Source of the DNA: Elusimicrobia bacterium HGW-Elusimicrobia-3
GTDB taxonomy: Bacteria > Elusimicrobiota > Elusimicrobia > Elusimicrobiales > UBA9959
DNA: 64,000 bases
Assembly (NCBI GenBank): GCA_002840355.1
Contig: PHAL01000002.1
Span: 39,278 to 103,277 of the forward strand
Direction: 5' to 3'
The position numbers and the translations under genes are program-made. The notes under the pieces are model-generated. The model saw only the letters and a program-made list of their open reading frames with translations, was not told the origin of the DNA and made no database searches. Below are positions 1 through 64,000 of the stretch, piece by piece. Position 1 is the stretch's first letter; every line of letters starts with the position of its first letter.

Positions 1-1
1 G

Positions 2-217
2 AAGGGCGACGACCTGGACAAGATGAAGAAGGCCAAGGAGAACCTGATCCAGGTTTCCCAGAAGCTCGGCGAGGCCGTCTACAAGGCCGCGCAGGCCAAG
101 GCCGGTCCCGAGGGCGCCGCTCCCGGCGCCGGTCCCGCCCCGGAGGGCGCCAAGGCGCACGCCGGCGGCAAGGACGACGTCGTGGACGCCGAAGTGGTCG
201 ACGACAACAAGAAGTAA
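2..217 (+). CDS. dnaK: DnaK (Hsp70) C-terminal fragment; 5' end lies outside the window
   Basis: Frame is open from the window edge. The acidic tail GKDDVVDAEVVDDNKK is typical of DnaK C-termini. dnaJ follows downstream. Confidence 0.8.
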   Translation, partial: KGDDLDKMKKAKENLIQVSQKLGEAVYKAAQAKAGPEGAAPGAGPAPEGAKAHAGGKDDVVDAEVVDDNKK

Positions 218-234
218 GCCGCTGACGGCCGTCT

Positions 235-270
235 GGCGGATAACGGATGGGACCCCCTCCGTTATCCGCC
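235..270 (+). other. 13-bp perfect hairpin between dnaK and dnaJ (possible attenuator or mRNA-processing/stability element)
   Basis: GGCGGATAACGGA (235-247) pairs with TCCGTTATCCGCC (258-270) around a 10-nt loop. No U-run follows, so it is not a classical terminator. Confidence 0.4.
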
Positions 271-322
271 ATCGGCTTATATGCCCGGCCTCCGCTTTTG
301 GTAGAATTCCCTTAACATTAAT

Positions 323-1447
323 ATGGCTTCCAACGATTATTACCGCATACTGGGCGTTGCCCGCAACGCCAGCTCCGACGAGATCAAGAGCGCTTACCGC
401 AAGCTGGCGATGAAACACCACCCGGACCGCAACCAGGGCAATACCGAGTCCGAGTCCGTCTTCAAGGAGATCAACGAGGCGTACGAGGTGCTCTCCGCCC
501 CCGAGAAGCGCCAGGTCTACGACCAGTACGGCGCCGAGGGCCTGAAGGCCGGCGCCGGCGGCCGCGGCGGTTTCGGCGGTTTCCAGGGCGCCGACCTGGG
601 CGACATGTTCGGCGACCTTTTCGAGAACCTTTTCGCGCAGGGCGGGGCGGGCGGCCACGGCCGGCCGCGCTCGCGGCGCGGCTCCGACCTGAAATACGAG
701 GCCGAGATCACGCTGGAGGAGGCTTTCACCGGCGTCAAGATCCCCGTGAATTTCGACCGCACCGAGGTGTGCGGCGAGTGCGACGGCACCGGCGCGCGCG
801 GCCGCACCGGCATAAAGAAATGCCCCACCTGCCGCGGCAGCGGCCGCGTGCAGTACTCACAGGGCTTCTTCGCCTTCAGCCAGGCCTGCCCCGAGTGCGG
901 CGGCCAGGGCGAGATCATCTCCACCCCCTGCAAGGCCTGCGGCGGCGCCGGCCGGCAGAAGAAGAGCGCCTCCATCAACGTCAAGATCCCCTCCGGCGTC
1001 GAGGAGGGGGCGGTGCTGCGCGTTTCCGGCGGCGGCGACGCCGGCCTGAAGGGCGGCGACTCCGGCGACCTCTACATCCAGGTGCGCCTGAAGCACCATT
1101 CCCATTTCGAGCGCCACGGCCGCGACCTGGTCTACGAGTGCCAGGTGCAGGTCTGGCAGGCCGCGCTGGGCGGCGAGACCGACGTGCCGGTGATAGAGGG
1201 CGGCCGCGTGAAGATCAAGATCCCGCCCGGCACGCAGCACGGCAAGGTGTTCCGCGTGCACGAGCAGGGCATGCCCGGGGCGGGCGGCAAGGCCCGGGGC
1301 GACCTGCTGGTCAAGGTGCGGCTGGAAGTGCCGCACGACCTTACCCCCCGGCAGCGGGAGCTGTTCGAGGAGCTGGCGGCGCTGGCCGGCCACGAGGCGC
1401 CCGAGGCCGGAAAGGAAAAAGGCTTCTTCAAGAAGATCCTGGGCTGA
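323..1447 (+). CDS. dnaJ: Chaperone DnaJ (Hsp40)
   Basis: J-domain DYYRILGV...HPDRN, a G/F-rich linker, and four CxxCxGxG zinc motifs ([32 protein letters not shown]). Confidence 0.95.
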
Positions 1448-2157
1448 TGCCGCAATACCTGATCCCCGCCGAGAATATCCGGGACGGCCGCTTCTTCGCG
1501 GGCCCGGAGGAGTCCAACCACATAGCCCGCGCCGCGCGCGCCCGCGCCGGCGACGAGATAGAGATCTTCGACGGGAAGGGCAATCGTTACCGGGCCGTGA
1601 TCGGCTCGGTGGACGGCGCCCGCGTGGAGGGCACGGTGAAGGAAGCCCTGCCGAGCCCGGAGTACGCGGCGCGGCTGACGCTCTGCTTCGCCGTGGTGGC
1701 GCGCCCGGCGCTGGAGAGCATCCTGGAGCATTGTACCGAGGCCGGCGTGAACGCCTTCCAGCCGGTGATGGCCTCGCGCGTGCAGTTCGACCTGTTCAGC
1801 GACTGGGAGCGCCGCCTGCCGCGCCTGGAGCAGATAGTGACCTCGGCGGCCAAGCAGTGCGGCCGCGGCCGCCTGCCCGAAGTGCGCAAGCCGGAGAAGC
1901 TGGACGACCTGCTCGCGGCCGGCGGCAACTGCGTCTTCGCCTCCGCGGACGGGCAGAATCCCGACGAGGCGGCGCGCGCGCTGGACGGCGGGGGGGAGAT
2001 AAAACTTTTTGTGGGACCGGAGGGAGGCTTTACGAGAGGGGAACTGGAGTTCGCCCGTTCCAAGGGCGCTGTCTTCATGAACCTGGGCCTGTACACGCTC
2101 AGGGCCGAGACGGCCTGCCTGGCGGCGGCGTCGGCCCTGCTCACCCGCCTTCGCTGA
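1447..2157 (+). CDS. rsmE: 16S rRNA (uracil1498-N3)-methyltransferase RsmE family
   Basis: Start overlaps the dnaJ stop (TGATG). N-terminus is MPQYLIP...GDEIEIFDGKG and the C-terminal motif FVGPEGGFTRGE is present. The longer tracked ORF (769..) is an out-of-frame extension across dnaJ. Confidence 0.85.
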   Translation: MPQYLIPAENIRDGRFFAGPEESNHIARAARARAGDEIEIFDGKGNRYRAVIGSVDGARVEGTVKEALPSPEYAARLTLCFAVVARPALESILEHCTEAGVNAFQPVMASRVQFDLFSDWERRLPRLEQIVTSAAKQCGRGRLPEVRKPEKLDDLLAAGGNCVFASADGQNPDEAARALDGGGEIKLFVGPEGGFTRGELEFARSKGAVFMNLGLYTLRAETACLAAASALLTRLR

Positions 2158-2161
2158 TCTT

Positions 2162-2584
2162 TTAGTTTTCCAGCCTGGACCTTACCGAACTGCGCAGCAG
2201 CAGCTTCTTCTTATCCGCCTTTTCAAAACTCAGCGCCACGGCCTTTTTCAGGTCGTCTATGCTGACGGGCTTGTTCAGGAACAGCTCGACGCTGTTGCCG
2301 AGGTTGCCGGCTATGCGGGCCTCGTTGCTGCTGTCTCCGGTAAGGATGATGACCGGGATGCACCGGGTGCGCGGATCTTCCTTGATGGCGCGGCAGACTT
2401 CCATGCCGTTGATGTCCGGCAGGCCCAGGTCCACTATGGCCAGGTCCAGCCGCGTTTCCCTGAGCCACTGCAGGGCGGTCTGCCCTTTTCCGGCGGTGAT
2501 CACGAGGTGCCCGTCGTGCTCGAGCACGCGCCTCAGCATCTCCTGGATGGACTCTTCGTCGTCCACTATAAGTATCTTCTTCAT
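2162..2584 (-). CDS. Single-domain response regulator (CheY-like receiver)
   Basis: MKKILIVDDE...DLAIVDLGLPDINGMEV...NKPV receiver motifs. No output domain. Confidence 0.85.
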   Translation of the reverse strand: MKKILIVDDEESIQEMLRRVLEHDGHLVITAGKGQTALQWLRETRLDLAIVDLGLPDINGMEVCRAIKEDPRTRCIPVIILTGDSSNEARIAGNLGNSVELFLNKPVSIDDLKKAVALSFEKADKKKLLLRSSVRSRLEN

Positions 2585-2681
2585 TTGCAGCTTCCCCCCG
2601 ACTCTCGACTAAATATAGCATAAAGTCGGCCCGCTTTTATCCGAATTACGCCAAATGTCACAAAAGTCACATACGGCTTTT

Positions 2682-2772
2682 ATCGAGGCTTCGCCTCGAT
2701 AGCTTCTCGATAGGCGGCGAAGCAACTGAGGCAATGACGAGCGCCTGGCCGCTATCGAGGCGAAGCCTCGAC
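2682..2772. repeat. Inverted repeat pair with three CTCGATAG boxes in a divergent promoter region
   Basis: TCGAGGCTTCGCCTCGATAGC (2683-2703) recurs as its exact reverse complement at 2751-2771. Each arm is itself an 8-bp hairpin (ATCGAGGC/GCCTCGAT). CTCGATAG occurs at 2694, 2705 (+) and 2752 (-). Confidence 0.75.
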
Positions 2773-2793
2773 AGGAATTTGTAGAATATAGGG

Positions 2794-4035
2794 GTGAAAA
2801 TCTATTTTAAGACCGTCGGCTGCAGGGTCAACCAGGTGGAGACGGAAAGCCTGCGCGAGAAGTTCGCGGCGCTGGGCCACTCCGCCGCGGCCTCCCCGGA
2901 GGAGGCCGACCTGGTGGTGGTGAATACCTGCTCGGTAACCGCCAAGGCGGACCGGGACTGCGTCGCTTTCCTGCGCAAGACCGCGGCAGCCAATCCGCGG
3001 GCCTCCATCGCCGTGACCGGCTGCCTGGCCACGCTGGAGCCGCAGAAGATCCTGGCCGCGGCGCCGGGCGCCGCCGTTTTTGCCAACAAGGACAAGGAGA
3101 ATATCCCCGCGCAGCTGTGCGGTACGCCGGCCGACGCGGACTTCTTCTCCGTCGGCAAATTCCACGGCAAGGCCAGAGCTTTCGTGAAGGTGCAGGACGG
3201 CTGCAACCTGAAATGCGCCTACTGCCTGGTCAACATAGCCCGCCCCGAGCTGAAGTCCAAACCGCTGGCGGCGGCCGCGGCGGAAATAGAGAAATTGATA
3301 GCCGCCGGCTTCGCGGAGATAGTGCTGTGCGGCACGCGGCTGGGCATCTACCGCTGCGGCGAGACCGGCGCTCCGCTGGCGCAGCTGATGGAGCGCCTCT
3401 TCTCTTTGCCGGGGGAGTTCCGGCTGCGCTTCTCGTCTATAGAGTCCGGCGAGCTTACGCCGGAACTGCTGAAAGTTCTCCGCGCCGCCGGGCCGAAGTT
3501 CTGCGATTATTTCCACCTGCCGCTGCAGGCCGGGGCCGACCCGGTGCTCAGGGCCATGGGCCGGCCCTACGATACCGCCGCCTACCGGGCGAAAGTGGAG
3601 GAGTTGCGCTCGCTGTTCCCGGGCGTGGGCGTTTACGCCGATATCATCGCCGGCTATCCCACCGAGACCGAAGCCGACTTCGCCGCGGCGCTGGCTTACG
3701 TGCGGGCCCTCGGGCTCTCCGGGCTGCACGTGTTCAGTTTCTCGGCCCGCCCAGGCACGCGCGCCGCGGCGCTCAAACCCCTGCCGCCGGGGGTCGTGGC
3801 CGCCCGTTCGTCCGCGCTGCGCTCGCTCGACGGAGAACTGCGCGCGGCCTACGCGGCCTCCATGCTGGGCCGGGAACTCCTGGCGCTCACCCTGAAGAAC
3901 AAGGACGGGCGCGCGCTGGCGCTGGCCTCCAATTTCCTGAACCTGGAGCTGCCGGCCCCCGTGCCGCCGGGCCGCCTGTTGCGCTGCCGCGTCACGGCGG
4001 CCCGCTCCGGCGCCTGCCTGGCGGAAGCAGCGTGA
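2794..4035 (+). CDS. MiaB/MtaB-like radical-SAM tRNA methylthiotransferase
   Basis: N-terminal UPF0004 cysteines (TVGCRVN, NTCSVT, VTGC), radical-SAM motif CNLKCAYC, and a C-terminal TRAM-like region. GTG start. Confidence 0.85.
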   Translation: MKIYFKTVGCRVNQVETESLREKFAALGHSAAASPEEADLVVVNTCSVTAKADRDCVAFLRKTAAANPRASIAVTGCLATLEPQKILAAAPGAAVFANKDKENIPAQLCGTPADADFFSVGKFHGKARAFVKVQDGCNLKCAYCLVNIARPELKSKPLAAAAAEIEKLIAAGFAEIVLCGTRLGIYRCGETGAPLAQLMERLFSLPGEFRLRFSSIESGELTPELLKVLRAAGPKFCDYFHLPLQAGADPVLRAMGRPYDTAAYRAKVEELRSLFPGVGVYADIIAGYPTETEADFAAALAYVRALGLSGLHVFSFSARPGTRAAALKPLPPGVVAARSSALRSLDGELRAAYAASMLGRELLALTLKNKDGRALALASNFLNLELPAPVPPGRLLRCRVTAARSGACLAEAA

Positions 4036-4961
4036 AGAAATGCCCGGCTTGCGGTTACGTCAACCCGGCCGGGACCGCCTACTGCGCGATCTGCCGCCGC
4101 GACCTCTCCGCCGTGGCGCCGCTGCCGGAACTTGCACGCCCTAAGGAACCCTCCCTGCTGCCGGCCTCGGCCATGGTGCTGCTCGGCTGCGCGGTCCTTT
4201 TCTACGCGCTGCAGAATTTCGCCTGGCAGCCCGCGGCCGCCCCGGACTCCGCCGTTGACGAGCCGCCGGACTACCCGGCTATAGCGGTCTCGATAGAACT
4301 GGCGGGGCGGCAGCGCTATCTGCCCGACGAGGACAAACTGCGCGCGCTGCCGCTGCTCTCCAGTCCGGACCCGGCCGTGGCCCGCGCCGCCATCGGGGCG
4401 GCCGGGGCCTGGCTGCGCGCCGGCGCCGACGGGGGAACGGGCGCGGCCCTGTTCGGGGCGCTGCTCGGCGCCGCAGAAGCGGGGACTGCCGGGGCGCGGC
4501 GCCTGGCGGCTACCGAGGCCGGCTACGCGCTGGCCGCCGGCTTCCCGCTGGGCGCCCAGGCCGCCAGGCTGGGGCGGGCCGCCGCCGCGCTGGCCGCCGA
4601 GGGCGACGCCGAACTGCGCTATGCCGGCTACTTCCTGGCCGCCATGGCCGGGGACAGATCTTACGAGCGGGCCCTGCTCGACGCGCTGAAATACGACCCG
4701 GTGCGCAGGTACAAGTTGTATGCCGCCTGCGCCCTCTCCCGTCTGGGCGCCGCCGAGGGGAACGCCCACCTTGCCGGCGCTATTTCAGGCGCCGACCCGG
4801 AGGAAAAACTGGAGGCCATAGCCTGCCTGACCTATTCTGCCGCCCCGGAGGCCGAAAGCCTTTTGGCCTCTGCCTCGCTGGACCTGTTTTCTCCCGGTTC
4901 GGCCGAGAGCGCCAAAAGGGCCTTAATGTTGCGCAAACAACTTGCTATAATTAAAAAGTAA
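4032..4961 (+). CDS. Zn-ribbon / single-TM / HEAT-like repeat protein
   Basis: GTG at 4032 overlaps the upstream stop (GTGA). It has CPACG...CAIC, then the hydrophobic helix LLPASAMVLLGCAVLFYAL, then Ala-rich repeats of DPxVRxxAAxAL type. The tracked ORF 3117.. is an out-of-frame upstream extension. Confidence 0.6.
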   Translation: MKKCPACGYVNPAGTAYCAICRRDLSAVAPLPELARPKEPSLLPASAMVLLGCAVLFYALQNFAWQPAAAPDSAVDEPPDYPAIAVSIELAGRQRYLPDEDKLRALPLLSSPDPAVARAAIGAAGAWLRAGADGGTGAALFGALLGAAEAGTAGARRLAATEAGYALAAGFPLGAQAARLGRAAAALAAEGDAELRYAGYFLAAMAGDRSYERALLDALKYDPVRRYKLYAACALSRLGAAEGNAHLAGAISGADPEEKLEAIACLTYSAAPEAESLLASASLDLFSPGSAESAKRALMLRKQLAIIKK

Positions 4962-4998
4962 ATCGCGTATATATATAATCGGTCTGGGGGCGGACTTT

Positions 4999-7260
4999 AT
5001 GGAAGGGAAACCGGACAAGAAAAAAGAATCAATAGACGAGATACTCTCCGATCTCAACGGCTTGCTCAACAAGATGCCGTCCATCCTGGACGGTATAAAG
5101 ATGCCCGAGATGCAGCCCCTGGAACTTCCGCGCAAGGAAGAGCCCGCCGCCGAACCCGTAAATCCGGAGCCGGAGGCTTTTCATCCGGAGACTGCCGAGG
5201 CCGCCGCGCCCCAGCCCGAGCCTCAGTCCGCCGCCGAACCTGTAACCCCGGAACCTGCCGTTTTTTTCGAGACTGCCCCGGCCGCCGAGGCCGCCGCGCT
5301 ACAGCCTGAGCCGCAGCCCGCTGCCGAGCCTGTGACTCCGGAGCCCGCTGTCGTTCTTCCCGAGACTCCCGCGGCCGAAGAAGCCGCCACACCCCAGAAC
5401 GAGCTGCCTCAGCAGCCGGAGGCGGAGTCCGCCCCCTCTTTCGACGCAGAGAAAACCGTGATGCTTGAGGCTTTCAACGGTCTCGGTGAAGGCGCCCCGG
5501 CGCCCGAGCCGCTGGCCCCGCAGAGCCTGGGAGATTTTATGTACGGTCCCGGTTCCGAAGAGCAGCAGCCCGCGGCCGCCGCGCCCGCCGAACCTGAACC
5601 GCAGGCCGCGCCCGAGTTTCAGGCCGAGCCCGCGGCCCCCGCTGAAAAGGCCGATGAGCCCTCCGCCGGTCTCCAGCCCGTTCCGGCTTTCGAGCCCGAA
5701 GCGCCCGAGTCCGGGATTTCTTTAGAACCTCAGCCCGAGCCCGCGACAGAAGCCGCGCCCGAGGCGCCGCTGCAGGCGGCCGCAGAACCGGAGCGCGTAG
5801 AGCAGGCGGCGCTGCCGGCCTACGACAATACCCGCGATTTCGGCATCCCCGACATCGACGCGCTGCTTCAGCTGTCGGGTGACGGTTCCATAGAGGAAAA
5901 ACCCGGGCAGCAGCTGCCCGAGGCCGGAGTCCTGCCGGAATCGGTGCAGGCCATAGAGCAGGAGAAACCCGCCGTCTCCATACAGGGACTGGACGCGGCC
6001 GCGCAGCAGCCTGAACAGGCGGGGGGGATGATGGACGAGAAAAAAACCGAAGAGAACGACGGACTGCCGCAGGAGCCCGCGCCCGCGGCTGAGCCCAGCC
6101 CCTTTGACGCTTTCGCTATCGATTCCCCGGCCCCGGAGAGCGGGGCGCAGCCCCAGGGCGGTGAGCTTAACCTCGAGCCGTCGGCCGACGCCGGCCTGAA
6201 CCTCGAACCCTCCGCTGAAACGCCCTTGGCGCAGGAGACTGGCGGCCTGAACCTCGAACCTTCCCCGGAAACGCCCCCGGCGCAGGAAGCCGGCGGCCTG
6301 AACCTCGAGCCTTCCGTTGAAACGCCCGCCGCGCAGGAAGCCGGCGGCCTGAACCTCGAACCCTCCGCGGCCATGCCTGCGGGCCAGGACGGCGGGGAAA
6401 CCCTGCGCCTGGAGCCCGCCGGCGAGACTCCCGCGCAGGGCGGCGAAGAACTTAAATTCGAAAGCTCGGCGGAAGCCGCGGCGGCCCCGGCGCAGGATTC
6501 GCCGTTCGGTACCGAGCCCGCGGCCGAAAACGCCGCAGCGGAGCCAGGGCTGGAACTGGGCGGCCAGCCGCCCGCGGCCGGCGGCTTGGAACTTTCTCCT
6601 TCCCTCGACCTCTCCGGCGCGCAGCCGCAGCCGGAGGGCGCCGACCAGACCATCCCCGGCGGCGTCGGCCTGGAGCTCAGCGTGGGCCAGCCCCCGCAGG
6701 AGCCGGCCGCGGCCATGCCCGGCGGCGGCCTGGAACTTGACGGCGGGACCCCCGGCGGCGAAGAGACGCTGGTGGCGCCTGCCCCCGAGGGGGATTCTGA
6801 AGGCGACAGGACCATGGTCTACCAGGCCGCCCCTTCCAATACTTCCCGCGCGCAGGCCGGCGACCTCGAGGAGCTCGCCGCCAAGCAGGCCCCCGAGGGC
6901 ATACCGGCGGAGCGCCTGCGCACGCTGATGTTCCTCTACGGCCCCGACGACAAGGCCCTCTGCGCCACCGCGCTGGCCGAGCTGGACGCCATCTGCCTCA
7001 AATCCCCCACCAAGCCGATGTTCATCAAGCGGGCCTCCGTTAAGGAGTGCGACCCCGACGTGAACCCGAACTACGTCATCCAGACCGTGACCGATGCCGG
7101 CGCGCAGGGCCTGATCTGCCTGGGCAGCGTGCCCCAGGAGAAGGTCTACGAGATCGAGAACGCCTTCGGCACCTCCGGGGGCTTCTTCCGCTACTACGAC
7201 TCCTCCACGTTCAGCCATTCGGCGGCGCTGGACCTGGTGGCCGACCTGATACTTCGCTGA
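4999..7260 (+). CDS. Acidic Pro/Glu/Ala-rich repeat protein with a small globular C-terminal domain
   Basis: 753-aa ORF. It is low complexity apart from about 40 aa at the N-terminus and about 130 aa at the C-terminus. It contains internal tandem repeats and is co-directional and tightly spaced with its neighbours. Confidence 0.7.
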   Translation: MEGKPDKKKESIDEILSDLNGLLNKMPSILDGIKMPEMQPLELPRKEEPAAEPVNPEPEAFHPETAEAAAPQPEPQSAAEPVTPEPAVFFETAPAAEAAALQPEPQPAAEPVTPEPAVVLPETPAAEEAATPQNELPQQPEAESAPSFDAEKTVMLEAFNGLGEGAPAPEPLAPQSLGDFMYGPGSEEQQPAAAAPAEPEPQAAPEFQAEPAAPAEKADEPSAGLQPVPAFEPEAPESGISLEPQPEPATEAAPEAPLQAAAEPERVEQAALPAYDNTRDFGIPDIDALLQLSGDGSIEEKPGQQLPEAGVLPESVQAIEQEKPAVSIQGLDAAAQQPEQAGGMMDEKKTEENDGLPQEPAPAAEPSPFDAFAIDSPAPESGAQPQGGELNLEPSADAGLNLEPSAETPLAQETGGLNLEPSPETPPAQEAGGLNLEPSVETPAAQEAGGLNLEPSAAMPAGQDGGETLRLEPAGETPAQGGEELKFESSAEAAAAPAQDSPFGTEPAAENAAAEPGLELGGQPPAAGGLELSPSLDLSGAQPQPEGADQTIPGGVGLELSVGQPPQEPAAAMPGGGLELDGGTPGGEETLVAPAPEGDSEGDRTMVYQAAPSNTSRAQAGDLEELAAKQAPEGIPAERLRTLMFLYGPDDKALCATALAELDAICLKSPTKPMFIKRASVKECDPDVNPNYVIQTVTDAGAQGLICLGSVPQEKVYEIENAFGTSGGFFRYYDSSTFSHSAALDLVADLILR
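5146..5400 (+). repeat. In-frame tandem repeat, about 3 copies of 84-90 nt (AAEPVxPEPxxxxxETxxAxxAAxxQPEPQx)
   Basis: Units start at 5146, 5230 and 5320. Read directly from the sequence and its translation. Confidence 0.8.
6157..6470 (+). repeat. In-frame tandem repeat, 51-nt period (GGLNLEPSxETPxAQEx), about 4 good copies plus degenerate flanking copies
   Basis: GGCGGCCTGAACCTCGA(A/G)CC recurs at 6241, 6292 and 6343 (the 6190 copy is a variant, GCCGGCCTG...); degenerate units lie on both sides. Confidence 0.85.
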
Positions 7261-7275
7261 CGCTACACTGAAATT

Positions 7276-9150
7276 ATGCTGAAAAAATGGGACGTGGCCC
7301 CGGCCCCCACGGATAAAAATCCGAGCCGGCACAAACTGCTGATAAAAGGGGAGATGAAGGACATCTTCCTGATCGTCAAGAAGCTCGGCAGCCTTTGCTC
7401 GCGTCCCGAGAAGACCAGCGGCGAATTCGATTTCATCATTTACCTCTCCAAGCTGGAGATGGACACTATGAAGAAGTTGAAGGCCGTGACCGCGGAGCTC
7501 AGCGGCCCGGCCCCGGCCGAAGAAGAGACCTTCGCCGACGAGCCCGCCCCTTTCGACGCGCCTAAGCCCAAACTCAAGACCGAACCTGCTCCGGCGCCGC
7601 AGCCCGCGCCTAAACCGGCCGAGCAGCCGGAGCCCATGGAGCAGCCCAAGCCGGCTCCTGCTCCCGCGCCCGCCCCGGCGCCGCAGCCGGCACCCATGCA
7701 GGCCGCGCCGCCGAAGCCCGTGGAGCAGCCCAAGCCGGCTCCCGTTCCGGCCCCCGCGCCCGCACCGGCCCCGCAGCCCGCCCCGCCTCCGGCCGAGCCG
7801 CCCCGCCCCGCTCAGCCCCCTTCGGGCAGGCCCGGCTCGGGCGTGCCGTCCATTTCCACCAGGACCAGGAAGGAGGAGCCCGCCCCGGCCGAAGCCGGCT
7901 CGCCTTCCGCCGCCGTCCCGGCCGCCGCCGCGCCATCGGCCTCGGCGCGCATCAAGGCCAAGTGGTCCATGGAGCTGCCGCTGATCCCGACCTACAGCTT
8001 CCAGACGCTGATCGCCGGTTCCCACAACCGGTTCGCCCACGCCGCCGCCATGGCCGTAGTGGAGAACCCGGGCGTGATCTACAACCCGCTGCTGGTGTTC
8101 GGCGGCCCCGGCACCGGCAAGACGCATTTCGTCAATTCCATCTCCTACGGCCTCTCGGCCTCCATCGGCCAGAGCAACATCTTCGTCACCGACGGCATAA
8201 AGCTGTCCAAGGGCGTGGAGATGGCCATCAAGGAAGGCGGCATGGAGCGCCTGGAGGGCCTGTTCTCCAAGGTGAAGGTGCTGATCATCGACGACGTGCA
8301 CATGCTGATGGTCTCCGAGTCCAACAAGAAGTACATCTCCAAGTGGCTCAATGACTTCGTGGCGCAGAACAAGCAGATCGTCGTTACCTCCGTCTTCCCG
8401 CCCAAGTCCCTGTCCGGGCTGGAGGAGGCCATCGGGTTCGAGTTCAGCCAGGGCTGGATGGTGGACCTCAAGACGCCGGCCTCGCAGGCCTACAAGGCCA
8501 TACTCAACCAGCTGCTGCAGGGCCGCGACATAAAGCTCTCCGAGGACGAGATGAACACCCTCTTCGCCTCCGCCGGCATGCCCTTCAACGAGGTGGCCAA
8601 GACGCTGGAGTCCGTGAAGAAGCTGGAGAAGTTCGTGGTGAACGCCATGAACAATTCCACGCACGCCCAGCTGCTGGAGACGCTGCTGGGGCAGGCGGAA
8701 ACCCCGATGGCCGGGGCCGTTACCGAGGAGGACGCGCACCACGCCTCCTCGTGGCACCCGTCGCAGATCGACTCGGCCTGGTTCAAGTGGGGCATCTTCT
8801 ACCCCAAGGGCATGAAGCGCGAGGCGGATTTCGCGCTGTTCAGCCTGCACGAGCGGGCCAAGGAACTGGGGCTCAATACCGAGTGGAGCCAGGTCTTCAT
8901 GGAGGAGTACAACTCCGACGAGCTCTACGGCATCCCCTTCAAGATAGGCAATTTCGCCAGCGACAAGAACGTCAACGGCGTCATCGTGCTCGGCCCGCAG
9001 CCCAGCTCGGCGCTAGGGGCGCAGGAGGCCGAGTTCCGCCACATCACGTTCAAGATCCTCGACAGCTTCCTGGTGAAAGGGGCGTGGCTCTACGCCGACA
9101 AGATAAAGTCGAAGGCGGCCTACGCCAAAATTCTGATGGACCTGGTGTAA
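7276..9150 (+). CDS. DnaA-domain-III-like AAA+ ATPase with a Pro/Ala linker and a non-DnaA C-terminal domain; no recognisable domain IV
   Basis: NRFAHAAAMAVVENPGVIYNPLLVFGGPGTGKTHF (Walker A), VLIIDDVHML (Walker B) and QIVVTSVFPPKSLSGLEE (DnaA sensor-I-like block). The C-terminal 160 aa show no DnaA HTH motifs. Confidence 0.75.
   Translation: MLKKWDVAPAPTDKNPSRHKLLIKGEMKDIFLIVKKLGSLCSRPEKTSGEFDFIIYLSKLEMDTMKKLKAVTAELSGPAPAEEETFADEPAPFDAPKPKLKTEPAPAPQPAPKPAEQPEPMEQPKPAPAPAPAPAPQPAPMQAAPPKPVEQPKPAPVPAPAPAPAPQPAPPPAEPPRPAQPPSGRPGSGVPSISTRTRKEEPAPAEAGSPSAAVPAAAAPSASARIKAKWSMELPLIPTYSFQTLIAGSHNRFAHAAAMAVVENPGVIYNPLLVFGGPGTGKTHFVNSISYGLSASIGQSNIFVTDGIKLSKGVEMAIKEGGMERLEGLFSKVKVLIIDDVHMLMVSESNKKYISKWLNDFVAQNKQIVVTSVFPPKSLSGLEEAIGFEFSQGWMVDLKTPASQAYKAILNQLLQGRDIKLSEDEMNTLFASAGMPFNEVAKTLESVKKLEKFVVNAMNNSTHAQLLETLLGQAETPMAGAVTEEDAHHASSWHPSQIDSAWFKWGIFYPKGMKREADFALFSLHERAKELGLNTEWSQVFMEEYNSDELYGIPFKIGNFASDKNVNGVIVLGPQPSSALGAQEAEFRHITFKILDSFLVKGAWLYADKIKSKAAYAKILMDLV
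7560..7810 (+). repeat. Pro/Ala-rich linker with an 84-nt direct repeat ((M/V)EQPKPAPxPAPAPAPQPAP)
   Basis: GGAGCAGCCCAAGCCGGCTCC occurs at 7638 and 7722. Confidence 0.75.
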
Positions 9151-9153
9151 ACG

Positions 9154-11088
9154 ATGCTCAGCGAACTCGTAGGAGCGGGCGTACTGGGGGCCACGGGCGC
9201 TTTCGGCGCTTACTGGTACCTGAAGTTCCGGGACGTGCTGCCCATGGAGAGCGCCCTGCGCGCCTCGCAGCGGTCGCTGCACGATTTCACCGCGTTCACC
9301 CGGGACACGATGGAGCGGGCCTACGCGCCCGAGCAGCCCGAGCATTACGGGGACATCGCCAATTATTACCTGATCAAGCTGCACAAGGTCTTTCCCGACA
9401 GCTGCCTGCTGGTCTTCGAGAAGGGGGACGGGCAGTGGCGCCTGGTCAACTACCTCAAGCATTTCAAGGCCGAGCCCAAGCTGCTCACTTCCTACAAGTG
9501 GAGCGCCTTCGACCGCAGTCTCGCCGACAGCGAGCTGCTGCGCTTCGACGACGCCCGCGCCGGGGACTACCAGGGCGTCGCCGAGCTGTTCTCCATCTTC
9601 GACATCCGCTCGGCGCTGATCTGCCCGTTCCGGCCGGCGGCCGGCGCTCCCGACAGGCTGATCCTGCTCGGCGCCCCGACGCCGGCGGCCTTCGACGCGG
9701 CGCAGCCCTACCTGCGCTTCGTGGCCTCGCAGCTTTCCTCCATCTCCAAGGTCTCCGACCGCGTCTTCGCGCTCAAGAAAGAATCCGACCACCTCAAGCA
9801 GGAGGTGGACGCGATGGTAAAAGAGCTGGACGTGGCCGGCTCGCGCCTGATACAGCGCGCCCGCGAGCGCAAGGCCCTCTACGAGGTGGTCACCAAGGTG
9901 ACCGGCCCCGAAAAGGACGCGCAGGGCGGCTGCGCCGCCATCCTCAACATCGTCGCCAAGATGATGGAGGCCGACGTGGTGGCCACGCTGCTCTTCGACG
10001 AGACCAAGGGCGAGCTGGTGGTCAGCCCCGGCGCCTACGGCATCCCCGACGAGGACCGGATGCTCTACAGCATCCCGCTGGGCAACCAGGCCAGCGCCTC
10101 GGTGCGCACCTTCCTCAGCCGCAAGCCGTTCATCACCGACGACGCCCAGGACGACCCGGACGTGCTGGCGCGCTACGCCAAGCTCTGGGAGATCCACTCG
10201 CTGATGATCGTGCCGATCTCGCTGCACGACCGCATTATCGGCGTGATGCGCGTGGGCAGCCGCCGCAAGGATTTCTTCACCCCCGACCAGCTGGAGTTCC
10301 TGAGCATCATCGCCGACGAGCTGGCGATCATCATAGAGATGTTCACGCTCTACGAGAACCTCTCCAACACCGCGCAGGAGCTGGCCCAGCTCAACAAGAT
10401 GAAGGACGAGTTCCTGGCCACCGTCAGCCACGAGCTCAAGACGCCGCTCACCACCATCAAGGGCTTCGTCTCCGTGATCCTCAGCGGCGAGGTGGGGCCG
10501 CTCAACGAGCAGCAGACCAATTTCCTCAGCGTCACGGACCAGAGCGTCAACCGGCTCAGCAGCCTCATCAACAACCTGCTGGACCTGTCGCGGCTCAACG
10601 GCAAGGTGGAGATGGAGTTCCAGAAGGTGGACCTCGCCGAGATGGTGCGCAACTCCATCTCGATGATGCTGCTCAAGGCCCGCGAGAACAACGTGGAACT
10701 GGTCAACGAGGCCAAGGAGCTGCCGCACGTGAAGGCGGACACGCGCTGGATAGCCCAGGTGATAGACAACCTGGTCATCAACGCCATCAAGTACGCCGGC
10801 CGCGGCGCCCACGTGAAGGTGACCGGCACCGACAAGGGCGAGGCCGTGGTCATCTGCGTAGAGGACAACGGCCCCGGCATCCCGGCCGAGGAGCAGAAGC
10901 TGGTGTTCGACAAGTTTTACCGGGGCAGGACCAGCCTCAACCAGGTGCCCGGCACCGGCCTGGGCCTGGCCATCTCCAAGTCGGTGGTGGAGAAGCACGG
11001 CGGCAAGATCTGGCTGGAATCCAAGCCGGGCAAGGGCTGCCGGTTCTGCTTCGCGCTGCCGGTGGACAAGACCCGCAAAGAAGCCTGA
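9154..11088 (+). CDS. Sensor histidine kinase (TM, GAF, HisKA, HATPase_c)
   Basis: N-terminal hydrophobic helix, a GAF-like region, H-box FLATVSHELKTPL, and N/G boxes (NAIKY, DNGPGIP, GTGLGLAI). Confidence 0.9.
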   Translation: MLSELVGAGVLGATGAFGAYWYLKFRDVLPMESALRASQRSLHDFTAFTRDTMERAYAPEQPEHYGDIANYYLIKLHKVFPDSCLLVFEKGDGQWRLVNYLKHFKAEPKLLTSYKWSAFDRSLADSELLRFDDARAGDYQGVAELFSIFDIRSALICPFRPAAGAPDRLILLGAPTPAAFDAAQPYLRFVASQLSSISKVSDRVFALKKESDHLKQEVDAMVKELDVAGSRLIQRARERKALYEVVTKVTGPEKDAQGGCAAILNIVAKMMEADVVATLLFDETKGELVVSPGAYGIPDEDRMLYSIPLGNQASASVRTFLSRKPFITDDAQDDPDVLARYAKLWEIHSLMIVPISLHDRIIGVMRVGSRRKDFFTPDQLEFLSIIADELAIIIEMFTLYENLSNTAQELAQLNKMKDEFLATVSHELKTPLTTIKGFVSVILSGEVGPLNEQQTNFLSVTDQSVNRLSSLINNLLDLSRLNGKVEMEFQKVDLAEMVRNSISMMLLKARENNVELVNEAKELPHVKADTRWIAQVIDNLVINAIKYAGRGAHVKVTGTDKGEAVVICVEDNGPGIPAEEQKLVFDKFYRGRTSLNQVPGTGLGLAISKSVVEKHGGKIWLESKPGKGCRFCFALPVDKTRKEA

Positions 11089-11101
11089 GCAGGGGGAATT
11101 T

Positions 11102-12199
11102 ATGAAGACTCTCGGCAGAATACTACCGCTCGTCATGCTGCTGTCGGCCTGCGCCACCCCGCCGGCCCCCGGCACTTTCCGCGCCGCGCCCGAGCCGCTG
11201 CTCAGCGAGGGCTCCGCGCCGTTCGACCCGCGCAATATCGGCGCCTCCGGCGAGGCCGCCGCGCTGGACGCCGAGCGCGCCGCGCTGCGCCGCGTGGCCG
11301 AACTCTTCATGGACGAGACGGCCCTCGCCGAGGGCTACGCCGCCCTGGAAGCCGGCCTGCTCAAGACCCCCCAGTTCTACGTGGCCAAGCGCAAGGTGCT
11401 CTCCGAGGGTCAGGACGGGGCCATGTACCGCGCCTCGGTGCGCGTGTGGCTGTACCACGACCGGATAGCCTCGGCGCTGCGCGGCCTCAACCTCGCCGGT
11501 CCCGGCGCCTCCGCCCCGGCGGCGGCTTTCGTGCAGCGCGGTACTGCCGACAAGGTCTTCGGCGCCGCTTTCCGCGAGGCTTTCTCCCGCCGCTCCAAGG
11601 TGGCTTTTAAAGAATATTCATTCACTTCCGACGCGGCCCTGCTCTCCGGGCCCGACGCCCCGCTGGCCGAAGCCGCCGCCGGCGCCGGCGCCGGCCTGCT
11701 CTTCGCCGCCTCCGCCTCGGTCGCGGCCGCGGGCGGCGGCCTGGACACCGGCTTCCACCCTTCGCGGGCCGACGCCTCGCTTAAGATCTACGACGCCCGC
11801 ACCGGCGCCGAGCTGCTGGCCCTGTCCGGCCAGGCCAGCGCGGTAGAGTCCTCCGAAGCCGCCTCCTTCTCCAAGGCCCTGGCCGCGGCCGGCGAACTGC
11901 TGGCCCAGGACGCCGCCTCCAGGTTCGACCGCCTCTTTAAAACGGACGCGCCGCTGCGCATCAGCGTCTCCGGCCTCGACGGCCTGGAACTGCTCGAGCG
12001 GCTCAAGGCGCAGCTGCAGCGCGGCGACTTCTCCGGCCTGCGCCTGGAAAGCTATGCCTCCGGCAGGGCGGTCTTTACCGCCGTTCCGCTGCGCTCCGAC
12101 ACGCAGGAACTAGCCAGCACGGTGCTGCGCAGCGACTCGATAGGTCTGGAACTGGACGCGGTGGGCCCCGGGGAGATGGCCTTCTCGCTGGCGCGCTGA
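11102..12199 (+). CDS. Lipoprotein of unknown function, first of a three-lipoprotein cluster
   Basis: Signal peptide with lipobox LLSAC. Ala-rich. Its stop overlaps the next start (TGATG). Confidence 0.65.
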   Translation: MKTLGRILPLVMLLSACATPPAPGTFRAAPEPLLSEGSAPFDPRNIGASGEAAALDAERAALRRVAELFMDETALAEGYAALEAGLLKTPQFYVAKRKVLSEGQDGAMYRASVRVWLYHDRIASALRGLNLAGPGASAPAAAFVQRGTADKVFGAAFREAFSRRSKVAFKEYSFTSDAALLSGPDAPLAEAAAGAGAGLLFAASASVAAAGGGLDTGFHPSRADASLKIYDARTGAELLALSGQASAVESSEAASFSKALAAAGELLAQDAASRFDRLFKTDAPLRISVSGLDGLELLERLKAQLQRGDFSGLRLESYASGRAVFTAVPLRSDTQELASTVLRSDSIGLELDAVGPGEMAFSLAR

Positions 12200-12816
12200 T
12201 GGCCAAGGCCGCGCCCCTGCTCTGCGCGGGCCTGCTGGCCCTGGCCTGCGGCTGCGCCGGCAAATCGGTGACGCTCGTTTCTCCGGCGCTGCGAGAGCTC
12301 GCCGACCCCAGGGTGGCGGTGCTGCCCTTCGACAACCAGAGCACCGACTTCAGCGCGGCCGACGTGCTGCGCCGGCTGGCCGCGGAGGGCTTTCAGAAGC
12401 GGGGTTACGCCACGCTGCCCTTCGAACAGGTGGACGCCGCGCTGACGGGGCTCGGGATCTCCGAGGGCGGGCAACTGCCGGCCGTTAAGCCGGAGGAGAT
12501 CGGCCGCGCGCTCGGAACGGACCTGCTGTGCTACGGGGACGTGCGGGATTTCACTTTTCAGAACCTCGGTTTCATCGTGCGCAAGAACGTGGCGCTGGAC
12601 GTGAAGGTGCTGTCCGCGGCCAGCGGCGAGACGCTCTACGAGGCGTCCGGGACCGGCCGGGACCTGAAGATCTACACCGACAAGGATGAGGCCAAGGCCG
12701 CCTTTGTCGGGCAGCTGGCGGTCAAGCTGGCGCAGAACCTGCTGAAGACGCCGCTGAAGAAAGAGGCGGAAGCCGCGGCCTGGAACGCGCTGAACGGCCT
12801 GCCTCGCAGGCAGTAG
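12199..12816 (+). CDS. Lipoprotein, DUF799/LpoB-like
   Basis: Lipobox LALAC. The motif VAVLPFDNQS...DLLCYGDVRDF resembles the small lipoproteins that accompany CsgG-like genes. Confidence 0.6.
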   Translation: MAKAAPLLCAGLLALACGCAGKSVTLVSPALRELADPRVAVLPFDNQSTDFSAADVLRRLAAEGFQKRGYATLPFEQVDAALTGLGISEGGQLPAVKPEEIGRALGTDLLCYGDVRDFTFQNLGFIVRKNVALDVKVLSAASGETLYEASGTGRDLKIYTDKDEAKAAFVGQLAVKLAQNLLKTPLKKEAEAAAWNALNGLPRRQ

Positions 12817-12834
12817 AAAAACAGGGAGGGGAAT

Positions 12835-13770
12835 ATGAAGAGAACCGCATTTATTATAGTGGCCATGATAGTCGCGGCGGGCTGCGCGCCCTCGCGCTCC
12901 GTCAAGCAGCAGCAGGCCATCAGCGTGAACGTCACCGAAAAGGTGCAGTCCTCGCTGACCGGTCCGAAGCGCCGCATCGGCGTCGTGGAATTTGAGAATA
13001 AGTCGGCCTACGGCCAGGGGCGCCTCGGCGGCGCGGCCTCCGACATCCTCGTCACCGAGCTGGTGAAGTCCGGCAAATTCATAGTGGTGGAGCGCGACCG
13101 CCTGAACAAGGTGATGGAGGAACAGAAGTTCCAGTCGCAGGGCATGACCGACCCGGCTACCGTGGCCCGGCTCGGCCAGGTGATGGGACTAGAGGCCATC
13201 GTGGTCGGCTCGGTCTCGCAGTTCGGCGTCAAGAAGGAAGGGTCCGACTACCTGCTCACCCAGTCCAAGCGCCAGCTCGCCGAAGTGACCGTGGACCTGC
13301 GCCTGATAGACGTGCAGAGCGGCCAGGTGATCATGGCCGACTCCGGCAAGGGCCGGGCCAAGAGCACCAAGGCCTCCTTCCTGGGCATGGGCACCAAGGG
13401 CGGCTACGACGAGACGCTGGAGGGCGAGGCGCTGCGCGCCGCGCTGGTGCAGTTCGTCACCAATATCGCCAGCCAGCTCAACAAGAAGGCCTGGAGCTGC
13501 GTGATCGCCGACGCCTACGGCGAAGAACTTTACCTTAACGCCGGGCAGGACTCGGGCCTGGAGACCGGGGCCAAACTGGACTGCTACCGCCAGGGCGCCG
13601 AGATCCGCGACCCGCGCTCCAACCTGGTCATAGGCCACCGCGAGGAATATATCGGCCGGGCCGAGGTGCAGCGCTACTGCGGCGAAGGCGGCGACTGCGC
13701 CGTGGCCCGCATCGTAAAGTCCGCCGGCGCCGCGGCCAGGGCCAAGGACGTCTGCCGCTTGGCTAAATAA
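12835..13770 (+). CDS. CsgG-family outer-membrane lipoprotein channel with an extra C-terminal beta-rich domain
   Basis: Lipobox VAAGC. RIGVVEFENKS...ILVTELVKSGKFIVVERDRLNKVMEEQKFQSQG is the CsgG family signature. Confidence 0.8.
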   Translation: MKRTAFIIVAMIVAAGCAPSRSVKQQQAISVNVTEKVQSSLTGPKRRIGVVEFENKSAYGQGRLGGAASDILVTELVKSGKFIVVERDRLNKVMEEQKFQSQGMTDPATVARLGQVMGLEAIVVGSVSQFGVKKEGSDYLLTQSKRQLAEVTVDLRLIDVQSGQVIMADSGKGRAKSTKASFLGMGTKGGYDETLEGEALRAALVQFVTNIASQLNKKAWSCVIADAYGEELYLNAGQDSGLETGAKLDCYRQGAEIRDPRSNLVIGHREEYIGRAEVQRYCGEGGDCAVARIVKSAGAAARAKDVCRLAK

Positions 13771-13822
13771 GGAGCCATCAACCCGACAGACCGTTGTCGG
13801 GTTGGCCTGCTATACTTAAATC

Positions 13823-15355
13823 ATGCTGTCGACACTGCGCACACTGTGCCTCAAGGGCATAGACGGTAAAGAGGTCAGCGCGGAGGTATATATCGCCTCC
13901 GGCCTGCCCGCTTACACCGTGGTAGGCCTGCCCGACGCCGGGGTCAAGGAGGCCAGGGACCGCGTAGTGGCGGCCGTGCGCAATTCCGGCTACGATTTCC
14001 CGGCCAAGCGCATCACGGTCAACCTGGCCCCCGCCGAGATCCGCAAGGCCGGCACGCATTTCGACCTGCCCATAGCGCTGGGTGTCATAGCCGCCACGGG
14101 CCGGCTGGGCAAGGAACCCCCGGCCCGCCTCAAGGAAACTTTCTTTATAGGCGAGCTGGCGCTGGACGGCAGGCTGCGCCCGGTGGCCGGCGTGCTGCCC
14201 ATGCTGCTGGCCCTTAAAGGGCGCGGCGCGGCGGCCGTGGTACCGGAGGGCAACGCCGCCGAAGCCGCTGTTTCGGGCGTGGACTGCCTGGCGGCGGCCA
14301 GCCTGAAGGAAGCCGCCGCCTGGGTGCGCGGTGAATGCGAACTGCGTCCCTGCGCCCCGGCCGCCGCCCCGCAGGGCGCCACGGTCTCCTACCCGGATTT
14401 TTCCGAAGTAAAGGGGCAGGCCTTCGCCAAGCGCGCCATGGAGATAGCCGCGGCCGGTTCGCACAATATCATCCTGGTCGGCCCGCCCGGCGCCGGCAAG
14501 AGCATGCTGGCGCGCCGTTTCGGCGCGCTGCTGCCGCCGATGACGCCGGACGAGTCGCTGGAGACCACCAAGCTTTATTCGGTCAGCGGCCTGGCCAGGG
14601 CCGGCGCCCTGTTGGCCAACCGCCCCTTCAGGGACCCGCACCATACCATTTCGGACGCCGCGCTGATAGGCGGCGGCTCCAGCCCGCGGCCCGGAGAGGT
14701 ATCGCTGGCCCATAACGGGGTGCTGTTCCTAGACGAATTCCCCGAATTCTCCCGCCAGGCCATAGAAGCCCTGCGAGAGCCGCTGGAGGCCTGCACGGTC
14801 ACCGTGGCGCGCGTCAGGGAGAGCGTGTGCTACCCGGCCCGCTTCCTGCTGGTGGCGGCCATGAATCCCTGCCCCTGCGGTTACCTCGGCCACCAGGCCA
14901 GGGAGTGCAACTGCACCCCGGTGCAGGTGCAGCGCTACCGCGCCAAGGTTTCGGGCCCCATACTTGACCGCATCGACCTGCAGGTGCAGCTCTCGGCCGT
15001 GAAATACGCCGACTGGGCCGGCCTGCCTTCCGGCGAGAGCAGCGCCGTCATCGCCGGCAGGGTGCTGGCGGCCAGGCAACGGCAGCGCGTCCGCTTCGGC
15101 CGGGAGCAGGCCAACGCTTTCATGGCCGGGGCCGAGTTGCGCAGGCATTGCGCCCTGCCGCAGGGCGCCTCGGCGGTGCTGGAAACGGCCATGAACAGGC
15201 TGGGGTTCTCCGCCCGTTCGCTGGACAAGATACTCAGGATCTCCCGCACCATCGCGGACCTGGAAGGTTCGCGCGACATTAGGAAAGAGGATATAGTAGA
15301 GGCGGTGCAGTACCGGATGCTCGATAAGGCGGCCGTGCCGGCCGTCGCCATTTAA
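13823..15355 (+). CDS. YifB/ComM family Mg-chelatase-like ATPase
   Basis: Lon-protease-like N-domain (ITVNLAPAEIRKAGTHFDLPIALG), Walker A GPPGAGKS, Walker B LFLDEFPEF. Confidence 0.9.
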   Translation: MLSTLRTLCLKGIDGKEVSAEVYIASGLPAYTVVGLPDAGVKEARDRVVAAVRNSGYDFPAKRITVNLAPAEIRKAGTHFDLPIALGVIAATGRLGKEPPARLKETFFIGELALDGRLRPVAGVLPMLLALKGRGAAAVVPEGNAAEAAVSGVDCLAAASLKEAAAWVRGECELRPCAPAAAPQGATVSYPDFSEVKGQAFAKRAMEIAAAGSHNIILVGPPGAGKSMLARRFGALLPPMTPDESLETTKLYSVSGLARAGALLANRPFRDPHHTISDAALIGGGSSPRPGEVSLAHNGVLFLDEFPEFSRQAIEALREPLEACTVTVARVRESVCYPARFLLVAAMNPCPCGYLGHQARECNCTPVQVQRYRAKVSGPILDRIDLQVQLSAVKYADWAGLPSGESSAVIAGRVLAARQRQRVRFGREQANAFMAGAELRRHCALPQGASAVLETAMNRLGFSARSLDKILRISRTIADLEGSRDIRKEDIVEAVQYRMLDKAAVPAVAI

Positions 15356-15365
15356 CTGGAGGCAT

Positions 15366-16373
15366 ATGAAAAAGATAGTCTTTGCGGCGTTATTCTGCCT
15401 TGTTCCTGCCGGGCTAGCCGCCCAGCAGCCCCTGTTGGACATTAAGACCCCCGCCGAACCGGAGGTCAAGACCGCTACACCGTCCGTAGCGGCGGCAGCG
15501 CCCGCCACTCCTACTGAAGCGGCTGAAATAATACCGGCGATAGCCCCCGGCGCTGCAAAGCCGGCGCCAAAATGGAAGCGCCAGCCCGCGGCCCCGGCTA
15601 AAGCCGCCCCCGCCCCGAAGCCCGCCGCCCCGGTCAAGGCGGTGGCCGCCCCCGCTCCCGCCGGGCTGCAGGCCGGGAAAACCCATACAGTTTCAGGCGG
15701 CGACACGCTCTGGGACCTTTCCGAAAAATACTACCAGGACCCCTATAAATGGGGGAAGATCTACAACGCCAACCTGCAGACCGTGGAGGACCCTGACCGC
15801 ATCTATCCCAGGGAGGAACTGGTGATCCCCGATATCACCGAAGAGGTCAGGCCGGTCAGGAAGCCCGCCGCGGTCTCCGGGTCCGATACTTTCAGGGAGC
15901 CCGGCGTCTCGGTTTCAGAAGTGCGGCAGCCCGCCGCGGCCGCGCCCCGGCCCGCCCCGGCCCGGCCCGGGGACGCGTTCATAGACGCCTACGACCAGCT
16001 CTCCGAGGAGATGCCGGAGCATCATAAGGAATGGGGCACAGGCGTAAAGATAGTGCCTGAAGGCTGGCGCGAGGACGGCGTGATAACGGCCAAACTCAAG
16101 AACGACGACGATTTTCTGAACGAGGCCATGGCCGTCTCCGGCGAGATGCTGCAGATAGCCATGAACGATTCCGGCCAGGTAAAGCCTGGAGATTATCTGG
16201 CCATCTACCTGAAGGGCTCCATGGCTTACGACAAGGCCGGCAAGGAACTGGGGCGGGAAGTGCAGCCGGCCGGCCTGGCCGAGGTTATAAGCGTGGACGG
16301 CTCGGAAGTAAAAGCCCGCATCGTGGAGGCCGTGACGGCCATTACCAAGGGTTTTATAGTCAAGAAGAGGTAA
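15366..16373 (+). CDS. Secreted LysM-domain protein
   Basis: Signal peptide, a Pro/Ala linker, LysM (HTVSGGDTLWDLSEKYY...IYPREELVIP), and an unknown C-terminal domain. Confidence 0.8.
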   Translation: MKKIVFAALFCLVPAGLAAQQPLLDIKTPAEPEVKTATPSVAAAAPATPTEAAEIIPAIAPGAAKPAPKWKRQPAAPAKAAPAPKPAAPVKAVAAPAPAGLQAGKTHTVSGGDTLWDLSEKYYQDPYKWGKIYNANLQTVEDPDRIYPREELVIPDITEEVRPVRKPAAVSGSDTFREPGVSVSEVRQPAAAAPRPAPARPGDAFIDAYDQLSEEMPEHHKEWGTGVKIVPEGWREDGVITAKLKNDDDFLNEAMAVSGEMLQIAMNDSGQVKPGDYLAIYLKGSMAYDKAGKELGREVQPAGLAEVISVDGSEVKARIVEAVTAITKGFIVKKR

Positions 16374-16408
16374 ACCGACCCGGCTGGCCGGGCGGGGGGG
16401 GGCGGAGG

Positions 16409-17536
16409 ATGGGGACCTCTGACGCTGAGGAAAGGCTCGCTAGGGTCAGGCTGAATTTTTTCGCCTGCCACCGCAGCGACTGGCTGCTGCGCCTGCTGGA
16501 GCTGTACGGCGGCGCGGCTGAGCTGTTGCGGCGCCCTGCCCCGGAGCTGGCCGCCGCGGGCGGTCTGCTCCTTGAGACGGCCGAGCGCCTGCGCGCGCAG
16601 ACCGCGGCGGCCGACCCTGAAGCCGAACTGCTGTCCGCCGAAAAAGCCGGCGTCGCGGTATACACCGCCCTCGACGAGGGCTATCCGGAACTTCTCAAAA
16701 AGATCTACGACCCGCCGCTCGTGCTCTACGCGCGCGGCGGCCTGCGGCCCCTGCCGGCGGCCGCCATAGTGGGCACGCGCAAGGCCACGGCTTACGGCCT
16801 GCGTACCGCGGCCCGGCTGGCGCGGGAACTGGCGCAGGCCGGGGCGGCCGTGGTCAGCGGCCTGGCCCGCGGCATAGACACCGCGGCGCACCGCGCGGCG
16901 GTGGAGGCGGGCGGCGTAACCTGGGCGGCGCTGGGCACCGGGCTGAACTGCGTGTACCCCGAGGAGAACGCACGGCTGGCCGCCGAAATTGTGGAAAGCG
17001 GGGGCGCCCTTGTCTCCGAATTCCCGCTGGACAAGGGGCCGCTGCCGGCGAATTTTCCCCGTCGCAACAGGATCATCTCCGGGCTGTCGCTGGCTACCGT
17101 GGTGGTGGAGGGGGGCTTCGAGTCCGGGGCGCTGATCACCGCGCGCTTCGCCACGGAGCAGGGCCGCGAGGTGCTGGCCGTGCCCGGGCCGGTGGATTCC
17201 CCGGTCAGCCGCGGGCCTAATTTCTATATCAAGAACGGGGCTTACCCGGCCGAGAACGCGGAGGATATCATCGCCTGCTTCCCGCCGGACCAGCTATTCG
17301 GCCTGAAGCGGCGCCGGGCCGGAGCGCAGAGCCCGGCCGGGGCGGCCCTGCTGGAACTCTCTCCGGACGCGCTGGCGGCTTTCAACGCCATAGCCGGCCG
17401 CGAGGAAGGGCTGAACGCGGACGAGGTGACGGCGGCGCTGGGGTGGCAGGTGCAGCGGGCGGCCGCCGCGCTGTTCGAGCTAGAGGTGTCCTCCCTGCTG
17501 CTGTCGCGCAATGGCCGCTACTGCCGCGCGGTCTGA
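16409..17536 (+). CDS. dprA: DNA-processing protein DprA (Smf)
   Basis: IVGTRKATAYG...VVSGLARGIDTAAH...FPRRNRIISGLS...SGALITA motifs. Confidence 0.9.
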   Translation: MGTSDAEERLARVRLNFFACHRSDWLLRLLELYGGAAELLRRPAPELAAAGGLLLETAERLRAQTAAADPEAELLSAEKAGVAVYTALDEGYPELLKKIYDPPLVLYARGGLRPLPAAAIVGTRKATAYGLRTAARLARELAQAGAAVVSGLARGIDTAAHRAAVEAGGVTWAALGTGLNCVYPEENARLAAEIVESGGALVSEFPLDKGPLPANFPRRNRIISGLSLATVVVEGGFESGALITARFATEQGREVLAVPGPVDSPVSRGPNFYIKNGAYPAENAEDIIACFPPDQLFGLKRRRAGAQSPAGAALLELSPDALAAFNAIAGREEGLNADEVTAALGWQVQRAAAALFELEVSSLLLSRNGRYCRAV

Positions 17537-17548
17537 AACCACCGGGAC

Positions 17549-17665
17549 CGAGTGGGAACTGGCCCCGCGCTCATGGAAGAGGGAACCGTTGCGCGGTTCC
17601 CCCCGCCTGGGGTAATTATGGCGGGGCCCCCTTCCCCAAAATCGCGCGGAACCAGTCCCCACTCG
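17549..17665 (+). ncRNA. Candidate structured RNA (long closing helix plus two-hairpin tip); alternatively the dprA 3' UTR
   Basis: 17549-17570 pairs with 17644-17665 (19 of 22 positions). GGAAG (17575-79) pairs with CTTCC (17631-35). Hairpins are GGGAACCG/CGGTTCCC (17581-17601) and CCCGCC/GGCGGG (17602-17625). Confidence 0.35.
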
Positions 17666-17685
17666 ATCGTAGCTGCAAAGCGGCC

Positions 17686-17727
17686 GGGCCCCCGTATCGA
17701 GGGGGGAAACGGCGGGGGCTTTTGCTT
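17686..17727 (+). terminator. Intrinsic terminator candidate
   Basis: GCCCCCG (17688-94) pairs with CGGGGGC (17713-19), followed by TTTTGCTT. Confidence 0.5.
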
Positions 17728-17750
17728 ATATGGAATAAATATAATATTAT
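17722..17750 (+). promoter_or_regulatory. Putative sigma70-type promoter of topA
   Basis: TTGCTT, 17-nt spacer, TATTAT within an AT-rich island. The ATG lies 15 nt after the -10 element with no obvious SD. Confidence 0.4.
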
Positions 17751-17764
17751 AGATATCTAAATTT

Positions 17765-19936
17765 ATGGCTGAAAAAATTGAAAAACCCGTTAAACCTTCA
17801 AAGACCGCCAAGCGGCATCTCGTCATAGTGGAGTCTCCCACCAAGGAGAAGACCATAGGCCGCTTCCTGGACGCCAGTTACGTGGTGCGCAGCTCCTTCG
17901 GCCACGTGCGCGACCTGCCCAAGGACGAACTGGGCGTGGACGTGAAAGACAAATTCACCCCCAAGTACGTGCTGGTGGAGCGCGCCAAGAAGATCATCTC
18001 CGAGCTCAATACCATCGCCAAGAACGCCGACGTCATCTACCTGGCCACCGACCCCGACCGCGAGGGCGAGGCCATCAGCTGGCATTTGCGCGAGGCCATC
18101 AAGGCGGACGTGCCTTTCAAGCGCATCAGCTTCCACGAGATCACCAAGAGCGCCATAGAGGAATCCCTCAAGAGCCCCCGCGACCTGGACATGGCGCTGG
18201 TCAACGCCCAGCAGAGCCGCCGCATCATAGACCGCATCGTGGGCTACAAACTTTCGCCGCTGCTGTGGAGCAAGATCAAGAGCGGCCTGAGCGCCGGGCG
18301 CGTGCAGAGCGTCACCGTGCGCCTGATCGCCGAGCGCGCCAAGGAAATAGCCGCCTTCAAGGAAGAGGACTATTACACCCTTTACACCCGCCTCGCCAAG
18401 GAGATGCCCGAGGGCGACAAGAGCGGCTACAAGGATTTCGACTCCAAGCTGGTGCGCTGGGAAGGCGCCGCCGTGGAGCAGACGATACTGCTCAAGCTCT
18501 TCGCCGAGGATTACCGCTACAAGACCTCCGTCTTCAAGAAGCTCGAAGACACGGTGGAGGCGGGCACGCACCTGCGCAATTCGAAACTGACGGTGTCCAA
18601 GGTGGACGCCAAGGCGGTGCGCCAGAAGCCCAAGCCGCCGTTCATCACCAGCACGCTGCAGCAGGACGCCTACAACAAGCTGGGCTTCTCTTCGGACCGC
18701 ACGATGAAGGTGGCGCAGAGCCTCTACGAAGGCGTGGAGATGGACGGGGACCGCTCCGGTCTGATCACCTACATGCGTACCGACTCGTTCAACGTGTCTG
18801 GCGAGATGCAGAAAGAGGCCGCCAAGTTCATCAACGAGATCTACGGCAAGGATTTCTGCCCGGCCAAGCCGCCCACGTACCTGAAGAAGGTGAAGGGCGC
18901 GCAGGAAGCCCACGAGGCTATCCACCCCACCTCGGCCTATAAGCGGCCCGAGGAGGTCGCCAAGTTCCTCAATCCCGACCAGACCAAGCTCTACGACCTC
19001 ATCTGGCGCCGCTTCATGGCCAGCCAGATGGAAGAGGCGATCTTCGACTCGCTCTCCGTGGAATTCTCCGACGAAAAAGGCCGCTCCGTGCTGCGCACCA
19101 GCGGGCGCACCATCAAGTTCGAAGGCTACCTGAAGATCTACATGGAGGAGAAGGAAGAGGAGGTGGCAGGCGAGGACGAGGAAGGCTCGATGGCGCTGCC
19201 CCCGCTCAAGGAGGGCGACGTCGTCATCCTCAAGGACGTCTCCACCAAGTCGCACAAGACCAGCCCGCCGCCCAACTACAACGAGGCCAGCATCATCAAG
19301 ACGCTGGAAAAGCACGGCATCGGCCGCCCCTCCACGTACGCCGTCATCATCAAGAACATCATAGACCGCGGCTACATCAACCGCGAGAAGGACCGCAAGC
19401 TGCTGATCACGGACCTGGGCGCGCTGGTGACCGAGAAGCTCAAGGATTTCTTCAAGGACATCATGGAGATCTCCTACACGGCCTCCATCGAGGACAAGCT
19501 GGACGATATCGCCGACGGCAACATGGACTGGGTGAAGTTCATGCAGGATTTCTACGCCCCGTTCGCCGAGGAGCTGGCGACGGCCGAGAAGGACATGACC
19601 AAGTCCCGCCCGAACGTCATCAAGACCTCGGAGAAATGCCCGCTGTGCCTGAGCCCCATGGTGCAGCGCGAGAGCCGCTTCGGGAAGTACCTCTCCTGCT
19701 CGCGCTTTCCCAAGTGCAAGGGCAAGATCCCGCTCGACAAGGAAGGCAACAAGCAGGAGTACTTCGCGCCGATCAAGACCGGCAAGACCTGCTCCAAGTG
19801 CGGCAAGAACGAGATGCTGCTGCGCAAGAGCGCGCGCGGCTACTTCCTGGCCTGTTCCGGCTTCCCGAAATGCCGCAACATCGAGCAGCCCACCCCAGAG
19901 GAACTCGAGAGGCTGACCGGCCAGAAGCCGGCCTGA
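17765..19936 (+). CDS. topA: DNA topoisomerase I
   Basis: TOPRIM start (LVIVESPTKEKTI), DPDREGEAISWH, active-site region GLITYMRTDS, and C-terminal CxxC zinc ribbons. Confidence 0.95.
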   Translation: MAEKIEKPVKPSKTAKRHLVIVESPTKEKTIGRFLDASYVVRSSFGHVRDLPKDELGVDVKDKFTPKYVLVERAKKIISELNTIAKNADVIYLATDPDREGEAISWHLREAIKADVPFKRISFHEITKSAIEESLKSPRDLDMALVNAQQSRRIIDRIVGYKLSPLLWSKIKSGLSAGRVQSVTVRLIAERAKEIAAFKEEDYYTLYTRLAKEMPEGDKSGYKDFDSKLVRWEGAAVEQTILLKLFAEDYRYKTSVFKKLEDTVEAGTHLRNSKLTVSKVDAKAVRQKPKPPFITSTLQQDAYNKLGFSSDRTMKVAQSLYEGVEMDGDRSGLITYMRTDSFNVSGEMQKEAAKFINEIYGKDFCPAKPPTYLKKVKGAQEAHEAIHPTSAYKRPEEVAKFLNPDQTKLYDLIWRRFMASQMEEAIFDSLSVEFSDEKGRSVLRTSGRTIKFEGYLKIYMEEKEEEVAGEDEEGSMALPPLKEGDVVILKDVSTKSHKTSPPPNYNEASIIKTLEKHGIGRPSTYAVIIKNIIDRGYINREKDRKLLITDLGALVTEKLKDFFKDIMEISYTASIEDKLDDIADGNMDWVKFMQDFYAPFAEELATAEKDMTKSRPNVIKTSEKCPLCLSPMVQRESRFGKYLSCSRFPKCKGKIPLDKEGNKQEYFAPIKTGKTCSKCGKNEMLLRKSARGYFLACSGFPKCRNIEQPTPEELERLTGQKPA

Positions 19937-19954
19937 CCTCCGGCGGATGAAAAA

Positions 19955-19978
19955 GCCCGGGGCAGCCCGGGCTTTTTT
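19955..19978 (+). terminator. Intrinsic terminator after topA
   Basis: AAAAAGCCCGGG-GCAG-CCCGGGCTTTTTT. Confidence 0.75.
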
Positions 19979-20008
19979 ATTGATAGAATATCGGCAGGGG
20001 CGGAGTTT

Positions 20009-20749
20009 ATGCGAGCAAAAATACTTTTCGTGGACGACAATAAGGACCTCAGGGAGGATTTTCCCCTGTGGTTCCGCGAGTACGACGTGACCTGCGCCGC
20101 CAGCGGCGAAGAGGCCCTCGACCGCCTGCGCAAGCCCAACTCTTTCGCCCTCGTGCTGCTGGACGTCTACCTGCCCGGTATGGACGGCATCGCCGCCCTG
20201 GAAAAGATCAAGGCGCTGGCCCCCGAGAAGCCCGTGATCATCATGACCGGCTTCAGCAGCAAGGACATAGCCATACACGCGCTGACGGCAAAAGCCGACA
20301 ATTACATAGAGAAGCCTTTCTCCATAGCCGCCGCGCGCGCCGTCATTGAAAAGGAACTGGCGCGCTCCGGCGGCGAGGCCGCCCCCGGCGAGATGAGCAT
20401 GGCCGCCAAGATGGAGCATGTGCGCGGCTTCATCGAGGGCAACTGCTTCAAGAAGATAACTCTGAAAGACGCCGCCGAGGCCGTCTACCTCACTCCCAAG
20501 TATCTCAGCCGCGTCTTCCGCCAGTGGACGGGCATGGGCTTCAGCGATTATAAGCTGAAGGTCAAGATGGAGCAGGCGAGAAAACTGCTGCAGACTTCCG
20601 GCCTCACCGTCAAACAGATCTCGGCCAAGCTGGGCTACGCCAACGCCGAGTCCTTCATCCGGCAGTTCGAGAAGATACAGAAAATCGCCCCGTCGCGCTA
20701 CCGCGCGGCCAGTAACGGCAAGCGCCACCGGCGCCGCGCCTCGCTCTAA
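20009..20749 (+). CDS. Response regulator with AraC-type HTH output
   Basis: Receiver (ILFVDDN...LVLLDVYLPGMDG...EKPF) plus a C-terminal AraC HTH (GYANAESFIRQFEK). Confidence 0.9.
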   Translation: MRAKILFVDDNKDLREDFPLWFREYDVTCAASGEEALDRLRKPNSFALVLLDVYLPGMDGIAALEKIKALAPEKPVIIMTGFSSKDIAIHALTAKADNYIEKPFSIAAARAVIEKELARSGGEAAPGEMSMAAKMEHVRGFIEGNCFKKITLKDAAEAVYLTPKYLSRVFRQWTGMGFSDYKLKVKMEQARKLLQTSGLTVKQISAKLGYANAESFIRQFEKIQKIAPSRYRAASNGKRHRRRASL

Positions 20750-20878
20750 ACCCCACCAAGCGGAAAAAAGTCAATACAATGCGGAAACCGGCCATGGTAA
20801 GCCGGGCCGCCGCGGCGTATACTATGCCTAGCGGGGTTTTGTGCGGTGGGGGTAGCGTAGAAAGGGCGGTGATACGCT

Positions 20879-23008
20879 ATGGAAAATCTGGACGCTGAGA
20901 ATTTCGGCGCGCAATTGGACGCGTTGTTCGGGGGGAACTCTCCCCGGGCAGCGGTCGCGCCCAGGCCCGCGCAGGTCCCCGCGCCCCAGGCGCCGGCGCC
21001 CGCGGCCCCGGCCAGGGCGGCACTTCCGCCCGTCCCCGTCCCTAAACCTAAAGTATATACCGTGATCGTGGTGGACGATAATAAGGACTACCGCGACCTG
21101 GTCAGGCATTTGCTGAGCGTACACCACTTCAACGTGCTCGAGGCGGTGAACGGGGAAGAGGCGCTGCAGATGATCAACGCCAGCGTGCCGGACCTGGCGC
21201 TGGTGGATTTCAACATGCCCAAGATGAACGGCTACGAGCTGATACAGGAGGTGCGCAGCAATTACGAGCTCAAGAACATGCGCATCATCATGTTCACCGG
21301 CGCAGCCAACCGCCAGCACCTGAAGACGCTCAACATGAACATCTCCGACTTCCTGGACAAGCCGGTGCCCAACGCCAAGCTGCTGGAGAGCGTGAACCGT
21401 GCGCTGGGCATAGGCCAGAAGCCCGCGGCCCCGCCGCGCCGTCCCGCGGCGCCGGCCCCGGCCGCCGAGACGGTGGAGCCGCCGCCGCCAGGGGAGACGG
21501 GGCTGCAGATAGAGCGCTTCGGCCTGCCCGAGGAAGGTGAGGAACCGGCGGCCCCGCATTTCGAGCCGCCGCCCAGGCCGGTTTCGGTCGAGCTGCCGCC
21601 CGAGTCTGTCAGGCGGCCCGCGCCCGCGCCGGTCCCGGCCCCGGTGCAACTGCCGGAACCAGAGCCGGAGACGGCGGCCGAGCCGGAGGCTGAAGCGGTG
21701 CCCGAGCCGCAGGAACCGGAGGAAGTGGTGCCGGAGATGAACGAGGTCTTTACCCAGGAGGACGCGCAGGAGCTGGAGCTGATAGACGCCGACGCGGAGA
21801 AGAAGGAAGAGGCGACGGAAGTGGCGGGCATAGAGGCCCTGGAAAAGGATTCCCCGCTGATACAGATGGTCAACAAGATCCTCGTGCGGGCGGTGGAAAT
21901 GCGCGCCTCGGACATACACATGGAGCCGCAGGAGGACACGGTGGCCGTGCGCGTGCGCGTGGACGGCGTCCTGCGCCAGCTGACCACCCTGCCCATAACC
22001 ATACATCCCCGCGTGACCGCGCGCGTAAAGATCATGAGCAATTTGGTGATCACGGAGCGGCGCATACCGCAGGACGGCCAGTTCCGCGTCAACATCAAGG
22101 GCAACAAGATAGAGTTCCGCGTCAGCACGCTGCCCTGCATAAAGGGCGAGAAGATAGTGATGCGCGTGCTGGGCCAGAGCAAGCTGAATTCCGACCTGAG
22201 CAGCCTGGCACTGACGGAGCGCGAGCACCGCTGCGTGGAGGGGGCGCTGAAGAGCCCCCACGGGCTGATCCTCGTGACCGGCCCCACCGGCAGCGGCAAG
22301 ACCACCACGCTCTACACCATGATCAACGTGCTCAACAAGCCCGACGTGAATATCATGACGGCCGAGGACCCTGTGGAGTACGAGGTGCCCCACGTCAACC
22401 AGGTGAAGATCGTCCCCGCGGTGGGCCTTACGTTCGAGTCCACGCTGCGCGCCTTCCTGCGCCAGGACCCCGACATCATGCTGGTGGGCGAGATCCGCGA
22501 CCTGGAAACGGCGGAGATCTCCATCAAGGCCTCCATCACCGGCCACCTGGTCTTCTCCACGCTGCATACCAACAGCGCGCCGGCCACCGTGGTGCGCCTG
22601 ACGCATATGGGCGTGGCGCCTTTCCTGGTGGCGGCCAGCGTGAAGATGGTGATAGCCCAGCGGCTGGTGCGCACGCTGTGCCCGCATTGCAAGCGCCCTG
22701 GCCGGCTTTCCGAGGAGGACGCGCGCTTTCTGACCGACTCCGAAAAAGAAATGCTGAAAAAGGTCTGGCACGCCCCCGGCTGCCACCACTGCGGCCAGAG
22801 CGGTTACTCCGGCCGCAAAGCCCTGTTCGAGGTGATGCCGGTCGAGAGCTCGGCGATGCGCCAGCTCATCACCTCCAATTTCAACGTGGACATGCTCAGC
22901 GAACTCGCGGTAAAAGAGGGAATGACCACGCTGCGGCAGTCGGCCCTAACGGCGGTGGCGAACGGCAGCACCTCGATGGCGGAGGCGCTGAAGATAATGA
23001 TGGGGTAG
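20879..23008 (+). CDS. Receiver-domain-fused GspE/PilB-type secretion/pilus ATPase
   Basis: N-terminal REC (VIVVDDNKD...ALVDFNMPKMNG...DKPV), a Pro/Glu linker, then the GspE core: ASDIHMEP, Walker A GPTGSGKTT, Asp/His boxes, and the tetracysteine CPHC...CHHC. Confidence 0.9.
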   Translation: MENLDAENFGAQLDALFGGNSPRAAVAPRPAQVPAPQAPAPAAPARAALPPVPVPKPKVYTVIVVDDNKDYRDLVRHLLSVHHFNVLEAVNGEEALQMINASVPDLALVDFNMPKMNGYELIQEVRSNYELKNMRIIMFTGAANRQHLKTLNMNISDFLDKPVPNAKLLESVNRALGIGQKPAAPPRRPAAPAPAAETVEPPPPGETGLQIERFGLPEEGEEPAAPHFEPPPRPVSVELPPESVRRPAPAPVPAPVQLPEPEPETAAEPEAEAVPEPQEPEEVVPEMNEVFTQEDAQELELIDADAEKKEEATEVAGIEALEKDSPLIQMVNKILVRAVEMRASDIHMEPQEDTVAVRVRVDGVLRQLTTLPITIHPRVTARVKIMSNLVITERRIPQDGQFRVNIKGNKIEFRVSTLPCIKGEKIVMRVLGQSKLNSDLSSLALTEREHRCVEGALKSPHGLILVTGPTGSGKTTTLYTMINVLNKPDVNIMTAEDPVEYEVPHVNQVKIVPAVGLTFESTLRAFLRQDPDIMLVGEIRDLETAEISIKASITGHLVFSTLHTNSAPATVVRLTHMGVAPFLVAASVKMVIAQRLVRTLCPHCKRPGRLSEEDARFLTDSEKEMLKKVWHAPGCHHCGQSGYSGRKALFEVMPVESSAMRQLITSNFNVDMLSELAVKEGMTTLRQSALTAVANGSTSMAEALKIMMG

Positions 23009-23012
23009 AGTT

Positions 23013-25220
23013 ATGAACCCTATAGACCAGGATTATACGGGCGCTCAAAGGGACCTCGGGCAGGAGAGGTACGGGATCCCTTATGAAGAGCTTTGCGCCG
23101 AATTCCTGGCCGCGGCCTCCAGGGCGGCCAAGAGCGCGGCCCTGTATTCCCTCAGCCACCCGGTAGTGATGGAATCTCTGGGCCGGGCCTACGCCTCGCT
23201 GGCGGAGGTGCTGGAAGCCAGCGGCGGCGGAGAACTGTCCGTTTCCTTCTCCAACGACGCCTGGATGTTCAACGGGCGCGCCGTACCGGTGGCCGGGGGA
23301 GACCCGCACGGCCTTGACGGCATGCTCAAGGCCCACGGAGTGCGCGGCTTGATCTTCGACCCGGGGGTCAGGCCCTCGGAGGTGGCGGCCCTCTGCGAAT
23401 TCCTCGGCGTCTCGCCCAGGGGTCAGACGGCCGGTACTTTCATGGCTTTCATGTCGGGCAGGGGAGTTGCCCATATACGCTCGGAGGAAGTGCGCTATGT
23501 GAAAGAGAGCGGCTACGCGGGCGGCATGGGGGCGCCCCAGGCGGCAGCCGCGCAAACCCCCGCAGTAAAGCCCCGGCCGGCGGTACTCGATCCCGCCCCC
23601 AAGGTGAGTCCCCGGCCGGCGGCTCAATTTCCGGATATAGCGCCAGCCCCGGCGGTAAGGCCGGCCAGGGCGCCGCTACCCGCGGCACCGCCCCCGCAGG
23701 TGCCCTCGCCCGGCGGCGGCCCCGGTGACCCGGCGGGCCGCGGCGGTACCGGGCGTGGTCCCGGGGAAGGGCCTGGCTCCGGCGGCGGCCAGGGCAAAGG
23801 GCAGGGCGCCGGCCAAGGAGGAGGGCGCGGAGCCGGCCAGGGCGCGGGACAAGGCGGCGGCCGCGGTGAAGGCCGTGGAGAGGGGCGCGGTGAAGGCCAG
23901 GGGAGTGGCCAGGGCGCGGGGCAAGGCGGCGGCCGGGGAGAAGGCCAGGGGAGTGGCCAGGGCAACGGCCAGGGCGGAGGCGCCGAGGGCGGGGCCGCTG
24001 GAGCCAGCCTGGGCGCGCTGCTGACCACGCTGGTGGAATCAGCGGTGAAGGACCCCCGCGAGCGCGTGAAGATGTACGAGGACACGCTCAAGATGCTGCG
24101 CGAGGGCATGGACCGGCAGATAGATCAGGCCACAAAGGTGATGGCGGCTGAGAAGGAGGAGATACTCAATACCCGCAACCGCACCGAGACCGTGCTGTCG
24201 CACGTGGCCGAGGGCAAGGTGATAGTGGACAAGGACGGCAGGATACTGATGATGAACCCCGCCGCCGAGCAGATCTCCGGCCACAGGCTTTCCGAAGTGG
24301 TGGGCAGGCACGTCAGCGAACACTTGAACCCGGCCGAACACATGCTGACCATCTCCAGGGACATGGACCTCTCCGCCGGAAATCCCATTACCGGCGAGGT
24401 GAGCGTGGCCGGCGACGAGATGGTGAGCGGCGCGCTGCGGCGCTCCATGGCCCTGCTGGAGGACGACCAGGGCCGCGTGGTAGGCGCCTACGCGACGCTG
24501 CCCGACATGACCAAGTTCAAGGAAGCCCAGCGCCTGCAGGACGAGTTCCTCTCGCGCGTCACGCACGACCTGCAGTCCCCGCTCTCCTCCATCAGCGCGG
24601 CGCTGGAGATCCTCACCGAGAGCGCCGCCGCCAAGCTCAGTTCCGACGAGTCCAACTTCCTCACTATAAGCCTGCGCAACAGCCGCCGCCTGACGGAGAT
24701 GATACGCGGCATACTGGATTTCTCCAAGCTCAAGGCCGGCAAGATGCCGGTGCACCCGGAGCCTATGCCGCTGAGCCCTATCCTCAACGAGGCGGTGGAC
24801 AGCCTGCTGCCCTGGGCCAAGACCAAGGGCGTGACGCTGACGCTGCGCGTCTGCAAGCCCGACGTCACGGTGCTGGCCGATCACGGCCGCATAGTGCAGG
24901 TGGTGACCAATCTGGTTTCCAACGCCATCAAGTCCACGCCCCCCGGCGGCGAGGTGATAGTGGCCGCCGCGCGGGCGCTCACTCCGGAGCACAGCGCGCT
25001 GGTGGGCGTGCGCGACACCGGCCCCGGCATCAGCAAGGAGAACATGGCCAAGATCTTCGAGCGCTTCGTGCAGCTCGAGGAGAGCGGCCCCCGCGAAGGC
25101 GTGGGCCTGGGCCTTTCCATCGTTAAAGAATTCGTGGCGCAGCATAAAGGGCGCGTCTGGGCCGAGAGCCCGGAGGGACAGGGCGCCACTTTCTATTTCA
25201 CGCTGCCCATGGCCGCCTAG
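23013..25220 (+). CDS. Soluble sensor histidine kinase (N-domain, Gly/Gln/Arg repeat, PAS, HisKA, HATPase_c)
   Basis: H-box FLSRVTHDLQSPL, N/G boxes (NAIKST, DTGPGIS, GVGLGLSI), and a PAS-like region (VIVDKDGRILMMNPAAEQISG). No TM segment seen. Confidence 0.9.
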   Translation: MNPIDQDYTGAQRDLGQERYGIPYEELCAEFLAAASRAAKSAALYSLSHPVVMESLGRAYASLAEVLEASGGGELSVSFSNDAWMFNGRAVPVAGGDPHGLDGMLKAHGVRGLIFDPGVRPSEVAALCEFLGVSPRGQTAGTFMAFMSGRGVAHIRSEEVRYVKESGYAGGMGAPQAAAAQTPAVKPRPAVLDPAPKVSPRPAAQFPDIAPAPAVRPARAPLPAAPPPQVPSPGGGPGDPAGRGGTGRGPGEGPGSGGGQGKGQGAGQGGGRGAGQGAGQGGGRGEGRGEGRGEGQGSGQGAGQGGGRGEGQGSGQGNGQGGGAEGGAAGASLGALLTTLVESAVKDPRERVKMYEDTLKMLREGMDRQIDQATKVMAAEKEEILNTRNRTETVLSHVAEGKVIVDKDGRILMMNPAAEQISGHRLSEVVGRHVSEHLNPAEHMLTISRDMDLSAGNPITGEVSVAGDEMVSGALRRSMALLEDDQGRVVGAYATLPDMTKFKEAQRLQDEFLSRVTHDLQSPLSSISAALEILTESAAAKLSSDESNFLTISLRNSRRLTEMIRGILDFSKLKAGKMPVHPEPMPLSPILNEAVDSLLPWAKTKGVTLTLRVCKPDVTVLADHGRIVQVVTNLVSNAIKSTPPGGEVIVAAARALTPEHSALVGVRDTGPGISKENMAKIFERFVQLEESGPREGVGLGLSIVKEFVAQHKGRVWAESPEGQGATFYFTLPMAA
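23740..23990 (+). repeat. Coding low-complexity Gly/Gln/Arg/Glu repeat with a 48-nt period near its end
   Basis: GAAGGCCAGGGGAGTGGCCAGGGC occurs twice, 48 nt apart. The translation is GQGKGQGAGQGGGRGAGQGAGQGGGRGEGRGEGRGEGQGSGQGAGQGGGRGEGQGSGQGNGQGGG. Confidence 0.8.
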
Positions 25221-25247
25221 CCTGCCGGCAAATGCTAAAATTTAGCC

Positions 25248-26156
25248 ATGAAACTCCTGGCGGACCAGTTCCTGCTGCACCTGCGCGCGCAGCGGAACTT
25301 CGCGCGCAATACCATCAAGGCCTACCAGTTCGACCTGGGCGAGTTCCTCGCCTACGCGGCCGCCTCCAGGGCCGTGGAACCCAAGGCGCTGGACCGCCTG
25401 CTGATGCGCGGCTATATCGCCCATATCAGCGAACGGAAAGTTTCCCGCAATACGCTGCTGCGCAAGATCTCGGCGGTGCGCTCTTTCCTGCGCTACCTGC
25501 AGGAGACCGGGCAACTGGAGACCGACCCCTTCGACCTGATCACCATCCCCAAGAAGGAGAAACGGCTGCCGCGTTTTCTCACCGAGGGGGAGGTGGGCAA
25601 GCTGCAGGACCTCAACAGGCCCGAAGAGGTTAACGCCAGGGAGAAGGGCTACTATTTCGCCCTGCGCGACTTCGCCCTGTTCGAGCTGGTCTACTCCAGC
25701 GGCCTGCGCCGCTCCGAGGCGGCCGGCCTCAACATCGGCGACGTGGACTTTTTTTCCGGCTTCGCCCGCGTGATGGGCAAAGGCTCCAAGGAACGCCTGG
25801 TGCCGGTGGGGGACAGGGCGCTGGAAGCGCTCAAGGCCTACCTGGAGACCCGCCCGCGCCCGCTGGCCCACGGCCTGCCGCTCTTCCTCAATCACAAGCA
25901 GACCCGCCTGAGCGGGGCTGGCATAGCCCTGATCTTCAAAAAGATGGCCAAGCGCGCCAGGTTCGCCAGGCCGATGAACCCGCATTCGGTGCGCCACTCT
26001 TTCGCCACCCACCTGCTCGACCGCGGCTGCGACCTGAAGTCGGTGCAGGAGATGCTTGGGCACAAGAACCTGCAGACCACCGAGATCTATACCCACGTTT
26101 CACTGGAGCGCCTCAAAGAGGTGTACGAGAAGGCGCACCCGAGGTCCAAGAAATAA
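25248..26156 (+). CDS. Tyrosine recombinase XerC/XerD family
   Basis: SAM-like N-domain, catalytic residues in GLRRSE, HSVRHSFATHLL and TTEIYTHVS. Confidence 0.9.
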   Translation: MKLLADQFLLHLRAQRNFARNTIKAYQFDLGEFLAYAAASRAVEPKALDRLLMRGYIAHISERKVSRNTLLRKISAVRSFLRYLQETGQLETDPFDLITIPKKEKRLPRFLTEGEVGKLQDLNRPEEVNAREKGYYFALRDFALFELVYSSGLRRSEAAGLNIGDVDFFSGFARVMGKGSKERLVPVGDRALEALKAYLETRPRPLAHGLPLFLNHKQTRLSGAGIALIFKKMAKRARFARPMNPHSVRHSFATHLLDRGCDLKSVQEMLGHKNLQTTEIYTHVSLERLKEVYEKAHPRSKK

Positions 26157-27070
26157 TGGCCTACGACCCCGCGCTCGACATGGCCCCCGAACTGCTGGCC
26201 CGGGCCGCCCGCGCAGCCGGCGCCGGCCCCGATCTGGCGCAGGGCGGCGGCGGCAATGTCTCGGTCAAGACCGGCGCCGAGCGCATGCTGGTCAAAGCCT
26301 CCGGCTCGCGGCTGGGCGACCTGACCCCGGCCCGCGGCTGGGCGCTGGTAAACTACGGCAACATTAAGCGGCGCATAGCCGCCGGGCCCGGCGGCGACGC
26401 CGAATTTTCCGATTACATCGTCTCACAGGCGCTGCCGGTGAAAGGGATGCCGCCGGCCCGGCCCTCCATAGAGACCGGCTTTCATTCCCTGCTCAATACC
26501 GTGGTCATCCACACCCATTCGGTATACGCCAATGTTCTGAACATGAGCGAGGAGGGACACAAACTCGGCAGGGAGCTGTTCCCCAACGCTGAATTTATCC
26601 CGTACAAGGCGCCCGGCGCGCAGCTGTGCGCCGCCATAAGCGAACGGGCCCTGCCCGCCGGGCCGCAGGTGTTCTTCCTGGCCAACCATGGCCTGGTAGC
26701 GGCCCACGCCGGGGTAGAAGGCGCCCTGGAACTCAACGCCGGGGTGAACGAGAAGATCAAATCCGGGCTGGGGCTGCCGCCCTTCCGGCCGGCCGGGGGG
26801 GATTCCGGCCTATCGCCGGCCAACGCGGCGCTGCTGGCCAGGTACGGCAAAGCCTTCCTGCTGTCCAAGGTGCTTTCCCCGGACCAGGCCCTGTATTGCG
26901 GCCCGGAGGCCCTGGACGGGCGCTGCGGCGAGGCAGAGAACGAAGTGCTGGCAGCCCTGTTCTACATACTGGGCTGCATAGAGGGGCTGGGCCTTACCCC
27001 CAGGTTCCTGACCGGCCAGGAAACCGCCTATTTCGAATCCATGAAGGGCGGCCGCTATAGCCGGAAATAG
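26156..27070 (+). CDS. Class II aldolase/adducin-like domain protein
   Basis: GGGGNVSVK...MLVKASGS...HTHS pattern. The start overlaps the xer stop by 1 nt. Confidence 0.55.
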   Translation: MAYDPALDMAPELLARAARAAGAGPDLAQGGGGNVSVKTGAERMLVKASGSRLGDLTPARGWALVNYGNIKRRIAAGPGGDAEFSDYIVSQALPVKGMPPARPSIETGFHSLLNTVVIHTHSVYANVLNMSEEGHKLGRELFPNAEFIPYKAPGAQLCAAISERALPAGPQVFFLANHGLVAAHAGVEGALELNAGVNEKIKSGLGLPPFRPAGGDSGLSPANAALLARYGKAFLLSKVLSPDQALYCGPEALDGRCGEAENEVLAALFYILGCIEGLGLTPRFLTGQETAYFESMKGGRYSRK

Positions 27071-27108
27071 GCCGCTCTGACCCGCTCCCGAATGTATACA
27101 ACAGCACC

Positions 27109-27137
27109 TTGCGCAATCGGGTTCCGTCTGCTATAAC
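27109..27137 (+). promoter_or_regulatory. Putative sigma70 promoter
   Basis: TTGCGC, 17-nt spacer, TATAAC, preceded by TCTGC. The same TCTGCTAWAA context appears at 54606 and 48869. Confidence 0.45.
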
Positions 27138-27143
27138 ATACTA

Positions 27144-27310
27144 ACGATAATAGCAAACCCGGACCTGAAGGCCGGGGGCGCAAAGCCGCGGGGCAAAGGG
27201 ACGAGGGTCCACACGCCGGACGGGCTGCCGAAAGTGAGAGCGTGTATTTTGCCGGCCAGGCTACCGAATGAGGAAGTCCATTAATGGGCTGTTCCTGTTC
27301 GGTTTTTTTT
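27144..27310 (+). promoter_or_regulatory. Structured 5' leader ending in an intrinsic terminator (riboswitch/attenuator candidate)
   Basis: Hairpin CCCGGACC-TGAA-GGCCGGG (27158-76) followed by GGCGCAAAGCC. Nested stems GGCAAA/TTTGCC (27192-97/27248-53) and ACACGC/GCGTGT (27211-16/27240-45). A terminator follows. Confidence 0.5.
27264..27310 (+). terminator. Intrinsic terminator located inside the leader, 20 nt before the start codon
   Basis: CCGAA..AGGAAGTCCA-TTAA-TGGGC..TTCCT.TTCGG hairpin (27264-27302) followed by T8 (27303-27310). Confidence 0.6.
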
Positions 27311-27330
27311 ACTTTCAGCGAGGAGGCATT

Positions 27331-29502
27331 ATGTACGCAGCGGGTAAGGCGATAATGGCGACGGCGGCAATGATGCTGCTGCCGTTCTGCGCCTTCGCCC
27401 AGTTCGAGCCCGCGGCTTCCCTGCCGCAGCCCCTGCTGTCGCATACGGCCGTCATCATGGGCGGCCGTATTTACGTTTCCGGCGGCGTCAGCGACCGGGG
27501 CAGCGTGACCGGCGCCGGATACATAAATAACGTCTACTACTGCGCCACGATGAACGAAGACGGCACGCTGGGGGCCTGGCAGCCCGCCAGCGCTATGCCG
27601 GAGCTGCTCGGCCTTGGCCTGCACGCTTCGACGGTGCACAACGAGCGCGTCTACATCCTGGGCGGCATCAACTACTCCGGCCAGCGCAACCTCGTCTACT
27701 ATTCCGGGGCCAAAGCCGACGGCACGCTGAGCGGCTGGATGCGCGGCACCACGCTGCCGCAGCGCCTCTCCGCCCATTCCGCGGCCGTCTACAATAACAG
27801 GATTTACGTGACCGGCGGCATAGCCCGCAACATCGGCCCCGTGAACCTGGTCTACTCCGCGCCCATCAACGCGGACGGTTCCATGGGGGCCTGGCGCGAC
27901 GAAACAGCGCTGCCCTCCACGCTGTTCGGCCACCGCACCTTCGCCAAGGCCGGCAAACTCTACTCCCTCGGCGGTTTTACCGACGCCGGGCTGTACGGGC
28001 CCGGCGGCCTGCCGCCCGCCGGGGTGTCCCGCGGGGTCTACGCGGCGGCCATCAACGCCGACGGTACCCTGGGCGCCTGGACGGCCCAGCCGCAGCTGCC
28101 CTCCAGCCTGGCCTTCTACGGCATGGTGGCCACCGACAAGAGCGTCTACGTGCTGGGCGGTTTCGACGGCGGCGTTACCAACGCGGTCTACTTCTCGCCA
28201 ATCGCCGCCGACGGCGCGCTGGGCGCCTGGCAGGCGCTGCACGCGCTGCCGCAGAACCTGGTGTCGCTGGCGGCCGTGTCCACCCAGGACTACCTGTACT
28301 CCATCGGCGGCGGCCTTTCCTATATAGACGACCCGGTGGACGCCATCTATTTCTCCAGGCTGCGCTCCGAGCCCAAGGCTTTCGTGAAGATGACCCCTTC
28401 CTCCATCAATAAGGACGCCAACGGCAAGTGGGTTACCGTCGTCATCGGCCTGCCCGAGGCCGACGCGGCCGACGTGCTGGCCGAAACCGTCAGGATCTCC
28501 GCCGTGAACGGCGAGCCCGTGACCCCGATCGCGCCCGATCCCAAGTTCGTCGCCAAGGTGCAGAGCGGCGACACCGCCGACTTCGACGGCCTGGCCGGCG
28601 TGACCTACCTGATGCTCAAGTTCATGCGCGCCGACGTGGCGGCTATCATTCCCGACGGCGAGTTCTCGCTGAAGCTGACCGGCCAGCTGGCCGACGGCCG
28701 GAATTTCTCCGGAGAGAGCATGAACCGGGCCCTCTCCAGCAAAAAGACCTTTACCGCCCTGCTCGCCAAGCGCGCGGGCGAGCGCCGCGGCGCCGGCGGC
28801 CTCAAGGTGGACATCCCCGCCGGAGCCTTCAAGGGCAACCCCGAGCTGCTGCTCACCGCCGCTCCCGAGGAAGCCGAAGAGGTGGGCGAGGAGGAGAAAG
28901 GCAAGCGCGCCAAAGGGCTCAAGAATCGCTCGCTGGCGGCCGTTTCCGAAGCTTTCGAATTCGGCCCCCACGGCTCGGTCTTCGAGAAGCCGGTAACCAT
29001 CTCTCTGCCGTACCGCCCCGAGCTGCTGCCCCCGGGCGCCGACGAGAACGCCCTGCAGGTGGCCTACTGGAACGCGGCGGCCGGCGACTGGGAGATACTC
29101 CCCTCGGCAGTCTCCAAAGCCGACAAGTCCGTCAGCGCCCAGACCGGGCACTTCTCTACCTACCAGGTAATGGCCGGCGCCGCCCCCGCGGCAGCCCCCG
29201 CCGCCCCGGCCCCCGTCGCGGCGCTGGGCGAGGTCTATGTTTTCCCGAATCCCGCCAAGGGCGGTGCGGTGCCGGTGCTGCGCGTGGAAGCAGCGGCCGG
29301 CGAGCGGCTGCAGGTAAAGGTGTTCTCCGCCTCGGGCCGTCTGGCCTATGAGGGGGCGGTGAGCGGGGCCCCTGCCGCCGGCGGCGCTTATGAGCTGGAA
29401 CTGCGCGGCTCTTTCCCCAGCGGCGTGTACTATTACCAGGCGGAGGTGCAGAGCGGCGGCGGCAAGCTCAAGCGCTCGGGAAAGTTCGCGGTGGTACGGT
29501 AA
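27331..29502 (+). CDS. Secreted Kelch/beta-propeller repeat protein with a T9SS-type C-terminal sorting domain
   Basis: GGAGG lies 7 nt upstream of the ATG at 27331. Signal peptide is MYAAGKAIMATAAMMLLPFCAFA. There are repeated RIYV(S/T)GG...DGTLGAW units. The C-terminus VYVFPNPAKGG...GVYYYQAEV...GKFAVVR resembles a T9SS CTD. Confidence 0.8.
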   Translation: MYAAGKAIMATAAMMLLPFCAFAQFEPAASLPQPLLSHTAVIMGGRIYVSGGVSDRGSVTGAGYINNVYYCATMNEDGTLGAWQPASAMPELLGLGLHASTVHNERVYILGGINYSGQRNLVYYSGAKADGTLSGWMRGTTLPQRLSAHSAAVYNNRIYVTGGIARNIGPVNLVYSAPINADGSMGAWRDETALPSTLFGHRTFAKAGKLYSLGGFTDAGLYGPGGLPPAGVSRGVYAAAINADGTLGAWTAQPQLPSSLAFYGMVATDKSVYVLGGFDGGVTNAVYFSPIAADGALGAWQALHALPQNLVSLAAVSTQDYLYSIGGGLSYIDDPVDAIYFSRLRSEPKAFVKMTPSSINKDANGKWVTVVIGLPEADAADVLAETVRISAVNGEPVTPIAPDPKFVAKVQSGDTADFDGLAGVTYLMLKFMRADVAAIIPDGEFSLKLTGQLADGRNFSGESMNRALSSKKTFTALLAKRAGERRGAGGLKVDIPAGAFKGNPELLLTAAPEEAEEVGEEEKGKRAKGLKNRSLAAVSEAFEFGPHGSVFEKPVTISLPYRPELLPPGADENALQVAYWNAAAGDWEILPSAVSKADKSVSAQTGHFSTYQVMAGAAPAAAPAAPAPVAALGEVYVFPNPAKGGAVPVLRVEAAAGERLQVKVFSASGRLAYEGAVSGAPAAGGAYELELRGSFPSGVYYYQAEVQSGGGKLKRSGKFAVVR

Positions 29503-29506
29503 GATT

Positions 29507-30454
29507 ATGAAATCCCTGGACGGCGGGACAAAAAAGGACTTCGCGAACGGCCTGATCTACTGGCTGTCGCGGCCCTATGCGCTGGCGCTGGCGGCCGCTT
29601 TCCTGCTCGTGCCCTCGGTGCAGCTCTCGCGGGCGCTGGAGAGCGGCGCGGACTTCCTGAATATCGGCGCGGGCGCGCGCGCCTCGGCCATGGGCTCGGC
29701 CTATACCGCGCTGGCCGACGACAGCAACGCCATCTATTACAATCCCGGCGGCCTGGCCTACGCCCGCCGCGAGTTCTCCGTGATGCACTCGGCCTGGGCG
29801 CTGGGCGGCAGCTACGATTTCGCCTCGGCGGCCTTCCCCGCCGGCAAGTTCAAGGCGGCGGTCTCGGTGACCCGCCTGGACCACGGCGGGCTGGAAGGGC
29901 GCGGCGCGGGCGGCGAGCGCTCGGGCGGCTTCTCGGCCTCCGACAAGGCGCTGGGCCTGGCCCTGGCGCGCGGCATGGGTTCTTACAGCGTGGGCGTCGG
30001 CGCCAAGCTGCTGTCGAGCAGCATAGCCGGCTACCAGGCTTCGGCCGTGGCTTTCGATCTGGGCGCGATGAAGAAGATGAGCGGGGCCCCGGTGACCCTG
30101 GGCCTGGCGGTGCGCAATCTCGGCTCAGGCCTGAAGTTCGTGGACCGCCGCGAGAACCTGCCGCTGAGCCTCAACGCCGGCGCCTCCTACGCGGTGCTGC
30201 CCTCGGTGAACCTCTCGGCGGAGGTTGGCAGGCTGGTGCACGACCGCCGGACCACCTTCTCGGTGGGCACCGAGTACGGCCTGGGCGGCATGCTGGCCCT
30301 GCGCGGCGGCTACGCCGCGGCCTCGGGCGAGGGCCTGGGCGCGATGACCGGCGGCGTGGGCTTCAACGCCGGCTCGTTCCGCATGGATTATTCTTTCGCG
30401 CCGTTCGGCGGGTTCGACACCACCCGCCGGTTCAGCCTGTCGATGGGCTTCTAG
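29507..30454 (+). CDS. PorV/PorQ-like outer-membrane beta-barrel
   Basis: GAGARASAMGSAYTALADDSNAIYYNPGGLAY is the N-terminal signature I associate with PorV/PorQ-type barrels. It ends in an aromatic residue (SLSMGF). Confidence 0.55.
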   Translation: MKSLDGGTKKDFANGLIYWLSRPYALALAAAFLLVPSVQLSRALESGADFLNIGAGARASAMGSAYTALADDSNAIYYNPGGLAYARREFSVMHSAWALGGSYDFASAAFPAGKFKAAVSVTRLDHGGLEGRGAGGERSGGFSASDKALGLALARGMGSYSVGVGAKLLSSSIAGYQASAVAFDLGAMKKMSGAPVTLGLAVRNLGSGLKFVDRRENLPLSLNAGASYAVLPSVNLSAEVGRLVHDRRTTFSVGTEYGLGGMLALRGGYAAASGEGLGAMTGGVGFNAGSFRMDYSFAPFGGFDTTRRFSLSMGF

Positions 30455-31371
30455 AATTCCAGGTTCGGGCGAAGCACGAACTGGAAACTGTTGGGGGTTT
30501 TGGTTCCGGCCGCGCTGTTGGAAAGCGGGCCGGAATATTTTTTGTCCGCAGTCCAGACGAAGCCCAGCCCCAGCGTGAAGGCCGCGCGCGACTTCTTCAT
30601 CGGGAATTTCTTGTCCAGTATCAGCAGGTGCCGGATCGGCTCCAGCTTCTCCTGCGAGAAGTCCGAGACGTATTCGAAGCCGCTGTTATGCAGCCAGAAG
30701 CTGGTGGCGCCGCTGCCGGCGAAATCGGTGCGGCTGCGCCTGAAGCCGACGAAGAAAGAGTCGGCTATGTGCTTGTCGCCGTGGAACTTCATGCCGCCGC
30801 GGAAGCTCCAGCGCAGGCTGCGGTCGGCCAGGATCTGCTCGCCTTTCAGCTTGCCCTCCAGCTGCACCCAGCGGTCCCGTATCAGCACATTGTCCTTGAT
30901 ATGGTGCGTGCCCATGTCCACCAGCAGGCCGGAGTAGCCGTTGCGCTTGCCCTGCAGGGACTTCTTGATGGTGTCGAAAGAAACGACGTTGCCGAGGAAG
31001 ACCGACAGCGCCCAGGGCTCCTCGAAGCCGGCCGTGGCCGCCTGCACGGCGTTGAAGTTGCTGGCCAGCTGCATGTCCTCGTAGAAGCCGGGCTGGTGGC
31101 GCTTTATCAGCGTGCCGGCGTAAGGCAGGGGGTTGAGGCTGGCCTCAACTATCAGCGTGCGGGGGCGGTAGAAATTCTTTATCAGCTCCCTGTAGATCTC
31201 CAGTTCGTTGCGGACTTCAAGGTGCGGAATGGGCTTGCCGGTAAGACTGTTATAGACGCCGATGGCCGAGTAGTAGGGGTCCAGCTCTATTTCCACCGTG
31301 GTCTTTTTGTCCGCCACCTGGGCGGCGGCGGAGGAGGCGAGGAGGAGAAGCAGGGAGAGCAATATTTTCAT
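30451..31371 (-). CDS. Hypothetical outer-membrane protein
   Basis: Signal peptide MKILLSLLLLLASSAAAQ, beta-rich sequence, and terminal LRPNLEF (C-terminal Phe). Its stop overlaps the convergent gene's stop at CTAG (30451-30454). Confidence 0.55.
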   Translation of the reverse strand: MKILLSLLLLLASSAAAQVADKKTTVEIELDPYYSAIGVYNSLTGKPIPHLEVRNELEIYRELIKNFYRPRTLIVEASLNPLPYAGTLIKRHQPGFYEDMQLASNFNAVQAATAGFEEPWALSVFLGNVVSFDTIKKSLQGKRNGYSGLLVDMGTHHIKDNVLIRDRWVQLEGKLKGEQILADRSLRWSFRGGMKFHGDKHIADSFFVGFRRSRTDFAGSGATSFWLHNSGFEYVSDFSQEKLEPIRHLLILDKKFPMKKSRAAFTLGLGFVWTADKKYSGPLSNSAAGTKTPNSFQFVLRPNLEF

Positions 31372-31391
31372 CAGGCTTAATTTATCATTTT

Positions 31392-32834
31392 TTGTATACT
31401 TTCCCCATGAAAATACTAGTCCTTTCGGCGCTGCTGCTGTCGGCGCCTTGCGCCCACTCGGCCGGCGTGGACGGCGCCATAAAGCGCCTGGCCGCCGCGC
31501 CGGGCGTGGCCAACGCCTCGTGGGGCCTGAGCGTGAAGGACCTGGCCGGCCGGACCGTGGCGCAGCGCAACCCCCGCCTGAACCTGACGCCGGCGAGCAT
31601 ACTCAAGGTCTTCGTCACCGCGGCCGCCCTGGAGAAGTTCGGCCCCGAGAAAACTTTCATGACCGGCCTCTATTACGACGGCAAGATCTCCAACGGCTTC
31701 CTGAACGGCAACCTGTACATTCGCGGCGGCGGGGACCCTTCGCTGGGCTCTCAGCTGATAAAGGCCGCCAGGCCGCTGGAGGAGGTTTTTGCCGACTGGA
31801 CCGCCGCGCTGAAGGCCGCCGGCATCAGGGTAATAAACGGCGCGGTGGCCGGCGACGACAGCGCTTTCGAGAGCGCGCAGCCGGGCTCCTGGGCCTGGGA
31901 GGATATCGGCAACTACTATGCCGCCCAGCCTTCCGCCCTCACGGTCAACGACGGCGCTTACCGCATAGTCTTCAAGCCCTCGGAGCAGGTCGGAGGGGAA
32001 GCCGCGCTGCTGCGCGCCGAGCCGGCCGTAGAAGGCCTGGAATTCGAGAACTATATGCGCACCGGCCCGAAGGGCTCGGGCGACAACGGCTATGTCTACG
32101 CTTTTCCCGGCCAGCGCCGCGCCGTGCTGCGCGGCAGCATACCGCAGGGGCAGCCGGAGTTCGCCATCAAGGCCGCCCTGCCGGACCCCGCCCTGTTCGC
32201 GGCCCAGAGTTTCGGCGCTTACCTGACCCGGGCCGGCATAAACGCCAATAAGAAGCCTTTCGGTGGTTCTCCGGCGAAAGATGCGGATCTTACTCTCGTG
32301 ACGGAGACGGAATCGAGACCGCTCAAGGACGCGGTGCGCGTTACCAATAAGCGCAGTTTCAACCTCTACTCCGAGCTGCTGCTGCGGCACCTGGGCGGCG
32401 GCTCTCCCAGAGAGGGGGCTAACGCGGTTAAAATGTTCCTCGCCGCCGCCGGCGCGGAAGTCTCGGAACTGAAACTGGCCGACGCCTGCGGCCTGTCCTG
32501 GCGCAATATGACCAAGGCGGAGACCTTCACCGACCTGCTCCGCTACGTCCACGGCCGGAAATATTTCCCCGAGTTCTACGATTCGCTGGTCTACCCCGGA
32601 GACCCCGACGCCACCGGCCACGTGCGTAACCTGGGCAAGGGCACGCCGCTGGAACGGAACCTGCGCCTTAAATCGGGCTCCCTCAACGGCGTGCGCTCCT
32701 ATACCGGCTACCTCAAAACGAAAAAGGGGAAGACCCTCGTCTTCACCTCCATCATCAACAACTACTCCATGCCCGGCTCCGCCGCCGACAAGATGCACGA
32801 GGACCTCCTCCTCGCGCTGTACAATGGTTATTAG
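31392..32834 (+). CDS. dacB: D-alanyl-D-alanine carboxypeptidase/endopeptidase (PBP4, S13 family)
   Basis: Signal peptide, SxxK motif in TPASILKV, overall PBP4 layout, and KSGSLNGV (KTG-like) near the C-terminus. Confidence 0.85.
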   Translation: MYTFPMKILVLSALLLSAPCAHSAGVDGAIKRLAAAPGVANASWGLSVKDLAGRTVAQRNPRLNLTPASILKVFVTAAALEKFGPEKTFMTGLYYDGKISNGFLNGNLYIRGGGDPSLGSQLIKAARPLEEVFADWTAALKAAGIRVINGAVAGDDSAFESAQPGSWAWEDIGNYYAAQPSALTVNDGAYRIVFKPSEQVGGEAALLRAEPAVEGLEFENYMRTGPKGSGDNGYVYAFPGQRRAVLRGSIPQGQPEFAIKAALPDPALFAAQSFGAYLTRAGINANKKPFGGSPAKDADLTLVTETESRPLKDAVRVTNKRSFNLYSELLLRHLGGGSPREGANAVKMFLAAAGAEVSELKLADACGLSWRNMTKAETFTDLLRYVHGRKYFPEFYDSLVYPGDPDATGHVRNLGKGTPLERNLRLKSGSLNGVRSYTGYLKTKKGKTLVFTSIINNYSMPGSAADKMHEDLLLALYNGY

Positions 32835-32848
32835 TGCCTGGTTCTGTG

Positions 32849-32980
32849 CCTAAGCCAAGGGGACAGGGTTAGCAAAACCCTGTCGGAGGCCCGAGCTTGC
32901 ATAGCGCGAGGGCCGAGACGGGGAGTGGCGAGCACGGTGTGCGAGACCACGTTTTTGCGTTCCTGGCCCCTTGGATTAGG
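32849..32980 (+). repeat. Structured intergenic repeat, copy A (between convergent dacB and macB)
   Basis: Core 32866-32963 is homologous to the reverse complement of 45262-45355. Outer stem CCTAAGCCAAGGGG (32849-62) pairs with CCCCTTGGATTAGG (32967-80) with one mismatch. Inner stem is GCAAAAC/GTTTT(T)GC. Confidence 0.75.
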
Positions 32981-32988
32981 CGTACGGG

Positions 32989-34947
32989 TTATTCATAGCG
33001 GAGGGCTTCGATGGGGTCCAGCATGGCGGCGCGCATGGCCGGCCAGAAGCCGAAGCCCACGCCGATGAGGGTGGAGAAACCGAAAGCGAAAGATATGGTG
33101 CCGGCGCCCAAGGCCGGTTTGACCTTGGTAAAGAAGAAGGCCGCCCAGCCCAGGCCGAAGCCCAGGCCCACGCCCAGCACCCCGCCTATCAGGCACAGCA
33201 CCACCGCCTCTATCAGGAACTGGCTCAGGATATCGGAATTGCGCGCGCCCAGCGCTTTGCGCAGGCCGATCTCGCGCGTGCGCTCGGTGACGGAAACGAG
33301 CATGATGTTCATGATGCCGATGCCGCCCACCAGGAGCGAGATGCCGGCTATGCCGTAGACCACCAGCGAGAGCTTGCCCATGGTGCTCTTGAACATCTCT
33401 ATCTGCGTCTCGAAGGTGCGCACCTCGAAATCCTCTTCCGCGTCCTCGCGCAGGCCGCGCTCATTGCGCAGCACGCCTATGATCTGGCGCCGCACTTCCT
33501 GGGCGTCGTCGGGCGTGGGGGCGGCGACTTCCACGTAGTCCAGCTTGGTCGCGCCGAACACGCGCTTGCCCGCCGTGCTCAGCGGGATATAGGCCGAGGG
33601 CTGGCCGCCGAAGATGTCCTCGGCCTTGTGGTTCTCGGCCACGCCGACCACGGTAAAGGTGATGCCCTTGATGCGGATCTCGGCGTTCACGGCGTTCTCG
33701 GAGCCGAAGAGTTTCTTGGCCAGCGCCTGGTTGATAACGGCCGTCCTGGCGCGCCCCAGGTTCTCCGCCCTGGTGAAGAAGCGCCCGGTCACCTTGCGGT
33801 TCTCGAAATAGTCGGGCCGCGCGGCCTGCTCGGCCGGGGCGAAACCCTCGCGGCTCTGTACGTTGGCCTCGGTGCGCTTGTCGCCCGCCGATACTTCCAG
33901 GCCGTTGCGCGTCAGCGACGGCGTCACTTTCTCGGCCAGCGGCACGCGCGTACGGATGGCCTCTACCTCGCCCATCGTGAACTTGCGGCGGGGCTTGCCG
34001 TGCTGCCAGCGCGGCGTCACCCACACCTTCTTGGCGTCCTCCTCGCTCGATCCTGAGAGCAGGCTCTTCATGAAGCCCTCGCTGATGGTCATCAGCGAGA
34101 TGATGGCGCCCACGCCTATGAAGATGCCCAGCACCGTCAGGGCGCTGCGCATCTTGTGGCTCCAGATGGCCTTGAAGGCCACCTTGAGCTGCTCGGCGAA
34201 TTCGGAGGGGGAAAAGCTCAGGCGGGCCGGCGGCAGGGCGGCGGCGGCGGCCTTGCCCGGCGCGCGGACGCGGCGCACTTCGTCCGAGACTATGCGGCCG
34301 TCCTTCAGGCGCACGGTGCGGTCGGTCATCGCGGCCACTTCGTCGTCGTGCGTGACGATGATGATGGTCTGGCCCTTCTCGCTCAGGTCCCGGATGACCT
34401 GCATCACTTCCTGGCGGCTGACGGCGTCCAGATTGCCGGTGGGCTCGTCGGCCATGATCACCAGCGGGTCGTTGACGAGCGCGCGGGCTATGGCCACCCG
34501 CTGGCACTGGCCGCCGGAGAGCTCGTTGGATTTGTGCTTTACGCGGTCGGCCAGGCCCACCAGGCGCAGGCAGTCCAGCGCCTTGGCGGCGTCCGAGCCC
34601 AGGCCGGTATAGACCATGGGCAGCATCACGTTGTCGCGCGCCGTGGTGCGCTTTAAAAGGTGGAAAGACTGGAAGATGAAGCCGACCATGCGGCTGCGTA
34701 TGGCCGACAGCCTGCTTTCGGGCAGCCGGGCCGTCGGGTGGCCCGCGAAATAATACTCGCCCTCGTCGGGCCGGTCCAGGAAGCCCATGATGTGCAGCAG
34801 CGTGCTCTTGCCCGAACCAGAAGGTCCGACCAGCGCCACCAGTTCCCCGGCCTGGATGGAGAGCGAGACGGCCTTGAGGGCCTCCACGCGGAAGTCCCCG
34901 GTAGTGTAGGTCTTGGAGACCTCTTTGATCTCTATCAGCGGTCGCAT
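32989..34947 (-). CDS. macB: MacB-type ABC transporter, fused ATPase and permease
   Basis: Walker [10 protein letters not shown], signature LSGGQCQR, Walker B VIMADEPT, then an FtsX-like 4-TM domain with a large periplasmic loop. Confidence 0.9.
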
Positions 34948-35918
34948 CAGAAGCCTACGTTGAAGCCGGACCGCTCCTTGGCCACGCCGGTGGAATAGTA
35001 GACCGTGTCGGTCTCGGCCAGGCCTTCGGTTACCTCTATGCGGGCCTCGTCGGAGGCCCCTACTTTAATTTTCTTGTCCTCGAGTTTGGCCGCGGCGGAA
35101 GCCTTCATGGAGACCGTGGCTTCGCCGTCGCGGTATTTCACGGCCTTCTTGGGCAGCGTCAGCACGTTCTTCTTGCTGCCGGTCACTATCAGCACGTCGG
35201 CGGTCATGCCCGAGCGCAGGGCGGCGAGGCCGCCGGCGGGCAGCACCTTTACCTCGTAGACCACCACGCCGTCCCTGAGCGTGGACTCGTGCGAGATGGC
35301 CAGCACGCGGCCCGTGCGCTTTTCCTTGGCGAAAGCGTCCAGGTAGAACTCGGCGCGCTGCCCTTCCCGGACGGCGCCGATGTCGGTCTCGTCGACGAAA
35401 GTCTTGACTATCAGGCGGTCGGAGACTACGGCCAGTTCTTTGGCGGGGCTGACCGACTGGCCCGGTTCCACCGCGCGTTTTACCACCATGCCGGTGATGG
35501 GGGCCACTACGGGGGTGAGGTTATAGGCCTCCTCCACCATGCGCTTCTCCTCCGGCGTGGACTCTTTTAGCTTCAGCGAATCCATCAGCGCGGTGCGCTC
35601 GCTGGAACTGACCCAGGCCAGCACCTGGCCCTTGGTCACCTGCTGGCCCTCGGTAAAAAGTACTTCCTCCGCCCGGCCGGCCACCGAGGGGGTGACCAGC
35701 ACGCGGTTCTCGGGCTCCACGCTGGCTATGGCCTGAGTCTTGGTGACGAGGGTGCCGCGTTCCGGTTTGACCGCGGCGAGTTCAGCTACGCGCTTGGCCT
35801 CGGCCTTCGCCCGCTTGTTTTTCAGCGCGGCGCAGCTGCCGCCGAACACCAGCAGCAGCGCCAGGCCGAAGATGAATTTCTTTGTCTTGTAAAAAGTTAT
35901 TTTCACTTTATTCTCCAA
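34947..35918 (-). CDS. macA: Periplasmic adaptor (HlyD/MacA family)
   Basis: N-terminal TM, typical membrane-fusion-protein layout, and translational coupling to macB and tolC. Confidence 0.8.
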   Translation of the reverse strand: MENKVKITFYKTKKFIFGLALLLVFGGSCAALKNKRAKAEAKRVAELAAVKPERGTLVTKTQAIASVEPENRVLVTPSVAGRAEEVLFTEGQQVTKGQVLAWVSSSERTALMDSLKLKESTPEEKRMVEEAYNLTPVVAPITGMVVKRAVEPGQSVSPAKELAVVSDRLIVKTFVDETDIGAVREGQRAEFYLDAFAKEKRTGRVLAISHESTLRDGVVVYEVKVLPAGGLAALRSGMTADVLIVTGSKKNVLTLPKKAVKYRDGEATVSMKASAAAKLEDKKIKVGASDEARIEVTEGLAETDTVYYSTGVAKERSGFNVGF

Positions 35919-37137
35919 TTGCCCGCGAGAAGGCGGCGCGGCTGACCGCCAGCCCCCGCCCCGCCGAAAGGTACTGGTTCTGCTCGCTGATCAGCTGCTC
36001 TTCCACGTTGCGCCATTCGAAATAGGAGGCCTGGCCCGCCAGGTACTGCTTGCGCACCAGCCAGGCCCTGGCCTCGGCGGCCGCCAGCGAACTGCCTGCC
36101 ACGTCCAGATAGGCCCTGGCCTCGCGCCAGGAGAGAAAAGCGTCCTCGGCGTTCAGGTAGACTTCTTCGCTGGCGTCGCGCAGCGCCTCGCCGGCCGAGA
36201 GCAGCCTGGTCCTGGCCGCGGCCAGGTCGGCGGCCAGCCGGCCGCCTGCGAAAAGCGGTACTCTGACGCTGGCGCCCAGCGACCAGCCGTTGGTATTGTC
36301 GGGCCAGTCGGTACCACTCCAGCGGTAGCTGGCGTCGGCGGAGGCTTCGGGCAGGCGGGCGCCGGCGGCAGTGTCGGCCGAGGCCCGGGCTATGTCCTCG
36401 GCGGCGCGGGCGGAGCGCAGCGAGTAATGGTTCTCTAGCGCCGCGGAGAAAGACGAGAGGTCGGCGGGCGGCTCCTCCTGCGGCGGCAGGCTAAGCTCCG
36501 GCGCCGCGGCCGCGGCGCTGCGGCCCAGCAGGCGGTTAAGCTTTCGCTCGAGCAGCCGCAGGTTCTTGCCGTAGCGCTCGTGCTGCCACTGCGCGGTCTT
36601 GAGGGCGGCTTCGGTCTCGAGCAGCGCGGCCTTGTTCTCGCGGCCGGCCTGGTACTTGAGTCGTATCAGTTCCAGGTTCTCCGCGCGCCGCTTGAGCGTC
36701 TCGCCCGACAGCTTTATGGCTTCCCTGGCGTTGACGGTGTCGGCGAAGGCCGAGGTCAGTTCAAAGTTCAGGCGCGAGGCCGTCCTGTCGTAGGCCGCGG
36801 CGGCCGACCGGTGCGAGGCGGCGGCGGAGCGCACCCCTGCGGGCAGCGAGGTGGAGAACAGCGGCTGCGTGCCGTTGAGGCCGTAGGAGTATGAATCGCC
36901 GTGCGGCAGGCCCTGCGAGCCGGCGCGCGCGTAGGAGGCCGAAGCCGAGAGCGAGGGATAGAGCCCGGCGCGGGCGGCCGATAGCCGGGACGCCGCGGCT
37001 TCCAGGTCCAGCGCGGCGGCCCGGGCCTGCGGGCTGGCTTTGAGCATTTCGGCGCGGGCCGCGGCCAGGGTGAGCGTTTCGGCGGCGCAGGGGGCGGCGA
37101 GGGAGAAGAGCAGGGCGAAGCAGGCGGTAGCGCGCAT
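35908..37137 (-). CDS. TolC-family outer-membrane efflux protein
   Basis: Signal peptide and two repeated halves rich in LxxA/coiled-coil segments, typical of outer-membrane factor proteins. First gene of the macAB operon. Confidence 0.8.
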   Translation of the reverse strand: MRATACFALLFSLAAPCAAETLTLAAARAEMLKASPQARAAALDLEAAASRLSAARAGLYPSLSASASYARAGSQGLPHGDSYSYGLNGTQPLFSTSLPAGVRSAAASHRSAAAAYDRTASRLNFELTSAFADTVNAREAIKLSGETLKRRAENLELIRLKYQAGRENKAALLETEAALKTAQWQHERYGKNLRLLERKLNRLLGRSAAAAAPELSLPPQEEPPADLSSFSAALENHYSLRSARAAEDIARASADTAAGARLPEASADASYRWSGTDWPDNTNGWSLGASVRVPLFAGGRLAADLAAARTRLLSAGEALRDASEEVYLNAEDAFLSWREARAYLDVAGSSLAAAEARAWLVRKQYLAGQASYFEWRNVEEQLISEQNQYLSAGRGLAVSRAAFSRAIGE

Positions 37138-37212
37138 AGTCTGATTTTACAATATTGCCGGCGGGGGCCGGCCTCCTCTTCTATAATACGCGGAGTCCGC
37201 CCCGGCGGTTGC

Positions 37213-37245
37213 AAAAAGAAAAGCCCGCGCGGGGCGCGGGCTTTT
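37213..37245 (-). terminator. Intrinsic terminator after nrfA (symmetrical; could act in both directions)
   Basis: On the + strand: AAAAAGAAAA-GCCCGCGC-GGG-GCGCGGGC-TTTT. Confidence 0.65.
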
Positions 37246-37262
37246 CACCGGGCGGCCTGGCC

Positions 37263-38705
37263 TTAGAACTTTTCCTGGTTGCCGAACGGGTCCTTGAACT
37301 CCACCGTACGGTCGAAGTTCAGGCCGCGCTTGCCGCGGTTGTTGAGGTACTTGCCCAGCTCCAGGTCCACGCGGCCGGGGGCCGGGGAGCCGGCCTCGGC
37401 CAGCAGCTGCCGCACCAGCGCCTCGGACTTGCCGGCGAAGTAGGCGGCGTCGCCCAGCACGCGCAGCGTCTCGGGCGGATTGTGGAAGCCCATCGAGTTC
37501 TCGGCGCCTATGAACGTGACGCGGTAGAAAGCCTCCTCGTAATATTCCCTGGCCTTGGCATAGAGGCCCTCGTCGAGCCGTTTGCCGGCCTTGCGGGCGG
37601 CGTTGGCGCGCTCGAAGAGCTTGGCGGCGGTGGCGGTGGCGTAGCCGGCCCGCAGCTGCAGCGAGGCTGTCCTGTCCTGTATGGACTTCACGCGCTGCAT
37701 CAGCCATTCCTTGCCCTCGGTGTGGCACTGTATGCAGGCCTTCATGTCGTTCTTGAGCGGGCTCATCACGCGGTGGTCGGAGATCTTCTTGGAGCCGGCG
37801 CGCGTGTAGGGCATGTGGCAGTCGGCGCAGGCCAGGCCGGCCTTCCAGTGCGTGCTGTCGTTGGAGAGCAGTTCGAACTCGGGGTGGCGCAGGAAGCCCA
37901 GCTTGAAGCCGGTCACGGCCTGCGTCCACTCGAGGTGGGCGGGGTCGCTCTTTATCCTCTTGATAATATCCTCGATGGAAATCTTTCCATACTTGGAGTT
38001 CTGCCAGGGGAAGAAGACGGAGTCGGACTTCATGTCACGGTCCTTCCTGACCACGTAGGTGACGTGGCACTGCGCGCAGACCAGCGAGCGCATGTCCTGG
38101 TTGGAAAGCTTCGCCTCGTCCACGCCCATGTCCTTGAGGGCGCGGCCCAGCGTGAACTGGTTGAGGATGCGCAGTGAGGCGTCGGACTCGTTGTGGCAGG
38201 TTATGCAGGCCGCGCCCAGCTTCTGGTGGTTCTTGGGGATCAGCGCGTGGACCTCGTCGAAAGGTTTGGAGAAGTAGTCCTTGCCGTGCTTGGCCTGCAG
38301 CTCCTGCGCGTAGGGCGTCTTGCAGGTCAGGCAGGCGCCGCCGGATTTGCGGCGCGAGGGGTCCACTTCCAGCACGTCGGAAAGCATGTGCATGTGACCG
38401 CGCGGCTCGTTGTACTCTATGCCGAAGCCCCAGCCGCTGAACAGCAGCGGCATGTACGGGAACTCGGAGAGCTTGTCGTAGATCTTGCCGTCGGCGTCCC
38501 AGCCCCGCTTGTAGTAGCTCTTGCCGGCCGGGGTGGGGTTGGCGGTAGCCTCCCAGCCCTCGTGTTCCAGCGGCCAGTTCTTGGCCCATTCTTTGGGCTC
38601 GTACTCGCCGGCCTTGATCTCCGAGATCAGTATGGGTTCGGCTTTCTTGGTGCAGGCCGAGACGGCGAGCAGCAGCAGCGGGGCCAGGAATATCAGTTTC
38701 TTCAT
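37263..38705 (-). CDS. nrfA: Pentaheme cytochrome c nitrite reductase (ammonia-forming) NrfA
   Basis: One CxxCK (CLTCK) plus four CxxCH (CITCH, CAQCH, CADCH, CIQCH). Lipoprotein-like signal. Confidence 0.95.
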   Translation of the reverse strand: MKKLIFLAPLLLLAVSACTKKAEPILISEIKAGEYEPKEWAKNWPLEHEGWEATANPTPAGKSYYKRGWDADGKIYDKLSEFPYMPLLFSGWGFGIEYNEPRGHMHMLSDVLEVDPSRRKSGGACLTCKTPYAQELQAKHGKDYFSKPFDEVHALIPKNHQKLGAACITCHNESDASLRILNQFTLGRALKDMGVDEAKLSNQDMRSLVCAQCHVTYVVRKDRDMKSDSVFFPWQNSKYGKISIEDIIKRIKSDPAHLEWTQAVTGFKLGFLRHPEFELLSNDSTHWKAGLACADCHMPYTRAGSKKISDHRVMSPLKNDMKACIQCHTEGKEWLMQRVKSIQDRTASLQLRAGYATATAAKLFERANAARKAGKRLDEGLYAKAREYYEEAFYRVTFIGAENSMGFHNPPETLRVLGDAAYFAGKSEALVRQLLAEAGSPAPGRVDLELGKYLNNRGKRGLNFDRTVEFKDPFGNQEKF

Positions 38706-38706
38706 T

Positions 38707-39210
38707 TTAGTCCTCTCTGACGCGGGTCATGCCCTGTCTTTTATGTCCGGCGGTGCGGTGGCAGTCTATGCACGCGCGCTTATTGTCGATATGCGCCACG
38801 GTACTCTCGTGGCAGCGTATGCAGTTGGCCTGCAGCACCTTGTGGCCGTGGGCCGAAAGCTTTATCTCGTCGTGCTCGCGCAGGCCGGAGAATTCGTAGA
38901 AGACGTCCTTGTTGCCGTCTATGGTCTTCCAGACATAGTGGTTGACGACGTTGTCGTTGGGCAGGTGGCAGTCTATGCAGCGCGCCGAGCGGTGGGCCGA
39001 GTGGGCCCAGGCCTCGTGCTGCGGCTTCATCGAGTGGCAGAGCCCGCAGAACTTGGGCGTCTCGGTGGCCTCTATTAAATGCGGCGGCCCGAAGAACAGG
39101 AACAGCGCGGCGGCGCCGGCCGCGCCGGCGTAAATGCCGGCCTTGAGCAGCAGGTCCTGCCGCCGCAGGGCTTGTTCTTTAAGCTTTAGTATCAGTTCTT
39201 TCAGATCCAT
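38707..39210 (-). CDS. nrfH: Tetraheme NapC/NirT-family quinol dehydrogenase NrfH
   Basis: N-terminal TM and four CxxCH (CGLCH, CIDCH, CIRCH, CIDCH). It sits immediately upstream of nrfA. Confidence 0.9.
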   Translation of the reverse strand: MDLKELILKLKEQALRRQDLLLKAGIYAGAAGAAALFLFFGPPHLIEATETPKFCGLCHSMKPQHEAWAHSAHRSARCIDCHLPNDNVVNHYVWKTIDGNKDVFYEFSGLREHDEIKLSAHGHKVLQANCIRCHESTVAHIDNKRACIDCHRTAGHKRQGMTRVRED

Positions 39211-39237
39211 TCTTTAAACCGGCCGCCGGGCCCCGCT

Positions 39238-40011
39238 TCAGGCGTAGCTGTGCATGCCGCTGAGCAGGAAATTCACGCCGAAATAGGTGAACAGCACCAG
39301 CGCGAAACAGGCCATCAGCATTATCGCAAATTTGTGCGCGCGCCAGCCCTGCCGGCGCAGGTGCAGCGCGGCGGCGTAAGCCAGCCAGGTCAGCAGTGAC
39401 CAGGTCTCCTTGGGGTCCCAGCTCCACCAGGCGCCCCAGGCGCTGTTGGCCCAGACGGAACCGCTGGCTATGCCCAGCGTCAGCGCGGCGAAGCCGGCCT
39501 TGGTCAGGCGCAGCAGCAGTTCTTCGTCCTCGGCGCTGCGCCGGCGGGCCAGGGCGGCGGCGCCGGCCACGGCGGCCAGCGCGAAGGCCGCGTACGCGGC
39601 CATGGAGGCCAGCACGTGGAGGATCAGCCAGTCGGAGCGCAGCGCAGGCATCAGCGGGCGCGCGGTGCGGTCGAGCAGGCTGGCCACGCCCAGGATGACG
39701 GGCGAGGCGAAAGCGGCGGGCCACAGGGCCTCGGGCACGGGGAAGCGGCGGTAGTAATAGAGCGAGAGCGGGAAGAGGAACCAGAGCATGGTCAGCAGCG
39801 ACTCGTACTGGTTCGACAGCGGCGGGCGGCCCAGCCGGGCCCAGAGCAGCGCCAGCGCCGCGGAGAGCGCCAGCCAGGCCGCGCCCAGCAGGCCGGGCAG
39901 CAGCCGGCGCGGCATCCGTTCCCTGAACAGGTAGACGGCGGCGGCGGCGCCCAGCGCGGCCAGCGAGAGGGCGAAAGAGAGGTTGATGAGCAGGTTTACT
40001 TTTTCAGCCAT
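39238..40011 (-). CDS. ccsA: Cytochrome c biogenesis system II protein CcsA/ResC
   Basis: Polytopic membrane protein with the Trp-rich WWD motif WGAWWSWDPKETW. The ATG at 40011 is preferred over the longer tracked ORF. Confidence 0.85.
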   Translation of the reverse strand: MAEKVNLLINLSFALSLAALGAAAAVYLFRERMPRRLLPGLLGAAWLALSAALALLWARLGRPPLSNQYESLLTMLWFLFPLSLYYYRRFPVPEALWPAAFASPVILGVASLLDRTARPLMPALRSDWLILHVLASMAAYAAFALAAVAGAAALARRRSAEDEELLLRLTKAGFAALTLGIASGSVWANSAWGAWWSWDPKETWSLLTWLAYAAALHLRRQGWRAHKFAIMLMACFALVLFTYFGVNFLLSGMHSYA

Positions 40012-40919
40012 AAAAGGACTCCGGCGAGCAGCGCGGCGAAACCCGCGTAGACCACCCAAATGCCCCTGTCGCGCGTCACGGTCAGCAGGGTGTAGGCGGC
40101 CTCGGCCGGGTCGTAGCTGGTCTGGTAAAGCGTGTAGCCCAGGTACCTGAGCGGTGAGTTGACGGAGATCTCGGCGGCGAAGGCCGGGCCCTCGGCGGGC
40201 CTCACCAGCACCGCGCTGGTGAAGTTCCTGATCTCGGCGTTCTCCAGCCGGTAGAACAGGTGGTAGGGCAGTTCTTCCCGGTGCATGCCGGGGAAATTGG
40301 CGAAGAACCAGAGCCGCTTCTTCTTGCCGCCGCCGGAGATCTCCAGCTCGGCGGCCGGGTTATGCCAGTACGGCGACTTGTCGCTGACCTGGCGCCGGGC
40401 GTCCAGGCCGAAGTCCCGCACCAGGCGCAGCACCTTTATCCGGACGCCGCGCTCGGGCAGCCGTATCTCCTCCCCCGCCACCGCCGGGAAATCCCTGCCG
40501 CCCGCGCCGTCCATCACGGTGACCACGCCGCGCGGCTCGCCGTAATAGTCCAGCCGGAAGCTCTCCAGCCGCACCGCGAACGGCAGTCGGTAGACGGCGT
40601 TGCCGGAGTGCACCTTGTCGGTTTCCGTCCCGGCCCGCAGCGGCAGCTCCGCCTCGAAGCGCAGGAACCGGCTGGCGAAGGAGCCCAGGATGATCAGGAC
40701 TATGCCGGCGTGTATCAGCAGGAAGGAGGGTGAGGCGGTCCTGAATCGCCCGGCGGAGCAGGCGGCTATGTTGGCGGCGAGCAGGGCGCCCAGCGTCATG
40801 AACCACCCCGAGCCGTAAACGGAGGGCCCGGTGTTGAAGACGGTCTGCCAGACAAAAACTCCGCCCAGCGCCAGGCAGAGAGCGAAGAAGAGGCGCAGCG
40901 AGGAAAATAGCTTGATCAA
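39996..40919 (-). CDS. ccsB: Cytochrome c biogenesis system II protein CcsB/ResB (short form)
   Basis: N-terminal TM helices, a periplasmic domain, a C-terminal TM, and a position directly upstream of ccsA. Sequence-level support is weaker. Confidence 0.65.
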   Translation of the reverse strand: MIKLFSSLRLFFALCLALGGVFVWQTVFNTGPSVYGSGWFMTLGALLAANIAACSAGRFRTASPSFLLIHAGIVLIILGSFASRFLRFEAELPLRAGTETDKVHSGNAVYRLPFAVRLESFRLDYYGEPRGVVTVMDGAGGRDFPAVAGEEIRLPERGVRIKVLRLVRDFGLDARRQVSDKSPYWHNPAAELEISGGGKKKRLWFFANFPGMHREELPYHLFYRLENAEIRNFTSAVLVRPAEGPAFAAEISVNSPLRYLGYTLYQTSYDPAEAAYTLLTVTRDRGIWVVYAGFAALLAGVLLWLKK

Positions 40920-40924
40920 TTTTT

Positions 40925-41830
40925 TTACCCCAGTATGTTCTTCAGAAAACCCCGGGCTTTCTTGATGCGCGCCGCGGCCAGTTCCCGGGAGACCCCGAGG
41001 CGCGCCATCACGATGGCGGTCTTGACGTCGTTGCCGGTCAGGTCCAGCAGCCGGCGGGCTTCCGCCTGGTCCACGCCGCCCACGGTGGCGGTGATGCGCT
41101 CGGCGCGCAGCACCAGTTTTCTGGAGGTGGTCTTCACGTCCACCATCCAGTTGCGGTAGACCTTGCCCGAGATGATCATCGACGCGGTGGAGAGCATGTT
41201 GAGGGCGAGCTTGGTGGCGGTGCCGGACTTCATCCGGGTGGAGCCGGAGACCGGCTCGGGGCCGACGTCGATGGCCACGCGGACAGCGGCTTCCTTCGCC
41301 CGCTCGCGCGGGTTGCAGGTGACCAGTACGGTTACGGCGCCGGCTTTTTTACCGGCGGCCAGGCCGCCCTGCACATAAGGGGTGATGCCGCTGGCGGCTA
41401 TGCCTACCACGGTGTCGCCGCGGCGGGCCAGCGCCGCTATCTCCTTGCGGCCGTTCTCCAGGACGTCCTCGGCCCCTTCCTTGGAATGGAAGACCGCCAT
41501 CTGGCCGCCGGCCATCAGGGCGGTGAAGACATCCGGCGCCACGCCGTAGGTGGGGGGGATCTCGGCGGCTTCCAGCACGCCCAGGCGGCCGCTGGTGCCG
41601 GCGCCGATGAAATAGATCTTTTTGCCGGCGAGGTAGGACTTGGAGATCGCGCGGGCGGCCCGCTCTATCTGGGGTATGGCCTTGGCCACGGCCCGGTGCA
41701 CGAGGGCGTCCTCGTAGTTCAGCTTCTCCAGCACGCGGCGCAGCGGCAGGCGGTCCAGGTCGCGGGTGCGCGGGTTGTTCTGCTCGGTGGGAAGTTTGGA
41801 ATACCTGGTGAAAGCGTCGGTGTTTTTCAT
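40925..41830 (-). CDS. murQ: N-acetylmuramic acid 6-phosphate etherase
   Basis: TEQNNPRTRDLD N-terminus and a SIS domain (GAGTSGRLG...AASGITPYV). Confidence 0.9.
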   Translation of the reverse strand: MKNTDAFTRYSKLPTEQNNPRTRDLDRLPLRRVLEKLNYEDALVHRAVAKAIPQIERAARAISKSYLAGKKIYFIGAGTSGRLGVLEAAEIPPTYGVAPDVFTALMAGGQMAVFHSKEGAEDVLENGRKEIAALARRGDTVVGIAASGITPYVQGGLAAGKKAGAVTVLVTCNPRERAKEAAVRVAIDVGPEPVSGSTRMKSGTATKLALNMLSTASMIISGKVYRNWMVDVKTTSRKLVLRAERITATVGGVDQAEARRLLDLTGNDVKTAIVMARLGVSRELAAARIKKARGFLKNILG

Positions 41831-41831
41831 G

Positions 41832-42707
41832 TTAGTCTCTCTCTTCTTGCTGTTCCTGCTCTTCCCCGGCCGGCTCGTCCCCGGGCGTTCCCGCTCCGGC
41901 CTCGAATTCCAGCCCCGCCAAGGCGGCCGAGGAGTAGGCCACCACCTCGGGCAGGCGCGGGCTCTTTATCCACTCCAGCACCCGCCGCACGTTGTATTTA
42001 TTGACCAGGCCGGGGCCGAACCCCCTGGCCTCCACTATCAGCGAGGCGTTGCCCTGTCCGCAGGTTATCCTGGCGGTGCTGTAGAGGATTTGCAATTCGG
42101 TGTACTGCCGCGCCCTGTCCGCCCCGCCGATGAAGAGTATCGGCCGGCGGCCGTAGGCCCGCAGCGGGTTGACGGAAAGGACGTCGTGGACGTTGAGCAC
42201 CGGCGAGATGGCGACGACCATGGCTACTTCCGGGTGCAGGGCGGCGGCCTTGATGGCCAGGTTGGCGCCCAGCACCGAGCCGGCCAGCGCTATCCTGTCC
42301 CCGGTGACGGCATTGGTGGAGAGGTAGGCCAGCGCGGCCTCCACGTCGCGCAGCATGCGGTTGTACTCGTTGTCGGAGCCGCCCATGCTGAAGGCGCGCC
42401 AGCTGGTGGTGGAACCGGACGGGGCGACGAAGCTGTTGCCGTGGCCGCGCAGGTCCAGCGCCAGATAGCCGAAACCGTAGCGCTTCAGGGCCGGGAACCA
42501 GGGGGTCCATTCGTTGAGGTCGCTCTTCTGCGTATGCACCAGCACCACGGTGGGGGCGCCTTCGGCGGCCTTCAGGTAGCGGGCAGACAGGTTCCAGCCG
42601 TCCTCGGTGGTCAGGGTTACGCGCTCCTCCTCGCGCCCCTGCGCGGCGGCGGGGGAGGGGAGGAAGGCGGCGGCTAACGCCAGCAGCGCGGCGGCGAGCA
42701 GCCTCAT
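41832..42707 (-). CDS. Secreted alpha/beta-hydrolase (dienelactone hydrolase-like)
   Basis: Signal peptide and nucleophile-elbow-like GSVLG. Fold assignment is by pattern only. Confidence 0.6.
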   Translation of the reverse strand: MRLLAAALLALAAAFLPSPAAAQGREEERVTLTTEDGWNLSARYLKAAEGAPTVVLVHTQKSDLNEWTPWFPALKRYGFGYLALDLRGHGNSFVAPSGSTTSWRAFSMGGSDNEYNRMLRDVEAALAYLSTNAVTGDRIALAGSVLGANLAIKAAALHPEVAMVVAISPVLNVHDVLSVNPLRAYGRRPILFIGGADRARQYTELQILYSTARITCGQGNASLIVEARGFGPGLVNKYNVRRVLEWIKSPRLPEVVAYSSAALAGLEFEAGAGTPGDEPAGEEQEQQEERD

Positions 42708-42708
42708 G

Positions 42709-43188
42709 TCAGGCTATCGTCTCACCTGGCTTGAACCAGATGGCGATCTCGCGCTCGGCTTCCTCGTTGTTGCCGGAAGCGTGCACCACGTTCTCGAAAT
42801 AGCCGTGCTTGTGGCAGATACGGCCGAAGGCGCCGCGTATGGTATCGGGAGAGGCGTCCTCGGGATTGGTGGCCCCGACGGCCGCGCGGATGTTCTGCAC
42901 GGCGTTTTCGCCCTGGTAGACGAGCGCCAGCACGCGGTGCTTGGGGTCGCCGTGGTATTCGCCTTTTATGAAATTGATCAGGTGTTCGAAGAGCTGCTTG
43001 TTGACGAACGGGCCCTTGCCCTCCAGCAGCGCGTAATGCTCGCGGGCGAGCTTGTCGGTGACCACGGCGATCTTGGCGCCGATGAGCTCCATGTGGGTGT
43101 TCTCCAGGCGGTCTATGGCCAGGCCGGCCAGGTGCCGCTGCATGCCGTCGGGTTTCACAAGTACGAGGGTTTTTTCGATAGCCATCAT
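42709..43188 (-). CDS. ndk: Nucleoside diphosphate kinase
   Basis: MAIEKTLVLVKPDG start with GGAGG upstream. NVVHASG contains the active-site His. The tracked ORF start at 43296 is an upstream extension. Confidence 0.85.
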   Translation of the reverse strand: MMAIEKTLVLVKPDGMQRHLAGLAIDRLENTHMELIGAKIAVVTDKLAREHYALLEGKGPFVNKQLFEHLINFIKGEYHGDPKHRVLALVYQGENAVQNIRAAVGATNPEDASPDTIRGAFGRICHKHGYFENVVHASGNNEEAEREIAIWFKPGETIA

Positions 43189-43347
43189 GCCTCCTTGCGC
43201 GGTAGTGAACAGAGTTATTCTACATATTTGGGGCCTGCGCTGAAAGGAAGGCAATTCCTCTCTTGTTTTACCGGCTTCCTTTCTTGTAAAATACAATATC
43301 TTTAATAAAGCCTGAGACGGTCTTAAGGCCGTGGCAACGGGAGACTT

Positions 43348-43727
<380 letters not shown>

Positions 43728-43731
<4 letters not shown>

Positions 43732-45227
43732 ACGAAACCCCTACCCCTAATTCAGGCATCAACGAAATAGTCGCCAACAACTACGCCAAGATCAAGGCCA
43801 TACGCGAGAAAGGCATAGACCCGTTCCCGCACCGCTTCAAGCCCAGCCACACCATCGCCGAGGCCGCGGCCCTGCAGCCCGAGGCGCAGGTGACCATCGC
43901 CGGCCGCATGATGCTGATGCGCGTGATGGGCAAGGCCACCTTCGCGCACCTCAAGGACGGCACCGGCCGGCTGCAGATCTACGTCAAGCGCGACTCGGTG
44001 GGCGAGGAAGCCTACGAGATCTTCAAGAAGCAGATGCACGTGGGCGACTTCCTCGGCGTGGAAGGCAAGCTCTTCCTGACCAAGACCGGCGAGCTGACCG
44101 TGGACGCCGCCAAGATCACCGTGCTCTCCAAGAGCGTCCGCCCGCTGCCCGAGAAGTTCCACGGCCTGACCGATTCCGAGACCCGCTACCGCGACCGCTA
44201 CCTGGACCTGCTCACCAACGACGACGTGCGCGCCCTGTTCGTGAAACGCTCGCAGATCGTGGCCGCGCTGCGCGAGGTGCTTAACGGCGAGGGCATGCTG
44301 GAGGTGGAGACCCCGGTGCTCTGCTCGCAGGCCGGCGGCGCCTCCGCCCGCCCGTTCATCACTTTCCACAACGCCTACAAGAACGAGCTGTACATGCGCA
44401 TCGCCCTCGAGCTGCCGCTCAAGAAGCTGCTGATCGGCGGTTTCCAGGGCGCCTACGAGATAGGCCGCGTGTTCCGCAACGAGGGCGTGGATACCCGCCA
44501 CAACCCGGAGTTCACCATGGTGGAGGCCTACAAGGCCTACTCCGACTACCACGGCATGGCCGAGCTGGTGGAGAAGCTGTTCGAGCGCTTCATCCAGGTC
44601 ATAGGCTCCGAGACCGTGGACTACAACGGCGTGAAGATCAACCTCAAGCCCCCGTTCAAGCGCCTGAGCCTGCCCGACGAGTGGCTGGCCAAGACCGGCG
44701 AGGATATACACAATATCCTCGACGGCAAACGCTTCAACCGCCCGAACCTGGTGACGCTGGCGAAAAAGCTGCACATCGAGTGCGGCCCCGACACCACCTC
44801 GGCCAAGATCTTCGACCGCATCATGGACGAGAAGATCCTGGCGGACCTGCAGCAGCCGACTTTCGTCTTCGACCACCCGACCGCGATCACCCCGCTGGCC
44901 AAGTGCAAGCCCGGGGACGAGTGCCTGGTGGAGCGCTTCGAGTTCTTCGCGGGCACCGAGGAGATCGCCAACGCCTACACCGAGCTCAACGATCCCGAGG
45001 ACCAGAAGAGCCGCCTGGTGGAGCAGCTCCGCCAGCAGCAGGAGGAGAACAACGGCGAGGCCGACATCCTCGACAAGGATTTCATCGTGGCGATGGAGTA
45101 CGGCATGCCCCCGATGGGCGGCATAGGCATAGGCATAGACCGCGTCACCATGCTGCTGACCGGCAAGCCGTCCATCCGCGAAGTGGTGCTGTTCCCGCTG
45201 CTCCGCCCCGACCAGGCCAACGGCTAA
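43728..45227 (+). CDS. lysS: Lysine--tRNA ligase (class II)
   Basis: OB-fold anticodon-binding N-domain and class II motifs (YMRIALELPLKKL, FRNEG, GGIGIGIDRV). Confidence 0.95.
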
Positions 45228-45249
45228 AGGGCCCGGCCCGGGCAGGGGT

Positions 45250-45367
45250 TCTGCCGGGGCCGGAACGCAAAACGCGCTCGCGCACACCGTGCGCTCGCTC
45301 ATCAATCGGGCTCGGCGCTACGCAAGCCTCGCCCTCATGAAGGTTTTGCTAACCCGACCCCGGCAGA
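45250..45367 (-). repeat. Structured intergenic repeat, copy B (inverted relative to copy A; between lysS and lolC/E)
   Basis: Core 45262-45355 is the reverse complement of a homolog of 32866-32963. Shared blocks are GGGTTAGCAAAACC, GCTTGC(A/G)TAGCGC, CACGGTGTGCG and GTTTTGCGTTCC. The outer stem here is TCTGCCGGGG (45250-59) with CCCCGGCAGA (45358-67). Confidence 0.75.
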
Positions 45368-45386
45368 GCCCGGATAGTCTTTAAAC

Positions 45387-46616
45387 ATGTCCACCGAATT
45401 CTTTATAGCGCGACGGTATCTGCTCGCCAAGAGGAAGGGCCTCTTCGCGATGATCACCACCTTTATCGGCGTGGCCGGCGTCGCCCTCGGCGTGGCCGCG
45501 CTGATAGTCACGCTGGCCATCATGGACGGCTTCCAGACCGACATCAAGGGCAAGATCATAGACGCGCAGGCGCATATCACCATCTACGGCCGCATGCAGC
45601 CCCGCGACCTCGAGACCGTGCGCGCCGTGCTCGAGCGCGACGGTCGCCTGGCCGCCGAGTCGCCCTTCGTGCTCGGCCAGGGCATCCTCACTTTCGACGG
45701 CCGCTCCGTGGGGGCCGTGGTGAAGGGCTTCGAACCCGCCGCCGAGGCCGGCGTGAACAACCTCTCCAAGTCGCTCGTGCGCGGCTCCTGGGCCGAACTC
45801 TCCAACCCCGCCCCCGGCGCCCCGCCGGCCCTGGTGCTGGGCGAGGAGCTGGCCAAGAGCCTGGGCGCCTGGCCCGGCGACGAGATAGTGCTGGTGTCCC
45901 CGCAGGGCGCCGCCACCGCCGGGGCCGGCCTGCTGCCCAAGATGAAGAAGTTCCGCGTCGTGGGCCTGGTGCGCACCGGCTATTTCGAATTCGACAATAC
46001 CATGGCCTATTGCTCGCGCGCCGCGGCCGGGAACTTTTTCGGTTTTCCCGGCGGGGCCAACGGCGTGGGCGTGCGCTTGAAGGACATCGACGACGCCCCC
46101 GCGGCGGCCGCCGGCCTGCGCAAGACGCTGGGTTTCGCTTTCAACATCAAGACCTACGCCGACATGAACCAGACCCTCTTCGCCGCGCTGAAGCTGGAGA
46201 AGTTCGTGATGTCGCTGGTGCTGGCCCTGATCATCCTGGTCGCCACGTTCAACATCGCCTCCAATTTGCTCATGATGAGCGTCGAGAAACTGCGCGACAT
46301 CGGCATCCTGCGCGCCATGGGCGCCGGGCCCGCCTTCATCCGCCGCGTCTTCTTCTGGGAGGGCAACCTGATCGCCCTGACCGGCATCACCATCGGCGTG
46401 CTGCTGGGCGTCGGCATCTCCGTCTTCCTCGCCGTCTACCCCGTGCTGGAGCTGCCCTCGGACATCTACTACATCACCAAGGTCCCGGTGGACCTCAAGC
46501 TTTCCAACATCCTGGCCACCGCCGCCGTCAGCTACCTCTTGTGCATGCTCAGCGCCGTCTACCCCGCCTTGAGGGCCTCCCGGGTCAGTCCCGTGGACGC
46601 GATACGCTATGGATAA
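45387..46616 (+). CDS. Lipoprotein-release permease LolC/LolE family
   Basis: MacB/FtsX-type 4-TM layout with a periplasmic domain. Start FIARRYL and ending PVDAIRYG. lolD follows. Confidence 0.85.
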   Translation: MSTEFFIARRYLLAKRKGLFAMITTFIGVAGVALGVAALIVTLAIMDGFQTDIKGKIIDAQAHITIYGRMQPRDLETVRAVLERDGRLAAESPFVLGQGILTFDGRSVGAVVKGFEPAAEAGVNNLSKSLVRGSWAELSNPAPGAPPALVLGEELAKSLGAWPGDEIVLVSPQGAATAGAGLLPKMKKFRVVGLVRTGYFEFDNTMAYCSRAAAGNFFGFPGGANGVGVRLKDIDDAPAAAAGLRKTLGFAFNIKTYADMNQTLFAALKLEKFVMSLVLALIILVATFNIASNLLMMSVEKLRDIGILRAMGAGPAFIRRVFFWEGNLIALTGITIGVLLGVGISVFLAVYPVLELPSDIYYITKVPVDLKLSNILATAAVSYLLCMLSAVYPALRASRVSPVDAIRYG

Positions 46617-47274
46617 GGTCGTAGAGATCAGCGCGCTGACCAAGGCCTATACCTCCGGGCACGAGCAGATCCTCGTGCTCGAAGGGCTGGATTTCCACAT
46701 CAACAAGGGCGAGTTCGTCTCCATCGTGGGCCCGTCCGGCTCCGGCAAGTCCACCTTCCTCAATATCGTCGGCCTGCTGGACGACGTGTACAGCGGCGAG
46801 GTGCGGCTCTTCGGCCGCAAGCTCGAGGACCTCGACGAGGCCCAGAAGGCGGTGCTGCGCCTGCGCAACATCGGTTTCGTCTTCCAGTTCGACTCGCTGC
46901 TGCCCGAATTCACCGTGCTCGAGAACATAGAGATGCCGGCCCGAGTGCTGGGCGAGGATGGCCCCGGCAAGGGCCTGGAACTGCTGGCGCGCTTCGGCCT
47001 CGAGGAGATCGCTCACAAGTTCCCGATGGAGATCTCCGGCGGCGAAAAACAGCGCTCCGCCATGCTGCGCGCGCTGCGCAACGGCCCCGCCCTGCTCATC
47101 GCCGACGAGCCCACCGGCAACCTGGACCGCCACAATTCCGGCGTGATCCTCGACGACCTGCGGCGCGCCGCCGGCCTGGGCTCGGCCGTGCTGATGGTCA
47201 CGCACAACGAGGAAGCCGCCCGCCGCGCCGACCGGGTGCTGCACATGCAGGGGGGGAAGCTGAATGCTGTGTGA
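46609..47274 (+). CDS. lolD: Lipoprotein-release ATPase LolD
   Basis: Walker [10 protein letters not shown], signature ISGGEKQR, Walker B LLIADEPT. Confidence 0.9.
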   Translation: MDKVVEISALTKAYTSGHEQILVLEGLDFHINKGEFVSIVGPSGSGKSTFLNIVGLLDDVYSGEVRLFGRKLEDLDEAQKAVLRLRNIGFVFQFDSLLPEFTVLENIEMPARVLGEDGPGKGLELLARFGLEEIAHKFPMEISGGEKQRSAMLRALRNGPALLIADEPTGNLDRHNSGVILDDLRRAAGLGSAVLMVTHNEEAARRADRVLHMQGGKLNAV

Positions 47275-47779
47275 GGAATGCCGCAAGCAGAACGCCGCCG
47301 TCTTCCTGAAGCTGGCCGTCAACAACAAGGTCAAGGAGCTGCACCTGTGCCCGGCCTGCGCCGCCAAGAAGGGCATGAGCTTCGGCCTGGAGTCGGGCGC
47401 GTTCAATATCTCCGACATCGTCGGCAATATGAGCGGTTATTTCAAGGATTTCCTGCCGCCCGAGCGCAAGACGCTGCGCTGCGGCGCCTGCGGCCTGAAG
47501 TACTCGGAGTTCAAGGAATCGGGCCGGCTGGGCTGCCCCGACTGCTACGCCGGCTTCGAGCCGCAGCTGACCGAGCTGATGGCCCGCATCCACGGCTCGG
47601 CGCTGCATACCGGCCGCGCCTACGCCGACGCCCCCGAGCTGAAGCTTTCCAAGGCGGAGACCGCCCGCCGCCTGGCCGAGCTGCGCGCCGAGCTCAGGGA
47701 CGCCGTGACCCGCGAGGATTTCGAGGGCGCGGCCAGGCTGCGCGACGCGCTCAAGCGGCTGGAGGGGCGCCGTGGCTGA
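47264..47779 (+). CDS. mcsA: McsA-like protein (CxxC zinc fingers plus UVR motif)
   Basis: CEEC..CPAC and CGAC..CPDC pairs, and a C-terminal UVR-like REDFEGAARLRDAL. It overlaps the mcsB start. Confidence 0.8.
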   Translation: MLCEECRKQNAAVFLKLAVNNKVKELHLCPACAAKKGMSFGLESGAFNISDIVGNMSGYFKDFLPPERKTLRCGACGLKYSEFKESGRLGCPDCYAGFEPQLTELMARIHGSALHTGRAYADAPELKLSKAETARRLAELRAELRDAVTREDFEGAARLRDALKRLEGRRG

Positions 47780-48824
47780 GATGATAAAGTCCTTCCGCCC
47801 CTACGTCACCTGGGCCAACGCCCGCGGCGCCTGGCCGGACATGATCTTCTCCACGCGCGTGCGTTTCGCCCGCAACCTGGTCGGTTTTCCTTTCCCCAAC
47901 CGCGCCGAGCCGCGCCAGCTCGCCGAGATCCGCCGCCAGGCCATGGCCGCCGCGCGCGACAGCGGCCTCTTTGCCCGAGGCCATTTCCTGAAGCTGGAGG
48001 CGCTCGGGCCGCTGGACAAGCGCTTCCTGGTGGAGCGCCACCACGTCTCGCACGCCCTGGCCGCCACCGTGCTGGCCGCCGGCGCCGCAGTCTCCAACGA
48101 CGAGGACCTCTCGGTGATGGTCAACGAGGAGGACCACCTGCGGCTGCAGTGCCTGCACTCCGGCTTCGCCATCGAGGGGGCTTTTAAAGCCGCGCTGAAG
48201 CTCGACGAGGCGCTCGGGCGGGCCCTGCCTTTCGCCTACGGCTCACGCTTCGGTTTCCTGACCGCCTGCCCCACCAATACCGGCACCGGCATGCGCGTCT
48301 CCTGCCTGGCCCATTTGCCCGCGCTCACGCGCCTGGGCCAGATGCCGCAGGTGCTCGAAAGCCTCTCGCACCTGGGCGTAACGGCCCGCGGCATCTACGG
48401 CGAGGGCACCATGGTGCTGGGCGACTTCTACCAGATCTCCAACGCCACCTGCCTGGGCCGTACCGAAGAGGAATTCTGCCAGAACATAGACCGCGTGATC
48501 CGCAACCTCATCCGCCAGGAGATAGCCGCCCGCGAGGCGCTGCTCAAGAGCCCGCTGAAGCTGCGCACCGAGGACGCGGTGTACCGCGCGCTCGGCCTGC
48601 TCAGGCACGCCCGCACCCTGTCCTACGAGGAGTTCATGCAGAACGTCTCGCTCGTGCGCATGGGGGCCGCGATGGGCTGGAACATGGGCCACGATTTCAG
48701 CACGTTCAACCAGGTCACCCTGCTCATGCAGCCCGCCCATATACAGGCCGCCGCCGGGCGCGAACTGGACCCGGCGGAGCGCGACGCTTTCCGGGCCGAA
48801 CTCCTGCGCAAGAAACTCGCCTAG
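47772..48824 (+). CDS. mcsB: Protein-arginine kinase McsB (ATP:guanidino phosphotransferase)
   Basis: NEEDHLR and CPTNTGTGMR motifs of guanidino kinases. Confidence 0.9.
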   Translation: MAEMIKSFRPYVTWANARGAWPDMIFSTRVRFARNLVGFPFPNRAEPRQLAEIRRQAMAAARDSGLFARGHFLKLEALGPLDKRFLVERHHVSHALAATVLAAGAAVSNDEDLSVMVNEEDHLRLQCLHSGFAIEGAFKAALKLDEALGRALPFAYGSRFGFLTACPTNTGTGMRVSCLAHLPALTRLGQMPQVLESLSHLGVTARGIYGEGTMVLGDFYQISNATCLGRTEEEFCQNIDRVIRNLIRQEIAAREALLKSPLKLRTEDAVYRALGLLRHARTLSYEEFMQNVSLVRMGAAMGWNMGHDFSTFNQVTLLMQPAHIQAAAGRELDPAERDAFRAELLRKKLA

Positions 48825-48851
48825 GCCCGGCCGGTCCGCCCCGTTGGGCCC

Positions 48852-48879
48852 TTGACAGGGCCCATTAATCTGCTAAAAA
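48852..48879 (+). promoter_or_regulatory. Putative promoter immediately upstream of the amylase GTG start
   Basis: TTGACA (48852-57), 16-nt spacer, TAAAAA with TG at -15/-14 (TCTGCTAAAAA). The GTG start is at 48886. Confidence 0.4.
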
Positions 48880-48885
48880 ATAAGT

Positions 48886-50136
48886 GTGCGAAAGATAGCC
48901 TTCGCGGCCGTACTCTTTTTGTCCGTCCTGCCCACGCGGCCGGAGGGGCTCCTTTTTGCCGCCCCCGCCGGGGACGCTACCGTCATGATGCAGGGCTTTC
49001 ACTGGACTTCCTGGAAAAAGTCCCCCTGGTGGGGGGAAATCAAATACCGCGCCGGGGAACTGTCGGCGGCGGGCATAGACCTGGTGTGGCTGCCGCCGCC
49101 TTCCGATTCGCTGGCCCCCGAGGGCTACATGCCCCGGCGGCTGGAAGTGCTGGACTCCGGCTACGGCACCGCCGCGCAGCTCTCGGCCGCCGTGCGGGCG
49201 CTGCACGGCGCCGGCATACGGGTGATAGCAGATATCGTGGTCAATCACCGCGTGGGCGTGGAGGACTGGGCGGATTTCGCGGCCCCGGCCTGGGGACCGG
49301 ACTCGGTCTGTTCCGACGACGAATGGGGCCAGGGCCAGGGCGCGCGGGACACGGGCAAGGGCTTTCACGCCGCCCGCGACATCGACCATACCAAGGCTTA
49401 CGTGCGCGATTCCGTGACCAGGTGGCTGACCTCCCTGCGCGATAACCCCGGCTTCGACGGCTGGCGCTACGATTACGCCCGCGGCTTCTCGCCGGCCTAC
49501 ATGCTGGCCTATAACCGGGCCAGCGGCGCCGCCTTCTCGGTGGCCGAGATCTGGGACGACTTCGACCCGGCCCGCCCCGACGCGCACCGCCAGGCTTCCT
49601 GCGACTGGATGGACGCCGTCAACGGCGAGATCAAGGTGTTCGATTTTACCACGAAGGGCCTGCTGCAGCAGGCCATGCTGTCCGGCGAGTACTGGCGCCT
49701 GGCCGACACCGCCGGGCGGCCCGCCGGCCTGCTGGGCTGGTGGCCCGCCAACGCCGTCACTTTCATAGACAACCACGATACCGGCCCCAGCCCCGGCGGC
49801 AAAATCCAGGAGAAGGGCTGGCCCTTCCCGTCCGACCGCGTGCTGGCCGGCTACGCCTATATCCTCACCCATCCCGGCATTCCCTGCGTCTACTGGCCGC
49901 ACTTCTTCGACTGGGGGCTGAAAGCGCAGATCACCGGGCTGATAAAAATCCGCTCCGCCGCGGGCGTGACGGCCTCCAGCTCCGTGAATATAGTACGGGC
50001 CGAGCGCGGGCTGTACGCCGCCTACGTGGACGGCGCGCTGGCGGTCAAACTGGGGGAGAACCCGTGGAGCCCGGGCCCGGGCTGGACCAAGGCCGCCGAA
50101 GGCGCCGGCTACGCGGTCTGGACGCGGCAAAAGTAG
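48886..50136 (+). CDS. Secreted alpha-amylase (GH13)
   Basis: Signal peptide. GH13 regions DIVVNH, GWRYDYARG, AEIWD and FIDNHD. Confidence 0.85.
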   Translation: MRKIAFAAVLFLSVLPTRPEGLLFAAPAGDATVMMQGFHWTSWKKSPWWGEIKYRAGELSAAGIDLVWLPPPSDSLAPEGYMPRRLEVLDSGYGTAAQLSAAVRALHGAGIRVIADIVVNHRVGVEDWADFAAPAWGPDSVCSDDEWGQGQGARDTGKGFHAARDIDHTKAYVRDSVTRWLTSLRDNPGFDGWRYDYARGFSPAYMLAYNRASGAAFSVAEIWDDFDPARPDAHRQASCDWMDAVNGEIKVFDFTTKGLLQQAMLSGEYWRLADTAGRPAGLLGWWPANAVTFIDNHDTGPSPGGKIQEKGWPFPSDRVLAGYAYILTHPGIPCVYWPHFFDWGLKAQITGLIKIRSAAGVTASSSVNIVRAERGLYAAYVDGALAVKLGENPWSPGPGWTKAAEGAGYAVWTRQK

Positions 50137-50168
50137 GCGGGCGGAACGGAGGGCGAGAGCAGGCAGCG

Positions 50169-50195
50169 GGCCGCGGCAGCGCGGCCTTTTTCTTT
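50169..50195 (+). terminator. Intrinsic terminator after the amylase gene
   Basis: GGCCGCG-GCAG-CGCGGCC followed by TTTTTCTTTT. Confidence 0.7.
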
Positions 50196-50251
50196 TAGCA
50201 GCCCGCCCCCGCTTTCTTGCTTTCCCCCGCTATATATAATTAAATATCACC

Positions 50252-51049
50252 ATGTACCAGAAGCACTGGAACCTGAAAAAACTTCCTTTCGAAAATACCC
50301 CCGACACCGAATTCTTCTTCGAGTCGGAGGCGCATGAAGAGGCGTTCTCCAGGCTCGCTTACGTCATAGAGGAGCGCAAGGCCTGCGGCGTCATCACCGG
50401 CGCCTATGGCACCGGCAAGACGCTCATCCTCAAGGCCCTGGAGCGGGAGTTCAAGAAGAAGGGCGTGGTGTTCTCGTCGGTGCAGAACCCGCGCCTGGAC
50501 GACCTCGGCCTGCTCAAGATCATCCTTCACAATTTCACCGGCTATAACGTGCCCAAGGCCAAGGAAGACGTGCTGATGGGCATAGAGCGCTTCCTGCGCG
50601 ACACCATGCAGGACGGCAAGCACGTGGTCATCGCCGTGGACGAGGCCCAGCTGATAAACGACGAGAGCGTCTTCGAGGAGCTGCGCCTGCTGCTCAATTT
50701 TCAGACCGAAACGCGCTTCCTGCTGACGCTGCTGCTCAGCGGCCAGCCCGAGCTCAGGGAGAAACTGGATTCCAACAAGCAGTTCAGCCAGCGCATCACG
50801 CTGAGCTACCACCTCAAGCCCCTGGATTTCGAAGAGACGCGCAACTACGTGCTGCACCGGCTGGAAGTGGCCGGCCTGACCGAGAATATTTTCGACGAGA
50901 AGGCCCTGGAGCTGCTCTACGAGCGCTCGGGCGGCATACCGCGCTGGATCAACAATATCGCCAACATGAGCATGCTGGCGGCCTACTCCTCCGGCGCGCG
51001 GCGCATCACCGCCGAGCTGGTGGTCGAAGGCGCGGAGAGCGGCCGCTAG
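50252..51049 (+). CDS. ExeA/GspA-like AAA ATPase
   Basis: PFENTPDTEFFF N-terminus, Walker A GAYGTGKT, Walker B VIAVDEAQ. Confidence 0.75.
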   Translation: MYQKHWNLKKLPFENTPDTEFFFESEAHEEAFSRLAYVIEERKACGVITGAYGTGKTLILKALEREFKKKGVVFSSVQNPRLDDLGLLKIILHNFTGYNVPKAKEDVLMGIERFLRDTMQDGKHVVIAVDEAQLINDESVFEELRLLLNFQTETRFLLTLLLSGQPELREKLDSNKQFSQRITLSYHLKPLDFEETRNYVLHRLEVAGLTENIFDEKALELLYERSGGIPRWINNIANMSMLAAYSSGARRITAELVVEGAESGR

Positions 51050-51059
51050 CCGCGTACAT

Positions 51060-51686
51060 ATGAAAATACTGGGCATAGGACCGCACCCCGACGACCTGGA
51101 ATTCGGCTGCGGCGGCGCTTTTCTGAAAATGGCCGCCGAGGGCCACGAGATCAGCCTGCTCGTGATGACCAAGGGCTCCGTGGGCGGGGATCCCCGCGTG
51201 CGGCTGGCCGAGCAGGAGCGGTCCGCCGCCATGCTGAAGGCGAAACTTTACTGGGGCGGCTTCGAGGACACCGGCGTGACGTTGACGCGGGAGCTGATCC
51301 GCGCCGCGGAGAAGGCCATCGAGGCGGTGAAGCCGGACCTCGTTTTCGTGAATTACGGGGCGGACACCCACCAGGACCACCGCAGCGTCTCGCAGGCGGT
51401 GGAGACCGCCGCCCGCTACGTCAAGAACCTCGTCTTCTACGAGGTGCCCACCACCATGGATTTCAACCCCGGCGTCTTCGTGGACATCGGCGGGGTGATC
51501 AGCCGCAAGGTGGCGCTGCTCAAGTGCCACCGCTCGCAGGTGTTCAAGACCAGGGTAAAGAACCTCTCCATCGTGGAGAGCGCCAAGGCCGCCGCCATGT
51601 TCCGCGGCTACCAGGACAGGGTGAAGTACGCCGAGGGCTTTATCCCGCGGCGCCTGCTGCTGGATTACCTGATCGGCCGCAAATGA
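51060..51686 (+). CDS. PIG-L/LmbE-family deacetylase
   Basis: ILGIGPHPDDLEFGCGG and HQDH motifs. Confidence 0.8.
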   Translation: MKILGIGPHPDDLEFGCGGAFLKMAAEGHEISLLVMTKGSVGGDPRVRLAEQERSAAMLKAKLYWGGFEDTGVTLTRELIRAAEKAIEAVKPDLVFVNYGADTHQDHRSVSQAVETAARYVKNLVFYEVPTTMDFNPGVFVDIGGVISRKVALLKCHRSQVFKTRVKNLSIVESAKAAAMFRGYQDRVKYAEGFIPRRLLLDYLIGRK

Positions 51687-51720
51687 GCCTCACGGTCATG
51701 GTAAAGAAGGAGCTGCCCTC

Positions 51721-52863
51721 GTGACGATAAATCGCCAGGGCGGCTTCTTCTCTTTGGCCGTGCTGGTGGCGCTGCTGGCGCTGCTGCCGCCCGGCGGCTT
51801 CTCGGCCTGGACCTGGACCGAGGGACTGCGCTGGTCCTATCTTTTCCTGATCTCGATGTCGGCCGTCTTCCTGCTGGCCCCGGCCAGCGCCTGGCTGGCC
51901 GCGCGCATAGGCGCCATCGATTACCCTTCGGAGCGCAAGGTGCACGCCGAGCCGGTGCCCCGCATAGGCGGCCTGGCGGTGTACCTGGCCTTCATGGCCG
52001 CGCTGCTGCGCAACCAGCAGTTCTCCCGCGAGATCTACGGGATAATGATAGGCGGCACCATCATCTTCGTCCTCGGCTTCTTGGACGACTGGAAGGGATT
52101 GTCCGCCCGCACCCGCCTGTTCTGGCAGACGGTGGCCGCCCTGACGGTGACCTTCTTCGGGCTGCACCTGAGCTTCACGCTGAAGATGCCGCTGGGGCAG
52201 GCGCTCTCCGCCGCGCTCTCCGTGATCTGGCTGGTGGGGATCGTCAACGCTTTCAATTTCATGGACGGCATAGACGGCCTCGCCTCGGCCATGGGCGCCG
52301 TCTGCGCGCTGCTCTTCCTGGGCATAGGGTGGAACTCCAGCCAGTACCCGCTGGCCTTCGTCTCGGCCGCGCTGGCCGGGGCCTGCGCCGGCTTCCTGCG
52401 CATGAACTGGCAGCCGGCCCGGATCTTCCTGGGCGACTCCGGCTCCACTTTCATCGGCTTCATCCTGGGCTGCCTGGCGCTGTACGGCAGCTGGGCCACC
52501 GACAACCCCGCGGTGGCCTTCTCTACGCCGCTGCTGGTGCTGGGCATACCGATCTTCGACATCATCTACACCACCGTGTCGCGCATCCGCAACGGCAGCG
52601 TGCGCAGCGTGCACGAGTGGCTGGAGTACGCTGGCAAGGACCATTTCCACCACCGGCTGATGAAGCTGGGGCTCGGCGTGCCGCAGACCGTCGGGTTCAT
52701 AGTGCTGCTCAATATCTGCCTGGGCCTGGGGGCCTGGACGATACGGCATACCGCCTCCACGGCGGGCACCTGGCTGCTGCTGGCGCAGAGCGTGCTGATC
52801 TTTTTGATAGTCGTCGTGCTGATGCTGCTGGGCAGGGAGATCACCACCGGGGAGAGCTCATGA
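51721..52863 (+). CDS. Polyprenyl-phosphate sugar-1-phosphate transferase (MraY/WecA family, GT4)
   Basis: Polytopic membrane protein with NAFNFMDGIDGL and DSGSTFIGF motifs. GTG start. Confidence 0.85.
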   Translation: MTINRQGGFFSLAVLVALLALLPPGGFSAWTWTEGLRWSYLFLISMSAVFLLAPASAWLAARIGAIDYPSERKVHAEPVPRIGGLAVYLAFMAALLRNQQFSREIYGIMIGGTIIFVLGFLDDWKGLSARTRLFWQTVAALTVTFFGLHLSFTLKMPLGQALSAALSVIWLVGIVNAFNFMDGIDGLASAMGAVCALLFLGIGWNSSQYPLAFVSAALAGACAGFLRMNWQPARIFLGDSGSTFIGFILGCLALYGSWATDNPAVAFSTPLLVLGIPIFDIIYTTVSRIRNGSVRSVHEWLEYAGKDHFHHRLMKLGLGVPQTVGFIVLLNICLGLGAWTIRHTASTAGTWLLLAQSVLIFLIVVVLMLLGREITTGESS

Positions 52864-53936
52864 AAAACTCGCTGATAAAGAAATATTCCGTCAGAAAGCT
52901 GGACGCGGAGCTGTTCACGCCGTTCACCATCTCCAGCGGCAGCCACAAGAGCATGACCAACGTACTGTTCACGCTGGAGGCCGCCGGCGGGGTCAAGGGC
53001 TACGGGGAGGCGGCCATCGCCACGCATATCACAGGCGAGACCCGTGAGCGCACTATGCGCAGCCTGGAGAAGGCGGGGGAGCTGCTGTCTGGGCTGGACG
53101 CCGCCGATTATCTCGGCGCCCTGTGCCGCCTGGAGCGCCTGCTGGAGGGCAACCGGGCCGCGCTGGCCGCGGCCGAAATGGCCGTGCTGGACCTCGCCAC
53201 CCGCCTGCAGGGCCTGTCGCTGTGGAAGTTCTTCGGCGGGCGGGTGCCGGCCGTAAAGACCGACGTGACCGTGGTGATCGGGGGCGCGGACGCGGCTTAC
53301 GGCTTCACTAAAAAAATGCGGGCCCGGGGCTTCCGCATCTTCAAGATCAAGACCGGCGTGGACATGGACGAGGACTACCGGCGCCTCGAGGCCGTGCGCC
53401 GGGCCGCGCCGGGCTGCGCCGTCTACCTGGACGCCAACTGCGCCTACTCCGCCGGGGAAGCCGAAAAGTTCATCAGGGGGCTGATGCGGCGGGGGATAAC
53501 GCCCGAGGTGGTGGAGCAGCCGGTGAAGCGGGACGACATCGACGGGCTGGCCTACCTCTCCCGGCGGCTGCCGATGCCGGTCTGCGCGGACGAGTCCGCC
53601 TATTCCCTCGACGACGTGTTCGAGCTGATCCGCCGCGGCGCGGTCACGGCCGTCAACATCAAGCTGACCAAGCTCGGCTTCCTGCGCGCCCGCGAGGTGT
53701 GGGCCCTGGCCCGCGCCAAGGGTATAAAGCTGATGATGGGTGAAATGCTGGAGAGCGAGCTGGCCTCCAGCGCGGCGGCCCAGTTCGCCGCCGGCCTGGG
53801 CGGCTTCGATTTCATAGACCTCGACACGCCTTTCTTTATCAAGGGCAGCGGCCTGCGCCGGCCCGCTTTCCTTTCCCGCGACGGGGTTTACTCGCTGGAC
53901 CGCGTGCGGGCGGGTATCGGCGTGGAGCCCCGCTGA
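52860..53936 (+). CDS. Enolase-superfamily dipeptide epimerase (L-Ala-D/L-Glu epimerase-like)
   Basis: FKIKTG, YLDANCAY, VEQPV and ADES motifs. The ATG overlaps the upstream stop (ATGA). The tracked ORF 52329.. is an out-of-frame extension. Confidence 0.8.
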   Translation: MKNSLIKKYSVRKLDAELFTPFTISSGSHKSMTNVLFTLEAAGGVKGYGEAAIATHITGETRERTMRSLEKAGELLSGLDAADYLGALCRLERLLEGNRAALAAAEMAVLDLATRLQGLSLWKFFGGRVPAVKTDVTVVIGGADAAYGFTKKMRARGFRIFKIKTGVDMDEDYRRLEAVRRAAPGCAVYLDANCAYSAGEAEKFIRGLMRRGITPEVVEQPVKRDDIDGLAYLSRRLPMPVCADESAYSLDDVFELIRRGAVTAVNIKLTKLGFLRAREVWALARAKGIKLMMGEMLESELASSAAAQFAAGLGGFDFIDLDTPFFIKGSGLRRPAFLSRDGVYSLDRVRAGIGVEPR

Positions 53937-54592
53937 TGCGGCTGGCCGCCGCGCTTCTGCTGCTGGCCTGCCTGGCCCTGCCCGCGCGAGCGCAGGTGCT
54001 GCCCGACCTGCCGGACCTGGGCGACCTGCCCGAGCCGACGCGCTACCTGGCCGGCTACCTGTCGGCCGGCACCGGCTGGAGCAGGCCCGTGGGCGGGCAC
54101 TGGGGCGACGGCGACGCCGGTTTCAAGACTTCCCGCACGCTGGTGGTCGCGGCCTCCCGGCGGGTCGACGAGTTCCTGAGCTACGGGGCCGAGGCCGCCT
54201 ATGCCGGCGGCTACGCCAGCAACTCCTCCGAAGGCCTCAAGCTGAAAGTCTTCTCGCTGACGCCTTTCGTGCGGGCCTCCTACCCGGAGGGGAACAAGGT
54301 CTTTTACGGCATACTGGGCGCCGGCGTCTACCAGTGGAACAGCCCCGCCTACACTTCGGGAGGGGTGCGTTACGCTTCTGATTCCGGCTCCAGCGGCGGG
54401 TTGAACTTCGGCGGGGGCATGGGCTTCCCCTTCTGGTTCGGCACCACGGCCGGCCTGGACCTGCGCTGGCACAAGATCTTCAACATGAACGGCGCCAGCC
54501 TGGACCTGGGTTCGGCTGACAGCGTGAATTTCACCTTGACGCTGCAGTACGGGGTCTGGAGGGATAAAAAGACTCCCTTGCCGGCACCTTGA
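53936..54592 (+). CDS. Small outer-membrane beta-barrel protein
   Basis: Signal peptide LLLLACLALPARAQ with alternating-hydrophobic, Gly/Tyr-rich strands. Confidence 0.55.
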   Translation: MRLAAALLLLACLALPARAQVLPDLPDLGDLPEPTRYLAGYLSAGTGWSRPVGGHWGDGDAGFKTSRTLVVAASRRVDEFLSYGAEAAYAGGYASNSSEGLKLKVFSLTPFVRASYPEGNKVFYGILGAGVYQWNSPAYTSGGVRYASDSGSSGGLNFGGGMGFPFWFGTTAGLDLRWHKIFNMNGASLDLGSADSVNFTLTLQYGVWRDKKTPLPAP

Positions 54593-54616
54593 CAAGTCAA
54601 TACCATCTGCTATAAT
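54589..54616 (+). promoter_or_regulatory. Near-consensus sigma70 promoter
   Basis: TTGACA (54589-94, overlapping the upstream TGA), 16-nt spacer, TATAAT (54611-16) with TG at -15/-14 (TCTGCTATAAT). Confidence 0.55.
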
Positions 54617-54620
54617 ATGT

Positions 54621-54705
54621 GTGGACGCCGTATATCGGCCTCCACCTGTGAACTCCCCGAAACAAGGGAGAGCGATAACCCCCCAAAAGGGGGTTATCGC
54701 TTTTT
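54621..54705 (+). ncRNA. Candidate ~85-nt sRNA (promoter, two hairpins, strong terminator); alternatively a 3' UTR or terminator of the upstream operon
   Basis: Hairpin GTGGACGCCG/CGGCCTCCAC (54621-45), hairpin CTCCC/GGGAG (54654-70), and the terminator 54672-54705. Confidence 0.4.
54672..54705 (+). terminator. Strong intrinsic terminator
   Basis: GCGATAACCCCC (54672-83) pairs with GGGGGTTATCGC (54689-54700), followed by TTTTT. Confidence 0.8.
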
Positions 54706-54792
54706 CCGGCCTTTTCAGTCGTCCGGCATAATTTGTATGATATATATAATAATAAGGCGGGAATCCGCCATTGCGACTTTTACGGAGGCTTT

Positions 54793-56283
54793 ATGGGTAA
54801 ATTCGTGGAATGCGTTCCTAATTTCAGCGAAGGCCGCGACCTCTCCAAGATCAACGCGATAGTGGACGCCGCCAGGGCGGTGCCGGGCGTGCTCATCCTC
54901 GACGTGGAAAAAGACGCCGACCACAACCGCACCGTGCTCACCTTCATGGCCCCCGTGGAGACCGCCGCGGACGCCATGTTCGCCGTCACCAAAAAAGCCG
55001 CCCAGCTCATAGACCTCAACCACCACAAGGGGGAACATCCCCGCATGGGCGCCACCGACGTGGCCCCGTTCATCCCGATCATGGATTCCACCATAGAGGA
55101 CTGCGTGGCCCTGGCCGTGAAGGCCGGCGAGCGCATTGGCCGCGAGCTGAACATCCCGGTCTACCTCTACGACCGCGCCGCCAAATTCGAACACCGCCGC
55201 GACCTGGCCAAGGTGCGCAAGGGCCAGTTCGAAGGCCTGAAAGAAGTCATCGGCAAGGACCCCGAGCGCGTGCCGGATTTCGGCCCCAACCATATCCACC
55301 CCACCGCCGGCGCCATGGCCGTGGGCGCCCGCAACCAGATCGTCAATTTCAACGTCAACCTGAACACCACCGACATGGAGTTCGCCAAGGGCCTCGCCAA
55401 GAAGATCCGCACCTCCGGCGGCGGGCTGCCGGCCCTGCGCGCCAAGGAGATATTTCTGGAGAGCAAGGGCCAGGTGCAGATGTCCACGGTGCTGACCGAT
55501 TACAAGACCACCTCCATCAAGCGCGTGATGGACGAGATGCAGAAGGACCTCGGGCCCAAGGGCATTGCCGTCACCGGCACCGAGCTCATCGGCCTCACCA
55601 CCCAGGACGCCCTGACCGACTACGCGGTGGAGAACCTGCAGGTGAAGGATTTCAAGAAGGAAGAGCAGGTGCTCGAGACCAAGCTGCTCAAGCTGCTCTC
55701 CTCCTGGCAGGCGGGCGCCAACCTCTTCGTGGACGCGCTGGCCAACACCGATCCCACCCCGGGCGGCGGTTCGGCGGCCGGCGTGAGCGGCGCGGCCGGC
55801 TGCGCGCTGGGCCAGATGGCCCTCGGCATCACGCTGCGGAGCAAGAAGCTCGAAGAGGCCAAGCGGCCGGCCCTGCGCGAGCTGCACGAGCGCCTGGGCG
55901 GTCACAAAGCGGCGCTGCAGGCCTGCGTAAGCGAGGATTCCGCCTCGTTCGACGTTTTCATGGAAGCCATGAAGCTGCCCAAGGACAACCCCGAGCGCAA
56001 GGCGAAGATGCAGGCGGCCCTGAAGCACGCCGCCGAGGTGCCGCTCAAAACCGCCCGCCTGGCCGCCGAGGCCATGGCCGGCCTGACGGTCTGCCAGGGC
56101 TCCGTCTCCTCCCACGTGATGAGCGACTACCGCAGCGCCCGCTACCTGCTGGAAGCGGCCATCCGCTGCGCGGCCGAGAACGTTTTCATCAACGCCGAGG
56201 GCCTGGAGGACAAGGCCTTTGCGGAGAAGATAACCGCCGAGGTGAAGGGCTACCTGGCCTCCTGTGAAGCGGTGAAGGCTTAA
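54793..56283 (+). CDS. Fused glutamate formimidoyltransferase / formimidoyl-THF cyclodeaminase
   Basis: GGAGG lies before the ATG at 54793. It has the FVECVPNFSEGRD N-terminus and a C-terminal cyclodeaminase-like helical domain containing TPGGGS. Confidence 0.88.
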   Translation: MGKFVECVPNFSEGRDLSKINAIVDAARAVPGVLILDVEKDADHNRTVLTFMAPVETAADAMFAVTKKAAQLIDLNHHKGEHPRMGATDVAPFIPIMDSTIEDCVALAVKAGERIGRELNIPVYLYDRAAKFEHRRDLAKVRKGQFEGLKEVIGKDPERVPDFGPNHIHPTAGAMAVGARNQIVNFNVNLNTTDMEFAKGLAKKIRTSGGGLPALRAKEIFLESKGQVQMSTVLTDYKTTSIKRVMDEMQKDLGPKGIAVTGTELIGLTTQDALTDYAVENLQVKDFKKEEQVLETKLLKLLSSWQAGANLFVDALANTDPTPGGGSAAGVSGAAGCALGQMALGITLRSKKLEEAKRPALRELHERLGGHKAALQACVSEDSASFDVFMEAMKLPKDNPERKAKMQAALKHAAEVPLKTARLAAEAMAGLTVCQGSVSSHVMSDYRSARYLLEAAIRCAAENVFINAEGLEDKAFAEKITAEVKGYLASCEAVKA

Positions 56284-56308
56284 GTTTTTCAACTACAAGG
56301 AGTTTTGA

Positions 56309-57949
56309 ATGGCAAGCATGGACGCGATCTCACGCAACTTGATGCTGGACAGTCTCAAGGAGTACGCCAAGCGGCGCATTCCCTACGACCTGATCCGCGA
56401 GCTCGACGAGAAGAACGAATTCCCGGCGGAGATACTCAAAGAGATGTATCAGCACGACGTGCTGGGCCTGCATCTGCTGATGGTGCCGGTCGAGTACGGC
56501 GGCGTCTCTGGCGGCACGTTCGATATCTACCGCGTCTGCGAGCTGCTCGCCCGCATAGACCTGGGTATAGCCACCGGGGTGTTCGCCACCTTCCTCGGCA
56601 CCGACCCGCTCAACGTGGGCGGCACCGAGGAGCAGAAGGAGAAGTGGCTCAAGCGCATCGCCAGCGAGAACCTGCTGGTGGCCTACGGCGCTACCGAGGC
56701 CGACGCGGGCAGCGACCTGGTGAACCTGCGCACCCGCGCCGAGCACGTGGTGAAGAACGGCAAGATCGTCGGGTACAACCTTACCGGCAACAAGCAGTGG
56801 ATCTCCAACGGCGGTGTGGCCGACCTCTACACGATACTCGCGATGGCCCCCGGCGGCCCCTGCTGGTTCCTTGTGGAGCGCGACATGGAGGGGTTCAGCC
56901 CCAATAAGCACGAGGACAAGCACGGCATCCGCCTCTCCAACACCGCCGGCCTGTCGCTAGACAACGTTTATGTGCCCGCCGAGAACCTTATCGGCATGGA
57001 AGAGGGCAAAGGCCTGCTGCAGGCCCAGGCCGTGTTCGGCTATACCCGCGTGATGGTGGCCGCCTTCGGCCTTGGCGCGGGCGAAGAGGCCATCGAGCAG
57101 GCCATCCGCTACAGCCAGCAGCGCATACAGGGCGGCGGGCCGCTGTCCGACAAGCAGGGCTACACGCATAAACTGATCGTGCCCAACTACGTGCGCATGG
57201 AAGGCGCGCGCGCCTACATAGAGTACACCTCGCAGCGCCTGGACTCCGGAGAGCACGGCCTGCAGACCGAGGGCGCCATCGCCAAGTACGGCGCCTCGGA
57301 GTGGGGGAACAAGGCCGCCGACGACGCCATCCAGGCGCTGGGCGGCTACGGCTATACCAAGGACTTCCCCGTAGAGAAGATCAAGCGCGACATCAAGATC
57401 ACCTGCATCTACGAAGGCACCAGCGAAGTGCTCGAGATGACCATCTACCGCGGCCGCTGGCAGGAGCATCTTAAATCCCGCGGCCGGTATTACCTGGACA
57501 TGGCCGACAGGCTGGACCAGGCGCACGCCGAGGAGCCCAAGGCGGGCTGCCACGCCGCCGCGCTGGCGCTGCGCGCGCTCGCGGCCGTGCTGGAAGAGTG
57601 CCGCGCCCAGAAGCTCACCCGCCACCAGCACGTTACCTTCAAGCTGGGCCGGCTGATCTGCGCCGCCGAAACCGCCGCCATTTTCTCCGAGGCCGCCGCC
57701 GCCAGGAAGTACAGCGAGACGGTGCGCTTCGACCGGGAAGGCTGGCAGGCGATGGCCCGGGTATTCGCGCGCGAAGCCGCCCTCAGTACCGCGCTGGAAG
57801 GCCTGGCGCTGGTGCTCGGCGCGGCCGAGCAGGCGGGGAACCTCGCCGACGCGGTCAATGTCGAGGCGGTGCAGGCCGAACAGAAAGGCATGATCGCCGA
57901 CATGGACCTGGTGGCCGCCAAGCTGAAGCAGACTTTTAAGGCGAAATAG
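56309..57949 (+). CDS. Acyl-CoA dehydrogenase with a ~160-aa C-terminal helical extension
   Basis: YGATEADAGSD, KQWISNGG, and the IYEGTSE catalytic-Glu region. etfBA follow. Confidence 0.9.
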   Translation: MASMDAISRNLMLDSLKEYAKRRIPYDLIRELDEKNEFPAEILKEMYQHDVLGLHLLMVPVEYGGVSGGTFDIYRVCELLARIDLGIATGVFATFLGTDPLNVGGTEEQKEKWLKRIASENLLVAYGATEADAGSDLVNLRTRAEHVVKNGKIVGYNLTGNKQWISNGGVADLYTILAMAPGGPCWFLVERDMEGFSPNKHEDKHGIRLSNTAGLSLDNVYVPAENLIGMEEGKGLLQAQAVFGYTRVMVAAFGLGAGEEAIEQAIRYSQQRIQGGGPLSDKQGYTHKLIVPNYVRMEGARAYIEYTSQRLDSGEHGLQTEGAIAKYGASEWGNKAADDAIQALGGYGYTKDFPVEKIKRDIKITCIYEGTSEVLEMTIYRGRWQEHLKSRGRYYLDMADRLDQAHAEEPKAGCHAAALALRALAAVLEECRAQKLTRHQHVTFKLGRLICAAETAAIFSEAAAARKYSETVRFDREGWQAMARVFAREAALSTALEGLALVLGAAEQAGNLADAVNVEAVQAEQKGMIADMDLVAAKLKQTFKAK

Positions 57950-57966
57950 TTTTTGAAGGAGACACA

Positions 57967-58755
57967 ATGAACATAGTCGTACTCGTCAAACAGGTTCCCG
58001 ATTCTACAGAAGTAAAGATAAACCCGGAGACCGGCCACCTTATCCGCGCCGGCGTGCCGAGCATCATAAACCCCTACGACCACTTCGCCCTGCAGGCGGC
58101 GCTGGAACTCAAGGCCAAGCACGATTTCAAGGTGACCCTGGTCTCCATGGGCCCGCCCCAGGCCAAGAGCGTGGTGCAGATGGGCATGGCGCTGGGCGCC
58201 GACGAGGGCATCCTGCTCTCCGACATGGCCTTCGCCGGGTCCGACACCTGGTCCACTTCCTACGCGCTGGCCAAGGCGATAAAGAAGATCGGCAAGGTGG
58301 ACCTGATCCTGGCCGGCATGCAGGCCATAGACGGTGACACCGCGCAGACCGGCCCCGGCGTGGCCCAGCAGCTGGGCATGCCCCAGATAACTTTCTGCGA
58401 GCAGGTGGAGGTGGACGGCCGCCGCATCATAGCGCGCAAGCAGATCGACGGCGGCTACGAGGTGCTGGAAGCCCGCCCTCCCGTGCTGCTGACGATGATC
58501 ATGACCAAGGACTACACGCCGCGCTACCCGTCCTTCCTGGCGGTCAGCGCCTCGGCGAAGAAGCCGTTCCACGTCTGGAGCGCGGCCGACGTCGGCGCCG
58601 AGGCCCATTTCCTGGGCCTCAAGGGCTCGCCCACCCAGGTCAGCAAGATCTACCCGCCCCCGCAGCGGGAGAAGGCGGCCATGTTCTCGGGCTCCGGCCA
58701 GGAAGGCGCGGAGAAGATCCTGGAGATCATGCGGCGCGAGCACTTCTTAGAATAA
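57967..58755 (+). CDS. etfB: Electron transfer flavoprotein beta subunit
   Basis: MNIVVLVKQVPD start and the typical EtfB layout. Confidence 0.9.
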   Translation: MNIVVLVKQVPDSTEVKINPETGHLIRAGVPSIINPYDHFALQAALELKAKHDFKVTLVSMGPPQAKSVVQMGMALGADEGILLSDMAFAGSDTWSTSYALAKAIKKIGKVDLILAGMQAIDGDTAQTGPGVAQQLGMPQITFCEQVEVDGRRIIARKQIDGGYEVLEARPPVLLTMIMTKDYTPRYPSFLAVSASAKKPFHVWSAADVGAEAHFLGLKGSPTQVSKIYPPPQREKAAMFSGSGQEGAEKILEIMRREHFLE

Positions 58756-58781
58756 GCCAATTTTGACTACAGGAGAAGACG

Positions 58782-59978
58782 ATGATAGAAGTTTCCAACA
58801 AATGCATAGGCTGCACCAAGTGCGTACCGGTCTGCCCCTTCGCGGCGATCAACATGATAAGCAAGAAAGCCGTGATGAACGAGGCCTGCACGCTGTGCGG
58901 CGCCTGCGTGCAGGTCTGCCCGGTGCAGGCCATCACGATCACCCGCGAGGAAGCCTCTGCCAAGGACTTTTCCGGCTATAAGGGCGTCTGGGTGTACGTG
59001 GAACTGACCGAGACCGGCGACAAGACGCACCCCAAGAAGATCAAGCCCGTGACGTTCGAGCTGCTCGGCGCGGCGCGCAAGCTGGCCGACGAGCTCAGGG
59101 AAGAGGTCTGCGCGGTGCTGCTGACCGACAAGGACCACAATTACGCCAAGGACCTGGGAGCCTACGGCGCCGACAAGGTGTACATGGTGGAGCACGACGA
59201 GCTGTTCGAGTACAACACCGACGTGTTCTCCACCGTCATCGTGGGCCTGGTGAACCGCCACAAGCCCTCCTCCATGCTCTACGGCGCCACCATACAGGGC
59301 CGCGACCTGGCCCCGCGCGTGGCCTCCACGCTCTACGTCGGCCTCACCGCCGACTGCACGGCGCTGGCCATCAAGGACGGCCTGCTGCTGCAGAGCCGGC
59401 CGGCCTTCGGCGGCAACATCATGGCCGACATCCTGGCCCCCAATTCCCGGCCGCAGATGTCCACCGTGCGCCCGAACGTGATGAAGATGAACGAGCCCGT
59501 GGTGGGCCGCACCGCCGTGGTGGTGCGCGAGAGCGCCAAGCTCGACAAAAGCCTGCGCCGCGTGAAGGTGCTCGAGCGCAAGATAGCGCACGACGCCGCC
59601 GGCGTGAAGATAGAGACCGCCGGCGTGATCGTCTCCGGCGGCCGCGGCATGAAGACCAAGGAGAAGTTCAGGCAGCTCGAGGAGTTGTCCAAGCTGCTCG
59701 GCGGCGTGGTCGGCGCCTCGCGCGCGGCCGTGGACCTGGGCTTCAAGGACAAGGCGCACCAGGTGGGCCAGAGCGGCACCACGGTGTCGCCCAAACTGTA
59801 CCTTTCCTTCGGCATCTCGGGCGCGGTGCAGCATATCGTGGGCATGAAGGCCTCCGACGTGATCGTGGCGGTCAACAAGGACCCGAACGCGCCCATCTTC
59901 AACGTCGCCAAGTACGGCATCGTGGGCGACGCGCACGAGATAGTGCCGAAGCTGATAGAGGCGCTGAAGAAGAAGTGA
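58782..59978 (+). CDS. etfA: Electron transfer flavoprotein alpha subunit with an N-terminal 2x[4Fe-4S] ferredoxin domain
   Basis: CIGCTKCVPVCP and CTLCGACVQVCP motifs, then the EtfA core (IVSGGRG, GASRAAVD, QVGQSG, AVNKDPNAPIF). Confidence 0.9.
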   Translation: MIEVSNKCIGCTKCVPVCPFAAINMISKKAVMNEACTLCGACVQVCPVQAITITREEASAKDFSGYKGVWVYVELTETGDKTHPKKIKPVTFELLGAARKLADELREEVCAVLLTDKDHNYAKDLGAYGADKVYMVEHDELFEYNTDVFSTVIVGLVNRHKPSSMLYGATIQGRDLAPRVASTLYVGLTADCTALAIKDGLLLQSRPAFGGNIMADILAPNSRPQMSTVRPNVMKMNEPVVGRTAVVVRESAKLDKSLRRVKVLERKIAHDAAGVKIETAGVIVSGGRGMKTKEKFRQLEELSKLLGGVVGASRAAVDLGFKDKAHQVGQSGTTVSPKLYLSFGISGAVQHIVGMKASDVIVAVNKDPNAPIFNVAKYGIVGDAHEIVPKLIEALKKK

Positions 59979-60124
59979 GGCAGGCCCGGTCTCCCGGCGG
60001 GTGCCTGGAGCCGGGAAATGCCCGGGCGCGGCTTATGCCGCCGCGACAGAGACGCGGATTTATTAAAGAAAGAACGTGACATTGCTAAACAGGCTGCTGC
60101 TTATCGTGTTCGGGGCGGGGCAGC

Positions 60125-62032
60125 GTGGCCCAGATGGGCTCGCTGATGATGGAGCGCGAGGCCCAGGACCTGTCGCGCCGCTTCGAGCGCATGTGGGACA
60201 CCGACGCTTCCTATGTCAGCCAGGCCGGCCTGGAGCGGGCGCTGAAGAAGAACCCGGAGTTCCTGTTCCTGGCCTTCGCCCGCGCCGACGGCCGCGGGGT
60301 GCTGAGCGGCGGCGTGCCCGAGCTCAAGCGGTATTTCGCGGGCGCGGTGGACCTCTCGCGCGATCCGCAGTTCCTCAATGCCGTCCGTTCCGGCCTGCCG
60401 GCGCTGGGCGGCTTCGAGATGATCTACGACATGCCCATCTGCCGCGCCGTCTACCCCATAGACGGCGGCTATTACGCCTTCGCCGCGGTCAACCTGCGCG
60501 ACCTCTTCGTTAAGCTCCGCACGCAGCGGCTGGGGCGGACCGGCGGCCTGCTGCTGTCGGACGCGGCCGGCAACTCGCTGACCCTCTCGGGCTCCTTCGA
60601 GAAATTCAACGGCGCCGAGGTGCGCGAGATACTCGGGCGCGGGCCGGTGTTCGAGATCTCCGGGCGCGAAGGGGCCTATATCGGCGCGGCCGCGCCGGTG
60701 CGCGGCTTCGACCTGTTCATGGTGGCCCTGGAGAACAAGGCCGAGGCCTTCGCCGGCATCAACCGCATCTCCTGGCTGATGGCCTTCTTCCTGCTCGCGG
60801 TGGTCACCACCTTCTATTTCTCGGCGCTGCTCTTCACCCGCCGCCTGGGCACGCCCGTGGCCGCGCTGATGGACGGCGCGCTGCGCGTGTCCGCCGGCGA
60901 GTTCAAAACCCCCGTCAGCGAAGTTACGGAGTTCGCGGAACTGGGGGCCCTGCTTAAATCCTTCAACTCTATGATGAAGGAAGTGGACCGCTACCACGGC
61001 ATACAGGTGGAGAAGGTTTTCGAAGAGAAGCAGAAGCTGGAGCTGCTCGTCAGCCTGATCCACGACGCCATCCTGCTGACCGACATGCGCGGCGAGCTGC
61101 TGTACGCCAATGCCGCGGCCCGCGAGATCCTGGGCCCGGACGCCGTACCCGGCGAGAACGAGCGGCTGCGCCGCAAGGTCTCCGCCTTGGTGGACAAGAA
61201 GGCCCGCTCCAAGAGCGGCGTGATAGAACTGGAGCTCGACGGCGCGGCGCGCTACTACCGCATGAGCGTGCAGACCCTGTCGGCCAAGACGCAGAACCCC
61301 GCCATCTTCATCGTGCTGCGCGACATCACCCTGGAGCGCAAGATGCAGAAGATGAAAGAGGAGTTCTTCCATTCCGTCGCCCACGACCTGCGCGCCCCGC
61401 TGCTGACGATGCAGGGCTACATCAAGCTGCTGGAGAAGGAATTCGAGCCCGGGGCCAAGCAGGCCGGCTACGTGCGCAACGTCAAGGACTCCAGCGACCG
61501 TCTGTTCAAGCTGCTCGAGAACATCCTGGACATCTCGCGCATGGAGGCCGGCCAGCTGAAGCCGGACCTGAAGCCAGTGGACGCCGGCGCCTTCCTGGAG
61601 TCGGCCGCGGACAGCTACCGCGCCATTTACGACGAGAAGGGCGTGGCCCTGCGCGTGGAACTTCCGGCCGGGCGGGCGGAGTTCTCCGCCGACCGGGAAC
61701 TGCTGCGCCGCGTGCTCGAGAACCTGCTCTCCAACGCCTGGAAGTTCACCCCCAGGGGGGGCAGCGTGACCGCCTCGGCCAGGGGGGAGGGCGGCCAGAT
61801 ACTCTTTTCGGTCAGCGACAGCGGCCCCGGCGTGCCGCCGGACCAGCTGGAAACCGTTTTCGAGAAGTACAAGCGGCTCAAGTCGGGGGAGGGCGAGTCG
61901 GGCTTCGGCCTGGGCCTGGCCATAGCCCGCAAGATAGTGGAGCTGCATGGCGGCCGCATCTGGGCCGAAGCCGCGCCCGGAGGCGGGGCGACTTTCTGCT
62001 TCGTAGTGCCGGCCGCGGCCGGAAAAAGATAG
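60125..62032 (+). CDS. Sensor histidine kinase (periplasmic sensor, TM, HAMP, PAS-like, HisKA, HATPase_c); the N-terminus may be disrupted
   Basis: H-box FFHSVAHDLRAPL, N/G boxes (NAWKFT, DSGPGVP, GFGLGLAI), and TM WLMAFFLLAVVTTFYFSALLF followed by HAMP. The expected TM1 lies upstream in another frame. Confidence 0.8.
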   Translation: MAQMGSLMMEREAQDLSRRFERMWDTDASYVSQAGLERALKKNPEFLFLAFARADGRGVLSGGVPELKRYFAGAVDLSRDPQFLNAVRSGLPALGGFEMIYDMPICRAVYPIDGGYYAFAAVNLRDLFVKLRTQRLGRTGGLLLSDAAGNSLTLSGSFEKFNGAEVREILGRGPVFEISGREGAYIGAAAPVRGFDLFMVALENKAEAFAGINRISWLMAFFLLAVVTTFYFSALLFTRRLGTPVAALMDGALRVSAGEFKTPVSEVTEFAELGALLKSFNSMMKEVDRYHGIQVEKVFEEKQKLELLVSLIHDAILLTDMRGELLYANAAAREILGPDAVPGENERLRRKVSALVDKKARSKSGVIELELDGAARYYRMSVQTLSAKTQNPAIFIVLRDITLERKMQKMKEEFFHSVAHDLRAPLLTMQGYIKLLEKEFEPGAKQAGYVRNVKDSSDRLFKLLENILDISRMEAGQLKPDLKPVDAGAFLESAADSYRAIYDEKGVALRVELPAGRAEFSADRELLRRVLENLLSNAWKFTPRGGSVTASARGEGGQILFSVSDSGPGVPPDQLETVFEKYKRLKSGEGESGFGLGLAIARKIVELHGGRIWAEAAPGGGATFCFVVPAAAGKR

Positions 62033-62050
62033 CGCCAGGGGGAGAACAAT

Positions 62051-64000
62051 ATGCAGAAGAGCGATAAACAGAAGAGCGGAAAGGGCCTTTATATAGCGGC
62101 CGTGGCTTTTTCACTTGTCTGGATCGTCCTCGGCCAGGTCGTGCAGGTGACCCGGTCGTTCGATAACAAGTGGAGCGATATCCGCCTCATTTTCCCGATG
62201 TACCTGTCGGTGCCTTTCACCGCTGACGGCGATTATACTTTCCTTTTCGGCAAGTATGTGAACAAACCTCCGGACGAAAAGATAACGATCACGGCCATAG
62301 ACGAGTACACCGTAAGCAGGTACGGCTTTCCCTTCAAGCGCAAGTATTACGGCCAGGTGATAGACAAGCTCAACGCGCTCGGAGTAAAATCGATCGGTAT
62401 CGACGTCATGTTCTTCGAGTCGGACAAGGACGACCTCGCCAACGACGCCCGGTTCATTTCTTCCGTGGCCAAGTGGGGCAATGTGGTCAATCTTTTCGCC
62501 ATAGACAAGGACAGCCTGAAGATCAAGAAGCCGATCCCGGGCCTGGCGGCGCGCAGCGCCTATATGGCCTATCCTAACTCCGATATCAGCCTGGACAGCG
62601 ACGGTCACGCCAGGCATTTCTTCCTGTTCTACCCCGGGGTCGACGAGGACCTGGACGGCGTGGAGGAGAAGGCAGTGCAGTACAAGACGCTCGGCATGGG
62701 GAAACTGCGCTGCAGCCCCAAGTGCGACGAGGCCCGGGTGGCTTCGCTGGGCATGGCTACCTATGCCGTAGCCACCGGCAAGCCTCTTATCGAGTATGAA
62801 ATGCAGTACGGCAGTTCGGCGATGACGCTGAATTACCGCTACCCGCGTTACAGGAAGGCGCATCCAGGCTGGAAGAAGCCTTCCGGAGAGACGGTGAATT
62901 CCACTTTCCGGCATATTTCCGTCGCGGACATCATAGAGGGCAACCTCTCCAAGGAGGAGAAAGAGGCCCTGAACGGCGGCATGACGCTCATCGGCTCCAC
63001 CGCGCTCGGCACCTACGACCACTTCCCGTCGCCGTTCTCCACCCTGTTCCCCGGGGTTGAGATCCACGCGACGTGCATGGATAACCTGAAGTTCAACGAT
63101 TCCCTGAAGAAATTCAACGAATTCTACCTCACGCTGCTGATACTGCTGCTGCCCTGGCTGGCCCTGTATATCAACAGGTTCTCCCTTAAGACGATGGTCT
63201 TCATGTCGGCGGGGGTCCTGGGCGCGCTGCTGGTCCTGGACTACGTGCTGCTCATCAACCTTTACACCGTCCCGTTCCTGGTCGTCGCGCTGGCTTTCGC
63301 CATACCGGCCATCTACGCGATAGTGAACAAAGGCCTTAACGAGGGCCGCGAGAAGCGATGGATAAAGAGCACCTTCGGCCAGTACCTCTCCCCCAAGGTG
63401 GTGGACCTGATCACCAAGGACCCGTCCAAGCTGTCGCTGGGCGGCGAGAAGCGCGACATGACCGCCTTCTTCCTGGACCTGGCCGGCTTCACGACGATGT
63501 CGGAGAAGCTGTCCCCCGAAGAGCTGACCGCGATGCTGGTGGAGTACCTGTCCGCGTTCACCGACGTCATCCTCAAGCACGACGGCACCGTGGACAAGTA
63601 TATCGGCGACTGCATCATGGCCTTCTGGAACGCCCCGCTGGACCAGGCCGACCACCGCAGGCTCGGCATCCTGGCGGCCATCGACTGCCAGACGGAGATG
63701 GCGCGCCTCAACGAGACCCTGACCCAGTTCGCCATCAAGCCCAAGTGCCGCGTGGGCGTGAATTCCGGCCACATGGTAGTGGGCAACATGGGCTCCAAGT
63801 CCCGCCTTTCCTACACCGTGATGGGAGACACCGTCAACATGGCCTCGCGCATGGAAGGCGCCAACAAGTACTTCCACTCCAAGATCATGACCAGCGAAGC
63901 CACCTTCGGCGACCTGAAGGACGCTTTCGACTACCGCTACCTGGGCAGCATCCGGGTGGTGGGCAAGGCCATCCCGACCAAGGTCTACGAGCCTTTCGCC
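62051..64000 (+). CDS. CHASE2-domain class III adenylate/guanylate cyclase; 3' end lies outside the window
   Basis: This ORF is absent from the track because it has no stop in the window. I translated it by hand from the ATG at 62051 (GGGGGAG upstream). It has a CHASE2-like region (ITAIDEYTVSRYGFPFKRKYY...GIDVMFFE), TM helices, and a cyclase core (TAFFLDLAGFT...DKYIGDCIMAFW...MGDTVNMASRMEG). Confidence 0.85.
   Translation, partial: MQKSDKQKSGKGLYIAAVAFSLVWIVLGQVVQVTRSFDNKWSDIRLIFPMYLSVPFTADGDYTFLFGKYVNKPPDEKITITAIDEYTVSRYGFPFKRKYYGQVIDKLNALGVKSIGIDVMFFESDKDDLANDARFISSVAKWGNVVNLFAIDKDSLKIKKPIPGLAARSAYMAYPNSDISLDSDGHARHFFLFYPGVDEDLDGVEEKAVQYKTLGMGKLRCSPKCDEARVASLGMATYAVATGKPLIEYEMQYGSSAMTLNYRYPRYRKAHPGWKKPSGETVNSTFRHISVADIIEGNLSKEEKEALNGGMTLIGSTALGTYDHFPSPFSTLFPGVEIHATCMDNLKFNDSLKKFNEFYLTLLILLLPWLALYINRFSLKTMVFMSAGVLGALLVLDYVLLINLYTVPFLVVALAFAIPAIYAIVNKGLNEGREKRWIKSTFGQYLSPKVVDLITKDPSKLSLGGEKRDMTAFFLDLAGFTTMSEKLSPEELTAMLVEYLSAFTDVILKHDGTVDKYIGDCIMAFWNAPLDQADHRRLGILAAIDCQTEMARLNETLTQFAIKPKCRVGVNSGHMVVGNMGSKSRLSYTVMGDTVNMASRMEGANKYFHSKIMTSEATFGDLKDAFDYRYLGSIRVVGKAIPTKVYEPFA

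Follow-up and report, generated by a model that had tools for sequence, protein, structure and literature searches.

The sRNAs of the RsaE/RoxS family (Rfam RF01820) are C-rich RNAs of the Firmicutes that expose their C-rich motifs in loops. Orphan sRNA motifs confined to particular lineages, among them Bacteroidales-1, Chlorobi-1, and Acido-Lenti-1 in Rfam, have come from comparative genomics, and the enterobacterial sRNA MicF is encoded beside ompC. For the Elusimicrobia, an almost entirely uncultivated phylum, no regulatory RNA was described in the literature searched, and full-text searches returned nothing relevant on Elusimicrobia sRNAs. We analysed a candidate sRNA located 5’ to ftcD in a 64-kb stretch of Elusimicrobia DNA, the whole of which is referred to as the window. 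A previous description made without database searches (the sequence-only reading) had presented this candidate as a self-contained small transcription unit, and the analysis bore this out, in that promoter, RNA body, and terminator were conserved as a block and the helices covaried. Overall, the locus is probably best explained as an independent, structured sRNA gene of ~82 nt that represents a new lineage-specific family of the Elusimicrobia (Elusimicrobiales), for which a trans-acting riboregulator would be the likeliest role.

The RNA resembled RsaE/RoxS in being short (about 80-100 nt), in having its own promoter, several hairpins, and an intrinsic terminator, and in carrying a conserved C-rich UCCC/CCCC stretch that might pair with G-rich Shine-Dalgarno (SD) sequences. 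It differed from RsaE/RoxS in that it did not match RF01820 (E <= 10), belonged to another phylum, and had its C-run half buried as the 5’ arm of a hairpin (P2). Like the orphan motifs, it was found in one phylum-level lineage, showed covariation together with promoter and terminator signals, and kept a conserved genomic position; unlike Bacteroidales-1, Chlorobi-1, and Acido-Lenti-1, it matched no Rfam model. Similarly to MicF, it was an independent sRNA gene adjoining a gene for a small outer-membrane beta-barrel-like protein (recognised by signal peptide and C-terminal aromatic residue only). However, the two genes were arranged in tandem and not divergently as for MicF, and complementarity to the start region of the outer-membrane protein gene did not go beyond that of controls.

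The gene order in the window was family-4 glycosyltransferase, enolase-superfamily protein (MR/MLE), a 218-aa signal-peptide protein (‘OMP’), the sRNA, ftcD, and acyl-CoA dehydrogenase. The ‘OMP’ assignment of the 218-aa ORF (53936-54592) rests on its signal peptide and C-terminal aromatic residue, as it had no Pfam match, while the downstream ftcD product (formiminotransferase-cyclodeaminase) contained the FTCD_N, FTCD, and FTCD_C domains. At 54589-54616 on the plus strand, TTGACA-16-TATAAT matched the sigma-70 consensus at 12 of 12 positions with an extended -10 (TG). The -35 hexamer TTGACA (54589-54594) lay within the palindrome-like CTTGACAAGTCAA, and the extended -10 read TG-C-TATAAT (54608-54616), with TG at 54608-54609 and TATAAT at 54611-54616. 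Promoter sites with two or fewer mismatches numbered 3 in the window against 0.36 expected, and this was the sole perfect TTGACA-16-TATAAT in the 64 kb, in agreement with its previous rating as the best promoter of the window. The promoter had also been said to begin within the OMP stop codon, and the TGA of the 218-aa ORF was indeed found within the -35 TTGACA. In 69 distinct homologous upstream sequences, TTGACA was invariant, the key -10 positions (TG and T-A---T) were nearly so, and the spacer measured 16-17 nt. The distance between the -10 and the first hairpin (P1) was kept across the alignment of homologues. From the promoter geometry, transcription is predicted to start at G54623 (+/-2 nt), 7 nt past the -10 and at the base of P1. 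CTTGACAAGTCAA was present in most copies and holds the inverted repeat TTGAC-AA-GTCAA, which could be an operator over the -35.

The segment 54620-54708 folded with a minimum free energy (MFE) of -46.8 kcal/mol (z = -7.17), and none of 200 shuffled sequences was as stable. The fold comprised, in order, P1, a linker, P2, a 13-bp terminator, and U5. P1 (54621-54645, plus strand) was formed by GUGGA-C-GCCG and CGGC-C-UCCAC, with a mismatch between C54626 and C54640. Its base followed the pattern GG-N-[C]-G...C-[C]-N’-CC with a conserved pyrimidine.C mismatch, such that the fourth position was a non-pair in nearly all of the 67 distinct sequences (C.C in 54/67, U.C in 7/67). The single-stranded linker CUGUGAA (54646-54652, plus strand; consensus A-A/C-N-U-G-U/A-G-A-A) belongs to a segment that is conserved and presumably accessible. 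It was followed by P2 (54653-54670, plus strand), CUCCC/GGGAG in the window, UCCCC/GGGGA in most other copies, and UCCUC/GAGGA in L013 and L018, with ACCCCCC variants of the linker-P2 segment in the L029-L052 clade; the C-rich 5’ arm was conserved and the loop variable. The tips of both P1 and P2 varied in length and sequence. The last element, P3 (54671-54705, plus strand), was a palindromic intrinsic terminator, AGCGAUAACCCCC-CAAAA-GGGGGUUAUCGCU, whose stem spanned 54671-54701 and whose U5 ran to 54705. The stem had 13 bp here and 12 pairs in the family model, where 98% of the cells were paired in the 67 sequences, and its sequence was near-invariant within the family. The MFE structure made up 44% of the ensemble, and the alternatives were helices of 3-4 bp as against the 12-13-bp terminator. 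The order of hairpin, linker, hairpin, terminator, and U5 given by the sequence-only reading thus held, while its terminator of 12 bp became one of 13 bp, its predicted transcript of ~85 nt became one of ~82 nt, and the C54626.C54640 mismatch had gone unmentioned.

Conservation at the sequence level was concentrated in three places: the base of P1, the linker with the 5’ arm of P2 (A-A/C-N-UG-U/A-GAAC-UCCCC), and the terminator. Since the UCCCC half of the conserved segment UG(U/A)GAAC-UCCCC was paired in P2, the segment would be just partly accessible. Two stretches had previously been proposed as complements of SD sequences. One of them, (C)UCCCC, was conserved in sequence. The other, CCUCCAC, was the 3’ arm of P1 and changed in step with the opposite strand to CCGCC, CCACC, or CCGCU; because it covaried as a helix, the CCUCC in P1 has a structural role and is no conserved anti-SD sequence.

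Pairs were counted after model-based alignment of the 82 copies, which comprised 67 distinct sequences. Across the 67 distinct sequences, 95% of the cells were standard pairs, and compensatory changes on both sides were found in 12 of the 25 pairs (P1 6/8, P2 3/5, P3 3/12). The covariation score was 0.263, compared with 0.105 for column shuffles (0 of 500 reached the observed value) and at most 0.055 for slid partners, and a MAFFT alignment made independently agreed on the covariation. As the unit was conserved in 82 related sequences with covariation, it goes beyond chance, and it very probably constitutes a functional, independent RNA gene with a predicted product of ~82 nt. The opposite reading, that no functional RNA exists and that the OMP gene simply has a terminator (one acting in both directions in some genomes) with a chance promoter-like sequence beside it, or that the region encodes a small ORF (54617-54862), appears extremely improbable. 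Although the palindromic terminator also ended convergent genes in L021, L045, and L096, the hairpins P1 and P2, which are dispensable for termination, were conserved with compensatory changes, the -35 and the extended -10 were kept as described above, and the unit persisted in loci lacking the upstream OMP gene (L021, L060, L025, L094, and L096). An 81-codon ORF did begin at 54617, but its ATG was not conserved, and the frame was broken by loop indels in P1 and P2 that measured 1-6 nt and were not multiples of three; the ORF was therefore rejected.

We examined the distribution of the unit by a genome scan with FtcD, which returned 60 loci, 55 from uncultivated Elusimicrobia and 5 from distant Bacteroidota/Ignavibacteria. 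The 55 Elusimicrobia loci came from Elusimicrobiales/Elusimicrobiaceae MAGs, many of them from groundwater, with FtcD identities of 69-95%. By blastn, the -35 and the terminator marked the ends of the conserved block, with similarity decaying at either flank. From 37 copies we derived a covariance model, which gave matches of >= 62 bits in 43 of the 55 Elusimicrobia loci in addition to the window, with a single copy per locus. Two further Elusimicrobia loci carried edge-truncated remnants of the sRNA, and 0 of the 5 non-Elusimicrobia ftcD loci matched. The matches on the minus strand consisted of the palindromic terminator alone. The sRNA was absent at 8 ftcD loci of related genomes, an absence that refers to the ftcD locus only and is uninformative for elsewhere in those genomes. 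When metagenomes were scanned with the terminator pattern GCKAWAACCCSCYRAAMGSGGGTTWT, 41 contigs were recovered and the sRNA was present in 41/41 (38 complete copies and 3 truncated at the edge of the metagenome stretch), so that the terminator sequence is a signature of the sRNA and not a generic repeat. The family ranges over groundwater and sediment Elusimicrobia, with more than 80 uncultivated sequences carrying the unit. A second copy was not found within the 64-kb window, blastn gave no match to the sRNA in plasmid and phage collections, and a scan of IMG/VR with the terminator pattern yielded 2 contigs in which the match was limited to the terminator core (model positions 62-84). The sRNA as a repeated or mobile element was rejected on these grounds.

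The commonest arrangement across the loci was GT4-MLE-OMP-sRNA-ftcD-ACAD. The sRNA was 5’ to ftcD on the same strand in ~70 of the 82 sequences, mostly at a distance of 75-260 nt, and this linkage persisted in L021, L028, L060, and L094, where the genes on the upstream side had been replaced. Both observations would suit a cis-acting leader (a riboswitch or a protein-dependent attenuator) of the ftcD-acyl-CoA dehydrogenase-ETF operon, in which transcripts from the strong promoter would end at the terminator except where a ligand or protein let them read through into ftcD, and the conserved internal mismatch of P1 could be the binding pocket of such a leader. However, a promoter-like element, CTTTCMG-N18-TATAAT in its family form and with an AT-rich stretch and then a small hairpin behind it, was situated between the terminator and ftcD. 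In the window this AT-rich element lay outside the sRNA at 54712-54750 (plus strand) and read TTTTCA-18-TATGAT (54712-54741), then TATAAT (54745-54750). It stayed with ftcD both where the sRNA was missing (L026, L033, L037, L041, L046, and L053) and where the sRNA was 1-3 kb off (L021, L025, and L045). A separate ftcD promoter had been suggested in an AT-rich stretch with a TATAAT-like sequence around 54745-54760; the element proved to be conserved, but its aligned -10 in the window was TATGAT at 54736-54741, with the TATAAT of 54745-54750 just after. Further downstream and likewise outside the sRNA, the GC hairpin GGCGG-GAAT-CCGCC (54756-54769, plus strand), with hairpins of differing sequence at the same place in other loci, opens the presumed ftcD 5’ UTR, followed by the SD sequence GGAGG (54784-54788) and the ATG at 54793.

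Gene rearrangements gave a second line of evidence against a leader. Convergent or unrelated genes split the RNA from ftcD in L021, L045, L025, and L039. In L021 and L045, the sRNA had a minus-strand TPR gene on one side and a convergent M28 peptidase gene on the other; the stop codon of this peptidase gene overlapped the sRNA terminator, and ftcD lay 1.1 kb on. A GT1 glycosyltransferase gene was inserted after the sRNA in L025 and L062, and a convergent GT1 gene followed it in L096, where no ftcD was seen within 2.2 kb. L100 and L039 had a convergent gene 3’ of the sRNA, with ftcD ~3 kb downstream in L039 and unseen within ~2.9 kb in L100. MITE-like inverted repeats directly 3’ of the terminator were tolerated between sRNA and ftcD (L002, L029, L049, and L061). 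On the upstream side, an extra gene separated the OMP gene from the sRNA in L042, and the context was replaced by transposase-like ORFs in L072, L086, and L094 (the one tested had no Pfam match). Moreover, on inspection the RNA had no antiterminator pairing that competes with its single dominant fold, and no Rfam riboswitch matched it, even at E <= 10. The folate riboswitches THF-I (RF01831) and THF-II/folE motif (RF02977) offered a parallel for a leader, as the sRNA adjoined a gene of folate-dependent one-carbon metabolism and histidine catabolism (ftcD) and had a hairpin with a pyrimidine-pyrimidine mismatch. Unlike THF-I and THF-II, neither of whose models was matched, it had its own terminator without an alternative structure, the ftcD promoter was separate, and genes could intervene. 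The leader reading is thus improbable. Since ftcD kept its own promoter-like element and genes intervened in several genomes, the view of the sequence-only reading that the unit need not be the ftcD leader is upheld, and an sRNA gene separate from any such leader is supported by the comparison of loci.

The near-constant position upstream of ftcD could mean a functional tie, and a trans-acting model does not explain it. Because the linkage was strong and survived replacement of the upstream genes, a functional relation to the ftcD operon is possible. One form of it would be a stand-alone, trans-acting sensor RNA tied to the ftcD operon, in which the pyrimidine.C pocket of P1 binds a pterin/folate-type or histidine-pathway metabolite, or a protein of the pathway, and thereby changes the exposure of UGUGAAC-UCCCC. 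We regard this form as very improbable; if true, it would make the RNA a riboswitch-like sRNA instead of an ordinary seed-pairing sRNA.

The preferred reading remains an independent sRNA gene, and the unit had the general features of the sRNA class, namely a conserved promoter of its own, its own predicted terminator, and varied gene contexts apart from the flanking mRNAs. In this model, a strong sigma-70-type promoter belonging to the sRNA would start its transcription, and an intrinsic terminator, likewise its own, would end it. Stability and/or a platform for protein binding would come from P1 and the terminator, and pairing with G-rich sites, possibly ribosome-binding sites, of mRNAs elsewhere in the genome would fall to the linker with the C-rich arm, UGUGAACUCCCC. 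That the RNA acts in trans, with its C-rich segment base-pairing to targets, is put forward tentatively, at somewhat less than an even chance, as no conserved pairing was found at the start regions of ftcD, the OMP gene, or other neighbours. For the ftcD start region, duplex energies with its own sRNA had just a slight advantage over those of shuffled targets (mean z = -0.67), and in a swap test the own sRNA was no better than sRNAs of other clades (quantile 0.50). The start regions of OMP, ACAD, MLE, and GT4 similarly gave no pairing signal over shuffled or foreign seeds (quantiles of 0.50-0.66 with ftcD included). Translation repression through SD pairing, suggested previously from the C-rich stretches, found no support at the neighbouring genes. 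Within the 64-kb window, complements of the conserved segment occurred 15 times against 18.9 expected.

Two candidate target sites were considered and rejected. In one clade only (L032, L052, L061, and L049), a duplex of -24 to -26 kcal/mol formed over the ftcD start codon; it used the paired, non-conserved arm of P1, and L030 had lost it despite an identical seed. The second site, in the start region of an ORF at 34947-35540 (minus strand), gave a duplex of -31.9 kcal/mol whose pairing depended on the non-conserved CCUCCACC of P1.

Conserved target complementarity not being found nearby would also agree with an abundant RNA of protein-binding or housekeeping type, one that would sequester or scaffold a protein and be recognised at the base of P1, with its Y.C mismatch, and at the invariant hairpin of the terminator. 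The very strong, conserved promoter suggests high constitutive expression, as such a role would favour. Conservation of sequence, beyond that of pairing, was seen at the base of P1, at the mismatch, and in the terminator stem, and the near-invariance of the terminator sequence, which exceeds what termination needs, hints at a protein partner. On inspection, however, the RNA lacked a repeated motif such as the GGA-in-loop repeats of CsrB/RsmZ, and no gene for an RNA-binding protein was found linked to it. We consider this reading unlikely, with the independent, putatively trans-acting sRNA preferred.

The sRNA unit gives evidence for canonical TTGACA/TG-TATAAT promoters and intrinsic terminators in these Elusimicrobia and may aid the annotation of their MAGs. 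Having more than 80 homologues, well-defined boundaries, a sigma-70 promoter of textbook form, and a covariance model, it is a ready candidate for an Rfam family and for look-ups in metatranscriptomes. A small RNA with a promoter and a terminator is of a familiar kind and its function is not established, so the advance is incremental unless the link to ftcD is functional. The sequence-only reading had proposed a search for homologues and a comparison with Rfam; the former yielded the more than 80 Elusimicrobia sequences and the latter no family. At gathering thresholds, Rfam 15 (4227 models) gave no match at the sRNA when the whole window was scanned. In a local search at E <= 10, the best scores were no higher than 19.4 bits (E >= 1), where the thresholds stood at 55 bits or above, and these scores were driven by the terminator hairpin. 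The only gathering-score match in the window was a c-di-GMP-I riboswitch at 27142-27232, which is unrelated to the sRNA.

The ftcD gene, which encodes formiminotransferase-cyclodeaminase and lies downstream of the sRNA gene, was preceded by a conserved, AT-rich promoter-like element of its own, located at 54712-54779 of the window and at the equivalent position in the homologous loci (L001-L101, comprising genome loci found with FtcD and metagenome contigs found with the sRNA terminator sequence). Its consensus was CTTTCMG-N18-TATAAT-TTATATATATAA, and the presumed 5' UTR that followed opened with a GC hairpin of variable sequence. The promoter-like element was still retained beside ftcD at loci without the sRNA. 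Two related genomes (L033 and L047) carried a short spacer before ftcD that was devoid of the sRNA, with the order MLE(-OMP)-ftcD (enolase-superfamily gene, signal-peptide ORF, ftcD) retained, and these spacers indicate that the sRNA gene was lost or relocated in some lineages. At another locus, L068, a weak second match to the covariance model of the sRNA (1116-1210, plus strand, 43 bits) was found just 5' to ftcD and 1.1 kb downstream of the true, edge-truncated sRNA copy. This match had a terminator similar to that of the sRNA (AACAGAAAACCCGCCGAAAGCGGGUUUUCUGUU) and a C-rich stretch, with no recognisable promoter; it could be a degenerate sRNA duplicate or an unrelated terminator.

In most homologues, the -35 region of the sRNA promoter was enclosed by a conserved sequence, CTTGACAAGTCAA (window 54588-54600). 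It contained the inverted repeat TTGAC-AA-GTCAA, the second half of which was missing in a minority of sRNA copies. The repeat may be a binding site for a regulator.

In several genomes, MITE-like elements bounded by terminal inverted repeats (GGGGTCAGGTCTT...AAGACCTGACCCC) had inserted just 3' to the sRNA terminator, separating it from the ftcD promoter element (L002, 2812-2905; also L029, L049, and L061). On three metagenome contigs, a transposase-like ORF replaced the usual OMP gene immediately 5' to the sRNA promoter (L094, 387-1643, and L086, 2363-2929, both plus strand; L072, 188-1420, minus strand). The L094 and L086 proteins were mutual homologues, and the former had no Pfam match.

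Complementarity to gene starts was seen in one clade, where the sRNA segment GCCCGUUGAA...CCCCG matched the Shine-Dalgarno and start codon region of ftcD (CGCGGAGGUGCUUCGAUGGGC). The complementary stretch spanned -14 to +7 in L032, L052, and L061 and -23 to +7 in L049, with duplexes of -24 to -26 kcal/mol. Pairing was weaker in L029 and L050 (-18 to -19 kcal/mol), lost in L030, and not found in other clades. Within the window, a 198-codon ORF (34947-35540, minus strand) held GGUGGAGG in its start region. This sequence is the perfect complement of CCUCCACC in the 3' arm of the window's 5' hairpin, P1, and the duplex (-31.9 kcal/mol) was the best among 57 start regions. Since the P1 3' arm is itself paired and not conserved, this complementarity is probably fortuitous.

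Elsewhere in the window, a c-di-GMP-I riboswitch was detected at 27142-27232 (plus strand) with 50.9 bits, exceeding the gathering score. Directly 3' to it, the ORF at 27268-29502 (plus strand) encoded a 744-aa Kelch-repeat protein with a hydrophobic segment at its N-terminus.
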